Assembly: GCA_963703285.1 (NCBI GenBank)
Contig: OY969807.1
Coordinates: 480,001-544,000 of the forward strand
DNA: 64,000 nucleotides
Direction: 5' to 3'
Source: an uncultured Nitrososphaerota archaeon
GTDB taxonomy: Archaea > Thermoproteota > Nitrososphaeria > Nitrososphaerales > Gagatemarchaeaceae
In this document: positions 1 through 64,000 of the stretch, piece by piece
Layout: each line of letters starts with the position of its first letter
Position numbering within the stretch: position 1 is the first letter of the stretch
The notes under the pieces: model-generated
What the model was told of the DNA's origin: nothing
Seen by the model: the letters and a program-made list of their open reading frames with translations, nothing else
Database searches by the model: none
Made by a program: the position numbers and the translations under genes

Positions 1-2
1 AC

Positions 3-353
3 GCGGGGCTGTCCAGGGGTTCGGTCTTCATAACGAACGCCGTGAAGTGCAGGCCTCCGTCGAACCGAAGACCGGCCCGGGGCGAGCTCGACTCCTGCCA
101 CCCCTACCTCCGGCGCCAGATCGAAGCCATCTCGCCGAGGGTCGTGGTGCTGCTCGGGGATACCGCGACCAAGGAGTTCTTCCCCGAGGTCACGCTGTCG
201 CGGGGGCACGGCTCCGCGGTGAGGAGGGGGTCGGTGGACTATCTCCCTACGTATCACCCGGCCTCGATAATCTACAACCCTTCACTGGAACGCGCGCTCC
301 GGGACGACTTCGCCAAACTGGCGACCCTGGCCGAAGGGGCCGGGTCGGGCTAG
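3..353 (+). CDS. udg: Uracil-DNA glycosylase family 4 (5'-truncated by window)
   Basis: FITNAVKCRPPSNR, VVVLLG and YHPA motifs typical of family-4 UDG; frame open from position 3. Confidence 0.9.
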   Translation, partial: AGLSRGSVFITNAVKCRPPSNRRPARGELDSCHPYLRRQIEAISPRVVVLLGDTATKEFFPEVTLSRGHGSAVRRGSVDYLPTYHPASIIYNPSLERALRDDFAKLATLAEGAGSG

Positions 354-955
354 GCCGGCTTGGCTTCGCCCGGCTTGGCGAGGTAGAGGTAGAGCGCCAC
401 GGCGAGCATGACTATCGCGAGGCCCATCCCGCCGAAGAAGGAGACCTTCCCGACCTCGTCCAGGACCAGGGGAAGTCCGAGGAGGAGCAGGATGGTTACG
501 ACGTTCCTGGCCTGGTCCTTCCTGATGGTCACCGAAGGAAGCATGAGGAAGCTGAAGAGGATTACGAGCGCGGGGAAGACGACGACGTATCGTCCGTTCA
601 GGACGTTCGTGGCGGCGGTGCCGAGGTCGAACCCCGCGGCGTACCAGGCCGAGAGAACCCCGAGGACCAGCGCGACCAGGGCCAGCTTCTGGAGCGTCGA
701 GCTCTCCTGGACGACCTTGGCCCTCCGCCTCGCCGGCTCGGTGTAGATCACGTCTAGGATGGCGCCGAAGACAACGGCGACGAACCCGACCAGGAAGACG
801 TAGGGGCTCTCCGCGACCTGGAGGAAGACGGTCTGCGGGAGGGTCGAGGAGATGCCGGTCTGCGCCCAGAGGACTATCGCGTATAGGCCGCTCACCGCGA
901 AGGGGACGAGGAAGAGGAGGAACGGTATGTCCTCCCGGTTCTGGCTGGCGCTCAT
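350..955 (-). CDS. Hypothetical multi-pass membrane protein
   Basis: 201-aa ORF with ~6 hydrophobic segments; ATG start with AT-rich box upstream. Confidence 0.75.
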   Translation of the reverse strand: MSASQNREDIPFLLFLVPFAVSGLYAIVLWAQTGISSTLPQTVFLQVAESPYVFLVGFVAVVFGAILDVIYTEPARRRAKVVQESSTLQKLALVALVLGVLSAWYAAGFDLGTAATNVLNGRYVVVFPALVILFSFLMLPSVTIRKDQARNVVTILLLLGLPLVLDEVGKVSFFGGMGLAIVMLAVALYLYLAKPGEAKPA

Positions 956-1019
956 CGAGTGGGCGACCGCACATAATGTCGGATTAAAACTCTTGCCATC
1001 TTTCGCCGAGACGGCGGGG

Positions 1020-1787
1020 CTAGACCGTCTTCCTCCCGAAGGTGACGTAGCAAGTGTGGCCTATCATGAACTGCGATGGGCGCGTCATCCCCGCCCTCGC
1101 TTCGAGGTTGCGGACCAAAACCTCCAGCGTCTCGACGTTGACGAAGGACTCCCCCTTCATCGTCTCGGTGAGCCTCTCGGCCTGGTTCATGGTGGGACAG
1201 ATGGCCGCCATCATCCCCGAGGGGGAGAGGGCGCCCTTGACGTTCCGCACGAGCTCCCAGGGGTCTCCCATGTCGACGAGGGCGGCGTCCAGGTCGCTCT
1301 CCTCGATTCCCTCCTTGGCGTCCTTCCCCCTGAGGGTGACCACGTCAAGCAGCCCGAACCTCTCCAGGTTCTTCCTCGCCACCTCCTGGAACTCCGCGTT
1401 GAGGTCGTAGCTGTAGACGCGCCCCGCCGGGGCGACCATGTAGGCGAAGGCCGCCGTCGCCGCGCCCGACCCGGTCCCCGCCTCGAAGACTCTGCTCCCC
1501 GAGTGGATGCCGCAGCGCATCACGATCATGCCCAGGTCCTTGGGGTAGATCACCTGCGTCTTCCTTGCGAACTTCATCACGATGTCCTCCAGGGTGGGCT
1601 TCAGGACGTAGACGGTGTCGTTCATCGTCGTTGTCGCGACGGTCCCGAAGGGCAGGCCTATGAGCGCGGTGCAGTCGAGTATCCCGAGGTGCGTGTGAAG
1701 CTTGGGCGTGTCTGCGGGGCGCACCAGCCACTTCCTCCTCCTGTCCCTGTACACGAGTATGTACGAGCCTGCGCTTATCGTCTCCAT
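1020..1787 (-). CDS. trmI: tRNA (adenine-N1)-methyltransferase
   Basis: QVIYPKD and EAGTGSG SAM motif; C-terminal GHT. Confidence 0.95.
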   Translation of the reverse strand: METISAGSYILVYRDRRRKWLVRPADTPKLHTHLGILDCTALIGLPFGTVATTTMNDTVYVLKPTLEDIVMKFARKTQVIYPKDLGMIVMRCGIHSGSRVFEAGTGSGAATAAFAYMVAPAGRVYSYDLNAEFQEVARKNLERFGLLDVVTLRGKDAKEGIEESDLDAALVDMGDPWELVRNVKGALSPSGMMAAICPTMNQAERLTETMKGESFVNVETLEVLVRNLEARAGMTRPSQFMIGHTCYVTFGRKTV

Positions 1788-1839
1788 CGACGGGCGCCCG
1801 TCTGCGACCGCCTTTTATTGTGAACGCGAGCCTCTCCGG

Positions 1840-2397
1840 TCAGGCCCGCCACCAGTCGAAGGCGAGGAACTCGACCTTCTCCCTGCTGCCGCTCACGACG
1901 GCGATGATGAACTGCTTCCTCACGGTGGTGGCCAGCCTCCCCGACCTGACCATGTCCATGGCGTTTATCTCGCTCCCGGCCTTCTCAACCTGCACTATGT
2001 ACGGGGCGTGGTCGATCCCGGGCCCGTGCTCGTAGACGGCGAAGTCGGTCCCGAACTTTATGCCCGGGGCCACGACGTAGCCCGCCTCCTTCAGCAGGCT
2101 GTAGACCCTGTACTTCTCCGCGAAGTCCGTGTACGAGTCCGCGCATATCTGCTCAAGCCTCTCGGCCTGGATGCCCTTGCCGCCCTGGTCCTCGACCCTG
2201 AGCTTCTTCTTCTTGACGAGGTAGTATCCCTCCATCAGGTCGAGGATCAGCGGCGCCTCGAACTCGAAGTCCTTCGGCTTTGGGATCCCGAGGGGCTTCC
2301 CGTAGTAGGCCTCCTTGAAGAGGCGCCTCGACGAGTCGATGTCCCAGACGACGATCCTGTTCTCGAATAGCCTTCCCGTGGACACCCTCGCTGTCAA
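1840..2397 (-). CDS. endA: tRNA-splicing endonuclease
   Basis: KFGTDFAVY, PGIDHAPY and GRLATTVRKQF catalytic motifs; TTG start at 2397 inferred. Confidence 0.92.
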   Translation of the reverse strand: MTARVSTGRLFENRIVVWDIDSSRRLFKEAYYGKPLGIPKPKDFEFEAPLILDLMEGYYLVKKKKLRVEDQGGKGIQAERLEQICADSYTDFAEKYRVYSLLKEAGYVVAPGIKFGTDFAVYEHGPGIDHAPYIVQVEKAGSEINAMDMVRSGRLATTVRKQFIIAVVSGSREKVEFLAFDWWRA

Positions 2398-2411
2398 AGC
2401 TCCTGCCCCGC

Positions 2412-3065
2412 CTAGACGCCGAGCGCCACTATCGTGGTCGAGTCTGCCGCCCGCATAGCCGCGTCGGAGGCGTCCTCGATGGACTGTATGACGTCCTTCA
2501 TCGCGATCAGCGCCCTGTAGCCGTTCATCGATTTCAGGACCTCGTTCATCAGGTCCCTCTGCTTGCCGTCTATCTCGCTCTCGATCTTCTGGATCTGCCC
2601 CGCCGTCTCTATGGCCTGGTCGGGGTTCATCGAGAGGGCGCGCACGCACTCGTTCTGCTTGGAGACCTCCTCGATGAGTAGGTTTAGGAGGTCCGAGAGC
2701 GGCTCCCTGTACTTCTTTATCTTGACGATGGACCGGTTGAGATGAGAGATCTTGAAGGCCGTCCCGTTGACGTAGCCGACTATCGATTCGATGAGGAACG
2801 CGAGCCTGAGGAGGTCCTCCTTGTTCAGGAGTAGGGTCCCGACCTGCGCGAGCTCCCTTATCAGGGACCTCCGCAGCGAGACGACGTCCTCCTCCGCCTT
2901 CTTGATCTTCTCCATCGAGGCCTTTAGCCCCGCCTTGTCGTTGCTGAGAAGGGCCTGCAGCTCCTCGTTCAGCACCCTCGATGCGTCCGTGTTTCTTCGT
3001 GCCATGTCCTCGAGAACGAGGAGAGTCCTCCTTCTGGCTTGGAGGTCCGCTTCAGAACCTGACAG
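2412..3065 (-). CDS. DUF47/PhoU-like phosphate transport regulator family protein
   Basis: All-helical repeat pattern (KEDLLRL, IESEID, IEDASD); frame open to a CTG at 3065, 40 nt from TTATAT box. Confidence 0.75.
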   Translation of the reverse strand: MSGSEADLQARRRTLLVLEDMARRNTDASRVLNEELQALLSNDKAGLKASMEKIKKAEEDVVSLRRSLIRELAQVGTLLLNKEDLLRLAFLIESIVGYVNGTAFKISHLNRSIVKIKKYREPLSDLLNLLIEEVSKQNECVRALSMNPDQAIETAGQIQKIESEIDGKQRDLMNEVLKSMNGYRALIAMKDVIQSIEDASDAAMRAADSTTIVALGV

Positions 3066-3133
3066 AGTCTTTTCCCCGCTGGGGTATGAAATTTATGCAA
3101 TATAAGCGTCACAAATTTCGGACGTTTTGCCAA

Positions 3134-4021
3134 TCAGCCCTTCGTGTCCTCGTCGCCCATCAGCCCCCTGAGGGGCTTCAGAAGCTCCGTGAACTCCGCC
3201 GGGATGATGTACTTGGTGGACGGGCTGTTGCCTATGGTCTTGAGCGTGTCGAGGTACTGGAGGGTCATCGTCTTCGCGTCTATGGTCTTCGCCGTGCCGA
3301 AGATGATCCCCAGGGACGTCGCGTAGCCCTCAGCGCGCAGAATCACCGCCTGCTTGTCTCCCTCGGCCTTGAGTATCGCCGACTTCTTGTCTCCCTCCGC
3401 CACGAGTATGGTCGACTCCCTCTTGCCGTCTGCCTCCAGGACCATGGCCCTCCTAGTCCTCTCGGCGGACATCTGCTTGACCATCGAGTCCTGGACGTCC
3501 TTCGGAGGTTTGATCTCCCTGATCTCGACGTTGGTGACCTTGATGCCCCACCTCTCGGTCACCTCATCCAGCTTCGTCCTGAGGATGCTGTTGATCTGGT
3601 CCCTCTTGGCCAGCAGCTCGTCGAGCGGGATGTCGCCGACGACGGACCTGAGGGTCGTGGTGGCGATGCCGACGGAAGCGCCCGCGAAGTTCTGCACCTG
3701 GACGATCGACTGGGCCGCGTCCATGACCTTGTAGTAGATCAGGAAGTCGATGTCCGTGGGCGCGTTGTCCTTGGTGATGCACGTCTGGTGGGGGACCTCG
3801 ATGTACCTCTCCCTCAGGTCGACCTTGTTGACCCTGTTGATGAACGGGAAGACGAAGACGATCCCGGGACCCCTCGCACCCACGAGCCGCCCTAGGGTGA
3901 AGAGGACGACCCTCTCGTACTCCCGGACCACCTTGATGGTCGACGCGATGAACCCTAGGACTATGAGGACGACTAGGATGAGGATGACGTACTCGGCGAT
4001 GGCCGTGGCCGACGCGAACGC
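3134..4021 (-). CDS. SPFH/stomatin (band 7) protein
   Basis: REYERVVLFTLGR, ITKDNA, TLRSVVG and ERWGIKV motifs; in-frame N-terminal TM helix extends upstream of ORF-track start, exact start uncertain. Confidence 0.9.
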   Translation of the reverse strand, partial: AFASATAIAEYVILILVVLIVLGFIASTIKVVREYERVVLFTLGRLVGARGPGIVFVFPFINRVNKVDLRERYIEVPHQTCITKDNAPTDIDFLIYYKVMDAAQSIVQVQNFAGASVGIATTTLRSVVGDIPLDELLAKRDQINSILRTKLDEVTERWGIKVTNVEIREIKPPKDVQDSMVKQMSAERTRRAMVLEADGKRESTILVAEGDKKSAILKAEGDKQAVILRAEGYATSLGIIFGTAKTIDAKTMTLQYLDTLKTIGNSPSTKYIIPAEFTELLKPLRGLMGDEDTKG

Positions 4022-4041
4022 AAGCGGTGAGAGGGTCGTAA

Positions 4042-5373
4042 CTAGACGCCTTCTACTACGAGCTTGTAACCGTCGGTCTCTTTAACCTTTACACGCGCAC
4101 CCTTCACCAGGTCCTGCTTGGATGTGACGGACCAGTCCTCCGAGTCTATGTTCGCCGTGCCCGTCGAGTTCGCCTTGACGTCTGACGTGAGGACTCCCTC
4201 CCTCCCGATCATCCGCTTCATCTCGAAGAGCCCCGTCTTCCTCCTCTCCAGGTCCCTCCTGAGCTTGTACAGGTAGAAGCTCCCTATGATGATCGCCACC
4301 CCGAGCACTCCGAGTATGGCGTAGGTGATGGGGCTCGGGCTCACGACGGCGGCTGGTGGGGTTATCCCCGTGGAGGTCGGGGCGGGCGTCACGGTGTTCT
4401 GGAAGACGAGCAGGACGCCGATGGCGAAGACGATGACCCCGCCGACGGCGCTTATCCCGTGATGCGTCTTGACCTCGAGGAAGATGAAGGCTGCGCCGAT
4501 GAACATGAGCAGGACCGCGGAGAGAGGGGCCCCGAAGTAGCCGAGCCCGATGAGAGCCATCACAATCGCCGCCGCGCCGGCGGCAGACAGGATGAAGGTC
4601 GGATGGAAGAGGTCGACCATGATCGCGAGGATGCCCGCGAGGAAGAGGACCGACGCGAGGTTGGGGTCGCTCAGGACGCTGATCAGCTCGGCGCTTATCC
4701 CCTCGTTCTCCGTGGGTGCGCTGGAGGGAACGCCCAGCGCGGCGAGGGCGGCGGAGACCGTGGACGCGTTCACGACGCCGTCCACCGCGTGGACCCTGAG
4801 GGCTCCGGTCGCGACGAAGGAGGCGTCGGAGCTGACCATTAGCGCCGTCGCGGTCCCGTTCCTGCCGAAGTACTGGGTGAGCGCCTGCATGTAGGTCGTG
4901 TAGGCGACGACGGAGCCCGTCTCGGATGTCGCCGCGACGTCCAGCGCGGACCCGATCGATGTCCCGTTCATCATGTAGACCTGGTTGGACGCCTCCGCCA
5001 CGAACGCGCCCGTGTCCACCGCGCCCGCGCCGTAGGGTCCCACGAGGGTGATGAACGTCCCCCCGCTCGACTCGTAGTTCGACATGGCCTGTATTATGCC
5101 GTCCATGCTCTCGTCGTCGCCGGCCACGCTGTTCAGCACGAGCACGACGTGGCTCGCCCCCGCGGACTGTGCGTCGCTTATCGACGAGGCGACGAAGGCC
5201 TCGGTGCCGGGGTCGATGTTCGCGTTGAGCGAGATCACGTAGTATGGAGGCGCGACCGACGTCTGCCCATGCGCCTGGCCTCCCATGGACACCAGCGCGA
5301 GCGCTCCCAGGAGCAGCGTGACCGCCAGGACTCGCCTCGTTCTCAACCAGGCCGCCTGATGTCTCGCGCGCAA
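4042..5373 (-). CDS. NfeD family membrane protein (ClpP-like N-terminus, TM region, C-terminal OB fold)
   Basis: Signal peptide, IDPGT, TM helices with FLEVKTHHG, C-terminal IGREG...EDW; canonical NfeD-stomatin pair. Confidence 0.88.
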   Translation of the reverse strand: MRARHQAAWLRTRRVLAVTLLLGALALVSMGGQAHGQTSVAPPYYVISLNANIDPGTEAFVASSISDAQSAGASHVVLVLNSVAGDDESMDGIIQAMSNYESSGGTFITLVGPYGAGAVDTGAFVAEASNQVYMMNGTSIGSALDVAATSETGSVVAYTTYMQALTQYFGRNGTATALMVSSDASFVATGALRVHAVDGVVNASTVSAALAALGVPSSAPTENEGISAELISVLSDPNLASVLFLAGILAIMVDLFHPTFILSAAGAAAIVMALIGLGYFGAPLSAVLLMFIGAAFIFLEVKTHHGISAVGGVIVFAIGVLLVFQNTVTPAPTSTGITPPAAVVSPSPITYAILGVLGVAIIIGSFYLYKLRRDLERRKTGLFEMKRMIGREGVLTSDVKANSTGTANIDSEDWSVTSKQDLVKGARVKVKETDGYKLVVEGV

Positions 5374-5412
5374 CCGACGGTAATTAATGTTCCCGCCTTG
5401 CCGCTGGACCGG

Positions 5413-6159
5413 TCAGCGGTTAAGGTCGTCGTCCCCGAGCGGAGAGACCTTGACGTAGAAGGGCTCGTCGGGGACGGTGGTCGTCCGGGAGATCAGTCCC
5501 TGGGACGCTAGGCGCTCGCACGCCTCCTTCACCTGGTCGGGGTCGAGGTCGCCGTCGAACTTCTTCTCGACCTCCCCCTCGATGGTCAGGACGCCCTTCT
5601 CCTGCATGTCGGAGAGGACCTGGAGGATTCTTCCCTCGAGGGAGTCCCTCTCCGGGGCTCGAGGGAGCATGTGTATCTGCTGCCTGCCGCCCTTGAGCCT
5701 CTCTATGACGGGAGCCCAGTCGTTCAGGTTCCTCGTCCTGGACCTTCCCGTCTCCTGCTCGACGAACTCGGTCTTCTTGACCACGCCGTTGTCGTTCCAC
5801 TGCACCTCGAGCTTCGGCGCGAGCCCTGGAGTGTGGTGCCCCTTCACGGATACTATCGACGAGAGCTTGATGGAGAGGTTCGCCGGGTCCTGGGGGATGT
5901 TCTCCAGGTCCTCGACGTCCGAGATGTAGAGCCTTTTCTTCCCCAGGGTCTCGAAGGGGTCCACCATCCCCACCGGGACGTCTACCTCGCTTTCCGAGCC
6001 GTGGGCGTAGACCAGCCTGAGGTTTGTGAGGATGAGGTTGCCCTCCGTCTCCTTGCCGACGTCCAGGTCCGCCTCCATCTCCTGGCGTACACCGACCCCG
6101 CGGTTGACCACAGCCTCCTCCTCTGCGAGGATCACCTCTTGCGAAGGGTTGCCTTCCAA
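5413..6159 (-). CDS. Hypothetical protein, PH/GRAM-like N-terminus plus winged-helix C-terminus
   Basis: EGNLILTNLRLVY; C-terminal ILQVL...VKEACERLASQGLI. Confidence 0.6.
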   Translation of the reverse strand: MEGNPSQEVILAEEEAVVNRGVGVRQEMEADLDVGKETEGNLILTNLRLVYAHGSESEVDVPVGMVDPFETLGKKRLYISDVEDLENIPQDPANLSIKLSSIVSVKGHHTPGLAPKLEVQWNDNGVVKKTEFVEQETGRSRTRNLNDWAPVIERLKGGRQQIHMLPRAPERDSLEGRILQVLSDMQEKGVLTIEGEVEKKFDGDLDPDQVKEACERLASQGLISRTTTVPDEPFYVKVSPLGDDDLNR

Positions 6160-6206
6160 ACCGGATTTTCGGCTTCGGACTGCATTATTAAAGCGTCTAG
6201 GCGAGC

Positions 6207-7962
6207 CTACTCCTTGATCTTCTTTTTCTGCAGCCCGTACATCTCGACTATCTCCTTCACCGTCGTCGCGTCCTCAGGCCGTTTCTCGTCCCTGACCTTC
6301 CCGGTGAACTTGGGGAACCTCGAGCGCGAGGCCGCTCCCCTCCCTTATGCTGTCCATCCCTGCGGGGTGGATTGGCGAGAGCGTGATCTCGGAGGCGATG
6401 GTCTCTATGACGACCTTCGGCCTGTACCAGACGTCGGGCACCAGCACCGACTCCACGTTGGGGGGTTTCACGGTGCTTTCATAGGGTTTCAGGAGCTTCG
6501 GGAACCTCTCCAGGTCCTCGTCGGAGAAACCCGTCCCGATTTTGCTTATGGTCGGGAAGTCGTTCTTCTTGTCGTCGTACGCCGCGAGCAGGTACGCTCC
6601 GTAGGCCCCCGCCCGCCTCCCCCTCCCGTGGTACGCGCCGACGATCGCCAGGTCTATGGTATCGGTGAGCTCGCTCCTGTACTCCCGCTTGAGCTTGATC
6701 CAACCGAATCCCCTGGCGCCGGCCGTGTAGACGGCGTCGGGGTCCTTGATCATCAGCCCCTCCCCGCCCTCCGATATCGCCTCCTCCATGTACCTCTCTA
6801 TCTCCTCCGCGCTGCTCGTCCTTATGGCGGGGACCGGCCTCGTGTAATCGGTCGCGCGGACGATCTTCTCCAGCTCCGCCCTCCTGACCGTGTATGTCTC
6901 TCCCGTGAGGTCCCTCCCCTCCGAGAACATCACGTCGAAGAAGTTGATGGCGACGGGATACTCCTTCATCGCGTCCTGGATGCCGTGCTTTCGTCTCCTG
7001 TGCATCAGCTCCTGGAACGGGTAGTACTCCCCTGTCTCTGTGTTCACGGCCACGACCTCGCCCTCGAGTATGGCCCGCCTGCTCCTGACGTAGTCGACCG
7101 CGTACCGCGCGACGTCGGGGTAGGTGGGAGTGATCTTCTCCAGCCTGCGCGAGAAGAGCTCGACCTTGCCGGAGTCCTTGTGTATCTGGACCCTCTCGCC
7201 GTCGAGCTTGTACTCGGCCGCAACCTCGCCGCCGATCTTCTCGAGTATCTCCTTGGCGCTGCTCAGCCTCTCCGCGAGCATGGGCCTGATGGGCTTCCCC
7301 ACGTGCACTCGGACGCCCTCGACACCTGCCAGCCCCTTCTCGGCCGCGAGCTGGACGACGAAGCCAAGGTCGGAGGTGACGTTGTAGGCGCGCTCCAGGC
7401 TCTTCCTGTGCTCCTTGCCTCCTAGGAGCGCGGCCGCACAGGCATCCAGGATAGTGTAGTCTGCTACTCCCAGCCTCAGCTCTCCCACGGCGGTGCGGAG
7501 GATGTACCTGGCCTCCCTGGGCGTCGCGTCGCTGAGGAGGCCCACGAGCTCCTTGAGCTTGGACTCGATCGAGCCGCTCCCGGAGATCTGCGAGATCGCG
7601 TAGAGCCCGTCGTAAACCCTCTTCAGGGTGAGGGGTTCTGACGCGAGGTGTCGCTGCCTCCCGTCGGCAAGGAGGGCCTCCGCTGCGGTCCCCAGGTCCC
7701 CCGCTTCGACGTAGGCCCGCTTGACGGATTCGGGCGACGCTCCAGACGCCGTCGCGAGCGCGCGGACCGCGAACTTCTCGGCGATGCCGAGCTCGACGCC
7801 CTCGTAGTCAGGCTTGAGCTTCCCCTGGGTTAGGTACACGAGCATGGGGAGCTCACCGATGGGGGCGTCCCTCAAGAGAGACGCGAGGACCTCGGTGATC
7901 GCGAGCCTGCCGCTGAGCGACTCGAGCTTGGCGTAGGCGTCCGCGACCTCCGAGAACTTCAA
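6207..7962 (-). CDS. lig: ATP-dependent DNA ligase (one-base frameshift near 6322, probably artefactual)
   Basis: [14 protein letters not shown] and WIKLK; removing one base restores LRFPKF...KIKE*. Confidence 0.95.
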
Positions 7963-8032
7963 GCGCAGGAAGCGCGGCCGCGCTTCTTTTTTATGTTGCG
8001 CGGGTGCTCAGGGAAGGCTGTCAACTCCTCCT

Positions 8033-9580
8033 TCAGTCGGGAGGGATCTCCCTGAAGAGGAGGGAGATGTCCAGTCCACCGCGGAGGTGATACCGTCTCG
8101 ACGCGGCGTAGATTGCGACGCCCGCCACGAACGTCGCTGCGATGTATCCATAGGCGAGCGGGTTCCCTCCCCACACCGTCGGGGCTGAGAGGAACTCGTA
8201 GGCCAGGAAGAGGAAGACGGCCGCCATCAGCGCGCCCGAGACGAGGAGGGTTCTCCTGGCGGACCCCCTCTCCTTCCTGAACCCGTAGACGGCGGCCGCC
8301 GCGCCGACGAAGGCGAAGTAGAACATCGAGGCGAGGATGGCGCCGTAGAGCGAGGAGAGAGTTCCGTAGACGAAGGCCGCGAGGCCGATCAGGACCACCG
8401 TCACCGCGAGGTCGAGGAGGTGAGCGTAGACGGGTGACGCGAACCTCTCGCTGACGTAGCCGAGCTTGGCGGGAAGGAACCTGTCGAAGGACTGGGCCAT
8501 CATGTACCTCGAGATGGTGATTATCCCGAAGGCGAGTATCGCCACCACCCAGAGTATCCAGCCGAGCCCTATGAGGAGCTTCAGCGCGGTGACCTGGGTG
8601 ACGCCCATCGCCAGCGTCCAGAAGTTGAAGGAGGCGGAGTAGACGAGGCTGCTGTTGGAGAGGGCTGCATCGGTGAAGCCGAACCCCCCGACGTAGTACA
8701 TCACCGCGAGCGGGACCGTGACGACGAGCATCGCGAGGAGTGCGGAGATGGGCGCGTTCCAGGTGACGGCGCTCCTCCCCTTCAGCTCGGAGCCCACCGA
8801 GGCCGAGGCGTTGAACCAGGGGTAGACGAAGATTGCGAAGAAGGGGAGTATGGAGACGGTCGCCGCGAGGTCGAAGCCGCGGCCGGTGTAGGAGTTGGCG
8901 ACCGACGCGTAGGTTATCGGGTTGCCGTTCGAGCCGGTCAGTCCCAGGCCGTTGACATAATCCGCGACTCCTCCCCTCCCGGCGGCCAGGAGCGTCCCCA
9001 TGGAGACGAGGAGGGTCACGACCCCCACCAGCATGAGCACGGAGATGAGCCTGAAGCCCAGTCTGGGCCGGACGATGTTGAGCGCTATGAGACACGCGAA
9101 GATCGCCGCGGCGAGCGAGAACTGGTCGAGGGGGGCCGACCCCGCCACCGCCAGGCCGCTGAACGCGGAGCCCCCCATCGACACGCCGACCGACCCAATG
9201 GCGAAGACCACCGAGAGCGCTATCAGCGCCAGGTAGGGCATCGTCTCCATGGTGATTCCCATGAACGTCACGGAACTCCCGACGAGGCCGCCCAGGGACC
9301 TCGACATCCAGACGTAGTCGCCGCCCGTCCTCGACGTCCTCCTCGACATCATCGTGTAGACGATCACCTGCGGGATGGTGATCAGGAACCCTATGAGGGA
9401 GGCGTAGACGAGGTTCACCCCGGAGACCGAAGGTAGAAGGACGAGGGTGAACCCGAGGAGGGAGAGCGCGGCGCCCGTGGACATGTAGCTGACGTTCACG
9501 GCCACGGCGTCGAAGAGGGAGACGGTCTTCACGAGCCCGGTGCTCTGCCTGGCGAATCCTGCGCCGCCCTCGGATGCCAC
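8033..9580 (-). CDS. APC-family amino acid permease
   Basis: FARQSTGLVK, RTGGDYVWMSR and SFDRFLP; ~12 TM segments. Confidence 0.9.
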   Translation of the reverse strand: MASEGGAGFARQSTGLVKTVSLFDAVAVNVSYMSTGAALSLLGFTLVLLPSVSGVNLVYASLIGFLITIPQVIVYTMMSRRTSRTGGDYVWMSRSLGGLVGSSVTFMGITMETMPYLALIALSVVFAIGSVGVSMGGSAFSGLAVAGSAPLDQFSLAAAIFACLIALNIVRPRLGFRLISVLMLVGVVTLLVSMGTLLAAGRGGVADYVNGLGLTGSNGNPITYASVANSYTGRGFDLAATVSILPFFAIFVYPWFNASASVGSELKGRSAVTWNAPISALLAMLVVTVPLAVMYYVGGFGFTDAALSNSSLVYSASFNFWTLAMGVTQVTALKLLIGLGWILWVVAILAFGIITISRYMMAQSFDRFLPAKLGYVSERFASPVYAHLLDLAVTVVLIGLAAFVYGTLSSLYGAILASMFYFAFVGAAAAVYGFRKERGSARRTLLVSGALMAAVFLFLAYEFLSAPTVWGGNPLAYGYIAATFVAGVAIYAASRRYHLRGGLDISLLFREIPPD

Positions 9581-9714
9581 GATGCTACCCCAGGAGAGCC
9601 ACGAATAAGTTTTGATTCCCTCTCGGACTTTTCGGATGAACGAGGAGAATCTCCGGCCGGCCTCCCCGAGCGACACCTCTTTAGACTTGGGGCGCGTGGG
9701 CGCGGCGTCTCAAA

Positions 9715-9906
9715 TTGCGGTGGTCGGTCAGGCTGATGGTCATCGGCGTGTTGGTAATCCTGGTGGGTTTCCTCCCCATCTACTTCTCAGGTCTGACGAT
9801 CGGCACTCTCGAGAGCGCCGCCTCGTTCTTCGCCGTAGGCCTGCTGATCCTGCTCGTCGGCATCATGCTGCGGACCCTCAGGAAGACGTTCCAGCCGGGG
9901 CCCTAG
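9715..9906 (+). CDS. Small two-TM membrane protein
   Basis: 63-aa hydrophobic ORF filling the intergenic gap. Confidence 0.55.
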   Translation: MRWSVRLMVIGVLVILVGFLPIYFSGLTIGTLESAASFFAVGLLILLVGIMLRTLRKTFQPGP

Positions 9907-9912
9907 CGGACC

Positions 9913-11193
9913 TCACGCGGCTTGGGTGGTCGGGGCGGGCTCGGCCTGCTCACCTCGGGCCCTCGACACCCTCCTGTACGCGGGAAGGATGGCCAGATAG
10001 AGGACGACGAAGATCGGGAGGACCACTGCGGCCACCTCCACTATGCCCTCGACCACCCCCGAGAAGAGCGCCCAGACGAACCCCCCGAAGGCCGCGACGC
10101 CCGAGGTGACGGGCGGACTCGTAACCTGCACCACTATCCAGGCGAGGGAGACGTTCCCAGACTGGTCCGTGGCGCTGACGGTCACGTTGTACCTCCCGGG
10201 CTGCGTGAACTGGTGGATGAGCTGCTGCCCCTGGGCGGACGTTCCGTCACCGAAGTTGTAGTTGACGATGTAAGGCTGGACCCCTCCGCTGACGACGGCG
10301 TTGAAGGTTACGCTGAGGGGGCTCATGCCCTTCAGGGGCGTCGCGGACAGCTTGACGACCAGCGGTACCACGGTCAGCGGCACCGAGGTCTGGAACACGA
10401 TGCCTATCGTGGCGTAGTCGATGAGGCGGGCCGTCTCTAGGATGCTGCTCTCGACCGAGTTGATCTGGGCGTCCGTCTTCTGGAGGACGGACTCGATGTT
10501 CAGGGTCGCGTTGACGGAGGTCGACTCTCCCAACAGCTTGATGAGAGAGGTCTGCTCGGTGAGGAGGGACTGGAGCGTCGCGTTGAGGTCGGTGTACTGG
10601 ACCGTGACGTCGTCGCTCGACGAGGAGGAGCTGATCACGCTACCGAGAGCCTCGAGCTGGGTCATCGCCTGCTCGAAGTTCTGTGCGGGTATCCGCAGCG
10701 TCATCGTCGCGTAGGAGCCGGAGTAGGTGGAGGACGCCACGTATCCGCCCAGCGAGGCTGCAATCTCGCTCGCCTTCTGCTGGGATGCGGAAGGTTGGCT
10801 GACGTTGAGGGTGAGGTTGCTGAAGAACTCGATGTCGGCGCCGGAAGAGGAGCCGCTGCTGTTGGTCGTTGCCGCGGCCCCGATCGAGGCTTCCCCAGTA
10901 CTGGTGGCGACGGTCGTCGTCGAAGCCGAGGTCTCGGTCGTAGCCACGCCAATCACGGTGGTAGACGGAGTCGCCGACCCGGTCGACGATGCCCCAGAGA
11001 AGCCGAACTGACTAGTCAGACCTCCCAGAACCGTCGTCCAGGGAGACCGCGCGGAGGCCGCGGAGTCGCTCGAGTAGAGCGCTCCAGGCTCTCCCCTCAG
11101 GGCGGGGATTAGGACGCCGACGACCCCCCCGCCTATTAGGAGAATTACAGCAAGGACGACGACCGCCTTCGGATTGCCTCTCTTGGGGTCCAA
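9913..11193 (-). CDS. DUF4349-domain surface protein with PKD domain and C-terminal TM
   Basis: LGGYV..., LRIPAQNFE, DVTVQYTDL; PKD motif YNFGDG...HQFTQPGRY; TM at both ends. Confidence 0.85.
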   Translation of the reverse strand: MDPKRGNPKAVVVLAVILLIGGGVVGVLIPALRGEPGALYSSDSAASARSPWTTVLGGLTSQFGFSGASSTGSATPSTTVIGVATTETSASTTTVATSTGEASIGAAATTNSSGSSSGADIEFFSNLTLNVSQPSASQQKASEIAASLGGYVASSTYSGSYATMTLRIPAQNFEQAMTQLEALGSVISSSSSSDDVTVQYTDLNATLQSLLTEQTSLIKLLGESTSVNATLNIESVLQKTDAQINSVESSILETARLIDYATIGIVFQTSVPLTVVPLVVKLSATPLKGMSPLSVTFNAVVSGGVQPYIVNYNFGDGTSAQGQQLIHQFTQPGRYNVTVSATDQSGNVSLAWIVVQVTSPPVTSGVAAFGGFVWALFSGVVEGIVEVAAVVLPIFVVLYLAILPAYRRVSRARGEQAEPAPTTQAA

Positions 11194-11225
11194 CGACCTC
11201 CCCAGGACCGGGGAGATGTGATGAC

Positions 11226-11251
11226 CTTTTGTCCCATCACTCGGACAAAAG
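11226..11251. promoter_or_regulatory. Perfect 9-bp inverted repeat CTTTTGTCC-N8-GGACAAAAG, putative operator
   Basis: Seen directly between divergent genes, abutting a TATTTATC box at 11252. Confidence 0.6.
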
Positions 11252-11285
11252 TATTTATCAGAAAACGACCGTTTCTCTCCGCCTT

Positions 11286-12071
11286 ATGAAGACCTCCTCC
11301 TACGCCTTGGCGGTCCTCGTCGGATTCGCCCTGGTCAACACGGTCTTTCTGGGCGCGTACCTCTTCTCATCATCGACTCCCGCGTTGGCCGCCTCCGCGA
11401 CCACCTCCACACTTTCGTTCACTGTCTCCAGCACGACGACGTTCACGGCAACCTCGACCGAGACATTCGCAAGCAGCACGACGACCCAGAACTCGGCCTC
11501 GAACTCCGCGGCCAGCTCGTCCCAGACTTCGCAGCCCGTTACGACCACCACAACGACCGTACGCCAGAGCGTCTCGAGCACCTCGCCCAGCTTCGCCGCG
11601 TCGGGCGCCTCGGCTGCGGGCGTCGGCGGGTTCACCCTCCTCTCGGTGGCGGCATTCCTGGAGAAGCACTCCCTGGCGATCGCCCCGACCAGCTGGGTCG
11701 CTGTCGGCGGGATGTGGATCTGGAGGGGCAGGATGAGGTCGCGCTGGACGGACCTCGGGTTCGACTCGGACGTCTTCGGGCTCTTCGTCAAGATGAAGGG
11801 AGGGAAGACGCGTTTGAGGCTCCTGGACGCGCTGTCCCTTCCAAAGGACAGGCTCCAGCTAGCCCAGGAGCTCGGCCTCGACTGGAAGGGGGTTGACAGG
11901 CACCTCGTGCTCATGAAGAAGTACGGGTTCGTGGTGGACAAGGTCGCCTACGGGAAGGTCAGGATGTACGAGCTGACACCGATGGGCACTTCGCTGCTGA
12001 AGCTCCTTCAGGAGCTGTCCAGGGAGGAGGGGCGGCAGGGCGTCCCTGGGCAGCGGCTGTACGACAACTGA
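11286..12071 (+). CDS. Membrane-tethered ArsR-like winged-helix regulator
   Basis: N-terminal TM, Ser/Thr-rich linker, second hydrophobic region, then MKGGKTRLRLL...QLAQELGLDWKGVDRHL...YELT. Confidence 0.8.
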   Translation: MKTSSYALAVLVGFALVNTVFLGAYLFSSSTPALAASATTSTLSFTVSSTTTFTATSTETFASSTTTQNSASNSAASSSQTSQPVTTTTTTVRQSVSSTSPSFAASGASAAGVGGFTLLSVAAFLEKHSLAIAPTSWVAVGGMWIWRGRMRSRWTDLGFDSDVFGLFVKMKGGKTRLRLLDALSLPKDRLQLAQELGLDWKGVDRHLVLMKKYGFVVDKVAYGKVRMYELTPMGTSLLKLLQELSREEGRQGVPGQRLYDN

Positions 12072-12153
12072 GAGCGCGGTCCGTCGCCAAGGCGGCCTGC
12101 CTTTCCGCAAGGTTAATTATTCGGTGCCGGTCGCGGGGCATCGAGTGAACTAG

Positions 12154-12501
12154 ATGGGCGGAACAAAGAAGAAGACCCTGGCCTCCATGGAGAAGACCCA
12201 GAACGAGGAAGGGGAGGTGCAGGCTGACGGCTCCAGGAAGAAGGTCGAGAAGACAAAGGCTGCCGTCGGCGAGAGGAAGAGGGTCGAGGTCCTGATGCCG
12301 AAGATGGGCGAGCAGGAGATGTTCAAGTCGCTCTCTTCGCAGAAGGCGATCACGATTTACTCGGCAGCTAGGAGCCTCAACGTGAGCGCGTCGATAGCGA
12401 GGACGATCCTGGGTTCGCTCGAGTCAAAGGGAATGCTACACAGGGTCGGCGGGTTCAGCGGGCACTACGTCTGGGCGCCTTCGCTCACTTCCCGCACCTG
12501 A
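12154..12501 (+). CDS. rps25e: 30S ribosomal protein S25e
   Basis: MGGTKKK N-terminus; ITIYSAARSLNVSASIAR helix-turn-helix. Confidence 0.85.
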   Translation: MGGTKKKTLASMEKTQNEEGEVQADGSRKKVEKTKAAVGERKRVEVLMPKMGEQEMFKSLSSQKAITIYSAARSLNVSASIARTILGSLESKGMLHRVGGFSGHYVWAPSLTSRT

Positions 12502-12863
12502 ACTATCTCCATACTGTCACCCGCAGACAGCGACTCGAAGACCTCGAGTCCTCCCTCGACCTTCCCGAGGGGGTTCAGGGGGCTCTGGCTCTTCGCGTTC
12601 GACAAGAAGAAGCAGAGCGAGCCGTTCGCGGCAAGGAAGGCGACGTCGCCCTTGGTGAACTCGAACCTCTGCTTCTCGACGCCAGCCTTGATTCCGGTGA
12701 GCAGACAGACCATCGCCCTGGGGTAGATGGTGACGCGCGCGTTGATTGGCAACTCCCTGAGGACCGCGCTCACCGTCACAGGTGCGAGGTGCTTGTAGAC
12801 GTCGAACTTCAGCTCGCCCTTGCCCCTGACGATGGCTCTGCACTCTACCTTCGATACCGACAT
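12465..12863 (-). CDS. Cyclophilin-like fold protein (TM1367/DUF369-like)
   Basis: HLAPVTV, GVEKQR..F.KGDVAF and NPLGKV. Confidence 0.75.
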
Positions 12864-13024
12864 TGCATCTCCTCTCCGCTCCTGCTCTCCATGGGCGCGG
12901 ATTCAGAGCGCCCTTTCGGTCCTATTTCATGCTTGTGCCCCAGCGGGCCCGCCGGGCGCACAACGCCCATCACAAACTTTATACAAGCGCCCCAAAGCGG
13001 CTTGAGCGTTCTCGAGGGTATTGG

Positions 13025-13321
13025 TTGTCCCCAGCAGTTACTTCGCGCGATAAAAAGAAACCTCGACGCGCGGTTGAAGAAGGTTTCGAGATCAAGATAG
13101 GGCCTCCAAAGCTCACGCGCTTCGAGAAGGCGAGAATCATAGGCGCTCGGTCGCTGCAGCTCGCCATGGGCGCGCCCTTCTTCGTCCCCGTGGACGAGAC
13201 CACCAAGGACCCGATATTCCTCGCGATGACGGAGCTCGCGAGCGAGGCTCTCCCGCTCTCCGTCAGGCGCACGCTCCCCAACGGCGAGTACCAGGACATC
13301 CCCGTCCGCTATCTTCTCTAG
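13025..13321 (+). CDS. rpoK: DNA-directed RNA polymerase subunit K (Rpo6)
   Basis: [22 protein letters not shown] and RRTLPNG. Confidence 0.95.
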
Positions 13322-13392
13322 GCCTGCGGCTCTCGTGTGGACGATTCGTCTAGTCACGCATAAATAGGCACTGAGCGTCGGCGGCGGCCAAC

Positions 13393-13755
13393 ATGTCCAG
13401 CAAGCCAAACAATCGGGCTCCCACTGGGGAACGCGCACCGGGCGCAGACCAGCCAGAAGAAGAGATGCCACCGCCAAGCGGAATGGCACAGAACCACATC
13501 TACGTGGGCAAGAAGCCGGTGATGAGCTACGCAATGTCTGCCCTGATACAGCTGTCGCAGGCAGGCGAGGTCGTCATCAAGGCCAGAGGCCTTGCCATCG
13601 GAAGGGCGGTCGACGTGGCTGAGATCGTCACCAAGAGGCTCGGGAACGGCGCCTTCGCGGTGAAGAACATCGCCATCAGCACAGAGCAGGTTAAGAGCGT
13701 CGACACCGGCGAGATGAGGAACGTCTCCTCCATCGAGATCCTCGTCGGAAAGTAG
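13393..13755 (+). CDS. albA: DNA/RNA-binding protein Alba
   Basis: IYVGKKPVMSY, IKARGLAIGRAVDVAE and VSSIEI. Confidence 0.95.
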   Translation: MSSKPNNRAPTGERAPGADQPEEEMPPPSGMAQNHIYVGKKPVMSYAMSALIQLSQAGEVVIKARGLAIGRAVDVAEIVTKRLGNGAFAVKNIAISTEQVKSVDTGEMRNVSSIEILVGK

Positions 13756-14134
13756 GGGCCCAGGCCCGGCCACCAACGGGGCGGCGGACGGGTAGTAATG
13801 GTGCTAGAAGAACCACTCTCGCGCTAGGGCTTATGTTCAACTGGCCGCGTCCTTCTAGCTCGTGTTCGACCCTTCGCTTTTCCGTCGCGAGAGAAGTCTC
13901 TCCTCTGGAAGGTCGTCGAGGTCTTCGGTCCATCCCGCCGCGATTCAGCCGGCTGTCGCAGAGTGGCCGCGAGATGGCTGACGCCGCGTTCGCGAAGCTT
14001 TCCCTGGCGACGACGTCTCCCTCTGACAAGACGGCTGGTCGAAGAGCCTCGACCGGGCCGCGTCGCGCGACGAAAAATTTTTCGCGGGGGGATAAATTTT
14101 TAAGCGAAACTTTCGATACTATCGACACAAACAA

Positions 14135-15472
14135 TTGCCTGAACCTCGGACTCAGCCGGTAACGAAGACCCGGAGTCTGACGACACCAAAGTTCAATGAC
14201 CAGGATTTGTACAGTCTGGCCGAGAAATTTGGCACACCCTATTTCCTGATGGACGAGACGGTCCTGAGAGAAAACGTACGCGAGATCGAAGAAGCGTACC
14301 AGGGCTTCAAGGGGCCCTTCAGGGTTGCTTACTCGATAAAGGCGAACTTCAACCCGGCCGTGATAAAGACGTTCGTCTCCGAAGGGATAATGTTCGACCT
14401 GACGGCGGCGAACGAGCTCTACTTCCTCCTGAAGTGCGGCGGGTCACCCGAGAACGTGATCTACACCTCCATCACGGAGACGGAGGCCGAGTTTGAGGAC
14501 CTGATCTCCCGCGGGGTGAGGAAGATAGTCGTCTCGAGCTACAACGGACTGCTCAATCTCATCGAGGCCGCGACGAAGATCGGAGGCGAGGTCAAGACCC
14601 TGATCAGGGTCAATCCCGAGGTTCACGTCAAGGCGGAGCTCAGGTTCTCGATACGCCACGGTAAGTTCGGAGTGCCGCTCGAGTCGATCGACGAGGACGG
14701 GGCCATGTTCATGCTCAAGAAGATACTCGACACGCCCTCGCTGGGGTTCGACGGTTTCCACTTCCACCTCGGCAGCCAGATCGAGGACCCCTCCTGCTAC
14801 TCTGAGGCGCTCGAGAAGCTCGAGGCCTTCATCCTGAACGCGAGGAGGAGCCTCGGCGAGTTCCCCATCAACACGCTCGACATCGGAGGAGGTCTCCCCA
14901 CGTCCTATGGGAGGAGCGTCCCTTCCCCGGCGGACTTCTCGGCCAAGATACTCGAGCAGCTGAGCAGCCTCGCTGAGAGCTTCGGGAGCAAGTTCACCCT
15001 GATCGTCGAGAGCGGAAGGTTCCTCTCCGCGGGCTCGGGCGTGATGGTCTCGAAGATAGTGAACGTCAAGAGGTTCAACGAGAACAGGTACGTCTACGTC
15101 GACGCCGGGTACCACGACCTGGCGGACTCCGCGCTTCTGAGGCACGAGTATCCGGTGGAGGTAATCCCGGGAGGGAGCGCGTCGCAGCAGAAGACCATCC
15201 TGGTCGGACGGCTCTGCGACTCTCTCGACGTCTTCACGACCTCGAGCAGGTCGAAGCTGGGAGGAGCCGAGGTGGGGAAGCTTGTCGTCTTCAGGGGAGC
15301 GGGAGCATACTCGGTAGTGCTCGCGTCCCCGTTCCACTGCCAGCCGAAGCCGTACGTGCTCATGAGGGACGCGCAGGGGAGCTACAGCGTCATCAGGAAG
15401 GGGCAGACCATTGAGGAGCTCTTCGACGAGGAGGGCGGCGCTCTTCTCCAGGGACCCGAGCCAAAGCAATAA
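14135..15472 (+). CDS. lysA: Diaminopimelate decarboxylase
   Basis: YSIKAN (PLP Lys), HFHLGSQ, DIGGG, ESGR, GRLCDSLD and GAY. Confidence 0.88.
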   Translation: MPEPRTQPVTKTRSLTTPKFNDQDLYSLAEKFGTPYFLMDETVLRENVREIEEAYQGFKGPFRVAYSIKANFNPAVIKTFVSEGIMFDLTAANELYFLLKCGGSPENVIYTSITETEAEFEDLISRGVRKIVVSSYNGLLNLIEAATKIGGEVKTLIRVNPEVHVKAELRFSIRHGKFGVPLESIDEDGAMFMLKKILDTPSLGFDGFHFHLGSQIEDPSCYSEALEKLEAFILNARRSLGEFPINTLDIGGGLPTSYGRSVPSPADFSAKILEQLSSLAESFGSKFTLIVESGRFLSAGSGVMVSKIVNVKRFNENRYVYVDAGYHDLADSALLRHEYPVEVIPGGSASQQKTILVGRLCDSLDVFTTSSRSKLGGAEVGKLVVFRGAGAYSVVLASPFHCQPKPYVLMRDAQGSYSVIRKGQTIEELFDEEGGALLQGPEPKQ

Positions 15473-15500
15473 GACGACCACCGGTGCCCTACGTCAAGGC

Positions 15501-15878
15501 GTGCCTCTCTCGAGGATAGCAAAGGTCATACTGTCTGTGAATGACCTCGAAAAGTCGGTGGCCTTCTACCGCGACGTCCTGGGGATGACGAAGTCCAGCA
15601 CCCCGGGTGAGTTCGCGTTCCTTGATGGAGGAGGCGTGACACTGGCCCTGAGGAGCGCGGCGAGGGCAGGCCCCGTCATCCCGGGAGGTGTAGAGATCTC
15701 GTTCGAGGTCGGAGATGTCGGCGCCACCTATCAAGAGCTGAAGTCGAAGGGCGTCACCTTCCCGTACCCGCCTCGTGCCGTCACGCACAGCGGAGACATG
15801 GAGCTGCTCGCTACGGACTTCCGTGACCCCGACGGCCACGTCCTCTCGATCACAGGGTGGGTCCCGAGGCGACGCTAG
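15501..15878 (+). CDS. VOC/glyoxalase family protein
   Basis: VNDLEKSVAFYRDVLG and FRDPDGH. Confidence 0.88.
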   Translation: MPLSRIAKVILSVNDLEKSVAFYRDVLGMTKSSTPGEFAFLDGGGVTLALRSAARAGPVIPGGVEISFEVGDVGATYQELKSKGVTFPYPPRAVTHSGDMELLATDFRDPDGHVLSITGWVPRRR

Positions 15879-15957
15879 CGTCTCCTGCGGTTGCTTGGAC
15901 TCCCGTGCTATCTAGGCCCGGTCCTGGTCGAACATCTCTGGGTCAGTCGTTCTTTGG

Positions 15958-17184
15958 CTAGACGATTGAGAGGGCCCTGGAGAGGACGTCGGCGCCCCGG
16001 AGGGTCCCCAGGCTGCCCTTCTCCGCGTCACCCTCCGTGAACCTGCAGCAGTCCCGGTCTCTTTGCGTCGTGGTGACCATGAGGGGAACTGGGTCGCTCG
16101 AGTGCATCTTCAACACGCAGGGAGTCGAGTGGTCACAGGAGACAGCGAACTTGGCGTCACCCGCCCTGATGGAACCGAAGAAGACGTCGTCGATCGACTC
16201 GATGTTCTTCTTCTTCCCCGTGGCGTCTCCGTCGTGGCCGAACTCGTCGGGGCCCTTGATGTGCGCATAGACGATGGAGCCCTCTGAGAGCTCGCGGTTG
16301 AACAGCTCCGCCTTCCCTTGCAGGTCCCTGTGGTCCTTGACGGTTACTTCCTTCATGCCCAGCAACCTCGCAATCCCCACCTCGGCGGGCATCTCCACCA
16401 GCGCTACCCCCTTTACACCGTACTTCTCTCTGAAGGGCTGGACGACCGGGACGTGGTCGCTGGCGTCGCGGAGCAGGAGGAGGTTGGCTGGCTTCTTTCC
16501 CTGCCTCGTTCGCTCTGAGTTGACGGCGGACGAATCCAGGACCTTCGTCGCGAGGGAGAGGAACTCGTTGACCAGCTGGGCCGCCCTGGCCGCGCCGCGC
16601 GACCTGGCGATGGGCTTTGAGGTCTGCACCTTCTCGGGTCCGGAGACCTTGCGAGCGGCGCCAAACCAGCGCGTTCGCGAGTAGGCTGGGTCGGTGTTGG
16701 TTATCTCGGCCGAGAGCCGCCCGCCCCCCCTGATGACCAGTACCGCCCGGTAGCCCACGGTGCTCCTGAACTCGAACTCCCCGCCGTCGAGCTTGATGCC
16801 GTTCAGATCTTCCTCCAGGGAGAGTGCTTCCTTCTTCGTCAGGTCCCGACCTGCCCGCCTGTCGGTGATGTATCCTCCCTCGGCCGTTGCGAAGTTGGCC
16901 CTGACAGCCAGGTCCCCGTCCTTGAAGCGGACGCCGGCGCCGATGGACTCGACGACGCCACGGCCAGGATAACCGCTCGGAAACGCGTAGCCCAGCATGT
17001 TGAAGACGGCGATGTCCGACTCGGGGGCAACCCCCCTCCCCACCGTGACGACGCGCCCCATCCTTGACCTCCCGGCGAGCGCGTCCATGTGAGGCGTGCT
17101 GGCTGCCTCGAGCGGGGTCGTGAAATTCAGCGACGGGACGGGCCTGTCGGCGCACCCGTCGAGCAGGACGTATCCGAACTTCAT
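15958..17184 (-). CDS. apgM: 2,3-bisphosphoglycerate-independent phosphoglycerate mutase
   Basis: LDGCAD, APESD, DRRAGR, HIKGPDEFGHDG and DHSTP. Confidence 0.93.
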   Translation of the reverse strand: MKFGYVLLDGCADRPVPSLNFTTPLEAASTPHMDALAGRSRMGRVVTVGRGVAPESDIAVFNMLGYAFPSGYPGRGVVESIGAGVRFKDGDLAVRANFATAEGGYITDRRAGRDLTKKEALSLEEDLNGIKLDGGEFEFRSTVGYRAVLVIRGGGRLSAEITNTDPAYSRTRWFGAARKVSGPEKVQTSKPIARSRGAARAAQLVNEFLSLATKVLDSSAVNSERTRQGKKPANLLLLRDASDHVPVVQPFREKYGVKGVALVEMPAEVGIARLLGMKEVTVKDHRDLQGKAELFNRELSEGSIVYAHIKGPDEFGHDGDATGKKKNIESIDDVFFGSIRAGDAKFAVSCDHSTPCVLKMHSSDPVPLMVTTTQRDRDCCRFTEGDAEKGSLGTLRGADVLSRALSIV

Positions 17185-17279
17185 GTCGTCAGGGCGCTCC
17201 GGCGTCGAGCGTTATGTGTCTTTTTTCGACGGGGTCCTGAGAAACGATATATCTCATCGAAGCCGACCCGACAGTCACA

Positions 17280-18314
17280 ATGGTCGAGATAAGGAAGGAC
17301 TACTTCACTGAGCGGCTCTCCATAGTCACCAGTGATGCCAGGGCTACCCGCGTCCCGGCAAGGCATCTCGACCACGAGAAGTGCCCATTCTGTCCGGGGA
17401 ACGAGGCGATGACGCCGCCGGCGGACCTGGTACTGGTCAAGATGGGCAACACGCTGGTAAAGCAGACCGACACGGAGGGGGAGCGAATCACCGGGTGGGT
17501 AGTGCGCGTCTTCCAGAACAAGTACCCGGTGGTGACGCCCAACGCCCCGGCGTCCTACGGCGAGTATCCCCACTACAGCGAGCCGGCCGTAGGCTACCAC
17601 TACGTCGTCGTGGCCTCGCCCAAGCACGAGGATTCTTTCGCGAAGCTGACCATAGACCAGTGGACCGACCTGCTGGCCACGATGCAGGACAAGGTGCGCT
17701 GGCTCTACGCCCAGAGGGGCGTCAGCTACGTCGCGACGTTCATCAACTACGGGAAGGGCTCCGGACAGACGGTCGACCACGCGCACGTGCAGCTCGTCAC
17801 GCTGCCGAGGCTGCCCCCGGTCGTGGAGACCGAGGCCGCCATGGTCCAGAACTCCTTGAACGAGCTCGGTGTCTGCCCAATGTGCCAGGTCGTGGCGTCG
17901 GAGAGCGGGGGTCCGAGGCAGATCCTCTCGACCGAGTTCTACATCGCGTTCGCGCCGTGGGCGTCGGCGCACTCCTACGAGTTCTGGATCTACCCGAAGC
18001 GCCACCAGACGAGCATACTCAAGCTCTCACAGAAGGAGCTCAACGACCTTTCCCTCCTTCTCAGGTCCACGCTCGGGGGGATGTCGAAGGTCCTGGGCGA
18101 CTGCGGCTTCAACCTGGTGATACACAGCTCGTCGGAGAAGAAGACGACGAAGCAGATCCACTGGCACGTCGAGGTCTATCCCAGGCTGTCGACCTGGGCG
18201 GGCCTGGAGCTCGGCACGGGGATCTTCGTCAACGAGGTCTCTCCGGAGGCCGCCGCCGAGCAGCTCGGCGCGGCGAGCAGGAAGGAGCTCGCGCAGATGG
18301 TCGGCATCACCTAG
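17280..18314 (+). CDS. galT: Galactose-1-phosphate uridylyltransferase family (GalT/HIT)
   Basis: CPFCPGNE, NKYP, HAHVQ and HWHVEVYPR. Confidence 0.88.
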   Translation: MVEIRKDYFTERLSIVTSDARATRVPARHLDHEKCPFCPGNEAMTPPADLVLVKMGNTLVKQTDTEGERITGWVVRVFQNKYPVVTPNAPASYGEYPHYSEPAVGYHYVVVASPKHEDSFAKLTIDQWTDLLATMQDKVRWLYAQRGVSYVATFINYGKGSGQTVDHAHVQLVTLPRLPPVVETEAAMVQNSLNELGVCPMCQVVASESGGPRQILSTEFYIAFAPWASAHSYEFWIYPKRHQTSILKLSQKELNDLSLLLRSTLGGMSKVLGDCGFNLVIHSSSEKKTTKQIHWHVEVYPRLSTWAGLELGTGIFVNEVSPEAAAEQLGAASRKELAQMVGIT

Positions 18315-19338
18315 TCTTCTTCAGCTCGTCGATGAGCCCTATGCCGAACGGCTCCACGCCCCTGAGGATGGCCGCGTAGTATGAGGCTACGTCGAGCGTG
18401 TAGCAGAGGTTCATCAGCTCCGCCAGGTTGCCGTTGCCGCTCGCGCTGACCCTCGTCTCGCGGACCCCCCTGCGCGCTAGCATCAGGCCGAAGGCCTCCA
18501 GCGACCTCGTCTCGGATCTCGGGTCGCCAGGTCGCCCCAGGATCACGGGCCGCTCGCGCGCATCCGGGAACTCCCAGGCTTCCACCTCGTTGTGCAGGAA
18601 GTCGGGGGCTGCGGCGAACGACGCCCGCATCTTAGCGTTCTCGTTCAGGCTGTTCTTGAACCTCCTGGCCACGCTCTTGGTGACCGACGTCGCGTAGACG
18701 CAGGGCTCCGTGTCGCTCACCTCAGACGCCAGGAGCTTTGACGGGTTCTCCACCGTGGGGACTTTGACGCCGATCCGTTCCCAGGTGCTCTTCATCGTCG
18801 CGACCGTCTCGTCCACCTCCCACTCGATCCCCTCGAGGAGCGAGGCGGATCGGAGGACGGCCACCGAGGCGAAGAGGCTGTACGGCAAGCTGAACCTCGG
18901 CGCCTTGGTCAGCTTGATCGCGACGTGGGGCACACCCTCGCTCTCGGCCATCTCCCTCAGCCTCCCGCCTGCCGAGATCGCGACGGTGTCTGGATGGCTC
19001 CCCATAACCCCGCGCCACATCTGGAGGGTCTCCTCGGTGTCGCCGGAGGTGCTGCAGACGACCACGAGAGCGTTCTCGAGGTGGACCTTCGGCAGGTTTC
19101 CGCGATACACGGAGACTTCGACCCTGCCCGACGAGAGGAACCAGTCGGAGATTATGTCGCCGGCGGTCGCGGAACCGCCCACAGCCAGGTAGATGACCCT
19201 GTCGTAGGGTCTTTGCCTGACATCGACGACCGTCTTCAGGGCGTCCTCGACGTTTGCGGGCCAACCCTCGTAAAGCTCGAATACTCTCCTCGGCTCAACC
19301 CTGACAACCTCTTCAGGAGAGAGTTTGTCTACTTGCAA
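18307..19338 (-). CDS. Bifunctional phosphoglucose/phosphomannose isomerase (SIS)
   Basis: VGGSA, STSGDTEET, LNENAK and HNEVE. Confidence 0.88.
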   Translation of the reverse strand: MQVDKLSPEEVVRVEPRRVFELYEGWPANVEDALKTVVDVRQRPYDRVIYLAVGGSATAGDIISDWFLSSGRVEVSVYRGNLPKVHLENALVVVCSTSGDTEETLQMWRGVMGSHPDTVAISAGGRLREMAESEGVPHVAIKLTKAPRFSLPYSLFASVAVLRSASLLEGIEWEVDETVATMKSTWERIGVKVPTVENPSKLLASEVSDTEPCVYATSVTKSVARRFKNSLNENAKMRASFAAAPDFLHNEVEAWEFPDARERPVILGRPGDPRSETRSLEAFGLMLARRGVRETRVSASGNGNLAELMNLCYTLDVASYYAAILRGVEPFGIGLIDELKKTR

Positions 19339-19411
19339 ATTCCCAGGACTCGTTCTTGCTGCCCCGGGACTCCAAAACCCTCCCATTTAAGCTGCTCAGG
19401 GCAGGAGAGGG

Positions 19412-20611
19412 CTAACTGCGGTCGTTTTCTGCGGTCAGGGGCGGTTGCTCGGGCTCGGCGTAGATGCGCTCGATCAGGGCCTCCCTTGCCGGGGTGAGAG
19501 CGAGGTTCCTCCTGGCCATCATCCTGCCGGCCGTCTGCACGACGGACGCGAGCGTGAGGTCGAACGACTCGCGCCTGTAGCCGTCGTAGCTCGTGAAGTC
19601 CGGCACATCGAGGTCGACGAGGCCTGAGGCGTGGGCGGAGACGCCGAGGACCTTTCCCCCGTACAACATCGTCCCCACGGAGACCTTCGCCATGTCCCCG
19701 ATGAGGGCACCCAGCTTGAGGAGGCCGGTGTCGACCCTCCCTGAAGGGGTCGCTACCCTCACCGTCCCGTATGTGCTCTTGAGGTCGCTCGTCTCGCTGC
19801 CCGCGCCGAGGTTCACCCATTCGCCGACTATCGAGTGGCCGAGATAGCCCGAGTGCGCCTTGTTGGAGTGTCCATAGACTATTGAATGGTCCACCTCGCC
19901 CCCTATCCGGCAGTCGGCGCCGATGCTCGTCCCCCCGCGAATGAGGGCGGAGTGCACGATGGTCTTCGGGCCGATGTAACAGGGCCCCGTGAGACGCGAG
20001 AACGACTCGATCCGGGCGCGCTCTTCGATTACGATCGGGCCCGTGGAAGGGTCGAACGAGACGAACTCCTCGACCTCGGCTCCTGGGCTTATGCTCAGCG
20101 CCGGTGTGCCCCGCTTCGGGGCCATCGCGCGCAGGGCTGCTTCGTTCGCCTCGAGCATCTCCCACGGATAGCTGAACATCGGTTGGTCGCTTTGTAACCG
20201 CTCCAGCCGCTTTGCGACCTGACGGAGCTTCCTCTGCGCAATCGTCGAGTCTGGTGCAAGGGTTCGCTCGAAATCGGCCCTAGAGAGGACCGCTGCCGCG
20301 ACATCGTCCCCATGCAGGATTGCGGCACCGGCCTTCTTCTTCGTCAGTTTGCCCAGGTCAGCGAGCGGGTTGACCCTGGCGTTAATCGCGAGGACCCTCC
20401 CGTCGGCGCCCTCGTTGTAGACCAGCCCCGTCTCCTCCCTGACGACCTGCGCGAGGTGAATCCTCCCTGCGAGGGACGGAGGCTCGTCCAGCCCCGCGGA
20501 GAGGTGCTCGATCGTGGAACGCGCCCCCAGGACCTGCTGGCCGACGTGCCTTGTGGATGTGAAGGGGCGAAAGTCCCCCCACCGGTCGTCCTCGAAGATG
20601 AGCACTTTCAC
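19412..20611 (-). CDS. GlmU-related putative sugar nucleotidyltransferase with left-handed beta-helix
   Basis: IFEDD..F.PFT, GGEV, SNKAHSGYLGHSIVGEWVNLGAG. Confidence 0.85.
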   Translation of the reverse strand: MKVLIFEDDRWGDFRPFTSTRHVGQQVLGARSTIEHLSAGLDEPPSLAGRIHLAQVVREETGLVYNEGADGRVLAINARVNPLADLGKLTKKKAGAAILHGDDVAAAVLSRADFERTLAPDSTIAQRKLRQVAKRLERLQSDQPMFSYPWEMLEANEAALRAMAPKRGTPALSISPGAEVEEFVSFDPSTGPIVIEERARIESFSRLTGPCYIGPKTIVHSALIRGGTSIGADCRIGGEVDHSIVYGHSNKAHSGYLGHSIVGEWVNLGAGSETSDLKSTYGTVRVATPSGRVDTGLLKLGALIGDMAKVSVGTMLYGGKVLGVSAHASGLVDLDVPDFTSYDGYRRESFDLTLASVVQTAGRMMARRNLALTPAREALIERIYAEPEQPPLTAENDRS

Positions 20612-20625
20612 GAGGATCGCCCTGA

Positions 20626-21348
20626 CTAGGGAACCGTCCCGTAGAGCTTGGAGTAGTATTCATCGGCCTCCTTGTAGGCGGCCTTGTCTCCGATGTCTCT
20701 GAACGTGCCCGTCATCTTGAGGGCGAAGATCCTCTCGTGGTGGCCCAGGGCGACCTCGAAGGCCTCCTTCATCCCGTAGGTCGACCCGCTCGGGATGTAC
20801 TTCAGGAAGGGCTTTTCCATGACGTAGCAGCCGACGTTGATCTCGCTCTCAACGACCGGCTTCTCCTTCCACGCAGTTATCGCGCCGTCCTGGCCGACCT
20901 CTATGACGCCATACTTGCCCTGTGTCCTGTGGGTCATGAGCGCCATGGTGAGCATCGCGCGCTTCTGTTCGTGGAACCTCACGAGCCTCTTTAGATCAAA
21001 ATCGAGGATCGCGTCCCCGTAGAGGCAGACGAACCGACTCGGGAGCAAAGGCTCAGCGTTGCGAAGCTGCCCAGCGATGCCCAGCGGCTTGCTCGAGGTG
21101 GCGTACTGGACCCTGACCCCGAACTGCGAGCCGTCCCTGAAGTGGTCCTCTATCATCCTTCCCAGGTAACCGGTCGAGATGACGATATCGCCGAAGCCGT
21201 TGTCCCTCAACCAGTCGACTATGTACTCGAGGATTGGCCTGTGGCCCACGGGGAGCATCGGCTTTGGCACGAATAGGGTGTAGGGTCTGAGGCGCGTCCC
21301 CAGGCCCCCCGCGAGGATTACCGCCTTGGTTCTATCTGTTCGCTTCAA
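20626..21348 (-). CDS. NDP-sugar synthase/nucleotidyltransferase
   Basis: ILAGGLGTRLRPYT..PKPMLP and YGD. Confidence 0.92.
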   Translation of the reverse strand: MKRTDRTKAVILAGGLGTRLRPYTLFVPKPMLPVGHRPILEYIVDWLRDNGFGDIVISTGYLGRMIEDHFRDGSQFGVRVQYATSSKPLGIAGQLRNAEPLLPSRFVCLYGDAILDFDLKRLVRFHEQKRAMLTMALMTHRTQGKYGVIEVGQDGAITAWKEKPVVESEINVGCYVMEKPFLKYIPSGSTYGMKEAFEVALGHHERIFALKMTGTFRDIGDKAAYKEADEYYSKLYGTVP

Positions 21349-22057
21349 GCGACCCTGACACTCTAGACCTGAAGGTCGTTATCGCATCCCTATATGCTTC
21401 AACGCCGGGTTCCAGAGAGGAAGGGTCGACGCTGACTCCCCTGAGGCCTGCATCTGCGATGCTCTTGTAGTCCGCCGCCTCTATCCTCTTCTGGGCACGG
21501 AGGATCACGGGCTTCGACGAGAGCCTCGTTATCATGCGGAGCGTCGAGAGGTCGAGCACGCTGAAGACGTGGGCCAGCCCCTGGGGGGAGACTATCGCGG
21601 CTTCCAGGGCTCCCACCTGGTCCATCTCCGAGAGGCTCTTTATCTGTTCGACCATGTAGCCCGCGCCTATCGAGACGAGCTTCTCGATCCTGGTGTCCGA
21701 GAGGACGAAGGGCGGCATGTGGTGGGCGTACATGTTCACGAAGCTGAAGGGCTTGCTGACTATGCGCTCCCATCCGTCCGGGGTGAGGGGCCTCGAGTCC
21801 CCGATCGAGATGCCGACCGGGATGGTGGAGGTCGATACTATGCCGAGGATGGAGTCTTCCTGGAGGTCGAAGCTGCCGAAAAGCCCTGGGAACATGGACT
21901 CGCTCTTGTCGATGCCCAGAATCATCGCGTCCGCCCCGCCGCTTTGAGCCGCCTCCGCGTACTCGGACGTGTTGTGAGGGAGTATCGCCATCAGCGGAGC
22001 TTCCGCTAGGGTCAGCAGTCTAGAAAGTCCCCTGACGTCCGTCTCCAGGCTCTCCAT
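21332..22057 (-). CDS. Hypothetical protein (possibly TIM-barrel)
   Basis: 241-aa ORF overlapping the next gene; alternating alpha/beta pattern. Confidence 0.65.
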   Translation of the reverse strand: MESLETDVRGLSRLLTLAEAPLMAILPHNTSEYAEAAQSGGADAMILGIDKSESMFPGLFGSFDLQEDSILGIVSTSTIPVGISIGDSRPLTPDGWERIVSKPFSFVNMYAHHMPPFVLSDTRIEKLVSIGAGYMVEQIKSLSEMDQVGALEAAIVSPQGLAHVFSVLDLSTLRMITRLSSKPVILRAQKRIEAADYKSIADAGLRGVSVDPSSLEPGVEAYRDAITTFRSRVSGSLEANR

Positions 22058-22314
22058 CTCTTATTGGGGCCGAGTTCGCTCCGCTCCCTTAGAAGCAGGC
22101 TGCTCAATTACGCTTCTTGGCTCTGTGAATTCGATTTGACTACCGTGCGTGGACGCTCGTGGTAAGCGAGGTCGGCACCCGGAACTGTAGGATGGACTAC
22201 CCGATGTCGAACTAGTCAATCGGTGAGACCTCGGGTGAGTCCCGGGGTCGTTCCCGGCCGGCTCCGAGAAGAAGAGGGAGTGCCTGTAAGGGCTCGATCC
22301 TCGCGTCCTGCCTC

Positions 22315-23406
22315 TCAGGCCACCGTGATCGATGTTATCTGGGATGTGATGGTGAAGGTCGTCGTGCCTGCTCCGTATGGGCCTCCGGTGGCCGAGCCCA
22401 CAACGTCCACTTCGAATGGGAACGGATAGTTCGCCCCGTTCGGCGACCCTATGGACATACTGGCGGTACTCAGGGTGATGCTCGCACCGCCGCAGGCCGG
22501 AACGGTCTCCGGAAGCGAGTTTGCGGCGTAGTTGGTCAGGGTGAACGTGTTCGTCCCGATCGTCACAGGCGACGTCCCGGTAGAGCGGAAGTACGCGGTG
22601 TCAGAAACGTAGTCGGTCGTCAGCTGCTGGCCGAACACAGTCTCCGTCCCCCACGCGGTGAAGAGACGCGACGACTGGTAGTACTGGATGGCTGCAGCGC
22701 CTGTGTAGTTGGACCCGGCGTAGTTAATCGCCACGATGGTCCCGTTCCTGAGAAGCCACATCGTAAACGCACTCGGATAGTCCGAGGATACGATGCTGAC
22801 CTTGAAGGTCGTCGCGCTCGCATAGACCGTGGAATAGCTCGAGGTGAAGGTGTAGGATGCCGAATTCTCCGAGATCTGGAAGTTCCCGCCTATGGATGAG
22901 TAGGCACTGAGCAGTGGTACGAAGACGCTCGCAGGCTGAGACGTGAAGCTGAGAGTCGGCAGGCAAGACGCCGACGCGGTGCTGGTCGACGCGCTCGACT
23001 GTGATGAAGTTGTCGATGTCGTGGTCGTGCTTGTCGTGCTGCTGGTCGTGGTCTTGGTGGTACTGGTCGTGGTGCTTGAAGTGGTGCTGGTGGTCGTGCT
23101 CGTGCTAGAGGTGGTGCTCGTAGATGCGCTCGTGGGCGTGGAACTACTGGTTGTCGACGGTGTCGAGCTTGTGAGCAGTGTGGAGCTTGTGGTCGGAGCT
23201 GAGCTGGTGCTGGTGGTCGTGGCCGAGGAGGTGGTCGCGATTGGAGACGAGGAGGTGAAGGACGTCGTGGTCGAAGGCGGACTCGAGCTCGAAGGACCAG
23301 AACCTGGCGCGGCAAGAAAGACATACGCAGCGACGCCAGCGATCGCGACGATGACCACAACGACGCCAACGGTTACAATGGTTGAGAGACCTCGCTCTGC
23401 TTGCAA
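22315..23406 (-). CDS. Membrane-anchored Ser/Thr-rich surface protein
   Basis: RG/L-type N-terminal hydrophobic anchor, long S/T linker, beta-rich C-domain. Confidence 0.8.
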   Translation of the reverse strand: MQAERGLSTIVTVGVVVVIVAIAGVAAYVFLAAPGSGPSSSSPPSTTTSFTSSSPIATTSSATTTSTSSAPTTSSTLLTSSTPSTTSSSTPTSASTSTTSSTSTTTSTTSSTTTSTTKTTTSSTTSTTTTSTTSSQSSASTSTASASCLPTLSFTSQPASVFVPLLSAYSSIGGNFQISENSASYTFTSSYSTVYASATTFKVSIVSSDYPSAFTMWLLRNGTIVAINYAGSNYTGAAAIQYYQSSRLFTAWGTETVFGQQLTTDYVSDTAYFRSTGTSPVTIGTNTFTLTNYAANSLPETVPACGGASITLSTASMSIGSPNGANYPFPFEVDVVGSATGGPYGAGTTTFTITSQITSITVA

Positions 23407-23631
23407 CTCGGCGGCATATTCTGAATGGCGTATTTAAGTAGGATAGGAATAACATATGTGTTAAGCCGGCTGGAGACGTCGCTCGCCGCGACCGAGAATG
23501 GCCCCTAACGCAGACCTTCCGAATCGCAGTAGCGCTCCGGATGCGGGGTTTCAGCGCTGGATTTCGATTCGAAGGTCGCGAACATTAGGGAAAGCCTTGA
23601 TAAGCCCTCGAGAGCCAGAAGACTGGGTGCG

Positions 23632-23835
23632 TTGCCCACCATCAAAGTTCCAGACCTGGGTAAGGCGTCTGTCATAGACGACGAGTTCGCGGGTTCCTTG
23701 GGGAGGTTTCCCCTTCTGGAATACGAGGTGACGAGCAAGCAGGCAGCAAACTGGAACAAGCTCAACGAGAAGGAGCAGCTCACCCTGGTCCTCAAGGCGG
23801 ACAGGGAGCGCAAGGACATCCGCGACTATCTTTAG
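23632..23835 (+). CDS. Small hypothetical protein
   Basis: 67-aa ORF with protein-like composition and AT-rich box upstream. Confidence 0.45.
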   Translation: MPTIKVPDLGKASVIDDEFAGSLGRFPLLEYEVTSKQAANWNKLNEKEQLTLVLKADRERKDIRDYL

Positions 23836-24068
23836 ACTCGTCGTCCGTTCTGTAGAAGTTCACCCTTCCGGCTCTATGCCACAGCTGTCGTGAGCTTCCG
23901 GCGTGACCTTGAGGCACTGGCCGGGTCGGAAGATTGCGTCGTGCGTGACCTTCGGGCTGCCTGGCCACAGGTAATGCAAAACATTCTCGCGTGCAGCGTC
24001 GCAGGCCAAAAAGGGGGAGCAGGAGCGAGGGCGTCCAGCCTCTCGCCCGCGCGTTTCAGGTGGGACTC

Positions 24069-24662
24069 TTATGGAGCTGCCTTGACGATGATGGTGCCCC
24101 TCATCCAGGCGTGGTAATCGCATGCGTAGGTGTACGTGCCTGGCGTGACGAGGGTTATCGTGTAGGTCGCCCCGCCCTTCATGTTGGGAGATGTCGTCCC
24201 TGCGGGAACGGTAGACCCGGCGGGCACGGTCCCGAAGTCGACGTTGTGAGTGACTCCTGTGTCGTCGTTGGTCCACGTGATCGTGTTGTTGACTCCGACG
24301 ACGACGGTTACCGTCGCCGGCGAGAAGTTGAGGTTGAGGGCTTGGTTTCCAACCCCGCTGGGCATTATGATGTTCGTGACCTCAGCGGAGGCGGTCGTCG
24401 ATGTGGTTGAGGTGGTCGATGTCGTGCTCGTCGTCGTAGTTGTGGACGACGAAGAAGTGGTCGTTGTGGTTGTCGTGGTGGTCGTAGTTGTGGGGGATGA
24501 GGACGTCGTTGTCGTCGTTGTGCTCGTGGTCGTGCTCGTGGGGGACGTTGTGGAGCTGCTGGGCACAAAGATGACGTAGCCGGCTATGGCGATCAGTACC
24601 ACCACAACTACTACAGCAACGATTGCCCCAGTGCCTATTCCCTTTCTTTGTTCAAATTGCAT
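24069..24662 (-). CDS. Membrane-anchored cupredoxin (plastocyanin-like blue copper protein)
   Basis: WTNDD...HNV and CDYHAWM type-1 Cu ligands (H, C, H, M); N-terminal TM and Thr linker. Confidence 0.92.
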   Translation of the reverse strand: MQFEQRKGIGTGAIVAVVVVVVLIAIAGYVIFVPSSSTTSPTSTTTSTTTTTTSSSPTTTTTTTTTTTTSSSSTTTTTSTTSTTSTTSTTASAEVTNIIMPSGVGNQALNLNFSPATVTVVVGVNNTITWTNDDTGVTHNVDFGTVPAGSTVPAGTTSPNMKGGATYTITLVTPGTYTYACDYHAWMRGTIIVKAAP

Positions 24663-24947
24663 TCCTTCAGATCCTCAAATCGGCCCAAACTCTTTCTTCT
24701 TTTAAAAGTTTCTCACTTCGGGTTCAGTAGATACCTCTTCCTGAGCTACTTGCTGATGTTTTTCGCCAAGAAAAGGGAGGCAGGTTGGCCTTTTAGTCCA
24801 GCTCGGGACGGCCAATCTCGTATGGCCGAGGGCGGTGAACCGCGATCGTGACAGAAGAGGTAATATCACCCCCCGCCGAGGGGCGGCAACGGTGATGTGT
24901 GGCTGATTAACATCCCGGGCGGCAGACCGCGTCCCGACATCCCGATC

Positions 24948-25502
24948 ATGGGGAGCCGGGTCCCGAAGCCGGAAGAGATAGTCATGCTTTCCCAGCCCGT
25001 CCTCAAGGCGGTGATCGCGCTGGGGAGCGCGCTCAAGGACGTCCGAGCAAAGTGGGCGATATCGGGCGACGCGAGCGAGATAATGAAGGGCGTGAACGTC
25101 CATACGGACCACGTCGAGATCCTCACCACCAAGGAGGGGACCGAGGAGATATGCAAGGTGATGTCCGAGAGCAAGACCCTGGCCCCGGCGGACAAGGAGG
25201 AGAGGCTGGGCCGCGACGCCGACGTCGACGGCAAGATGCTCCCGGTCTACATCAAGAGCCACTATGCGGAGCTGACGGTGGGTGGCGTGAAGGTCAGGGT
25301 GTTCGGCGACGAGCAGTTCAAGGTTGCAGAGTGGGAGTGGGGCGACCCCCTGGACTTTGAGCCCGACTACGTCTTCGTGGTCGGGACGAAGGTCCCCGTG
25401 GTCCCTCTCAGGCTCGACAGCGAACTTGACCTGGGGCTGGGCTGGCTCGACCGCGTCGAGCTCATCTCCGACGCCATCATGCGCAGCCAGCACAGGCACT
25501 AG
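24948..25502 (+). CDS. Nucleotidyltransferase-fold hypothetical protein
   Basis: WAISGDAS..MKGV...DHVEILT resembles a degenerate NTase motif. Confidence 0.6.
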   Translation: MGSRVPKPEEIVMLSQPVLKAVIALGSALKDVRAKWAISGDASEIMKGVNVHTDHVEILTTKEGTEEICKVMSESKTLAPADKEERLGRDADVDGKMLPVYIKSHYAELTVGGVKVRVFGDEQFKVAEWEWGDPLDFEPDYVFVVGTKVPVVPLRLDSELDLGLGWLDRVELISDAIMRSQHRH

Positions 25503-25524
25503 CCACATCGAGTGGGCTTAACAA

Positions 25525-27102
25525 ATGTCAACCAAGGAAGTAATCGGTCCCAGCTTCGGAAGGCTCCGTGGGAAGCGCGCGTGGCGCCAGAACCTGCACC
25601 TCGCGGCGCTCTCCGCGGCGAAGGTGGAGAGCGCGCTGGGGCCGCGCGGTTCCTACAAGATGGTCACCTTCAACAGGGGTCCCGAACGGATCATCAAGGT
25701 GACGAAGGACTCCGTGGAGATGCTGAAGGAGCTGGAGGTCCAGTACCCCGCCGTCAAGACGCTCTCGGAAGCGGCCAAGCTCCACAGGGAGGAGGTCGGC
25801 GACGGGGTGGCCACCATGGTGATACTGATCGCCGGCCTGCTTAACGGTTCGGAGAAGCTCCTAGAGAAGAAGATTCACGCCAACGTGATACTCAGAGGCT
25901 ACCTCGCGGCGGGGAAAGAGGCTCTAGCAGTGATCGACAAGGCGTCCGTCGTCAAGGGCGACTCCAGGCAGCAAATCCTCGACACCGCGGACTGCGGAAG
26001 GGACATACTGACGCCGGGCCTCCGGGCGGCGCTCCTCGAGGCCGGAAAGAGGGCCGATTCCCAGGGGGAGATCGACCTCAAGCGCATTCGCGTGATCTCC
26101 AAGAGCGGTGCTTCGGTGGAAGATAGCCGCCTTGTCAGGGGCGTGATCATCAAGAAGGAGAGGGTGCACCCCAGCATGCCGGAGAAGCTTCAGAACGTCA
26201 AGGTCGCCGTAGTGAACAAGACGTTCGACAACAAGCCGCTCGAGATACTGAAGAAGGGGACGGGCCCCTTCCACATCAAGCTCGACATAAGCGAGGCCGA
26301 CCAGGTCGGGAAGTTCAAGGGCGAGGAGAGACGCATGAACGACAGCCTCGTCGACGCCGTCGAGGACGCCGGCGCGAAGGTCGTCTTCTGCAGGGCCAAG
26401 ATCGTCGAGCCGGTCGCGGACGAGATGTCGAGGCGCGGGATCGTCGCCTTCGAGCTGCTGGACCAGCAAGACATGGACGCCGTCGCAGAGGCGACGGGGG
26501 CGACCGCCGTCGGGGACGTGAGGAACCTCGAAGCGAAGGACCTCGGCACGATAGATGCGCTCACGGTGGAGAAGATCGACGGCCTCTACTACGTGACGGT
26601 CGAGGCCGCGAAGGGGTCAACCATCCTCATCAGGGGCAGCCAGATCGAGCGCATAGACGAGACCGAGCGGGTCGTCAAGAACGTCGTGAGGCTCTTCCGG
26701 AACGCGAAGAAGGACCCCAAGACGGTCCCCGGCGGCGCCGCCATATTCATGCAGATAGCCGCCGACCTCAGGGAGCACGCCCTGAAGTTCCCCGGGAAGG
26801 AGCAGGTCGCGATCGAGACCTTCGCGGACGTGATGGAGCAGGTCCCCGGGGCGCTGATACGGAACTACGGCCTCAGCTGGTCGAAGACCCTCCCCGAACT
26901 CCGAAGCTACCACGCCAGGGGGCAGCACAACATGGGGATAGCCCAGGCGGGGTGCGTCGACATGGACAAGGCGGGCATCAGGGAGCTGGCCTCGACTCCC
27001 AGGGCGGCGATAAGGCGGGCATACGACGTCACTTCGCTGCTGCTGCGGGTCGACGAGTACTTCTACGTGAGGGAGATCGCAATGGTCCACAAGCAGATCT
27101 AG
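25525..27102 (+). CDS. Divergent group II chaperonin (thermosome-like)
   Basis: LGPRG, EVGDGVAT, IHANVILRGY, HPSMP, VPGGA and LLRVDE. Confidence 0.88.
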   Translation: MSTKEVIGPSFGRLRGKRAWRQNLHLAALSAAKVESALGPRGSYKMVTFNRGPERIIKVTKDSVEMLKELEVQYPAVKTLSEAAKLHREEVGDGVATMVILIAGLLNGSEKLLEKKIHANVILRGYLAAGKEALAVIDKASVVKGDSRQQILDTADCGRDILTPGLRAALLEAGKRADSQGEIDLKRIRVISKSGASVEDSRLVRGVIIKKERVHPSMPEKLQNVKVAVVNKTFDNKPLEILKKGTGPFHIKLDISEADQVGKFKGEERRMNDSLVDAVEDAGAKVVFCRAKIVEPVADEMSRRGIVAFELLDQQDMDAVAEATGATAVGDVRNLEAKDLGTIDALTVEKIDGLYYVTVEAAKGSTILIRGSQIERIDETERVVKNVVRLFRNAKKDPKTVPGGAAIFMQIAADLREHALKFPGKEQVAIETFADVMEQVPGALIRNYGLSWSKTLPELRSYHARGQHNMGIAQAGCVDMDKAGIRELASTPRAAIRRAYDVTSLLLRVDEYFYVREIAMVHKQI

Positions 27103-27112
27103 GGCCGGGAAG

Positions 27113-28003
27113 TCAGAACGCCCAGAAGTTCAGGATCAGGACCGTGAAGATGATGGCGAGGTAGGGGCTCGAGATCTTGAACAGCGTCCAGGCCGTCTTC
27201 TCCGTCCTGTCTATCGCGAGCTTTATGCTGTAGGCGAGGATGAAGGCCCCGCACGCCGTCGCCGAGACGACGTAGAAGAGGCTGACCGTCGCGACGAAGA
27301 AGATAGAGAGCGAGAAGACCGCGAGCAGGGCGCTCGTTATCGCGATGCAGACCGTCGCGATCCTCGTGCTGACCACCACGGGGAGCATGGGGATCTTGGC
27401 ATCGAGGTAGTCCTGCCTCTGCCTGATCGCCAGGCTCCAGATGTGCGTCGGGATCCAGACGATCACGAGCGCGCTCATGAATATGGCGAGGGGTGACACC
27501 GCGTCGGCGATGGCCGCGTATCCGACGAGCACCGGCATCCCTCCCGAGATGCCCCCCAGTATGATGTTCAGCCAGCTGCGCCGCTTGAGCCAGAGAGAGT
27601 AGACCACGACGTTGTCGACGAGGCCGATTACCATGAAGATCGCCGCCAGCGCGTTGAACCAGTAGGCAAGCGCCACCGAGAGGATCGACATCGCGAAGCC
27701 GTAGGCGAGGGCGCGCCGCCCGCTGATCCTCCCCGTGGGGAGCGGTCGGTGGTTCGTCCTCTTCATTATGGTGTCGATGTCCCTGTCGCGGTAGTTGGTC
27801 AGCACCTCCGCCCCGGCGGAGCCCAGGAAGACGGCCGCGATCCCCACCGCGAGGTCGAGGATCGTCGGCGTCCTGCCCACCTCCTTGTAGGCCACCAGCA
27901 TCCCGGCGAGACCCGTGAAGACGAGCAGCAGGACTATCCTGGGCTTTATCAGCTCCCAGTAGTTCTTGATGCTGCTCGACAAGCCCATGATTTTTTCGCC
28001 CAC
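27113..28003 (-). CDS. ctaB: Protoheme IX farnesyltransferase (heme o synthase)
   Basis: LIKPRI, DRDIDTIMKRT..RPLP, WIPTHIWSLA and PMLPVV. Confidence 0.95.
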   Translation of the reverse strand: MGEKIMGLSSSIKNYWELIKPRIVLLLVFTGLAGMLVAYKEVGRTPTILDLAVGIAAVFLGSAGAEVLTNYRDRDIDTIMKRTNHRPLPTGRISGRRALAYGFAMSILSVALAYWFNALAAIFMVIGLVDNVVVYSLWLKRRSWLNIILGGISGGMPVLVGYAAIADAVSPLAIFMSALVIVWIPTHIWSLAIRQRQDYLDAKIPMLPVVVSTRIATVCIAITSALLAVFSLSIFFVATVSLFYVVSATACGAFILAYSIKLAIDRTEKTAWTLFKISSPYLAIIFTVLILNFWAF

Positions 28004-28120
28004 GCGTTCGGTGATAAACGTTCCGTATCGGGCTTTTTGAGTCGTGTTACGCTGGGAGTTTGAGCGGTCTCGCTCGAGCTTGCGCTGCGGGTTGGAGGGC
28101 GGTCCTCTTCTGTGTCCCGT

Positions 28121-28448
28121 CTAGGCCATCGACTTGCCACAGGACGGGCACCACAGGGTCCCGATCGGAGATTCGTGCCCGCACGACTTGCACGCTATCA
28201 TCCCGGGCGAAGGCGCGCTCGCTCTGAGGGCGACGGACTCGTCCCTCACCACTACGTTGTCAGAGACGCCCATCACCTTGCTGAGCGGGATCTCGGATCT
28301 CTCCCCCGTCGCTTCTCTCGACGATTAGCGTTATCGAGCCGTCGAGCGTGAAAGTAAGGTCCTTCACCTGACCGGTGTTCCTCCCTGACGAGTATATCAC
28401 TGACTTGCCCGTGATTTCTTCCTTGCGAAAGGCCTTGGACGAAGACAT
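28121..28448 (-). CDS. PRC-barrel plus zinc-ribbon protein (one-base frameshift near 28295)
   Basis: GKSV...GQVKD; after frame correction IPLSKV..VSDNVVV and CKSC...CPSCG. Confidence 0.75.
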
Positions 28449-28645
28449 ACTGATCGGCCGCCTTTCTGCTAATTAATAACCTTCTCCCCGACGTTACGCG
28501 GCCCCCTCACACCGCGTCCACTTCATATCTTCATGAAGAAGTTCTTGGGGGTGGTCCAACTCGGCGGCCCCCCGCTTGTGGTGCGCGTCGCAGCGGCGGA
28601 TGTGTCTCGAATAGTTCTTCTCGCCGATGGGCCTCTTGCACGGGT

Positions 28646-29179
28646 CTAGGCCCGGACGACCACGTAGGGGGAGGTCTCGAGGAGCGCGCCCATCTTCCGC
28701 GGGATGAGGATGAAGCCAGGGATCGCCGCCACGAGCACCAGACCCGCGATGATGTCCGCCAGGACGGCCTGGAGCTGGCTGAACGCGCCGGGGTTCACCA
28801 CGAAGAAGGCCGTGAGCCCGCCGCCGTAGGCGAGCATCGGGATCCACCCGTAGAGCGACGACCAGGTGTCGACGATCGTGTACCCCTCGATGCCCTGGCT
28901 CGCGAAGACGCCTATCTCGTACCTGAAGACCTCCTCGCTCGCGTCTACCAGCGCGTACATCCCCAGGGTCACGAAGACGGCAGGGAGGAGCGCGATCGAG
29001 GCGAGATAGATGGACGGGACGAGCCCCGGGAGTGCCCCCGAGGAGACGTTCGCCGCAGTGTAGGACGCGGACTCGAAGTAGCTCGAGACGTACCCTGCGA
29101 AAGCCATCGCCGCGGCACAGACCGCGACCGAATCGGCGTGGCCCCGTAGCTCCTGCAGGAAGAAGTTCTCAATCTCCAT
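28646..29179 (-). CDS. Small membrane protein, FtsX-like permease C-domain
   Basis: EIGVFASQG resembles the FtsX/MacB EIG.L.A.G motif; operonic with ABC ATPase. Confidence 0.55.
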   Translation of the reverse strand: MEIENFFLQELRGHADSVAVCAAAMAFAGYVSSYFESASYTAANVSSGALPGLVPSIYLASIALLPAVFVTLGMYALVDASEEVFRYEIGVFASQGIEGYTIVDTWSSLYGWIPMLAYGGGLTAFFVVNPGAFSQLQAVLADIIAGLVLVAAIPGFILIPRKMGALLETSPYVVVRA

Positions 29180-29180
29180 C

Positions 29181-29682
29181 TCAGGCCGACCTCCCCCGCC
29201 TAGTCTCGCCGGGGCCCGACTTCGAGAAGCTCGCGAGGGTCTGGCCGGTCAGCCAGAGGACCAGCGTCGAGGCGAAGACGAGGGCGAGCAGCGCCGGGAT
29301 GGCTCCATCCAGGCCTAGCGACAGGTCGACCGCCCAGGCGACCGCGCCGGTCGCGAGGGCCGAGGCTACGGGGATCACAGGATGAGACGTGAGGACCAGT
29401 CTTAGGGCGGACCTCGCGGGCAGACCGGAGGCCCTGTAGACTCCCAATTCGGGGTCGAGTCTCTTCCTGACGGTAAGGATCACCGCGACGCTGAAGGCCA
29501 GGCCGAGCGCGGACGCCGCGTAGGCAAGATCGGTGGATTGCAGTCCGATGGAATGCAGCTGGGCTCCCGTGGCGCCGTAGGCCGTGACGGCGTTCGCGAG
29601 AAGGTGGCCGGAGAGCTGTGAGACCAGCACCAAGAGGACGAACCCCGAATAGAGGAGGGAGAGCGACCCCAGCGGGCTGCGC

Positions 29683-29693
<11 letters not shown>
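29181..29693 (-). CDS. Small membrane protein, FtsX-like permease C-domain
   Basis: ELGVYRASG motif; ~4 TM segments. Confidence 0.55.
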
Positions 29694-30411
<718 letters not shown>

Positions 30412-30494
30412 GGAGCTTCAGTGCCTCGCGGCGATGCGGGCTCGGCCGACGGGCGATATTAAGGGATGCGCCGTTCGGGTCGGAGACTCCAATC

Positions 30495-31694
30495 TCATCG
30501 CTTCAGGAGGCCCAGTTCGGCCCCTACCCTGCGGAAGGCCGAGATGGCGAAGTCGAGGTCCTCTTTGGTGAGCGCCGCGTTGATGATGGTCCTCACCCTC
30601 GCCTTGTCCTTTGCGACCATGGGGAAGACTATGGGGAGGGCGAACACCCCCTCCTCGAAGAGGCGGTCGCTGAGCCGCTTGGCCGCTCCGCTCCCGCCAA
30701 CCATTATCGGGATTATGGGCGTCTCGCTCTTCCCCGTGTCGAACCCCATGCCAACCATCGCCGCCCGGAAGTACCCCGTGTTCTCCCAGAGGCTTCTGAC
30801 GTGCTGCGGCTCCTGCTCGAGGAGGTCTATCGCAGCCGTGCACGCAGCCAGGACGGCCGGAGGGGAGGATCCCGTCAGGAGCAGCGTACGCGACTTGTTG
30901 TAGGCGAAGTCTATCAGCTCGTGCGACCCCGAGACGTGACCGCCGACGACGCCGAAGGCCTTCGAGAACGTCCCCATCTCGACCTGCACTTCCTCCCTGC
31001 TCAGGTGGAAGTGAGAGACTATCCCCCTCCCGTTCTCCCCCAGGACGCCCTCTCCGTGCGCGTCGTCGACGTAGACCATAGCGCCGTGCTCTCGCCCGAG
31101 CCGGGCGACGGCGTCCAGCGGCGCAATGTCTCCGTCCATGGAGAAGACGCCGTCGGTGATTACAAGGATCCTCCGATACGCCGGGACGTGACGCTCAGCC
31201 TCTTCGAGCACGCGGCCGAGGTCGTCCATGTCCCTGTGCTTGTAGACTCCCCTCTCCGCCCGGGAGAGCCGGACGCCGTCGATGATGCTTCCGTGGTTGA
31301 GCTCGTCGCTTACGATGAGGTCCTCGGCTCCCACAAGCTGGGGGATGAGCCCCGAGTTCACGGCGTAGCCCGTCTGGTACACCAGCGAGGCCTCCGCCAC
31401 CTTGAACCGGGCGAGCCTTCTCTCGAGCTCCCTGTGGAGGTCCATCGTACCCGCGATGGTCCTCACCGAGCCAGAGCCGGCGCCGCGCTCCTGGACCGCC
31501 CTTATCGCGGCCTCCTTCAGCCTCGGGTGGTCGCTGAACCCCAGATAGTTGTTGGAGCAGAGCATGAGCACCCTCTTCCCGTCGACGACGCACCATGGGT
31601 CGCTCGGGGTCTGGAGGACGCGGACCTTCCAGTCCAGCCCGCTCGCAACGAGCTCGTCGTACTCGGCCTTGAGAAACGCCGCGGGATCTCTCAT
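30495..31694 (-). CDS. kbl: Glycine C-acetyltransferase (2-amino-3-ketobutyrate CoA ligase)/BioF family
   Basis: CSNNYLG, LNHGSIIDG, VDDAHG and GTFSKAFG; adjacent to threonine dehydrogenase. Confidence 0.88.
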   Translation of the reverse strand: MRDPAAFLKAEYDELVASGLDWKVRVLQTPSDPWCVVDGKRVLMLCSNNYLGFSDHPRLKEAAIRAVQERGAGSGSVRTIAGTMDLHRELERRLARFKVAEASLVYQTGYAVNSGLIPQLVGAEDLIVSDELNHGSIIDGVRLSRAERGVYKHRDMDDLGRVLEEAERHVPAYRRILVITDGVFSMDGDIAPLDAVARLGREHGAMVYVDDAHGEGVLGENGRGIVSHFHLSREEVQVEMGTFSKAFGVVGGHVSGSHELIDFAYNKSRTLLLTGSSPPAVLAACTAAIDLLEQEPQHVRSLWENTGYFRAAMVGMGFDTGKSETPIIPIMVGGSGAAKRLSDRLFEEGVFALPIVFPMVAKDKARVRTIINAALTKEDLDFAISAFRRVGAELGLLKR

Positions 31695-31751
31695 CTGGGA
31701 AACCAGCTCATCGGCGGTCGGATTCCGACCTTTATCTCCTCATCGCTGGCG

Positions 31752-32741
31752 TCACGCCCGTCGTGACGCGGCTCGGGACCGTCGTTTGGGCAGCTTCTCG
31801 GAGAGCCTGCGGATCATGTCGTCTACGATGAACGGCAGGTCACAGCTCGGCTTCCACCCCCAGTCGTGGCGGGCCCGGGAATCGTCCATGGACCGCGGCC
31901 AGGAGTCTGCTATCTTCTGCCTAAAGTCCGGCACGTAGTAACACTTGAAACCGGGGACGCGCTTCGCTATCTCGGTCGCGAGCTCCGCGGCAGAGAAGCT
32001 TACGCCCGTGACGTTGTATCCCATGCGGTAACTCACCCGTCGTGGCGGCGCCTCCATGAGATCGAGCGCGGCGCTTATGCAGTCCGGCATGTACATCATC
32101 GGGAGCACCGTGTCCGCCCTGACGAAGCTTGTGTATCGGCCGTCCCTTATGGCGGCGTAGAATATCTCGACCGCGTAGTCAGTCGTGCCGCCTCCGGGGG
32201 GCGTCTCACTGCTTATGATGCCAGGGTACCTCACGCTCCTCACGTCGACGCCGAGGTTGTCGTGATAGTACTTGCAGAGGAGCTCTCCCGCGACCTTGGT
32301 GGTCCCGTACATCGTGCGCGGGATCAGGACCGCATCCTGTGGCGCGCTGTCCCTGGGGACCCCTTCGCCGAACACCGCGACGGAGCTCGGCCAGAAGACC
32401 CTCAACCCCATCTTCGCCGAGAGCTTGAGCACGTTCCGCAGCCCCTCGACGTTCACGCGCCACGCGAGCTCGGGGTTCTCCTCCCCCACCGCAGAGAGGA
32501 CCCCCGCGAGGTGGTAGATTGTGCCGACGCGGTGCTTCCTCACGGCCTCCCCTAGCGCAGATGCGTCCGTGACATCGAGATGGTCCGATGGCCCGTCCCC
32601 GAGCGTACGGGCGGGTCGTTGGGGGAAGAATCCAGCGACCACCCGCTCCCTCCCGTACCTCCTGCGAAGTTCGACCGTCAGCTCGGAGCCGATCTGCCCG
32701 GTCGATCCCGTGACGAGGATGTTCGTGCTCCTTCTGGGCAA
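31752..32741 (-). CDS. L-threonine 3-dehydrogenase (SDR/epimerase type)
   Basis: GSTGQIG, YGTTK, PPGGGTTDYAVEIF and IADSWP. Confidence 0.88.
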   Translation of the reverse strand: MPRRSTNILVTGSTGQIGSELTVELRRRYGRERVVAGFFPQRPARTLGDGPSDHLDVTDASALGEAVRKHRVGTIYHLAGVLSAVGEENPELAWRVNVEGLRNVLKLSAKMGLRVFWPSSVAVFGEGVPRDSAPQDAVLIPRTMYGTTKVAGELLCKYYHDNLGVDVRSVRYPGIISSETPPGGGTTDYAVEIFYAAIRDGRYTSFVRADTVLPMMYMPDCISAALDLMEAPPRRVSYRMGYNVTGVSFSAAELATEIAKRVPGFKCYYVPDFRQKIADSWPRSMDDSRARHDWGWKPSCDLPFIVDDMIRRLSEKLPKRRSRAASRRA

Positions 32742-32921
32742 CCGCGACGCGCCCTTCGGCGCATTATGTAAGCCTTGAAGCGCCTCCTCGGGGGATTTGG
32801 GAAGAGCTAGGAGAACGACGAACGTCCGGCAGTCGTTGGTACACGCGGGGTGCTGTTTGTTGGAAGAGCGCCGCACGCAGGCTTGAACGCTTAAATATCT
32901 GCCCGGAGCGGCTGAACAATT

Positions 32922-33236
32922 ATGGCACTAACTGATCCACTGCAATGGGTGGTCATCGCAGTTGTGGCAATCGTCTTCCTGATGTACGGGCCGAAGAAGA
33001 TTCCCGAACTGGCAAGGTCTATCGGCTTGGCTAGGAAGGAGTTCAACGACGCCTCGAAGGTCGCGGCAGGGGACGTGCCTCTGGTAAGCACCGCGGCAGC
33101 GGCAACCACAGCGCCCGCCATCGCCTCCACGGGGGACACCCTCATCGACACGGCAAAGCGGTTGGGCATCTCCACCGAGGGCAAGACGCGGGACCAGATT
33201 TCGTCAGAGATAGTCGCGAAAGCACATAGCAGCTAG
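32922..33236 (+). CDS. tatA: Twin-arginine translocase TatA
   Basis: TM followed by YGPKKIPELARSIGLARKEF. Confidence 0.92.
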   Translation: MALTDPLQWVVIAVVAIVFLMYGPKKIPELARSIGLARKEFNDASKVAAGDVPLVSTAAAATTAPAIASTGDTLIDTAKRLGISTEGKTRDQISSEIVAKAHSS

Positions 33237-33391
33237 GGACGTATCCTTAGCTTCTTAGGCTGCTGGAAGCTTCTCCTGAAACGAAGTCCGTACGGTAGGT
33301 CTTGCAACGCCGACCCAGATTCGGGTTAGTCTCTCTCCTTGGGACCCTCCCCCATTTTAAATATGCCAAGGGGCGATCGCAGCCCCACCCA

Positions 33392-33790
33392 ATGTCAACG
33401 CCTCCGAACGTCTCAGAGAACGACTACAACTCTCCCGGCTTCTGGAGCGAGAAGCCCGAGTCCTGGCACGACTTCATGCCGGGCGTCAGAAGGCGGATTC
33501 TCATGAACACCTCGGCGGCGACGGGGACGCTCTACAAGCTCGACGGCGGGGCGGAGGTGCCCCTCCACTCGCACCCCCAAGCCCAGTACGGCGTCTGCAT
33601 CGAGGGGAGCGGAGTCTTCAGCGTGGGAGACAAGACCTGGAGGATGAAGAAGGGCGACTCGTACTACATCCCGCCCTCAGTGACGCACGGTCTCAGGATT
33701 GACGTGGGAGGCGACGCCACCCTAGTCGAGTTCTTCACCCCGATGCGAAGGGACTTCCTCAGGGAGACGCAGCCACCCGACGGACCGTGA
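33392..33790 (+). CDS. Cupin domain protein
   Basis: PLHSHPQAQ and GDSYYIPPSVTHG. Confidence 0.88.
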   Translation: MSTPPNVSENDYNSPGFWSEKPESWHDFMPGVRRRILMNTSAATGTLYKLDGGAEVPLHSHPQAQYGVCIEGSGVFSVGDKTWRMKKGDSYYIPPSVTHGLRIDVGGDATLVEFFTPMRRDFLRETQPPDGP

Positions 33791-33795
33791 CCATC

Positions 33796-35604
33796 TCAGA
33801 CGTAGTCCAGGGCCTTCCTCGCGCCCGGCGAGGTCCTGTAGTCCTGGTATCGCAAAGGTTCGTCGCCCTCCGAGCGGGCCCACGACCGGAAGAGCGCCTT
33901 CTCTGCCTCGCCCGCGACCTCTTTCCTCTGGATCCTGTGCTCTAGAACCGGTCTGGCGCTGAGGCGCGCCTTCGTCTGGCGCATGAGACCCTCCCTTGCG
34001 AAGGTTACGGTGACCTCCGACCCCGGCGCCGCGTTCGCGACGCAGTACGACAGCCTCTGGCCGTCCATCCTCAGACCGTCGAGCGCGATGATCTCGTCGC
34101 CCGCGGAGAGGTCCGCCGCCTCTGCCGGGCTGTCGGAAAGCCTGCTCACGACCGTAAGCCCGCGGATGGAGCTGACCTTCAAGCCAAGGAAGCCCTCGGG
34201 GTTCTCCGTAGGCTTCTTCGGCTGCAGGGTCAGCCCGGCGTATCCCAGGTATCGCCCGAAGTCGATCGAGTCCCTCCCCCTGACGAACCTCTCGAATATC
34301 TCGTCTGTGGCTCCTCCCGACGCCTTCGAGCACGCGGCCTGGAACTCCATATCGGTGAAGCCCCTGCTCCTCTTGAAGGTCTCGCGATAGACCTCGCGCA
34401 TGGCGTAATCGAGGCTCTTCTCCGAGGACGAGCTCCTCCTTATCTCCAGGTCGAGGATGGTACCCAGAGCCGAGCCCTGCCTGTAGTATGATGGCGAGAC
34501 GTTCGGCGAGTTCTCGTCCTCCCTGTAGAACTTGATCCAGGTGTCGAAGCTGGACTCCTCCGGGCTCAGGCGCCTGCTCGACGGAAGTGCCATCAGCGGG
34601 TCTATCTCCTCGCAGACCAGGTCGAGGAACTCGGGGACGGAGATCAGGTTGGCCCTTCTTAGAATCAGGTTGTCGTAGTAGCTGGTGATGCCTTCGGAGA
34701 TCCAGAGCGACCTGGTGTAGTTCTCTCGGGAGTAGTCGAAGGGTCCGAGCGCCTCCGGCCGCATCCTCTTCACGTTCCAGGCGTGGAAGAACTCGTGGCT
34801 GAAGAGCGAGAGCATCTTCCTGTACTCGGGCGGAGAGGAGGCCGAGAGGTAGCTTGCAATGCAGAGTGTGCTGTTCAGGTGCTCGAGCCCCCCGAATCCG
34901 TCGTCCGTGAAGTCGATCATGAAGAGGTACCGTGCGTACGGGATCTCCCCGAAGACGGGAGCGGTGGCCGCGACTATCTTCCTGAGGTCCTCCGTGAGGC
35001 GCGCTTCGTCGATGGACCTCGGCGCGTATATGGCCACCTGGTGCTCGACGCCGTCCACCTCGAAGGACCGAACGTGCTGGTTACCCGCCTCGATCGGGGA
35101 GTCGACCAGGACATCGTAGTCGGGCGCCTCGAAGACCCAGCCAGGCTCGTCGCGCCGGACCAGACCGGTAGAGACCACCTTCCATGATGCGGGGGGGACG
35201 ACCTCGACGGTGAGGGGCTCACGCTCGTGCCCCACCACGAACAGGAAGACGCTCGCGCCGTTGACGATTGCGTGGTCGACGTCGAGATAGCTCTGGCTCG
35301 TCTCGTGCCTGAAGGCGTACACCCGGTAGGTCACCTCGAGCACGTCCGACCCCTGGGTCGAGACGGACCAACGGTCCTTCGCGCTCTTCACAGCGGTCAG
35401 GGGTCTGCCCGCCCCGTCGACGGCCGCGAGGTCTATCACGTTGCGGGAGAACTCCCGGACCAGATACGAACCGGGCGTCCAGACGGGCATCGCGAGGGCG
35501 ACGTCCGCGCCGAGGGACGGCGGCTCCATATCCTCTATCCTCATCCAGACCGTGAAATAGTGGGTCCACGGCTGTTCCATCCGGACCTTGTAACGCGTCT
35601 TCAT
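33796..35604 (-). CDS. M61 glycyl aminopeptidase with PDZ domain
   Basis: MPVWTPGSY, GGLEH, HEFFHAWN and LWISEGITSYY; C-terminal PDZ. Confidence 0.93.
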   Translation of the reverse strand: MKTRYKVRMEQPWTHYFTVWMRIEDMEPPSLGADVALAMPVWTPGSYLVREFSRNVIDLAAVDGAGRPLTAVKSAKDRWSVSTQGSDVLEVTYRVYAFRHETSQSYLDVDHAIVNGASVFLFVVGHEREPLTVEVVPPASWKVVSTGLVRRDEPGWVFEAPDYDVLVDSPIEAGNQHVRSFEVDGVEHQVAIYAPRSIDEARLTEDLRKIVAATAPVFGEIPYARYLFMIDFTDDGFGGLEHLNSTLCIASYLSASSPPEYRKMLSLFSHEFFHAWNVKRMRPEALGPFDYSRENYTRSLWISEGITSYYDNLILRRANLISVPEFLDLVCEEIDPLMALPSSRRLSPEESSFDTWIKFYREDENSPNVSPSYYRQGSALGTILDLEIRRSSSSEKSLDYAMREVYRETFKRSRGFTDMEFQAACSKASGGATDEIFERFVRGRDSIDFGRYLGYAGLTLQPKKPTENPEGFLGLKVSSIRGLTVVSRLSDSPAEAADLSAGDEIIALDGLRMDGQRLSYCVANAAPGSEVTVTFAREGLMRQTKARLSARPVLEHRIQRKEVAGEAEKALFRSWARSEGDEPLRYQDYRTSPGARKALDYV

Positions 35605-35606
35605 CC

Positions 35607-37040
35607 TTAGGGTCGCCTGGGAGGGGGCCCTGCGGTATTTAGTCTGTCGAGCCGGAAGGCTCTGTGGATCGCCCTGACCGCCTCCTTCCCATCGGATTCG
35701 TGGACGACGAACGAGATGTTCTGCTCCGAGGAGCCCTGGGCTATCATCCTGACGTTGATGCCGCTCGCCGCGACGGCGCCAAAGACCTTGGATGCTATCC
35801 CCTTGACCCCCCTCATGCCGCCGCCGACGACCGCGACCGCGCTGACGTCGTCCTCGTAGTTCACCTGCTTCAGCCCTCCCTCTCCGAGCATCGAGAGTTC
35901 CAGGGCGTTTACCGCCCTCTGGATCCCCTGCCTGCTCACCACCATGCTGATGTTCGACTCGGAGACGCTCTGCGAGATCATCAAGATGTTTGTCCCGCTC
36001 TTCGCGACGATCTCGAAGATCCTTGCGGCAGACCCGGGGCGCCCCACCATGCTGGCGCCGGTGAGAGTGATTATCGCCACCCCCTTGACGAGCGCGACCG
36101 ACTTCACTATGTTCCGCGGGTACGCTCTCGGGTCGCGCCTGACGACCGTGCCCGGCTGGTCTGGCCTGAAGGTGTTCTTGAAGCGGACGGGGATTCCCTT
36201 CTCGGCCACGGGCTCCAGCGTCCTAGGGTGCAGCGCCTTCGCCCCGAAGACGGCCATCTCGCCCGCCTCGGCGTAGGATACCTCGCTCAGGACCCTGGCA
36301 TCGGGTACCGTCTTGGGGTCGGCCGTCATCAGCCCGTCGACGTCGCTCCAGATCCACACCTCGTCGGCTCCGATGGAGGAGGCGATGAGCGTGGCCGTGA
36401 GGTCGGAACCCCCCCGCCCGAAGGTTGTGACCTCGCCTCCCTGCGTCGCACCGATGTACCCCGTGATGACAGGCACCTTCCCGTCGGCCAGGAGGGGCGC
36501 CAGCCTCTCGCCGACCTGGTACCTCGTCATCTCCATGAGGGGCGCCGCGTCGCCGAACCGGTCGTCGGTCATTATCCCGCACTCGCCGCCGGTCATGTAG
36601 ACCGATTCGACGCCCCGCTCGAGGAGCGCCCCCCACACGATGGGGTTGGAGAGCCTCTCCCCACAGGAGAGGATGCTGTCCCTCGACCTGGGGGTTACCT
36701 CGCGCAGGATGGTGGAGGCGAAGGCCAGCTTCTCCAGCTGCCCGAGCGTCTCCTCCATCCTCCGCCTCACCTTCGCCACCGTCGCGGACGACCTTACCGC
36801 GGCCTTCAGCGCCGCCTCGTGACTCTCCCTGATTGCAATCAGCCTGGCTTCGACGAGCTCCTCCGAGCCCGACCTCGCGTCCTCGGCGAGGGCTATGAGG
36901 TGGTCGGTCACGTCCCCCATCCCGGAACAGACCACGACTATGCTGTTCCCTTCGGAGAACCTGGCCGCGAGCCTCGCGACCTCCCCAATCCTCCTGCCGT
37001 CGGCGACGGACGAGCCGCCGAACTTCATGACGACCTTCAT
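35607..37040 (-). CDS. lysC: Aspartate kinase
   Basis: MKFGGSS, GRGGSD and [10 protein letters not shown]; two ACT domains. Confidence 0.95.
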
Positions 37041-38050
37041 TGCGTCCCTCCCCCGCCGAGGCGACCGCGTATTTCAATCAGGTCTCTCAGGAGCGAGGAG
37101 GCCGTCTCGGGGCCGCCGGCGCCCTTCCCCACTATAACCTTCGGGCCCGAGTACCTGCAGTGGAACTTCACCGCGTTGTAGGGGCCGCTTATGCAGAGGG
37201 GGTCGTCCCTCGGTATGGCAAGCGGTGCGACGGAGAGGTCGCCGTCTGCGGTTGCGATCAGCCTCACCGCGGCGCCTTTCGCTGCCGCGCGGGCTAGCTC
37301 CCCGGGCGAGATCTGCCCTATGCCCCGCACCTTGACCTCCCTGGCCGTCTTCCTGCTGAGGTTCAGGTGGTTGGCGATTATCGCGAGCTTCACGGCGCTG
37401 TCGAACCCGTTGATGTCGAGGGACGGGTCCGTCTCGGCGTACCCCTCCGCCTGCGCCAGGGAGAGCGCCTGCTCGAAGCCGAGCCCGTCCTGCTCCATCT
37501 TCGTCAGTATGAAGTTGCACGTCCCGTTGAGTATTCCCGTGACGCTCGTGATCTCGTCGCCGATCGAGCAGGTCCTCCCGAAGTCGAGTATGGGCGTCCC
37601 TCCGCCCACGGCTCCGCTGTACCTGAACTGCACCGAGTTGTGACGGGCGAGCTCCCTGAGCGCGTGGAAGGCGACTCCCAGCGGGCCCTTGTTGCAGGTG
37701 ATGACGCTCTTCTTCGAGACGAAAGCGGCCTTGATGTGCCCGAGACCGGGCTCTCCGGTCCTGAAGTCCGTCGGCGTCGTCTCGACCATCACGTCCGCTT
37801 CGGTCTGGCCGATTATCTGGGCGGTGGTCCGGGCGCCAAGGCCCGAACGGACATGACCCTCCCTCTTCTTGAGCCTTATCGCCCTCGCGAGGTCTAGGCC
37901 GCGCTCGTCCGTCACCGAGCCGGTACTGTCCACGATGGCGACCACCCGGGGGACGAGGCCGTAGGTGGCGACGAGCTCCTTCTCCTTGCGGGCGAGCAGC
38001 GCGGCGAAACTCTGCCCCACCACGCCGAACCCAGCGAGGACGAGTCTCAC
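37037..38050 (-). CDS. hom: Homoserine dehydrogenase
   Basis: GFGVVG, NKGP, GILNGTCNFIL and GAGGPETAS. Confidence 0.95.
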   Translation of the reverse strand: MRLVLAGFGVVGQSFAALLARKEKELVATYGLVPRVVAIVDSTGSVTDERGLDLARAIRLKKREGHVRSGLGARTTAQIIGQTEADVMVETTPTDFRTGEPGLGHIKAAFVSKKSVITCNKGPLGVAFHALRELARHNSVQFRYSGAVGGGTPILDFGRTCSIGDEITSVTGILNGTCNFILTKMEQDGLGFEQALSLAQAEGYAETDPSLDINGFDSAVKLAIIANHLNLSRKTAREVKVRGIGQISPGELARAAAKGAAVRLIATADGDLSVAPLAIPRDDPLCISGPYNAVKFHCRYSGPKVIVGKGAGGPETASSLLRDLIEIRGRLGGGGTQ

Positions 38051-38161
38051 ACTCGACCGGCCTCCGCTCCCGCATTTGAGGGTTTGGAAAAAGGGCGAAC
38101 TTTGGCCGGAGATCTCTTCTCAACATTAAATACCGATGACCTTGGGGGCTCGAACGCAAGC

Positions 38162-39373
38162 TTGTCCTACCGTTATCTCGAAAGGCTCGAGAACTCCGTC
38201 GCTCTTCACGAACAATGGAGGAACACGGAGTGTCTCAACATGATAGCGTCAGAGAACTTCGCGAGCCCCGAGGCGAGGCGGATGCTAACGACGGACTTCT
38301 GCAACCGCTACACGGCTTCAGACAAGTTCTACAGAGGCTCGAAGTACACCGACGAGGTCCAGGCGCTGGCCGAGGAGGTGGCGCGAAAGGTCTTCAACGC
38401 GAGGTTCGCTGACGTGCGCCCGCTCTCGGGGCACATCGCCGACATGGCGGTGATGCAGGGGCTCACGAAGCGCGGCAGCAAGGTGCTCTCGGTGGGTCTG
38501 GAGGACGGGGGCTACCAGGGGTTCTCCCAGTCCAGCCTCGGGGCGCTGTTCGGCGTCAAGGACCTCTACTTCCCGTACGACAAGGAAGAGGTCAACATCG
38601 ACGTCAGGGAGACCAAGAAGCTCGTCGCGGACGAGAAGCCCGACCTGATCGTGTTCGGCTCGAGTTTCATACCGTTTCCACACCCGGTGAAGGAGATCAC
38701 CGCCGCGGCAGACGATGCGGTCTGCGTCTACGACGGGTCCCACGTGATGGGGCTTCTCGCGGGCGGGGAATTCCAGGACCCGCTCAGAGAGGGTTGCTCC
38801 CTCCTCATGGGCTCGACGCACAAGAGCTTCCCCGGCCCCCAGGGAGGGATTATCCTCTCCAACAACGAGGAGGTCTTCAAGAGGGTGTCGGCCGACCTGT
38901 ACCCCATGATAGTCGACAACATCCACTGGAACAGGGTCGCGTCCCTGGCGCTGACGCTCATGGAGCTCCTCCAGTTCGGGAAGGCCTACTCGCAGGCCGT
39001 CATCAAGAACTCGCAGACCCTGGGGAAGGCGCTGGCGAAGAACGGCGTGATCGTGAGGGGCGCGTCGGGCGGCTACTCCAAGTCGCACCAGGTCCTCCTG
39101 GGCTACGAGAAGAACAAGAGCGCGTTCATAGGGAAGCGCCTGGAGGATGCGAACATCATCATCGACAATCTCGGCAGGGTAGGCACGAGCGAGGTGACGC
39201 GAATGGGGATGGGCCCTTCACAGATGGAGGAGATAGCCGAGTTGATCGCGACGGTGATCCACGGGAAGAAGCCGGCCGATGTCGTCAAGAAGAGGGTGCG
39301 GTCCCTCACCAAGGACTTCAGGACACCTCGATACGTGCTCAGGAGCGCGGCCGAGGCGACCGAGAAGGCCTGA
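38162..39373 (+). CDS. glyA: Serine hydroxymethyltransferase
   Basis: MIASEN, YDGSHVMGL and STHKSFPGPQGG. Confidence 0.95.
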   Translation: MSYRYLERLENSVALHEQWRNTECLNMIASENFASPEARRMLTTDFCNRYTASDKFYRGSKYTDEVQALAEEVARKVFNARFADVRPLSGHIADMAVMQGLTKRGSKVLSVGLEDGGYQGFSQSSLGALFGVKDLYFPYDKEEVNIDVRETKKLVADEKPDLIVFGSSFIPFPHPVKEITAAADDAVCVYDGSHVMGLLAGGEFQDPLREGCSLLMGSTHKSFPGPQGGIILSNNEEVFKRVSADLYPMIVDNIHWNRVASLALTLMELLQFGKAYSQAVIKNSQTLGKALAKNGVIVRGASGGYSKSHQVLLGYEKNKSAFIGKRLEDANIIIDNLGRVGTSEVTRMGMGPSQMEEIAELIATVIHGKKPADVVKKRVRSLTKDFRTPRYVLRSAAEATEKA

Positions 39374-39446
39374 CCGTCCACCGCGCGTCGCGCTCTCGCG
39401 CAGGAGCCCTCGACCCTAGTGCCGCAGTTCAGGGCGCGGGAGCGAC

Positions 39447-39464
39447 ATTCTCAAATGCGAGAAT
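39447..39464. promoter_or_regulatory. TTCTCA-N4-TGAGAA-type palindrome (ATTCTCAAATGCGAGAAT), putative activator site
   Basis: 12 nt upstream of TTATTTAC box at 39477. Confidence 0.7.
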
Positions 39465-39516
39465 CATGTCCTGCCCTTATTTACCCCTCGGCGGCCGTTG
39501 GCTTCAAGTGCTAACA

Positions 39517-41442
39517 TTGCCGGAAGACAAAAACGGAAATAAACTGTCCAGGAGACAGTTCGTAGGAGTCGCGGCCGGAGGAGCCGCGGCGGTTGGCGCA
39601 GGGGTACTCCTTGCGCCGAGGCTCGCCTCCGCGGCGCCAAGTGCTGCGCCCGCGGCATTGGCGGCCCAACAGCTAGCAGCTAACCAGCTACAGCCGACGG
39701 CGTCGAGCGGTATCCCCTCGTCTTGGGACTACCAGGCGGACGTCGTTGTGATAGGAGCCGGAGCTGCAGGGATGACCGCGGCCATCGCGGCCTTCGAGGC
39801 GGGAGCGTCCGTCCTGGTCGTAGAGATGAACTACGACATCGGCGGCCACGCCATAGTGTCGGGAGGCACGGTGGACATCGGAGGCGGAACGTCCGCCCAG
39901 ATCGCCTACAACATCTCCGACTCGCCGGCCCAGGTCTTCGCGGACCTGACCTTCCCAACCACGGTGGGCACCTCAGCGGCCAACGGCCCGAACACGGGTG
40001 TCAACTGGGGAACTCCGGCGGTCCAGCCTTCGTTCTGCTCGCCCTACCAAGACAGGGGAATGTGCTGGACGATAGCCCAGAACAGTGTAGCTACTTTCAA
40101 CTGGCTGCTCGCCAACGGAGTCCAGTTCTCGGACACGGCGGTGGCTAACACGCCGCCCGCGACTTCCCACTGGAACCCGGTGTCCGGCATCGCGAGGAGC
40201 AACGTCCCATACTGGAACGGAGCTACGAGCTTCACCGCGAGCGCGGCGGCTCCCGGAGGCGCGGGAGGGACCGCGCTCATGAGGCCGCTCGAGGCAAAGG
40301 CACGCGCGCTCGGCGTACAGTTCCTGCTGAACTTCAGGATGACCAGCATCATCCGGGAGCAGCCGTACGGAGGGAACGTGCTCGGTATCACAGCTGAGGC
40401 GACGGGCGGGAGATTCCTACCGGGACAGACGACCGCCCTCCAGCCATACCTCACCCAGGGCAACATCACCCTCGAGAACTCCGTCGTGAACCTACGCGCT
40501 AACAAGGCCGTGGTCGTCGCTACCGGAGGCTGCACGAGCAACGTGTCCGCTCGCAGGGAGTACGACCCGAGGCTCTTCGCGGTCTACGACGTGGCCGGTG
40601 AGCCATACTCGTACGCGACGGGCGACGGTGAGTACGCAGCTCGCAGGATCGGCGCCAAGCTCTGGGCCACGGGCAACATGGCCGCGGAGAGGGGCCAGAA
40701 CTTCGCAAAGCCCGGGTACATCGGCTGCCGCTACGGATATCCCAACCTGCACTGGTCCCCATCAAGCCCCATATTCGCGCTCGCAGGAGCGAGCGGTCTC
40801 AGCGTGAGCAACTGGGATGGAATCATCCAGGTGAACATGGCGGGCGTGAGGTTCGTCAACGAGAGCTCGACCGGATCGCCTGAGGCGTTCGCGTGGATAG
40901 ACGCAGCGATGTCCATCAACGCGGCCGCCGCGGCGCCTGACTTCGACGCCGGACCGATCTGGACCATCTTCGACTCTGCCGCCGTCTCGCGGGAGGGCTG
41001 GACTCTGGGTGCACCCAACACAGACCCGCTCTTCTTCTACGAGGCGAACGACCTTCCCACACTCGCGCAGCAGATCAACACCAACGCGTACCAGACAACG
41101 ACCATGAGCGGAGCCGCTCTGCAGGCGACCATCACCAGGTACAACACACTGGTAACGGCGGGAGCTGGCGACACCGACTTCGGGAAGTCGCCCTTCAAGA
41201 ACCAGATCAGCACACCGCCGTACTATGCGGCATTCTCGGCGCCGGTGGTGCACGACACCCTCACAGGAGTTCACATAAACACGAGCTCACAGGTGATGGA
41301 CCTCGACGACAACGTCATCCCCAGACTGTACGCAGCGGGGGAGGTCGCCGGCGGGATGTCGGCCCACGGGCTCTTCAAGTGCCACGTCTTCGGCCTGATA
41401 GCGGGCAGGAACGCGGCAGCGGAAGCGCCGTTCCTGGGCTAA
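39517..41442 (+). CDS. Tat-exported FAD-dependent oxidoreductase (flavocytochrome c/FAD_binding_2 family), copy 1
   Basis: SRRQFV Tat motif, GAGAAG, ATGG, RFVNES and LYAAGE. Confidence 0.9.
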   Translation: MPEDKNGNKLSRRQFVGVAAGGAAAVGAGVLLAPRLASAAPSAAPAALAAQQLAANQLQPTASSGIPSSWDYQADVVVIGAGAAGMTAAIAAFEAGASVLVVEMNYDIGGHAIVSGGTVDIGGGTSAQIAYNISDSPAQVFADLTFPTTVGTSAANGPNTGVNWGTPAVQPSFCSPYQDRGMCWTIAQNSVATFNWLLANGVQFSDTAVANTPPATSHWNPVSGIARSNVPYWNGATSFTASAAAPGGAGGTALMRPLEAKARALGVQFLLNFRMTSIIREQPYGGNVLGITAEATGGRFLPGQTTALQPYLTQGNITLENSVVNLRANKAVVVATGGCTSNVSARREYDPRLFAVYDVAGEPYSYATGDGEYAARRIGAKLWATGNMAAERGQNFAKPGYIGCRYGYPNLHWSPSSPIFALAGASGLSVSNWDGIIQVNMAGVRFVNESSTGSPEAFAWIDAAMSINAAAAAPDFDAGPIWTIFDSAAVSREGWTLGAPNTDPLFFYEANDLPTLAQQINTNAYQTTTMSGAALQATITRYNTLVTAGAGDTDFGKSPFKNQISTPPYYAAFSAPVVHDTLTGVHINTSSQVMDLDDNVIPRLYAAGEVAGGMSAHGLFKCHVFGLIAGRNAAAEAPFLG

Positions 41443-41543
41443 GGAAGATTGCGTGAGGCCGTGGGAAGAGCGTATCTTCCCGGGCCCCACAACGGTTTTT
41501 TCAACCGTCCTTCGCAGGCGTAGCGGAAGCTGGCCATGGTGCG

Positions 41544-41561
41544 ATTCTCAATTGTGAGAAT
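41544..41561. promoter_or_regulatory. Palindrome ATTCTCAATTGTGAGAAT, putative activator site
   Basis: 12 nt upstream of TTAATTAC box at 41574. Confidence 0.72.
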
Positions 41562-41614
41562 GGTAGTCTGACCTTAATTACCGCGCCGCAGCCATCGCGG
41601 CTAAGTGCATACAA

Positions 41615-43546
41615 TTGTCCGAAGAAATCAAGGACATGAAACTGTCGAGGAGGCAGTTCGTAGGAGCTGCGGCGGGAGGAGCCGCGGCCCTGGGCGCGGG
41701 AGCGATCCTCGCGCCGAATCTGGTCTCTGCCGCAGGCGCGACGCCCGTGGTGAAGTCGACGCCGGCCCAAGCCGTGGCGATCGACCGGCTCCAGGCCGCC
41801 TCAACGCCTAGCACGATCCCGTCGTCATGGGACTATCAGGCAGACGTTGTGGTGATCGGTGCTGGCGCCGCAGGGTTGACGGCAGCCATAGCGGCTTTCG
41901 AGGCCGGCGCGTCGGTCGTCATCGTGGAGATGAATTACGATATAGGAGGCCATGCCATAGTGTCCGGAGGGACGGTTGACATCGGAGGCGGAACCTCCGC
42001 TCAGATCGCCTACAACATCTCCGACTCGCCCGCGCAGGTCTTCGCTGACCTCACCTACCCGTGCACCGTAGGCACGTCAGCTACCAACGGCCCGAACACG
42101 GGTGTCAACTGGGGAACTCCGGCGGTCCAGCCTTCGTTCTGCTCGCCCTACCAAGATAGGGAGATGTCTTGGACGATCGCTCAGAACGGCGTGGCGGCGT
42201 TCAACTGGCTGCTCGCCAACGGAGTCCAGTTCTCGGACACGGCGGTGGCTAACACGCCGCCCGCGACTTCCCACTGGAACCCGGTGTCCGGCATCGCGAG
42301 GAGCAACGTCCCATACTGGAACGGAGCTACGAGCTTCACCGCGAGCGCGGCGGCTCCCGGAGGCGCGGGAGGGACCGCGCTCATGAGGCCGCTCGAGGCA
42401 AAGGCACGCGCGCTCGGCGTACAGTTCCTGCTGAACTTCAGGATGACCAGCATCATCCGGGAGCAGCCGTACGGAGGGAACGTGCTGGGCGTGATGGCGG
42501 AGGCGACGGGCGGGAGATTCCTGCCTGGGAGCACAACGGCACTTCAGCCATACCTCACCCAGGGCAACATCACCCTCGAGAACTCCGTGGTGAACCTGCG
42601 CGCTAACAGGGGCGTCGTGATCGCCACCGGTGGATGCACGAGCAATGTCAGCATGCGCAGGGAGTACGACCCTAGGCTGACCGCAGAGTACGACGTGGCC
42701 GGCGAGCCATACTCGTTCGCTACGGGAGACGGCGAGTACGCGGCTCGCAGGATAGGCGCCAAGCTCTGGGCGACTGGCAATATGGCTGCTGAAAGGGGGA
42801 TGAACTTCGCCAAGCCCGGGTACATCGGCTGCCACTACGGATATCCGAACCTGCACTGGACGGCTACCAGCCCGATATTCGCGCTCGCAGGAGCAGGAGG
42901 GCTCAGCGTGAGCAACTGGGACGGCATCATTCAGGTGAACATGGCGGGCGTGAGGTTCGTCAACGAGAGCTCGACCGAATCGCCTGAGGCGTTCGCTTGG
43001 CTCGACGCCGCTATGTCCATCAACGCGGCTTCCACGGCTCCCTACTGGAACGGTGGACCCGTATGGACCATCTTCGACTCTGCCGCGGTCTCACGGGAGG
43101 GCTGGACTCTGGATGCACCCAACACAGACCCGCTCTTCTTCTACGAGGCGAACGACCTGCCTACCCTCGCGCAACAGATCAACACCAACGCGTACCAGAC
43201 AACGACCATGAGCGGAGCCGCTCTGCAGGCGACCATCACCAGGTACAACACACTGGTAACGGCGGGAGCTGGCGACACCGACTTCGGGAAGTCGCCCTTC
43301 AAGAACCAGATTAGCACACCACCCTACTACGCAGCATTCTCGACCCCGGTCGTCCACGACACCCTCACCGGAATCAAGGTGAACACGAGCGCGCAGGTGA
43401 TAGACCTCGACGAGAACGTCATCCCCAACCTCTACGCGGCCGGAGAGTCGGTGGGCGGGATGTCGGCCCACGGGCTCTTCAAGTGCATCATCTACGGGCT
43501 CATAGCGGGAAGGAACGCCGCGGCAGAGGCGCCGTTCCTGGGCTAA
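41615..43546 (+). CDS. Tat-exported FAD-dependent oxidoreductase, copy 2
   Basis: Same motifs as copy 1; tandem paralog. Confidence 0.9.
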   Translation: MSEEIKDMKLSRRQFVGAAAGGAAALGAGAILAPNLVSAAGATPVVKSTPAQAVAIDRLQAASTPSTIPSSWDYQADVVVIGAGAAGLTAAIAAFEAGASVVIVEMNYDIGGHAIVSGGTVDIGGGTSAQIAYNISDSPAQVFADLTYPCTVGTSATNGPNTGVNWGTPAVQPSFCSPYQDREMSWTIAQNGVAAFNWLLANGVQFSDTAVANTPPATSHWNPVSGIARSNVPYWNGATSFTASAAAPGGAGGTALMRPLEAKARALGVQFLLNFRMTSIIREQPYGGNVLGVMAEATGGRFLPGSTTALQPYLTQGNITLENSVVNLRANRGVVIATGGCTSNVSMRREYDPRLTAEYDVAGEPYSFATGDGEYAARRIGAKLWATGNMAAERGMNFAKPGYIGCHYGYPNLHWTATSPIFALAGAGGLSVSNWDGIIQVNMAGVRFVNESSTESPEAFAWLDAAMSINAASTAPYWNGGPVWTIFDSAAVSREGWTLDAPNTDPLFFYEANDLPTLAQQINTNAYQTTTMSGAALQATITRYNTLVTAGAGDTDFGKSPFKNQISTPPYYAAFSTPVVHDTLTGIKVNTSAQVIDLDENVIPNLYAAGESVGGMSAHGLFKCIIYGLIAGRNAAAEAPFLG

Positions 43547-43558
43547 GGGTGAATGTAG

Positions 43559-45490
43559 ATGTCCGAACAAATCAGGGACAAGAAGCTCTCGAGGAGGCAG
43601 TTCGTAGGAGCTGCGGCGGGAGGAGCCGCGGCCCTGGGCGCAGGAGCAATCCTCGCGCCGAAGCTGACTTCTGTCGTAGGTGGCACGCCCGCAGCGGCTA
43701 AAGAAGGGGCGGTGGCGTATCCACTGCTGCCAGCGACGACGGGCAGTGTCATCCCGTCGTCCTGGGACTACACGGCCGATGTAGTGGTCGTGGGTGCAGG
43801 GGCGGCAGGCATGGCGGCGGCGATAGCGGCCTTTGAGGGAGGCGCTTCGGTCCTCGTCGTAGACATGAACTACGACATAGGGGGTCACGCGATCGTATCG
43901 GCCGGTGATGTGGACCTCGGAGGGGGCACGTCAGCGCAGATCGCGGCAGGCATCTCCGACTCGCCCGCGCAGGTCTTCGCCGACCTCACCTATCCCGTTA
44001 CGGTCGGGACCTCGTCGACTAATGGTCCGAACATAGGACCCAACTGGGGAGCTCCGGCGGTCCAGCCGTCGTTCTGCTCTCCCTACCAGGACAGGGCAAT
44101 GTGCTGGACGATAGCCCAGAACAGCGTTGCGACCTTCAACTGGCTGCTGGCCAACGGAGTCCAGTTCACGGACACGGCGCTGGCGAACACTCCACCGACC
44201 CCGACCCACTGGAATCCCGTATCTGGCATCGGGCGGACGAACGCTCCCTATTGGAACGGCGCAAGCAGCTTCCCAGCTAGCGCAGCAAGCCCCGGAGGCA
44301 ACGGGGGGACCGGCGTCATGAGGCCACTTGAGGCGAAGGCGCGCGCACTGGGCGTGCAGTTCCTCCTGAACTTCAGGATGACGAGCGTCATCAGGGAGCA
44401 GCCGTACTCGGGCAACGTGCTTGGGATCACGGCGATGGCGACGGGAGGCCGATTCCTTCCTGGCGCTACCAGCCCGCTGGGGTCCTTCCTATCGGAGGGC
44501 AACATCGGCCTCGAGCACTCGGTCGTGAACCTGCGGGCGAACAAGGCGGTCGTCGTCGCGACGGGAGGATCGAGCAGCAATGTCAACATGCGCAGGGAGT
44601 ACGACCCTAGGCTGACCGCAGTGTGCGATGTGGGAGGGGAGCCATATTCCTATCAGACCGGAGACGGCGAGTACGCGGCGCGCAGGATTGGCGCGAAGCT
44701 CTGGGCCACCGGCAATTTCGCGGCGGAAAGAGGTATGCAGCTGGCCAAGCCCGGATACATAGGCTGTCGGTACGGCTACGGCACTCTTCACTGGGCGACG
44801 GGGTCGCCGCTCTTCCCGCTCGCAGGAGCAGGAGGGCTCAGCGTGAGCAACTGGGATGGCCTCTGCCAGGTGAACATGGCGGGCGTGAGGTTCGTCAACG
44901 AGAGCTCGAGTCAGTCGCCCGAGGCGTTCGCGTGGCTCGACGCGGCGCTCTCGATCAACTCCGCCTCCTCTTCGCCAGACTGGGCTGCGGGCCCGGTATG
45001 GACCATCTTCGACTCCGCGGGCGTCACGAGGAACGGATGGACCCTCGGATACCCCAACACGGACCCGCTCTTCTTCTACGAGGCGAACGACCTTCCCACA
45101 CTCGCGCAGCAGATCAACACGAACGCGTACCAGACAACCACAATGAACGGAGCGACCCTCGCGGCGACCATCACCAAGTACAACACCCTGGTAACGGCAG
45201 GCGCCGGCGACACCGCTTTCGGCAAGAGTCCATTCAAGTCCCAGATCAACACACCGCCGTACTACGCAGCCTTCTCGGCGCCCGTGGTCCATGACTCCCT
45301 GAACGGCATCCACGCCGACCCTACCTCCGCGAAGGTGCTCGACCTCGACGACAACATCATACCCCACTTCTACGCGGCGGGCGAGACCGTAGGCGGGATG
45401 TCGGCCCACGGGCTCTTCAAGTGCTTCGTGTTCGGAGTGATAGCTGGCAGAAACGCCGCCATGGAAACACCGTTGGCCGGCGGCTCATAG
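43559..45490 (+). CDS. Tat-exported FAD-dependent oxidoreductase, copy 3
   Basis: Same motifs; 12 nt downstream of copy 2, probably co-transcribed. Confidence 0.9.
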   Translation: MSEQIRDKKLSRRQFVGAAAGGAAALGAGAILAPKLTSVVGGTPAAAKEGAVAYPLLPATTGSVIPSSWDYTADVVVVGAGAAGMAAAIAAFEGGASVLVVDMNYDIGGHAIVSAGDVDLGGGTSAQIAAGISDSPAQVFADLTYPVTVGTSSTNGPNIGPNWGAPAVQPSFCSPYQDRAMCWTIAQNSVATFNWLLANGVQFTDTALANTPPTPTHWNPVSGIGRTNAPYWNGASSFPASAASPGGNGGTGVMRPLEAKARALGVQFLLNFRMTSVIREQPYSGNVLGITAMATGGRFLPGATSPLGSFLSEGNIGLEHSVVNLRANKAVVVATGGSSSNVNMRREYDPRLTAVCDVGGEPYSYQTGDGEYAARRIGAKLWATGNFAAERGMQLAKPGYIGCRYGYGTLHWATGSPLFPLAGAGGLSVSNWDGLCQVNMAGVRFVNESSSQSPEAFAWLDAALSINSASSSPDWAAGPVWTIFDSAGVTRNGWTLGYPNTDPLFFYEANDLPTLAQQINTNAYQTTTMNGATLAATITKYNTLVTAGAGDTAFGKSPFKSQINTPPYYAAFSAPVVHDSLNGIHADPTSAKVLDLDDNIIPHFYAAGETVGGMSAHGLFKCFVFGVIAGRNAAMETPLAGGS

Positions 45491-45772
45491 ACCAAGTGAA
45501 GGGAGGACGGGAGACCGCCCTCCTCCCACCTTCATGTTCTCTGCGACGGACAGCCTCGGCTCAGGGTCACGCAGGCAAATGTGCCCCGTACCTCGGCCGG
45601 CACAGGGCCGGGTGGGTCAAGCAGGGTGTTCAGAGGCGCTTGTAGAGGACGTGCTGTGGCGTCCGACGTCGCGGTGTTCCTCTCGAGCAGTGTGGCAGGG
45701 CCAGCGATTCCGGTGCCGAGGGATAACGCGGTCATAAATTTTTTTATAGAAGATTTCGGCGGGCCGCCGGGC

Positions 45773-46444
45773 ATGGCGCAAGTCGGCGGTAACACCGTAA
45801 TCATCGACGTCATAACGGAGAACACCGGACCGGACGTGCTTGACATCAGGCGGATCATCTCCGTCCAAATGGGTGACTCATCAAAGCAGGACGTCTTCCA
45901 TGCCGAGGCCAATGACGGAGCCCACTCCCTGTTTGGGGTCGCGTTGCAGGTCAACGCCCTGGTCGCGCGCGGCAGCGTCTTCGCTGGGTATGACATCAAG
46001 CAGTTCGAGCTACCCCTTCTCAAGCGATTCCTCGGCCTGACGATACCCGGGTACAGGGTGGTTGACCTGAAGGATTTGAAAGGGGTCGTCGCGTTGCAGT
46101 CGAAGGCGACCGGCCCCATTCTGAGATTGGACGACGTGTGTCGAGAGTACAAGGTGTCCCTTGAGTACAAGCTCGCCATCGAGCAAAAGGCGGAGGCGAT
46201 CAAGAAGAATGCGGAGACGGTGGCGAAGGCGGATGCCGCGGCACAGCATCTCGCGGCCAGCAAGGGGTGGACTCCGGAGTTCGCCCGGCAGTACGCCCTC
46301 GACAGCATTTCTAGCGGGCAAGCGGTGCTCGAGTCGTACAACGAGTTCGTGGAGAAGAAGGGTTCACGGGACACTATCTTCTACAGGTACGCGGCCGGCC
46401 AGGTGACCTGCGAGCACAGCCTGCTGGTCGCGCTGAGCAAATAG
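45773..46444 (+). CDS. Hypothetical protein, degenerate DnaQ/DEDD exonuclease-like
   Basis: VIIDVITE and FAGYDIKQFELPLL resemble ExoI and ExoII motifs. Confidence 0.55.
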   Translation: MAQVGGNTVIIDVITENTGPDVLDIRRIISVQMGDSSKQDVFHAEANDGAHSLFGVALQVNALVARGSVFAGYDIKQFELPLLKRFLGLTIPGYRVVDLKDLKGVVALQSKATGPILRLDDVCREYKVSLEYKLAIEQKAEAIKKNAETVAKADAAAQHLAASKGWTPEFARQYALDSISSGQAVLESYNEFVEKKGSRDTIFYRYAAGQVTCEHSLLVALSK

Positions 46445-46664
46445 CCGGAGCCGCACGCCAACGGATTCGCGCTGACGGCGACCGCAGCGTACCGACGCGC
46501 ATCGCTCGAAGCGGACAGGGGCCGCGAAGGAATGGGTCGGCTTTGTCGTTCTTCCACGGGAAAAGATTCGCCAACGATTCCGACGCCAGCAGTCGTTCTG
46601 TCATGGACGGCCTGTATCAGGCCAGGGACGGGTATCTTCGAGCGCGCGGACCCCCGCGACGTTG

Positions 46665-46682
46665 GTTCTCATCCGTGAGAAT
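46665..46682. promoter_or_regulatory. Palindrome GTTCTCATCCGTGAGAAT, putative activator site
   Basis: 12 nt upstream of TTAAGTAT box at 46695. Confidence 0.7.
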
Positions 46683-46733
46683 TGTCCCTCGGGTTTAAGT
46701 ATCATGGAGAGGCGGAGCGCTCGAGCGAAATTG

Positions 46734-48245
46734 ATGTCAAGGGGCAAGTTGGGCTGTACTATATCTGCTCTGGCTGTTTTGCTGATTCTAGCATCGGCAT
46801 TCTCTATCGGGACGGCCTCGGCCGCCCCTACGACCGTGACGGCGTACAAGGCGACGGTCGCGGTAAACCTGAAGGGCAGTTATTCCGCGTCGCAGTGGAC
46901 GGACGCGCAGACCATCACCGACGGCACATCGGGAGTGACGTTCGGTGCAAAGCAGAACACGACCGGTTGGTTCTTCTTCGCAACATGGCAGACCAATGCC
47001 GCGGTCTGCTCTGACACCGCCTGCTACGGTGGCATAGAGCTGGACGGCCTCACGAACACGGGCGCGATGGGAAGCTCCAGCGAGCCCTCGCTCATGATAC
47101 TCGCAAGCCCGTTCTTCGTGAACACAGTCGGCCACGCGGTCGATGAGTTCATCTCGACGGACACCGTGACCCCGTCTTCGGTGGAGTCCCTAGGCGACTA
47201 CACAACCCAGGCCACCTGCACTCCGCTGGCGCTCACTGGAACCACCTACTCGGTGCAGTGCTACCGACCATTTGCGCTGAAGGGCGCCTCGCCTCAGGAC
47301 CCCACCGCCACGATGGGAGTGGGATCGACTATGGAGCTCGGATTCGCGGTCGGTGAGTTCAACGCCCCTGGAACCCACGACGCGACGTCGATGAGCCAGT
47401 ACCAGCTCGTCTTCAGCAGTGCAACCCTCGGGCAGACGGGCACGACCTCTTCCACGACGTCGAGCACCACCAGCAGCACGACGTCGACGACTAGCACCAC
47501 ATCGACGACTTCGAGCACGACCTCCACCACCTCAAGCACGACGTCGACCACATCCAGCACCCACTCCACGACCTCGAGCACAACCAGCAGCACCACGTCA
47601 ACCACCTCAAGCAGCTCGACGACCACCTCTTCGACGAGCTCGGTGACGAGCACGGCATTCGGCTACACGATGAAGGTCGCTACGAACGCAGGGACGTACA
47701 CGAACACGCAGCTGGGGACGATCACTGCGACGATCACGCCGACACCGCCCGCGGGTACCGTGGTCCTTTTCCAGGTCCTCAACCCGTACTCAACCGCCCT
47801 CTACTCCAAGTCGGTGACGGTGGCGACCAGCGGTGTACTCAGCGCCAACTTCACCACAGGGACGCCGTACTTCGAATGGGTCCCCGGGACGTACACGGTG
47901 ACGGTCTCATGGGCCCCTGAGGGCACGACGGTCCTCTTCGGACAGGCGCAGTTCTCCTTCAACGGACCTCCGACCCCAGCACAGTCCTCGACTAGCAGCA
48001 GCGGATCGGCGAGCGTCTCCACGGTCACCACTACCGTGACAGGACCGGCTTCGACGGTCACACAAACCGGCCCCACAACGACGGTCACCGGAACGGGGTC
48101 GACCGTAACGACCACATCCACGAGCACCGTGACGAGCAGTTCCGTACCGGTGTGGGCCTACGGCGGGATGATCCTGCTTCTGGCCATCGGCCTGGCGGCC
48201 GGCTATGTCGTAGCTGGCCCTCGGCTGAAGCCCGCGCGAAAGTGA
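46734..48245 (+). CDS. Membrane-anchored surface protein with DOMON-like domain, Ser/Thr linker and Ig-like domain
   Basis: Signal peptide; GAMG, VDEF, YRPF and FAVG...H pattern; C-terminal TM and basic tail. Confidence 0.75.
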   Translation: MSRGKLGCTISALAVLLILASAFSIGTASAAPTTVTAYKATVAVNLKGSYSASQWTDAQTITDGTSGVTFGAKQNTTGWFFFATWQTNAAVCSDTACYGGIELDGLTNTGAMGSSSEPSLMILASPFFVNTVGHAVDEFISTDTVTPSSVESLGDYTTQATCTPLALTGTTYSVQCYRPFALKGASPQDPTATMGVGSTMELGFAVGEFNAPGTHDATSMSQYQLVFSSATLGQTGTTSSTTSSTTSSTTSTTSTTSTTSSTTSTTSSTTSTTSSTHSTTSSTTSSTTSTTSSSSTTTSSTSSVTSTAFGYTMKVATNAGTYTNTQLGTITATITPTPPAGTVVLFQVLNPYSTALYSKSVTVATSGVLSANFTTGTPYFEWVPGTYTVTVSWAPEGTTVLFGQAQFSFNGPPTPAQSSTSSSGSASVSTVTTTVTGPASTVTQTGPTTTVTGTGSTVTTTSTSTVTSSSVPVWAYGGMILLLAIGLAAGYVVAGPRLKPARK

Positions 48246-48379
48246 CGCGCGCCTGGCCGCGCGTCTCCTGCCTTATTTCGCAAAGCCAGTCGGAAGACCG
48301 CAGGCGCTCGATGTCCAGCCACAAGGGGACGTCGGAACCGCAACTCTGAATAGGCCGGAGCCGGAAACTCGGCCCCGGA

Positions 48380-49360
48380 TTGGAATACGTCAGACTAGGA
48401 ACGAGCGGCCTGAAGGTCTCCCGACTCTGCATCGGCTGCATGAGCTTCGGGGGGAAGAAGTCGGGGACGTTCACTTGGACGCTGGACTACGCCAAATCGC
48501 AGGCGATAGTGGACCGCGCGATCGACCTCGGGATAAACTTCTTCGACACGGCGGACATGTACTCCGAGGGCAAGTCCGAGGAGATCCTCGGCAGGGCGAT
48601 ACAGGGCAGGCGGGACGGTCTTGTCATCGCGACGAAGGTCTACAACCCGATGGGGCCGGGCCCGAACGACAAAGGCCTCTCGAGGAAGCACATCAGGCAC
48701 GAAGTCAAGCGCTCCCTGGAGAGGCTCGGGACCGACTACATCGACCTCTACCAGATTCACCGCTGGGACTACGAGTCTCCCATCGAGGAGACGCTGAGGA
48801 CGCTTGACGGCCTCGTCGCGGACGGCACGGTGAACTACATCGGGGCGTCGAGCATGTGGTCGTGGCAGTTCGCCGAGGCTCTTGACCTCAGCGAGGCGCT
48901 CGGGCTGGAGAGGTTCATCAGCATGCAGAACCACTACAACCTCGCCTACAGGGAGGAGGAGAGGGAGATGATTCCGCTCTGCCGAAGCCGCGGGGTCGGC
49001 ATAATCCCATGGAGCCCGCTGGCCAGGGGCTTCCTTACCGGGAAGTACAGGCGGAACAGCCAGCCGAGGGGGAGGAGATACGAGGGGGACCCACTCCTGA
49101 AGGAGCGCTACTTCAAAGACCAGGACTTTGACACGCTCGACAGGCTGACCGAGGTCGCGAAGGAGAAGGGTGCCACGCCCGCCCAGGTGGCGCTGGCCTG
49201 GCTGCTGCACAAGCCCTACGTGACCTCGCCCATCGTCGGCACCAGCAGCGTGGAACAGCTGGACGAACTCGTCGCCGCCCTCGAGGTCAAGCTCTCATCG
49301 GGCGAGATCAAGACGCTCGAAGAGGCCTACAGGCCGAGGGCTGTCGAGGGTCACTTCTAG
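48380..49360 (+). CDS. Aldo/keto reductase
   Basis: GINFFDTADMYS, DYIDLYQIHRWD and IPWSPLARG. Confidence 0.95.
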   Translation: MEYVRLGTSGLKVSRLCIGCMSFGGKKSGTFTWTLDYAKSQAIVDRAIDLGINFFDTADMYSEGKSEEILGRAIQGRRDGLVIATKVYNPMGPGPNDKGLSRKHIRHEVKRSLERLGTDYIDLYQIHRWDYESPIEETLRTLDGLVADGTVNYIGASSMWSWQFAEALDLSEALGLERFISMQNHYNLAYREEEREMIPLCRSRGVGIIPWSPLARGFLTGKYRRNSQPRGRRYEGDPLLKERYFKDQDFDTLDRLTEVAKEKGATPAQVALAWLLHKPYVTSPIVGTSSVEQLDELVAALEVKLSSGEIKTLEEAYRPRAVEGHF

Positions 49361-50382
49361 GCCGGCCGAGCGATCCCGAGGGTGCGGTCGGTCGTAGCTA
49401 TCGACTCGGCGGCGGGAGTCTGGGTGGCGAGGGCCCTAATCGCGTCGACGTTCTCCGGGATCACGATGGCCTCCTGCTGCACGCCGAGGAAGAGAGACAC
49501 CTCGTCGCCGATGACAGAGACGGAGTCGCGCCAGACCACCGCCTCGTAGACGTCGTTGCGTGACCTCCCCTTCTCCCTGGCCCACTCTATCACCTGGGCC
49601 GTGGACTTGAAGCCCGACTTGCCGTCGACGAAGAGGATCCTCGGCTCGGCGGCCAACGCCTGCAGCGCCTCCTCCCTGGTGTGGGTTCCCTTGAGGGTGA
49701 CCATGAGGGCGTGGATGTGCATGTGCGTGGTCGGCACCTTCACCGCCATGGTTGTGATGTTCACGTCCTTGAGAACCGTCTGAACGTCCGGACCGTGGTG
49801 CGAAGGGAGCGTCACCGGGTCGAGGACCACGGCGTCGATCGGTCCCTTCGATATCTCGTTGGGGTCGGCGGCCCTTCGAACGAGGACGGCGCGCGCCCTC
49901 GATATTCCAAAGTTCCTATGCAGCGCGTGCAGCGTCCTGCAGAGCCCCGTGGTGTTGCAGCTGACGACGCGCGTCATCCGCCTCCCCCTGGCCTCGTCGA
50001 AGTTGCACTGCGCAACGAAGGACGAGCCCGTGAGTTCGTGCTCCTCGCCGCCCTGGAAGACCGCCTTCACCCCGGCCAGCTCGTAGACCGGCTTGTACTC
50101 CGCGCCGAGCTCGGGGGTGCCGTCCACTATCACGTCGACCTGCTTCAGGAGGTCTTCGAGGTTCCCCGAGTGCGGGACCTTCGCCTTCTCGAAGGCGGAG
50201 GCGCTGTCCCTGGTCGCCACATAGACCGGTATGCCCTTCTCGAGCGCCATCGTCGCGTAGTAGTCAGGCTTCGTCTTGGTGACGCCGACGAGCTCCATAT
50301 CCTCCTGCAGCCCCACCGCGTCGGCGACCCGCCTCCCTATCGTGCCGTAGCCGTTGATACCTACCCTGATCACTTGGCCCAC
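49357..50382 (-). CDS. gap: Glyceraldehyde-3-phosphate dehydrogenase, archaeal type II
   Basis: NGYGTIGRRVA, VVSCNTTG and PENVDAIRA. Confidence 0.95.
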   Translation of the reverse strand: MGQVIRVGINGYGTIGRRVADAVGLQEDMELVGVTKTKPDYYATMALEKGIPVYVATRDSASAFEKAKVPHSGNLEDLLKQVDVIVDGTPELGAEYKPVYELAGVKAVFQGGEEHELTGSSFVAQCNFDEARGRRMTRVVSCNTTGLCRTLHALHRNFGISRARAVLVRRAADPNEISKGPIDAVVLDPVTLPSHHGPDVQTVLKDVNITTMAVKVPTTHMHIHALMVTLKGTHTREEALQALAAEPRILFVDGKSGFKSTAQVIEWAREKGRSRNDVYEAVVWRDSVSVIGDEVSLFLGVQQEAIVIPENVDAIRALATQTPAAESIATTDRTLGIARPA

Positions 50383-51580
50383 TTCGCAGCCGCCCTCTCG
50401 AGCGCATCCATAAGAGGCAATCGCTTGCCCGCCAAGTACTGGACGAGCGCGCCCCCGGCCGTGCTCACGTGGTCGATCGACTCGTGGACGCCGTACCTGT
50501 AGAGGGCGGCCGAGAGGTGGCCTCCGCTGACGATCGTCGTCCCGAAGGAATCCCCCATCGCCTTCAGGAGCATCTCGGTCCCCAGGGCGAACTCCCCGTA
50601 TTCGAACGCACCGGGCGGCCCGCTCATGAAGACCGTCCCGGCTCCCTTTATGACGCGCGAGTATCTGTCGATCGTCTTCGTCCCCACGTCGAGGACCTCC
50701 ATCTTCTCCGTCACCTCGGAGACGTCCATCTCCCTCCGCTCGCCGTCCGACCTCACGGCGACGTCGATGGGCAGCTGAAAGGCCTGGGGGTGGTCGTCGA
50801 GCAGCTGCCGCGCCTTTAGGAGCATCTTCTGCTCGTTCTCCACCTTCAGGACGCCCCGGTACCTCCCCTTGGACTTGAGGAAGACCAGCGCGACGAGCCC
50901 CGAGAGCAGAACGTTGTCGGCGCGGTTGTTCGCGATGAGAGCGTCGATGGCCTCTATCCTGTCCGTGACCTTTGCGCCGCCGAGGACCGTCACGTAGGGA
51001 CCCTTCTCGACCGCGAAGATCCTCTCGAGCTTCATCAGCTCCTTCGCGACGACCCGCCCTGCGCAGGTCGGCACGAGCTCAGCGAAGCCTACGATGGAAG
51101 GGGGGATCGGTGCGCTGTGGGGAAGGCGTCGAGGATGCAGGCGTCTATGTGCGGCCTGAGCCTCGTAACCAGCACCGTCTTCTCCGCGTCGGCCGGCGAG
51201 AACTCCACGTTCTCCTCCGCCGTGAACCTCAGGTTGTCGAGGACCAGCACGTCGCCCGGGGTCGCGCCGTCTATGGCGGACTGCGCGGCCTCGCCGAAGA
51301 CGTCCTCGACGAAGCGTACCGGCTTCCCGAGCACCTTCTCCAGGGCCCTGGCGTGCTTGTCCATCGAGATGTAGTCGTATCTCCCGACCCTGCCCTGGTG
51401 CGAGGCGACGACGGCGACCGACTTCGGCAGGTCGCGTATGGTCATCGCCGCCTCTTCAATCCTGCTGAGCTCGAGCAGCTCTCCCGTCTCAGGATGGACG
51501 GGGGTATTGATGTCGACCCTGATGAAGACCCGCTTCCCATCAAGGTCGAGGTTGTCCATCGTCAGGGTCTTGGCAGGCAT
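50370..51580 (-). CDS. pgk: Phosphoglycerate kinase (frameshift in a C-run near 51100, probably artefactual)
   Basis: RVDINTP, SHQGR, DAFPTAHRS then LGGAK and HVSTAGGA in two frames. Confidence 0.93.
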
Positions 51581-52113
51581 TGCACGTGTGCGGCCTCAAG
51601 TGAACCGATTATAATCGTTTTGAGCAAGTGGCGCGGCTCACAGTCTTCGTCGCGACGAATACGCTCTCCGCTCCATCCCGCGGCACTGAATTCGCGCGCC
51701 GATAGGAGATACGTCTTACAAGTAAGATGGGGTCGTATTCAAGTGCGCGCAGCTGCGCGATGACGGCCGTGCGTTGCGGGGCAAGGCCCCCCGCGTCTGC
51801 CCAGCGACCTCTTTCGGGATTGTGGCGAACTAGGCCGGAGGGCGCGAGAGGACCGGAAGGGCGCCCCGGGCTGAGGTGCTCGCCATTTCAAGCCTCGACG
51901 GGCCCGGGCATGGTGAAGATGGGGTTGCGGGTTTGTGGGTCACGAGAGGAGGCGGGGCCTTAAGAGAGCGAAGGCGCCGCGCAACGGCACACAACTGGGG
52001 ACGGGACAGTCTGGGAGTCGGATTTTGCCAAGCGCGGCGAGAATTTTCATCGACTTTCAGACCGATGAGCGTGCATAGATGTTAAAACGCCACGACGCGG
52101 AGCCCTGCTCGCT

Positions 52114-52930
52114 TTGAGCGACGAACCGGCCTACTTCCCGCGGAAGATAAACGTCGTAATCCCGCTGGGCGAGTCGGTCTGCCAATTCATAGTCATCGGA
52201 AAGGACGAAATCGGCGCGCTCGCCAGGATCACCGAGGTGATGGCCAAGCATGGCGTGAATCTCGTCAGCGGAGGTACCTACGACGCTGGCACGACGGGCG
52301 AGTTCCTCTTCAACTTCTTCGGAGAGCTGGCAGAGTGCGACGTCTCTGCCGAAGCCCTCTCTTCCGAGCTGAGAACCCTCCCATTCGTCTCGAGGGTCAG
52401 CGTCTCGCAGGGAGACGAGGCCGTCTACGACCGTCAAATGTTCCCGGTCGTGCTCTTCGAGAACAATCGTGCCGTGATACTCACCGCCGACTCTATGACG
52501 TTCATAGAGCGCGACCTCCAGAAGCAGATCGGGAAGCAGGGACAACAGGTCCTCTTCGAGGTCGGGAGGTCAAGCGCATTGAGCATCGCAGCGCTCCACA
52601 AGAACATGATTCCCGAAGCAGACAGGGAGACCCTGCTCAAGACGGCGTGCGACGACGTGCGCGAGGGGCTGGGGGCTCGTCAGCTACGAGGTCCCTAAGG
52701 AAGCGGGCGAAAAGACGAAGGTGACCGTCAAGGAGCCCCTCTTCGCAGGGATACCAGGGGTGCAGGAGAGCTGGTGGCTGATGGGCCTCGCGTCAGGCTT
52801 CCTCGAAGGGGTGTACGGCCACAGGACTGTCGTCTCGGGACGGACCACCTTCGACGCCAAGACACGAGCCTTCGCGTTCGACTTGGTCGAGTTCAGCCCA
52901 GATTCGAGGTCGAACCGGGATCTCGTGTGA
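52114..52930 (+). CDS. ACT + V4R-like domain protein (frameshift near 52660)
   Basis: DEIGALARITEVMAKHGVNL; shifted frame gives RGWG...GFLEGVYG. Confidence 0.7.
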
Positions 52931-53190
52931 GCGACCAGGAGGACAGCGGAGGCGCGCCGATAACGCTCAACGGGGACGGGGTCGTGGTCCTGGAGCCCAA
53001 CGTGGCAGCCACCCAGACCTCCTCGGGTGCCAAGGCGACGACGTCCCAGGGCGCCTCGTCGACTACCTCTTCGACGACGGGGAGCCCATCCTCCTCGACC
53101 TCCCCTTACCTCCTCGGGGCCGGGATCGCGGCCCTGGCGGCGATAATCATCGTGGGCTCCTATGCAGGCCTGAGGACAAGGCGAGCCTAG
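52927..53190 (+). CDS. Short Ser/Thr-rich protein with C-terminal TM anchor; possible remnant of a surface-protein gene
   Basis: S/T linker, TM and RTRRA tail but no signal peptide. Confidence 0.45.
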   Translation: MSDQEDSGGAPITLNGDGVVVLEPNVAATQTSSGAKATTSQGASSTTSSTTGSPSSSTSPYLLGAGIAALAAIIIVGSYAGLRTRRA

Positions 53191-53263
53191 GCTCATCTCC
53201 TGCAAGCCTGGATAAGGTCCGCGGCGATGCCCGTAGTGCGCAGAGCCTGCAGGGTGACAATCA

Positions 53264-53287
53264 AGCTCGATATCGAGGTCGATATCA
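53264..53287 (+). repeat. AGCTCGATAT-type 12-bp-period tandem motif, copy 1
   Basis: AGCTCGATATCGAGGTCGATATCA; similar at 57925 and 59668. Confidence 0.55.
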
Positions 53288-53361
53288 CCCCTCCCCTGCG
53301 GAGGGACCTCCTCAAGGAAACTACGCGTTGGCCTTAAGTATCCATAGAACCTATTGCCCTA

Positions 53362-53637
53362 ATGGAATCAATGAATTCGACCACCATAACCATCTCTGAC
53401 AAGACCCGCCGCGAGCTCCTTCGGGTCGCGGGCGAGCTCCAATCAAGGACTGGGAAGAAGGTCGACTACGAAGAAGTGATCGAGTATCTCCTACTCAGGA
53501 CGCGGAAAAGACCCGACCTGCTGCGGAGAGCGACGGCTGCAAAGGGGATAGGGGCCGCGGAGCTCCAGAGGGTCCTCCAGGAGGGCATGGCGGAAGACCG
53601 CAAGCGAGAAGAAGAACTTGAGCGACGATACGGCTAA
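53362..53637 (+). CDS. VapB-like antitoxin
   Basis: TTITISDKTRREL...YEEVIEYLL; overlaps downstream PIN gene. Confidence 0.8.
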   Translation: MESMNSTTITISDKTRRELLRVAGELQSRTGKKVDYEEVIEYLLLRTRKRPDLLRRATAAKGIGAAELQRVLQEGMAEDRKREEELERRYG

Positions 53638-54046
53638 GGGTCCCCTGGCCCTCGATTCGAGCGTACTGGTGGCGATGCTTGACGGAAGCGACGGCGGGGC
53701 TGCGATGACGAGCCGTCTTGTCGGCGGGGAAGTGACAGCCTTCACGAGCTACGTGAACCTTGCGGAAGCGGAGTACGTCCTCTGCCGGAGGCTCGGGCAT
53801 GACGTCGCCGCAAGATCGGTAGACGACCTGCTGGCCTCAGGTTACGTCATGGTACAGGATGAACCGGCTATCCACAGAGCCGCTTCGGCCATAAAGTGCG
53901 GGAGGGCGATATCGCTCGCTGACTGCTACACGCTGGCCGTCGCGGAGGCAACCTCCTCGAGACCGATGTTCGCTTTCAAAGAGCGCGAGCTGCTGAAGGA
54001 GATGGAGAAGAAGCCCTTCGCGAGCCAGCCCGTCTTCCTGGAATAG
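53618..54046 (+). CDS. vapC: PIN-domain (VapC) toxin
   Basis: LDSSVLVA, NLAEAEY and ISLADCY. Confidence 0.88.
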   Translation: MSDDTAKGPLALDSSVLVAMLDGSDGGAAMTSRLVGGEVTAFTSYVNLAEAEYVLCRRLGHDVAARSVDDLLASGYVMVQDEPAIHRAASAIKCGRAISLADCYTLAVAEATSSRPMFAFKERELLKEMEKKPFASQPVFLE

Positions 54047-54114
54047 CCTCAATCCGACGCGGCATCGTAGTAGAGCCGGATTCGTTCGGGGCTGAAAAAG
54101 GAGCTCAAAACGAG

Positions 54115-55113
54115 CTATTTGGTCGCGCGAGTCAGACTTTTGAGGCGTGGTTCACCTGAATGGGCCCTATCCCACCACTCACGCAAGAAATATCGAGTAA
54201 CCAGAGATTCGTCATCGGCGTACACTTTTCCCTCTTTAACGAGCCGACTACCCAGCACGCCTGCCACCTCGTGCCTGTTCGCTGTAATCTGCCATCTTGC
54301 ATACAACCTGTTGGATATCTCGCCGGCGTTAAGACCTTGCTCGTGAGTGAGAAGCATTAGTACGTAATGCGCCAGTCTGGTACGCCTCTTTTCGTCGTGG
54401 TACTTGTCAAAGAGAGAGCCCTCAATCTTGACCAGTTGCCCCTCATCGGTTCCGATTACGATTCCTTCTCCTGCAACGTGCCCCGGGATTAGCTTCCTTA
54501 TCTTTCCCTCCTTTATCAAGGCCTCCACGATGCCTGCGACTTTCGACCTGTTACGCTTGCTTGGTTCAAGCCCAAGTTCTGTCACGAGACGGCTCGTGGT
54601 TGAAGCTCGTTCCTGAAGGATTTGTTCGACGAGCCGCTTTTGCTCAGCGTAGACCCAGTGCCATCGGGGAAGGCCGTCAGAAGCCTTTCTTATCAGATGA
54701 CTCAGTGTAGCCTGGTTTACCTCATCCGGCGCCTTTTGCAAGACGGCATCAAGGCTCAGGTCTCTGCCCGAGAGGACGTAGACTCCCCACGATGAAGCGA
54801 GCTGTAGGTCTCGGGAGCTCGCGGGCACGAGATCGCTCCATATCATCACAGGAGTAAGTTCGTGGTTCCCGCTCTTCATGTCTATCAGTTTCAAGAGCAT
54901 GCTGTAGAACTTCTCGACGTGTTGCACGCTGCTCTTGTTGCGGCCTGTGTGCTTGACTCTTCGGCTGCAAGCTTCGATGACGAGCTTCCTGCTTTCGGAG
55001 TAAAGATTGGCGACCCAGGACTTGCCCTTTCCTTGAATTGGATACTCGGGAATCAGATCAGGGACAGTTTTCTTAAGCGCCTCTAACAGCCCAACTTCGT
55101 ACTCGGAGGGCAA
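54115..55113 (-). CDS. Hypothetical protein: PD-(D/E)XK-like N-terminus plus winged-helix domains; AT-richer than flanks
   Basis: SEYE...PEYPI...VANLY...LVIEAC; C-terminal wHTH-like segments. Confidence 0.55.
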   Translation of the reverse strand: MPSEYEVGLLEALKKTVPDLIPEYPIQGKGKSWVANLYSESRKLVIEACSRRVKHTGRNKSSVQHVEKFYSMLLKLIDMKSGNHELTPVMIWSDLVPASSRDLQLASSWGVYVLSGRDLSLDAVLQKAPDEVNQATLSHLIRKASDGLPRWHWVYAEQKRLVEQILQERASTTSRLVTELGLEPSKRNRSKVAGIVEALIKEGKIRKLIPGHVAGEGIVIGTDEGQLVKIEGSLFDKYHDEKRRTRLAHYVLMLLTHEQGLNAGEISNRLYARWQITANRHEVAGVLGSRLVKEGKVYADDESLVTRYFLREWWDRAHSGEPRLKSLTRATK

Positions 55114-55274
55114 AGCATGGTGTGTATATTTTTGGTCTATATATTCATCACTAAAATAATCGAGCCTGACATGGCCTGATTAACCTGTATGGGGATGGTG
55201 TCACACGCCGCGAAACGCCTTTGGCCACGCTCAGCGACGCGTGGGGCTTAAATGCGAGCCAAGACTCTCCCTAT

Positions 55275-55577
55275 ATGTCTGACGAGGCTGACGGCAAGAC
55301 CAGGATGACGATCAACGTCACCATACCCGTAGAGCTTCGCGTCAAGCTGATTGAATTGGGCATCTCACCGGCTGATGTTGCCAAGAGGGCGCTGATGTCC
55401 GCCGTAAGCAAGCACGACAAGAGGGATAGAAAACGGAACAGAAGACTTCAGCTCGAAGCTGTGCAACGGATGGATCCTAGGGTAAAGGATAGCGAGCTGG
55501 CAACCTCTGCTAGGGCCAGACGTCTAAGACGAATCGTCTCCGTAAAGGACCCAACAGTTCAATCAGATACCCTGTAG
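55275..55577 (+). CDS. Small RHH-like DNA-binding/antitoxin-like protein
   Basis: TINVTIPVELRVKL.ELGISPADVAKRAL. Confidence 0.55.
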   Translation: MSDEADGKTRMTINVTIPVELRVKLIELGISPADVAKRALMSAVSKHDKRDRKRNRRLQLEAVQRMDPRVKDSELATSARARRLRRIVSVKDPTVQSDTL

Positions 55578-55739
55578 GAACACTGGGTAGTGCGATTTTT
55601 TTGCCCGGGCAGCCAGGGTGCCGCTTTGCTCCTACGAGCGTGTTTATGTCCCTCCAGGATACACTATACGTTTAGAGGGCGTCACTTGCGGTGTTCCCCT
55701 GCAAGGGAACTCGCTGAAAACGCTGAAAATTGCAGTTTT

Positions 55740-55808
55740 TCAGTTCAGGCGAAGTTGACGCCCTCCGGGCCGCGCAAGTGCCCGTCGCTGGTAGCTGTCG
55801 ATGCTCAT
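55740..55808 (-). pseudogene. Probable truncated VapC remnant (MSIDSY...)
   Basis: ATG coupled to the AbrB gene stop (TGATG); first residues resemble PIN strand 1, then stops after 22 codons. Confidence 0.45.
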
Positions 55809-56026
55809 CACGTTCGGTCCTGCTCGTCCCGTAGACCCTTGCTGTCCAGTCCGGGGTCGATGCCCTTCGCGTCCCTGATCGGCCTCACCCGGACGTATTG
55901 CAGCACCCCGTGCTTGGTAAGCACCATCATCTCGTCCCCAGGTTTTATCCCCGCTTCGCGGCGGATGCTCTCGGGTATCACTACCTGGTACCTCTTAGAG
56001 ACCTTGGCCGTGGAGGTCGATGCCAT
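55808..56026 (-). CDS. AbrB/MazE-family antitoxin
   Basis: KVSKRYQVVIPESIRREAGIKPGDE. Confidence 0.88.
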   Translation of the reverse strand: MASTSTAKVSKRYQVVIPESIRREAGIKPGDEMMVLTKHGVLQYVRVRPIRDAKGIDPGLDSKGLRDEQDRT

Positions 56027-56174
56027 ATCTGTGATAAAATGGCCTTTCGGTATAAGCGCTGCTCCCCCCGGCTTCTTCGAGCTGGGCCCGGCGGCGGGAA
56101 GGAGAATATCGGCGTTGAATTTCAACGAGGGCGTTGACGAGGTATTATCAGGAAAGCACCACATTGTCGGTGCG

Positions 56175-56930
56175 TTGGGACCAAAACAGAGGAGCTGGGT
56201 TGCAGGTCTGCTCGCATCGGGATTCGTCATCGGTCTGCTCTTCCTCAGCAGCGCGACGGCCGTTACCTCCGGCGCGCCGGGCATCCCCAACGGCACCTCG
56301 GGCAGCCTGAGCATGAGCTCCTCGACCACCACCGCGACAGAGACGGTGACCTTGATGTGCTCCGCGAGCCCGCAGACACAGCAGGTGGGGCTTCCCGTCA
56401 AGTTCACGGCGACCGCGAGCGGAGCAGACTTCGTGTCGTTCAGCTGGAACTTTGCCGACAACTCCGCCTACGGTAGCGGAAACCCCGTGAACCACACGTA
56501 CTCGAGGACGGGCACGCTTACGGTGACCGTGACCGCCAAGACGGCTCCCGGTCCGAACCAGATAACGGCGGGCGCCTCCTGCCCCGTCAACATCATCCCG
56601 AAGTATCTCAACGTGGGTGTCTCGGTGATCCCGATGACGGGCCCCTCGCCTCTGGTGTTTAACGTCACGATCAAGATAAGCAACGGAGTGGCGCCCTACA
56701 ACATCTACATCGCGCTCTCCGACTGGCAGGGTCAGGTAGTCAGTTCGTCCAACGGCTCGATCAATAGCAACAGCTACACGACGCTGTGGCGGGTAACGCC
56801 CCCCGGGATGTACATGCTCTATGTCAAGGTGACCGACGCGAGAGGGGCGACCTTCTCGACGAACATCTCCTTCATCGAAGTGTTCCAGCCCCCGCCGAAC
56901 CCCGGACCGCCCTTCGCGAAGCCACTCTAG
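56175..56930 (+). CDS. Secreted PKD-domain protein
   Basis: Signal peptide; SWNFADNS...HTYSRTG; second PKD-like repeat. Confidence 0.8.
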   Translation: MGPKQRSWVAGLLASGFVIGLLFLSSATAVTSGAPGIPNGTSGSLSMSSSTTTATETVTLMCSASPQTQQVGLPVKFTATASGADFVSFSWNFADNSAYGSGNPVNHTYSRTGTLTVTVTAKTAPGPNQITAGASCPVNIIPKYLNVGVSVIPMTGPSPLVFNVTIKISNGVAPYNIYIALSDWQGQVVSSSNGSINSNSYTTLWRVTPPGMYMLYVKVTDARGATFSTNISFIEVFQPPPNPGPPFAKPL

Positions 56931-57064
56931 CGGCCTCGTCTCTCCTCCGCTCCGACGAGGTGGAGGTGCTCTTCGGGCCGGATTAGAGCCTCCTATGGAA
57001 TTTCTGACTTCGCTTAAATCCGCAGCGAACCTTCGAACCCCCGCCCGCAATGGGGACATGAAGC

Positions 57065-57889
57065 TTGGAGCCATCGGAGCTCGACGTCACGAGGCTTTTC
57101 TTCGACCTGGCCAGTGACGATAGGCTCGTCCTGCTGGGCGAACTGGGCGCCGGCAGCCAGCGGGTGACGAAGCTCGCGGCGAAGATCTCCGCGTCGACCC
57201 AGGAGACCTCCAAGCACCTCTCCCGGCTCCAGGAGTCGCGCCTCGTCGATAGAGGCAGCGACGGCACCTTCTCGCTGACGGCCATCGGGAAGACCATCGT
57301 CCAGCTGCTCCCGCCGTTCAGGCTTCTCGTGGAGCACGAAGGTTACTTCCTTGGCCATGACCTCTCGCACCTTCCCGCCGGGTTCGTGGGCCGGCTCGGC
57401 GAGCTCTCTAGCTGCACGTTCGCCCGGTACACGGGAGAGGTCCTGGGCTTCTATGAGCGGGTGGTCGAAGAGGCGGGAGACCACATCTGGGTCATGATGG
57501 ACCACCAGCTGAGGACGAACAGCGAAATCGTGGAGGCACTGTCGGAGCGCCGCGTAGCGATACGGTACATGGTCCCCGAGAGCGATGACGTCAGGAGGGA
57601 CTACGAGGAGGCGAAAGCGATCCTGGGAGACCTGCTGGAGGTCAGGCTCAACGGGAGCGTGCCGGCCTCCGTGCTAATGGACGAGAAGGTGGCCGGCATC
57701 GCCTTCGCCGACCTCACGGGGAAGATCGATTACAACACGGGCTTCTGGAGCACGGACGCTCGGTTCCGTCGCTGGTGCGCTGACCTGTTCCAGTTCCACT
57801 GGGAGAGGGCGCGGACGCTAAGCCCACCGCGAAGCGCCCCTGTGACGTCGATGGGGTACGCGCTCGCAGGCGACCCTCCGGAGACCTGA
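57065..57889 (+). CDS. ArsR-like winged-helix transcription regulator with C-terminal effector domain (DUF1724-like)
   Basis: LFFDLASDDRL, QETSKHLSRL and F..WCADLFQFHWE. Confidence 0.85.
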   Translation: MEPSELDVTRLFFDLASDDRLVLLGELGAGSQRVTKLAAKISASTQETSKHLSRLQESRLVDRGSDGTFSLTAIGKTIVQLLPPFRLLVEHEGYFLGHDLSHLPAGFVGRLGELSSCTFARYTGEVLGFYERVVEEAGDHIWVMMDHQLRTNSEIVEALSERRVAIRYMVPESDDVRRDYEEAKAILGDLLEVRLNGSVPASVLMDEKVAGIAFADLTGKIDYNTGFWSTDARFRRWCADLFQFHWERARTLSPPRSAPVTSMGYALAGDPPET

Positions 57890-57924
57890 GAAAGCGCTTG
57901 GGAGATGGACCGCGCCGCCCCTCC

Positions 57925-57946
57925 AGCTCGATATCAAGCTCGATGC
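57925..57946 (+). repeat. AGCTCGATAT-type tandem motif, copy 2
   Basis: CTCCAGCTCGATATCAAGCTCGATGC. Confidence 0.55.
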
Positions 57947-58009
57947 GGGAGGGGCCGCTCGAAGAAGCTCCCTTAGGCTTAATAGCATATGTGATAACGG
58001 GTGCACCAC

Positions 58010-59656
58010 TTGGCTGTTAGGGTAAGCAAATCCAAGCCTCTAGCTATATGCGTCGCCGCTGTCCTCTTCGTCCTCCTGCTCGGCATCTCGCCCCAGGCCA
58101 TGGCGTTCACCAACGGCCAGGCCGCGATAACCGCGATAGGGCAGTCCAACCTCACCTCCGGCTCCGATAACAACGGTAACGGCTTCAACGCGGTCTCCAA
58201 CGGGGTTCTCGAACCTCGCGATATAGCGTTTGACTCCCACGGCGACCTCTGGATAGCGGACACCGACAACAACAGGGTGCTCGAGTTCGTGCCCGGCACC
58301 GGGAGTTGCTCGATGGGTGTCCTGTGCACCGACATGGGGGCCAGCATCGTGATCGGGCAGAACAGCATGACCGCGAGGAACATCAACGAGGGGGCCGACG
58401 CGCCGAACTCCTCCTCCCTGAACTCTCCCTACGACATCGCGTTTGACTCCGGCGGGAACCTCTGGGTGGTCGACAGCAGCAACAACAGGATCCTCGAGTT
58501 CACGTATCCGTTCTCCGACGGGGAGGTGGCCAGCGTCGTGATAGGCCAGTCTACCTTCAATACGGGTCCGGGAGACGAGTCAGCGGGAGCGGCCGGGCTC
58601 AGCGTCCCCACGGCGCTCGCCTTCGATTCCGGCGGCGACCTGTGGGTCTCGGACAGGGGGAACAGCCGGGCCGTCGAGTTCGTCCCCGGGACGAGTGGGT
58701 GCTCATCGGGCCACCTCTGCACGGGAATGAGCGCGAGTATCGTGATAGGCCAGACGGGCTTCGGGTCGAGTACCGAGGGTCGCACGGCGACGACGATGTA
58801 CGAACCGTACGGCCTCGGCTTCGACCCCAGCGGGGACCTCTGGGTGCTCGACAGCGACAACGGCAGAGTCCTGGAGTACGTACCAGGCACTTCGCCGTGC
58901 TCCTCGGACCAGTTCTGCACCGGCATGCCGGCGAGCGTCGTGCTGAGCGAGCCGAACCTGACGAGCGGCTCGGGGAACCTATGCAAGCCCGAGACGCTCA
59001 ACGACACGGCGGAGTGCGGCGGGCAGGGCATGGCGTTCGACTCGAACGGGGACCTGTGGGTCGCGGACTCGTTCAACGACAGGGTCCTCGAGTACGTGCC
59101 GGGGACGAGCGGTTGCTCAACGGGACAGCTCTGCACCGATATGGCCGCGAGCGTCGTGATAGGCCAGGCGAACTTCATGGGTTCCGGCGAGGCCACCACG
59201 GCGGCGGGGCTCAGCGACCCGTACGGCGTGGCGTTCGACCTGAGCGGGAACCTCTGGGTCTCAGACTACAACAACAACAGGATCCTTGAGTACCAGGGCT
59301 CGGAGTCTACTAGCAGCTCGTCGAGCAGCGCTTCGAGCAGCTCGTCGTCCACGACCTCGAGCTCGTCGACGACGTCCTCGTCCATCATATCGACAGAGAT
59401 CTTGAGTGCGAGCGCGCCGGTCTGCCCCAGCACCATCGGCGGGACCTACATGCCGGTGGGCGCCACCTTCACGGATAGCTACGGCAACACATGGACGGCC
59501 CCGGGTGGCACCGCCGACGGCGGAGTATTCAGCAGCTACTTCTTCACGGGCCCTGAGCCGAATATCCCAGCGCCCATGCTCCAGGGATGGGGAGGCGTCT
59601 ACGGCACGTACCTCGGCCAACAGGGCTGGATAGTCACCTTCTACTGCGCAGATTGA
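58010..59656 (+). CDS. Secreted NHL-repeat beta-propeller protein with shared C-terminal module
   Basis: Signal peptide; six FD..G(D/N)LW..D..N.R..E repeats; Ser linker; C-terminal GWGGVYGTY..QQGWIVTFYC. Confidence 0.9.
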   Translation: MAVRVSKSKPLAICVAAVLFVLLLGISPQAMAFTNGQAAITAIGQSNLTSGSDNNGNGFNAVSNGVLEPRDIAFDSHGDLWIADTDNNRVLEFVPGTGSCSMGVLCTDMGASIVIGQNSMTARNINEGADAPNSSSLNSPYDIAFDSGGNLWVVDSSNNRILEFTYPFSDGEVASVVIGQSTFNTGPGDESAGAAGLSVPTALAFDSGGDLWVSDRGNSRAVEFVPGTSGCSSGHLCTGMSASIVIGQTGFGSSTEGRTATTMYEPYGLGFDPSGDLWVLDSDNGRVLEYVPGTSPCSSDQFCTGMPASVVLSEPNLTSGSGNLCKPETLNDTAECGGQGMAFDSNGDLWVADSFNDRVLEYVPGTSGCSTGQLCTDMAASVVIGQANFMGSGEATTAAGLSDPYGVAFDLSGNLWVSDYNNNRILEYQGSESTSSSSSSASSSSSSTTSSSSTTSSSIISTEILSASAPVCPSTIGGTYMPVGATFTDSYGNTWTAPGGTADGGVFSSYFFTGPEPNIPAPMLQGWGGVYGTYLGQQGWIVTFYCAD

Positions 59657-59667
59657 GCGAGCTCTCC

Positions 59668-59692
59668 AGCTCGATAACGAGCTCGATATCGA
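59668..59692 (+). repeat. AGCTCGATAT-type tandem motif, copy 3
   Basis: CTCCAGCTCGATAACGAGCTCGATATCGA. Confidence 0.55.
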
Positions 59693-59740
59693 ACCCCACT
59701 CCGGAATTATATATACCGCCGAATCTGACTTCGCTCCGGT

Positions 59741-60208
59741 ATGACGAGGATCGAGTCCGCCGTCCAGATCGAGGCGCCCATGGAAGTTGTCTGGGAAGTC
59801 CTCACGGACACCTCGTACATTGTGAAGCTCTTCCGGGACGCCGTGATGGTCACCGCGGACCCACCCGGCCGGTCGCAGGTCGGCCAGAAGTACCACCTGG
59901 TCGGAAAGGCGGGGAGGAGGCGGGTCGAGTTCTTCCTCGAGGTGACCGAGCTGGTCCCGGAGAGCGTGGTCGTTACGCGGCAGTTACCGGGAGGGCTCTT
60001 CAAGAGGTTCATGCAGAAGACCGTCCTCGAGGCGGACGCCGGGATGACGAGGGCGGTGACCGTCTTCGACTACGAGCTCTCGCTGAGCTACATCGGCAAG
60101 GCGCTGAACATCATCCTGGTTGAGAGGCTCGTGAAGGACAACCTGATCTCGTACTCCAACACCCTCAAGGAGCTCTCGGAGCTTCTGCCGCTTCCCGGCG
60201 GGACCTAG
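59741..60208 (+). CDS. SRPBCC (START-like) family protein 1
   Basis: IEAPMEVVWEVLTD; C-terminal helix LKELSE. Confidence 0.88.
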   Translation: MTRIESAVQIEAPMEVVWEVLTDTSYIVKLFRDAVMVTADPPGRSQVGQKYHLVGKAGRRRVEFFLEVTELVPESVVVTRQLPGGLFKRFMQKTVLEADAGMTRAVTVFDYELSLSYIGKALNIILVERLVKDNLISYSNTLKELSELLPLPGGT

Positions 60209-60262
60209 CAGCAACCACATCCTGGTCGCGTCTGGAAGCTCCCGCTGAGGAGCTTAGCTGGC

Positions 60263-60319
60263 GATAACCTGAGGTCGTAGGCGCGGAACCTGAGGAGATT
60301 TTCGAGCCCGTCCCCATTG
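60263..60319 (+). pseudogene. Degraded 3' end of an SRPBCC paralog
   Basis: Reads DNLRS*ARNL then, after a one-base shift, EIFEPVPI; matches paralog C-termini. Confidence 0.55.
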
Positions 60320-60375
60320 GTGATTGAGAACGCGGTAGCAAGCCCTATTAGTTGACGCGGGCCGGGAACGGTCCC

Positions 60376-60837
60376 ATGGAGCGGGTCCAGGTGACTCTTC
60401 TGGTGGAGGCCGGGCCCGAGGCGGTCTGGGCTGTCCTGATGGACCCCAACTTCATCCCGAAGCTCTACCCGGACATGCTCAACATCTCCGTCGATCCGCC
60501 GGGGAGGACCGCGGTCGGGCAGTACCGCACCCTCGGCGGGAGGGTGGGGAAGAGGCTGATCGAGTTCAGGACCAGGGTTGCCGAGCTCGTGCCGCTGAGG
60601 AGGTTCGTGATAACCGGGAGGAGGGGCGGGGCGCTTGAGAGCTTCCAAGAGGTCCTGGAGCTGGAGGCGGTGGACGAGGGGACGATAGTCAGGGCCTCCT
60701 TCGAGTTCAAGGTCTCCCAGGCGTACTTCGGGCCCGGGTTCGACTACCAGGCCCTCTCGCAGGCCGCCAGGCTCAACGAGGAGCTCTACGTGAAGAACCT
60801 GAAGGAGCTTTCGGAGCTCAAGCCCCCGAGCCCGTAG
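60376..60837 (+). CDS. SRPBCC family protein 2
   Basis: VEAGPEAVWAVLMDP..IPKLYP; NLKELSE. Confidence 0.88.
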   Translation: MERVQVTLLVEAGPEAVWAVLMDPNFIPKLYPDMLNISVDPPGRTAVGQYRTLGGRVGKRLIEFRTRVAELVPLRRFVITGRRGGALESFQEVLELEAVDEGTIVRASFEFKVSQAYFGPGFDYQALSQAARLNEELYVKNLKELSELKPPSP

Positions 60838-60916
60838 CCTTTGTCCCGTCCCGACGCTCTCGCGAGGCGACCCCATCCTCCCAATTATATAGTCTGGGCA
60901 AGGATTAGCACGCAGG

Positions 60917-61376
60917 TTGAAGGCCGAAGACGCGTTTGAGATCGACTCCCCGCGCTGGACGGTCTGGAAGGTCCTGGTCGACCCGTCGTACATCCCGAAA
61001 CTGTTCCCCGAGATCATAACCGTCGAGATGGACCCGCCGGGCGAGATAAGGGTCGGCTCGAAGGCCAAGGTGTACGGCAAGATAGGCAAGATCAGGTTCG
61101 AGATCCACCTCGAGTTCCCGAGGGTCGACACCGAGGCCTGCCTCATGAGCAGGCAGCTGCCGGGCGGCCTCTTCAGAGCTTTCAGCCAGGCCGTCTACCT
61201 CGAGGCGGTGGGCATGACCACACGGGTGAGGACGAGCTTCGAGTTCGCGCTCGATCCTGAGTACGCCGCGAAGGTCACCGACGTCTCGCTCTTCGAGCAG
61301 ACGGTGACCAACAACCTCCACGCGTACCGCGCGCAACCTGAAGGAGATCTGCGAGCTGCTACCGCTGCCTAGCTGA
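60917..61376 (+). CDS. SRPBCC family protein 3 (one-base frameshift near 61329)
   Basis: VWKVLVDPSYIPKLFP; removing one C gives YARNLKEICELLPLPS*. Confidence 0.85.
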
Positions 61377-61406
61377 AACCTTCGCAAGAGGGCAGCCTGA
61401 CGACTA

Positions 61407-62354
61407 TCAGTAGAAGGTGACTATCCAGCCCTGCTGGCCGTCGTATGTCCCGTAGACTCCGCCCCAACCCATCATCATGGGAACCGGAACAGAGCTCTGC
61501 GGGCAGGGGAAGAAGTAGGTGCTCATTGCGCTGCCGCCGGGAGCGACCCAGGTGTAGCCGTCTGCAGTGAAGCTGGTGCCCGGGGGCATGTAGACGCCTC
61601 CCGTGGTGCTGGGAGTCGGCGGCATGCAGGTCCCCTGTTGCTGGACGGCATTCCCCGAGTAGGTCCCCGTCCCGGTGACGGCGACGGTCGCGCAGTTCAC
61701 GTCGGTTATGGTACCCGAATTCTCGATCCCAGTGCCGCCGTTGTTCTCCACCGTTATCGTGCCCGAGTTGGTAATCGTACCGACTGGGCCGCTCGAGGTC
61801 ATGATGCCAGTGTTCCCGGCTCCTATGCTCTCCACCGTTATTGTCCCTGTGTTGGTGATGCTACCATAGGCGAAGATGCCGATGCTGCTGGCTCCGAAGT
61901 TCTCCACGGTGACTGCGCCCCCATTGGTGAAAATGCCGCCGTTCCCGTTGAAGATGCCGTCGGTGACTATGCCCGAGTTCTCCACGGTGACTGTGCCCGA
62001 GTTGGTCAAGACCCCGCCGTTGTCGATAGTGAGCCCGAAAGTCTCGAAGGCGTCGTTCGATATCGTGACGGCTCCTCCGCTGTCAACGGTGAGGGTGACT
62101 CCGTCGGCTATAATGAGAGTGCCACTGGATGCTATGCTGAGCGTCTCACCGCTCGAAACCACGACAGAGACGGACATAGTAACGCCCCCGGACACGGTGC
62201 ATGTGCTGCCCGAGTACGACAGCCCGGTACCGGTGCACCAAGAACTGAGGTCGGTGGCAGCCTGAGCCGCAGGAACCGAACACAGCGAAGTGACCGCAGC
62301 GATGCTCAGAATCAGCAGACTCAAGACGGCGAAATGGCGCTTTTGACCGCTCAA
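61407..62354 (-). CDS. Secreted beta-helix-like repeat protein with shared C-terminal module
   Basis: Signal peptide; TN.GT.TVEN repeats; C-terminal GWGGVYGTYDGQQGWIVTFY. Confidence 0.85.
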   Translation of the reverse strand: MSGQKRHFAVLSLLILSIAAVTSLCSVPAAQAATDLSSWCTGTGLSYSGSTCTVSGGVTMSVSVVVSSGETLSIASSGTLIIADGVTLTVDSGGAVTISNDAFETFGLTIDNGGVLTNSGTVTVENSGIVTDGIFNGNGGIFTNGGAVTVENFGASSIGIFAYGSITNTGTITVESIGAGNTGIMTSSGPVGTITNSGTITVENNGGTGIENSGTITDVNCATVAVTGTGTYSGNAVQQQGTCMPPTPSTTGGVYMPPGTSFTADGYTWVAPGGSAMSTYFFPCPQSSVPVPMMMGWGGVYGTYDGQQGWIVTFY

Positions 62355-62407
62355 CGTCCAATCTCCCGCTGTGCGTGACAATGTGCCCACTATAACTGCA
62401 GAGCATG

Positions 62408-62425
62408 ATTCTCAAAATTGAGAAA
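62408..62425. promoter_or_regulatory. Palindrome ATTCTCAAAATTGAGAAA, putative activator site
   Basis: On the minus strand, 12 nt upstream of TTATAGTG box at 62395. Confidence 0.72.
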
Positions 62426-62492
62426 CGCATATCGACGTATATTGAGGTATATCAACAAACAAGTGATATGGAAGAGAGGCCGTTCCGAACCT

Positions 62493-62531
62493 TTGAAGGA
62501 GATCTGCGACCTCCTCCCGCTGCCTACCTAG
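62493..62531 (+). repeat. Duplicated 3' end of SRPBCC gene 3 (LKEICDLLPLPT*)
   Basis: Imperfect direct repeat of 61338-61376. Confidence 0.7.
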
Positions 62532-62621
62532 TCCCCGTGGCGCGATGAGGACCTGGCTGGATCGGCTTTGGGGTGATGGGTTCGAGGGAGGCGCGTTTAC
62601 ATATCACAAATACACCTGTGT

Positions 62622-62903
62622 ATGGCAGTGAGGAACCTGGCCATAAGGGATGAGGTATACCGGAAGCTGCTGGACGCGAAGGCGGACAAGGAAAGCTTCA
62701 GCGACGTGATAGATCGCCTCCTTTCGAGCAGACCGAAGCTCTCTTCGTTCTCGGGAACATTTGCCGGTGACAAGGAATTCGCCTTGGTCGAGGAGGACAG
62801 ACGACGGGTGAGGTCGATGACGGTCTCAGGGCGACGTACTCTCGATGGCTCTGGATACCTGCGCCCTAATCGCGCCCCTGAAAGGAAACCAAGCCTGCAC
62901 TAG
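62622..62903 (+). CDS. VapB-family antitoxin (DUF217-like)
   Basis: NLAIRDEVYRKL...KESFSDVIDRLL. Confidence 0.8.
   Translation: MAVRNLAIRDEVYRKLLDAKADKESFSDVIDRLLSSRPKLSSFSGTFAGDKEFALVEEDRRRVRSMTVSGRRTLDGSGYLRPNRAPERKPSLH
62845..62900 (+). pseudogene. Truncated VapC remnant (MALDTCALIAPLKGN)
   Basis: PIN-like N-terminus directly after VapB, then runs into the convergent gene. Confidence 0.6.
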
Positions 62904-62919
62904 GTGCGGCTCTGCTCTA

Positions 62920-64000
62920 CTAGCAGTAGAAGGTGACTATCCAGCCCTGCTGGCCGTTGTACGTACCGTAGACTCCTCCCCACCCCTGCAACATCGGAGC
63001 CGGGATGTTCAACTCTGGCCCTTGGAAGAAGTAGCTGCTGAACACTCCGCCGTTGGCGGTGCCGCCCGGAGCGGTCCAGGTGTTGCCGTAGCCATCGGTG
63101 AAGGTGGCGCCGACGGGCATGTAGACCCCACCTAGGGTGCTTGGGCAGACCGGGGGAGCGTTCGGGTTGGTAGACGAGGCCGTCGTGGACGTCGTCGAAG
63201 ATGAGGTAGTGCTGGAAGACGAGCTGCTGCTCGAGCTCGAAGATGATGTGGTCGAGGACCCGCCGATCTGCGAGTAGTAGTCATCGCTGTACTGGCCGCC
63301 TATGCAGTACACGTAGCCGCCCGACAGGGCGCACTGGGCATATGCCACAGCCTTGGGATACGCTGCGGTGGAAATCCAAGTACCGGGATTGCCGCTCGTG
63401 AGCGCGGCGTAGTATACCGTCTGCCCCACACCCCCGTTGTAGCCGCCCATGCAGTAGAGGTAACCGGAGCTCGTGACGCACGGATAGTTCTGTACGTCGG
63501 ACGGGTACAGCGAGGTCGAGTTGGTCCAGGTCGCTCCCACCGCGCCGTTGCTTATCGTATCGTAGGCGACCTGGTCGGTCGCGTAGCCGTGGTACGGGTT
63601 GTAGTTCCCTCCCACGCAGGTGATGTAGCCGCCTGCGGCGACGCACGCCTCGCCGCTGTCCCCTTCTGTTATCGCATAGTTAGTGGTGGGGGTCCAGGAG
63701 CCCACAGCCCCGTCCGTTATCTGGGCGTAGTTGACCGCGTCAGTCGCTCCTCCCGCTTCGTCAGGCGTCAGCAGCCCGCCCACACAGGTGATGTAGTTGT
63801 TCGAGGCGCCGGAGAGGACGCAGGAGCTGGCTTCCATGGCGTCCGGGTAATGGGTCGTAGCGGTCCAGACGCCGACAGTGCCGCCGGAGACCGATGCGTA
63901 GTAGACTGCGTTGCTCTCCTCGATGCTCGGGGTGGCTTCGATTATGCCCGCGACGCACGTCATGTAGCCCCCGGAGATGACGCATGAGGGGAAGTAGCTG
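62920..64000 (-). CDS. Kelch-like repeat protein with shared C-terminal module (5' end outside window)
   Basis: C...GGY.YC.GG...VYYA...W..T..YP repeats; Ser linker; C-terminal GWGGVYGTYNGQQGWIVTFYC. Confidence 0.85.
   Translation of the reverse strand, partial: SYFPSCVISGGYMTCVAGIIEATPSIEESNAVYYASVSGGTVGVWTATTHYPDAMEASSCVLSGASNNYITCVGGLLTPDEAGGATDAVNYAQITDGAVGSWTPTTNYAITEGDSGEACVAAGGYITCVGGNYNPYHGYATDQVAYDTISNGAVGATWTNSTSLYPSDVQNYPCVTSSGYLYCMGGYNGGVGQTVYYAALTSGNPGTWISTAAYPKAVAYAQCALSGGYVYCIGGQYSDDYYSQIGGSSTTSSSSSSSSSSSSTTSSSTTSTTASSTNPNAPPVCPSTLGGVYMPVGATFTDGYGNTWTAPGGTANGGVFSSYFFQGPELNIPAPMLQGWGGVYGTYNGQQGWIVTFYC

Follow-up and report, generated by a model that had tools for sequence, protein, structure and literature searches.

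A small C-terminal domain shared by many secreted proteins in a group of soil archaea: a candidate non-covalent surface tether

Portable terminal domains of the SLH (PF00395) and CWB2 (PF04122) types hold unrelated secreted proteins non-covalently on the cell envelope (PMC8559796, PMC5817068). The first of these sources describes transmembrane helices and lipid attachment as the surface anchors of archaea, and treats their anchoring as poorly understood (PMC8559796). Here, a small folded C-terminal domain is described that is common to many secreted proteins of one soil-archaea group and is unnamed in the databases searched. This module resembles SLH and CWB2 in being portable, terminal and carried by unrelated secreted proteins and, as proposed below, in acting without a covalent linkage. 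It is different in that SLH and CWB2 are mainly alpha-helical tandem triplets on peptidoglycan-linked polymers, whereas the module is a single beta-rich domain, and its host, unlike the monoderm bacteria with SLH or CWB2, has no described wall polymer. Membership in either family was rejected on the single copy per protein, the beta-rich model and the lack of a profile match.

The module was found in a window of 64,000 nucleotides (the whole stretch of DNA analysed) from the genome G000, which is a single contig and 96% complete. A sequence-only reading had proposed that three open reading frames with non-homologous bodies share the ending PST.GG.YMP.G..FT..G.TW.APGG....S.YFF..P...(I/V)P.PM..GWGGVYGTY.GQQGWIVTFY; the frames and the motif are all present in the window sequence, and BLAST connects none of the three bodies to another. 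The features are as follows.

58010..59656, + strand: secreted NHL beta-propeller with signal peptide, NHL repeats, Ser/Thr linker and C-terminal module (Pfam NHL, E 2.6e-36)
59300..59416, + strand: Ser/Thr-rich linker upstream of module copy 1, putatively O-glycosylated (sequence)
59417..59647, + strand: module copy 1, 77 aa, with Cys3 and Cys77 as a putative disulfide (HMM, AlphaFold model)
61407..62354, - strand: secreted protein whose N.GT.TVEN-type repeats look beta-helix-like by eye, with C-terminal module (sequence)
61410..61622, - strand: module copy 2, 71 aa, with a shorter loop and lacking the terminal Cys pair (HMM, sequence)
62920..64000, - strand: secreted Kelch-like propeller with signal peptide past the window end, Ser/Thr linker and module (sequence, Pfam)
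62923..63153, - strand: module copy 3, 77 aa, sharing 91% identity with copy 1 (sequence)
63154..63258, - strand: Ser/Thr-rich linker upstream of module copy 3 (sequence)

The NHL frame also permits a GTG start at 58001. For the body of the second protein, the sole hint in Pfam is Fil_haemagg (E 0.38), and the part of the Kelch-like body within the window stays under the Pfam cut-off (E 2e-5), its relatives passing Kelch_1 or Kelch_6. The signal peptides predicted earlier for the first two proteins are borne out, and the third also has one just past the window end, where its frame continues for about 0.3-0.4 kb. These calls rest on a heuristic, the 17-aa KD mean, by which all seven carriers in G000 have an N-terminal hydrophobic segment (at least 2.3), and none has one in its last 85 aa (best value at most 1.25), in agreement with the reported absence of a C-terminal transmembrane anchor. 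Short-read contigs of run X1 cross the passenger-module junction in all three genes; since this run may be the source sample, the coverage argues solely against an assembly chimera.

An HMM built from the three window copies, the check suggested with the original claim, recovered seven copies in G000 (E<=4e-28; next match E=1.5). The full module has 77 aa, the shorter copy 2 differing by its loop. Across 96 copies it is very highly conserved and poor in charge (3.8% charged, 17% aromatic, 29% Gly+Pro), with almost no conserved charged or catalytic-type residues; the Cys pair is complete in 81, and Cys3 and Cys77 covary, which suggests a disulfide bond. The AlphaFold model of copy 1 is beta-rich with one short helix of four residues, the monomer folds fully alone in the model, and the module is apparently a new small fold. 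In 92 of the 96 homologues it sits C-terminally on secreted passengers; it is internal in five proteins and almost never tandem or N-terminal. None of 53 module members reached a Pfam-A or NCBIfam cut-off, the best Pfam E being 0.026 and the best NCBIfam E 0.017 (Frankia-40; 12 members, 14-15 residues). Neither a known-domain match nor a predominance of standalone, internal or cytoplasmic homologues was thus found, and the claim of a portable, unrecognised domain stands. To call it a system was an overstatement, as neither a receptor nor any machinery was identified and its range covers part of one genus.

Other described domains are similar to the module in part. Its last ~30 residues recall the C-terminal hairpin of bacterial SH3b/GW domains (SH3_3, PF08239; SH3_8, PF13457): hhalign against an SH3_3 protein gave a probability of 70% and a pairwise E of 4e-5, with the 30-column hairpin aligned alone, and staphylococcal autolysin repeats (4epc) matched weakly (E 0.19-0.36). 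None of the 53 members reached an SH3 family of Pfam at E<=0.5, Foldseek against 4epc gave TM 0.20 and rmsd 10.5, and no SH3 chain was among the VIA matches listed, although an SH3 beta-barrel is compatible with that listing. Like the dockerin-cohesin system and the T9SS CTD (PF18962), the module is C-terminal and portable on varied passengers, and its genome-specific sequence flavours resemble the species specificity that dockerins show. It was rejected as a dockerin, having no duplication or acidic calcium-loop repeats, little charge and the one short helix, and among 100 proteins screened none that is secreted had internal repeats of at least 60 aa, as a cohesin-like scaffold would. As a T9SS CTD it was rejected for want of a PF18962, TIGR04183 or Ig-sandwich match; nor is an outer-membrane system expected in this archaeon.

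Archaeosortase targets (PGF-CTERM; PEF-CTERM, TIGR03024) occupy the same slot after a Ser/Thr linker on homologous NHL proteins of the genus, and archaeosortase genes adjoin several of them. These targets have a motif, a helix and a basic tail, whereas the module is a globular domain without such a tail; membership was rejected on the absence of a hydrophobic helix within it or after it (one follows 0/96 copies). Six of the seven module-bearing genomes encode archaeosortases, the exception being G000, where PF09721, tblastn and a genus-specific HMM found no archaeosortase and no PEF tail was detected. Among readable C-termini of the best 30 NHL matches, all nine from eight module-less genomes end in a hydrophobic helix, either with a PEF-like motif or plain, and in most of them the same type of Ser/Thr linker comes before it; from module-bearing genomes, seven of ten end in the module (one frameshifted) and three in a helix. 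The three-Ig stalk of P0064, which ends in the module, shares 52% identity over 280 aa with a G000 protein ending in a linker and transmembrane helix, and by eye three module-less Kelch-like G000 paralogues start with apparent N-terminal membrane anchors. On homologous proteins the module replaces known anchors, one of two marks of a non-covalent surface anchor, the other being attachment to the cell's own envelope. Because close relatives of the carriers have a membrane anchor in its position, the module is probably a new non-covalent surface tether.

A candidate partner is the S-layer. An adjacent pair of G000 genes encodes a 1018-aa secreted protein without an anchor and a 433-aa Ig/coiled-coil/transmembrane protein, putatively the SlaA-like and SlaB-like halves of a two-component S-layer. 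This arrangement is like slaA-slaB of Sulfolobales, but the putative SlaA has no Pfam, NCBIfam or PDB match and no detectable homology to Sulfolobales SlaA, the putative SlaB match (E 1e-4) is far under the NCBIfam cut-off, and the module is part of neither protein. The SlaA of S. acidocaldarius is described as dimerising through its C-terminal D6 domain, which may contact SlaB (PMC10903991). In five proteins the module precedes a C-terminal domain of the putative SlaA type (E 1e-28 against G000:78754-81810), and P0079 combines an N-terminal membrane anchor with a divergent module; as these six have another probable anchor, the module need not be the anchor there. Co-occurrence profiling, as suggested, placed the G000-type SlaA body plus SlaB in 7/7 module-bearing and 1/16 module-less genomes of the genus, a pattern confounded by kinship, by querying with the SlaA of G000 itself and by the incompleteness of the MAGs. 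GAPDH and EF-2 trees set G021, one of the seven, apart from the main clade, and its sister G003 (73% complete) has neither SlaA body nor module. In G005 the SlaA type occurs in the absence of the module, and G136, from another family and 59% complete, shows no SlaA match and a single, frameshifted module. Anchoring, as first proposed, therefore has indirect support from the anchor swaps and putative S-layer links, while binding to the envelope itself stays conjectural.

We put at about even the chance that the module folds independently outside the cell, is usually closed by a disulfide and keeps Sec-exported adhesin-like proteins non-covalently at the cell, replacing an anchor of the transmembrane or archaeosortase type. 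The carrier would be exported by means of a class I signal peptide, as the heuristic calls indicate; on folding, Cys3-Cys77 would join the module ends; the uncharged, aromatic-rich surface would grip the envelope of the cell itself, with the two-component S-layer or the glycans on it as the likeliest target; and a Ser/Thr, Pro or Ig stalk would, judging by architecture, present the propeller or beta-helix-like head outward. A standalone form, consisting of a signal peptide and the module (14 clusters), may bind the same target without cargo. Such a cargo-free tether is not required by the tether model. A more elaborate version is possible but doubtful, in which a new-fold docking or co-assembly domain plugs interchangeable adhesin heads into the two-component S-layer, concerted evolution keeps a strain-specific fit and the cargo-free subunit fills or nucleates sites; this would be modular display without a described archaeal equivalent in the sources searched.

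The synonymous excess reported between the two closest copies was confirmed (23.5 synonymous versus 11.5 non-synonymous changes; dS 0.65, dN 0.07), with dN<dS in 21/21 pairs of G000 copies, and at the DNA level module-limited recombination moves the module to new passengers and homogenises the copies of each genome. Such likeness, which reaches nine synonymous and no non-synonymous changes between the Kelch and NHL modules of G009, is what mutual compatibility would demand if the copies adhered to one another and polymerised together as a fibre, sheath or matrix in which standalone copies are the bulk subunits and fusions the decorated ones. The short and long chaplins of Streptomyces are bulk and decorated subunits of such an assembly, and the standalone subfamily is conserved with features of its own (an 8-11 aa loop insertion, GWGG->GFGG, TFYC->TDYC and a short hydrophobic C-terminal tail). 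Self-assembly is nevertheless unlikely: gene conversion with ordinary purifying selection also accounts for the homogenisation, the extra constraint within genomes is small once the closest pairs are set aside, the module folds alone in the model, and the standalone copy of G000 is not homogenised with the fused ones (62-67% DNA identity). That form was, moreover, not found in G021 and looks broken in G009, G010 and G014, where assembly error could be the cause.

Carbohydrate-binding modules are usually small, disulfide-closed, uncharged and aromatic-rich and follow a Ser/Thr linker, as the module does with its Trp, Tyr and Phe, and P0079 would hold its divergent copy at the outer end of a stalk anchored N-terminally. 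The host family breaks down complex carbohydrates and is equipped with secreted CAZymes (PMC10640624). An outward-facing, lectin-like binder on released or loosely held proteins, sticking to plant or fungal polysaccharide or humic matter, can be envisaged. We consider it rather improbable, as such a binder would leave the filling of the membrane-anchor slot unexplained, and the module is rarely tandem or N-terminal. Judged by the usual attachment of CBMs to carbohydrate-active enzymes, CBM membership is improbable, with no CBM sequence match and no glycoside hydrolase, peptidase, CAZyme domain or other clear enzyme among the carriers scanned. Passengers belong to repeat, Ig or DUF families alone, with no clear catalytic domain in 46 carriers or in a further scanned set; PhoX, SGL and Vgb matches on NHL propellers cover part of the model alone. 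The aromatic, uncharged composition and the position of transmembrane anchors would also suit exposed aromatics entering the outer face of the tetraether membrane, but there is no hydrophobic or basic patch in the sequence and the SlaA-like fusions point to the outer lattice, which makes a monotopic anchor very unlikely. Least probable is the sorting role proposed before, whether as a T9SS-CTD- or archaeosortase-like processing signal with dedicated machinery or as a cleaved folding chaperone: strict C-terminal placement and high conservation would fit, but the carriers are already equipped with ordinary N-terminal signal peptides, the module also occurs standalone and internally, the archaeosortase hallmarks and catalytic-type residues are lacking as described above, and no partner gene recurs beside the module beyond three SRPBCC proteins encoded at a single syntenic locus, transposases and toxin-antitoxin genes.

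The significance of the non-covalent tether is limited by the module's range, which covers part of a single uncultured genus living in acidic soils and peat. At its small size, uncharged and disulfide-closed, the module should be easily expressed, solved and tested, and may serve as a display tag. If the tether reading is true, a portable non-covalent tether in an archaeon with only an S-layer would be a third anchoring route, together with an apparently new small fold.

The three open reading frames in the window and their common C-terminal tail are as the sequence-only reading had described them, and an HMM built from the three copies found seven in the surrounding genome, G000 (2.25 Mb, single contig), at E<=4e-28, with the next match at E=1.5. 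In G000 the module is carried by three NHL proteins (two with Ig stalks), a Kelch-like, a beta-helix-like and a Gly-rich protein, and one standalone protein that consists of a signal peptide and the module alone. That the carriers are exported and lack a C-terminal transmembrane anchor agrees with a heuristic scan, where a hydrophobic segment was present at the N-terminus of 7/7 carriers and in the last 85 residues of 0/7. Selection at the protein level, also proposed earlier, is seen as dN<dS in 21/21 pairs of G000 copies (dS 0.65, dN 0.07 in the closest pair) and pN<pS in 496/496 module pairs from the seven genomes compared; the module is a selected protein domain and no DNA repeat. Directly downstream of the Gly-rich module gene lies a gene for a TatC-like membrane protein (G000:1717639-1718376, minus strand; L004:6642-7376), whose match (E 2.5e-4) is below the cut-off.

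After partial, duplicate and frameshifted sequences were dropped from a pool of 133, there were 96 distinct full-length modules. The expectation that the module is always C-terminal holds for 92 of these, which end within 10 residues of the C-terminus, but not for the other four, where one more domain follows; a hydrophobic helix follows the module in 0/96. Both terminal cysteines are present in 81, neither in 13 and a single one in 2 (a script count of 81/14/1, corrected for P0065, a carrier with the C-terminal Cys only), and charged residues make up 3.8% of the domain, aromatic ones 17% and Gly+Pro 29%. An AlphaFold2 model from 53 alignment rows has six strands and one short helix (pLDDT 94.5, pTM 0.84). 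The domain is still unrecognised, as no member reached Pfam or NCBIfam cut-offs and a PDB sequence search gave no match at E<0.19. The sole recurring lead is that the last ~30 residues look like the hairpin at the C-terminus of bacterial SH3b domains (hhalign 70%, pairwise E 4e-5); the whole model does not superpose on staphylococcal autolysin repeats (TM 0.20). Word searches of full-text literature, subscription papers apart, brought up no description of the module, although nameless domains easily elude such searches, and 'S-layer', 'surface' and 'adhes' are absent from the main text of the family description (PMC10640624). The module family thus appears to be undescribed, with a confidently predicted fold that has no match.

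NHL homologues, present in 15/23 genus genomes, differ in what occupies the C-terminal anchor position. Among those of the best 30 matches that have a readable C-terminus, all nine NHL C-termini in eight module-less genomes are a PEF-like motif with a hydrophobic helix, or a plain helix, most of them preceded by the same Ser/Thr linker as in module carriers, and in module-bearing genomes 7/10 are the module and 3/10 a helix. Similarly, the carrier P0064 and a G000 protein share a three-Ig stalk (52% identity over 280 residues), which runs into the module in P0064 and into linker and helix in the G000 protein. None of the PEF-like NHL tails reaches the NCBIfam cut-off (best TIGR03024, E 0.012), and archaeosortase genes adjoin several of the NHL genes that encode them. 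Archaeosortase genes lie beside NHL genes at G003:C55, G014:C1, G017:C7 and G021:C8; several of these neighbours have tails VPEFP, VPVFPYQ or VPEYPYQ, which score under PEF-CTERM cut-offs and may be a lineage-specific archaeosortase signal. An archaeosortase match was found in 18/22 other genus genomes, including all six other module carriers; in G000 neither archaeosortase nor PEF tail is detectable, and the system appears to have been lost.

The passengers are NHL, Kelch-like, Ig-like, DUF or unannotated repeat proteins, with no clear catalytic domain among 46 carriers scanned or in a further carrier set; one carrier, P0045, has an OB fold at its N-terminus and comes from a 1.3-kb contig that is possibly chimeric. 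Module position, anchor swaps and passenger type are the observed parts of the best-supported reading, to which we give an even chance, namely that the module tethers its carriers non-covalently to the envelope of the cell itself, where a putative interface would grip a putative envelope ligand. Comparisons with envelope anchoring drew on PMC8559796 and PMC5817068. The anchor swaps and the links to the putative S-layer lend indirect support to the anchoring half of the earlier 'sorting or anchoring' proposal; a sorting or processing signal is highly improbable, and a monotopic membrane anchor is improbable too. There is a minor chance that the module self-assembles, with the standalone form as bulk subunit. 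An outward-facing CBM-like domain is rather unlikely and is favoured by P0079 (unplaced, 333 aa), where a divergent module (hhalign 98%) follows an N-terminal membrane anchor, a Ser/Thr stalk and an unknown middle domain; a search for P0079 relatives of similar length found none.

Sequence comparisons indicate that the module moves independently of its passenger. For 16/32 copies the nearest neighbour in DNA is within the same genome (4.9 expected from shuffles, reached in 4/20,000), and where passengers could be classified (24 copies), pairing is by genome for 12 (3.6 expected) and by passenger type for 11 (5.6 expected); therefore, both signals exist. The window NHL module shares 91% identity with the neighbouring Kelch module but 67-75% with those of its closest NHL homologues in other genomes. 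In G009, a relative, the Kelch and NHL modules are identical in protein (9 synonymous, 0 non-synonymous changes), their common DNA being confined to the module. Gene conversion with purifying selection is enough to explain this homogenisation, and co-evolution with a genome-specific partner is possible. Two pairs of G000 secreted/membrane proteins have identical C-terminal 75 residues (225270-225959 and 221579-222793; 1884758-1885429 and 2039980-2040651), which suggests that further surface genes have also undergone duplication or conversion recently.

Among 7,998 candidates scored in a search for longer proteins, 58 carried the module, and at standalone length 14 of 25 candidates were clusters of the standalone type. 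Of the 54 matches from an HMM search run without filters against 1.84 billion representatives, 40 were accepted on inspection and 14 discarded as repeat-summed or short. Named carriers are Nitrososphaerota MAGs, including Ca. Gagatemarchaeum stordalenia, from which we infer that G000 belongs to its genus. The module is present in 7/23 genus genomes (2-10 matches each), in none of the 18 relatives-set genomes from elsewhere in the order, and in 1/400 genomes drawn from the class. The last, G136 (59% complete, EF-2 72% identical to that of G000), has one frameshifted copy, owing to either transfer or misbinning. The GAPDH and EF-2 trees each require two changes, with a sub-clade of G000, G001, G002, G009 and G014 (G010 included by EF-2) and, beyond it, the carrier G021; G003, the sister of G021, gave no match. 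Because most genomes are incomplete and several have frameshifted housekeeping genes, absences and broken copies carry little weight.

Apart from an SRPBCC cluster, which adjoins module genes in 14 loci (some redundant), transposases and toxin-antitoxin genes, no recurrent partner gene was found near the module. Upstream of the NHL gene, PKD and HTH/FilR1-like genes lie among VapBC-like toxin-antitoxin genes, in what resembles an island of variable surface genes.

Neighbours of module genes in the window
55590-56930, plus strand: PKD-domain secreted protein, upstream of the NHL gene
57065-57889, plus strand: HTH/FilR1-like regulator, upstream of the NHL gene
59741-61372, plus strand: three tandem SRPBCC/START-like proteins (Polyketide_cyc2), between module genes

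A link to the S-layer is suggested by carriers P0051, P0052, P0053 and P0056 and a 488-aa G001 protein, in which the module is followed by a domain that also forms the C-terminal part of a secreted 1018-aa protein of G000 (E 1e-28). The gene for this G000 protein sits directly before that of a 433-aa Ig, coiled-coil and transmembrane protein with a weak SlaB match (E 1e-4, far from cut-off). By analogy of size, order and architecture, for which PMC5744192 and PMC10903991 were used, this is a probable slaA-slaB pair; for the SlaA candidate, searches of Pfam, NCBIfam and PDB gave no match, and sequence homology to SlaA was not found.

Putative S-layer features of G000
78754-83006 (L112:4754-9006): probable slaA-slaB pair, adjacent 1018-aa and 433-aa proteins
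1284095-1285935 and 1649783-1650829, also loci L147-L172: putative SlaA C-terminal domain, standalone or fused
893898, 903626, 1221481, 1223264, 1939216 and 2099209: SlaB-like Ig recurrences

The C-terminal domain of the putative SlaA is portable in its own right: it stands alone in secreted proteins or is fused at either the N- or the C-terminus, with matches in 18/41 genomes, all within the family. G000 has 7 recurrences of the SlaB-like N-terminal Ig domain, some of them on N-terminally anchored Ser/Thr stalks, and module-bearing genomes give 4-10 matches; these proteins are candidate receptors or S-layer props. A G000-type SlaA body with a close SlaB (E<1e-30) is found in 7/7 module genomes and also in G005, and is absent from the remaining 15. 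G021 has both this S-layer type and the module, though beyond the main clade, and in G136, with the module, no SlaA match was found; the correlation is weakened by kinship, query bias and incomplete assemblies. The probable slaA-slaB pair belongs to a non-ammonia-oxidising thaumarchaeote. The module is probably a novel form of non-covalent surface anchor, of narrow range.
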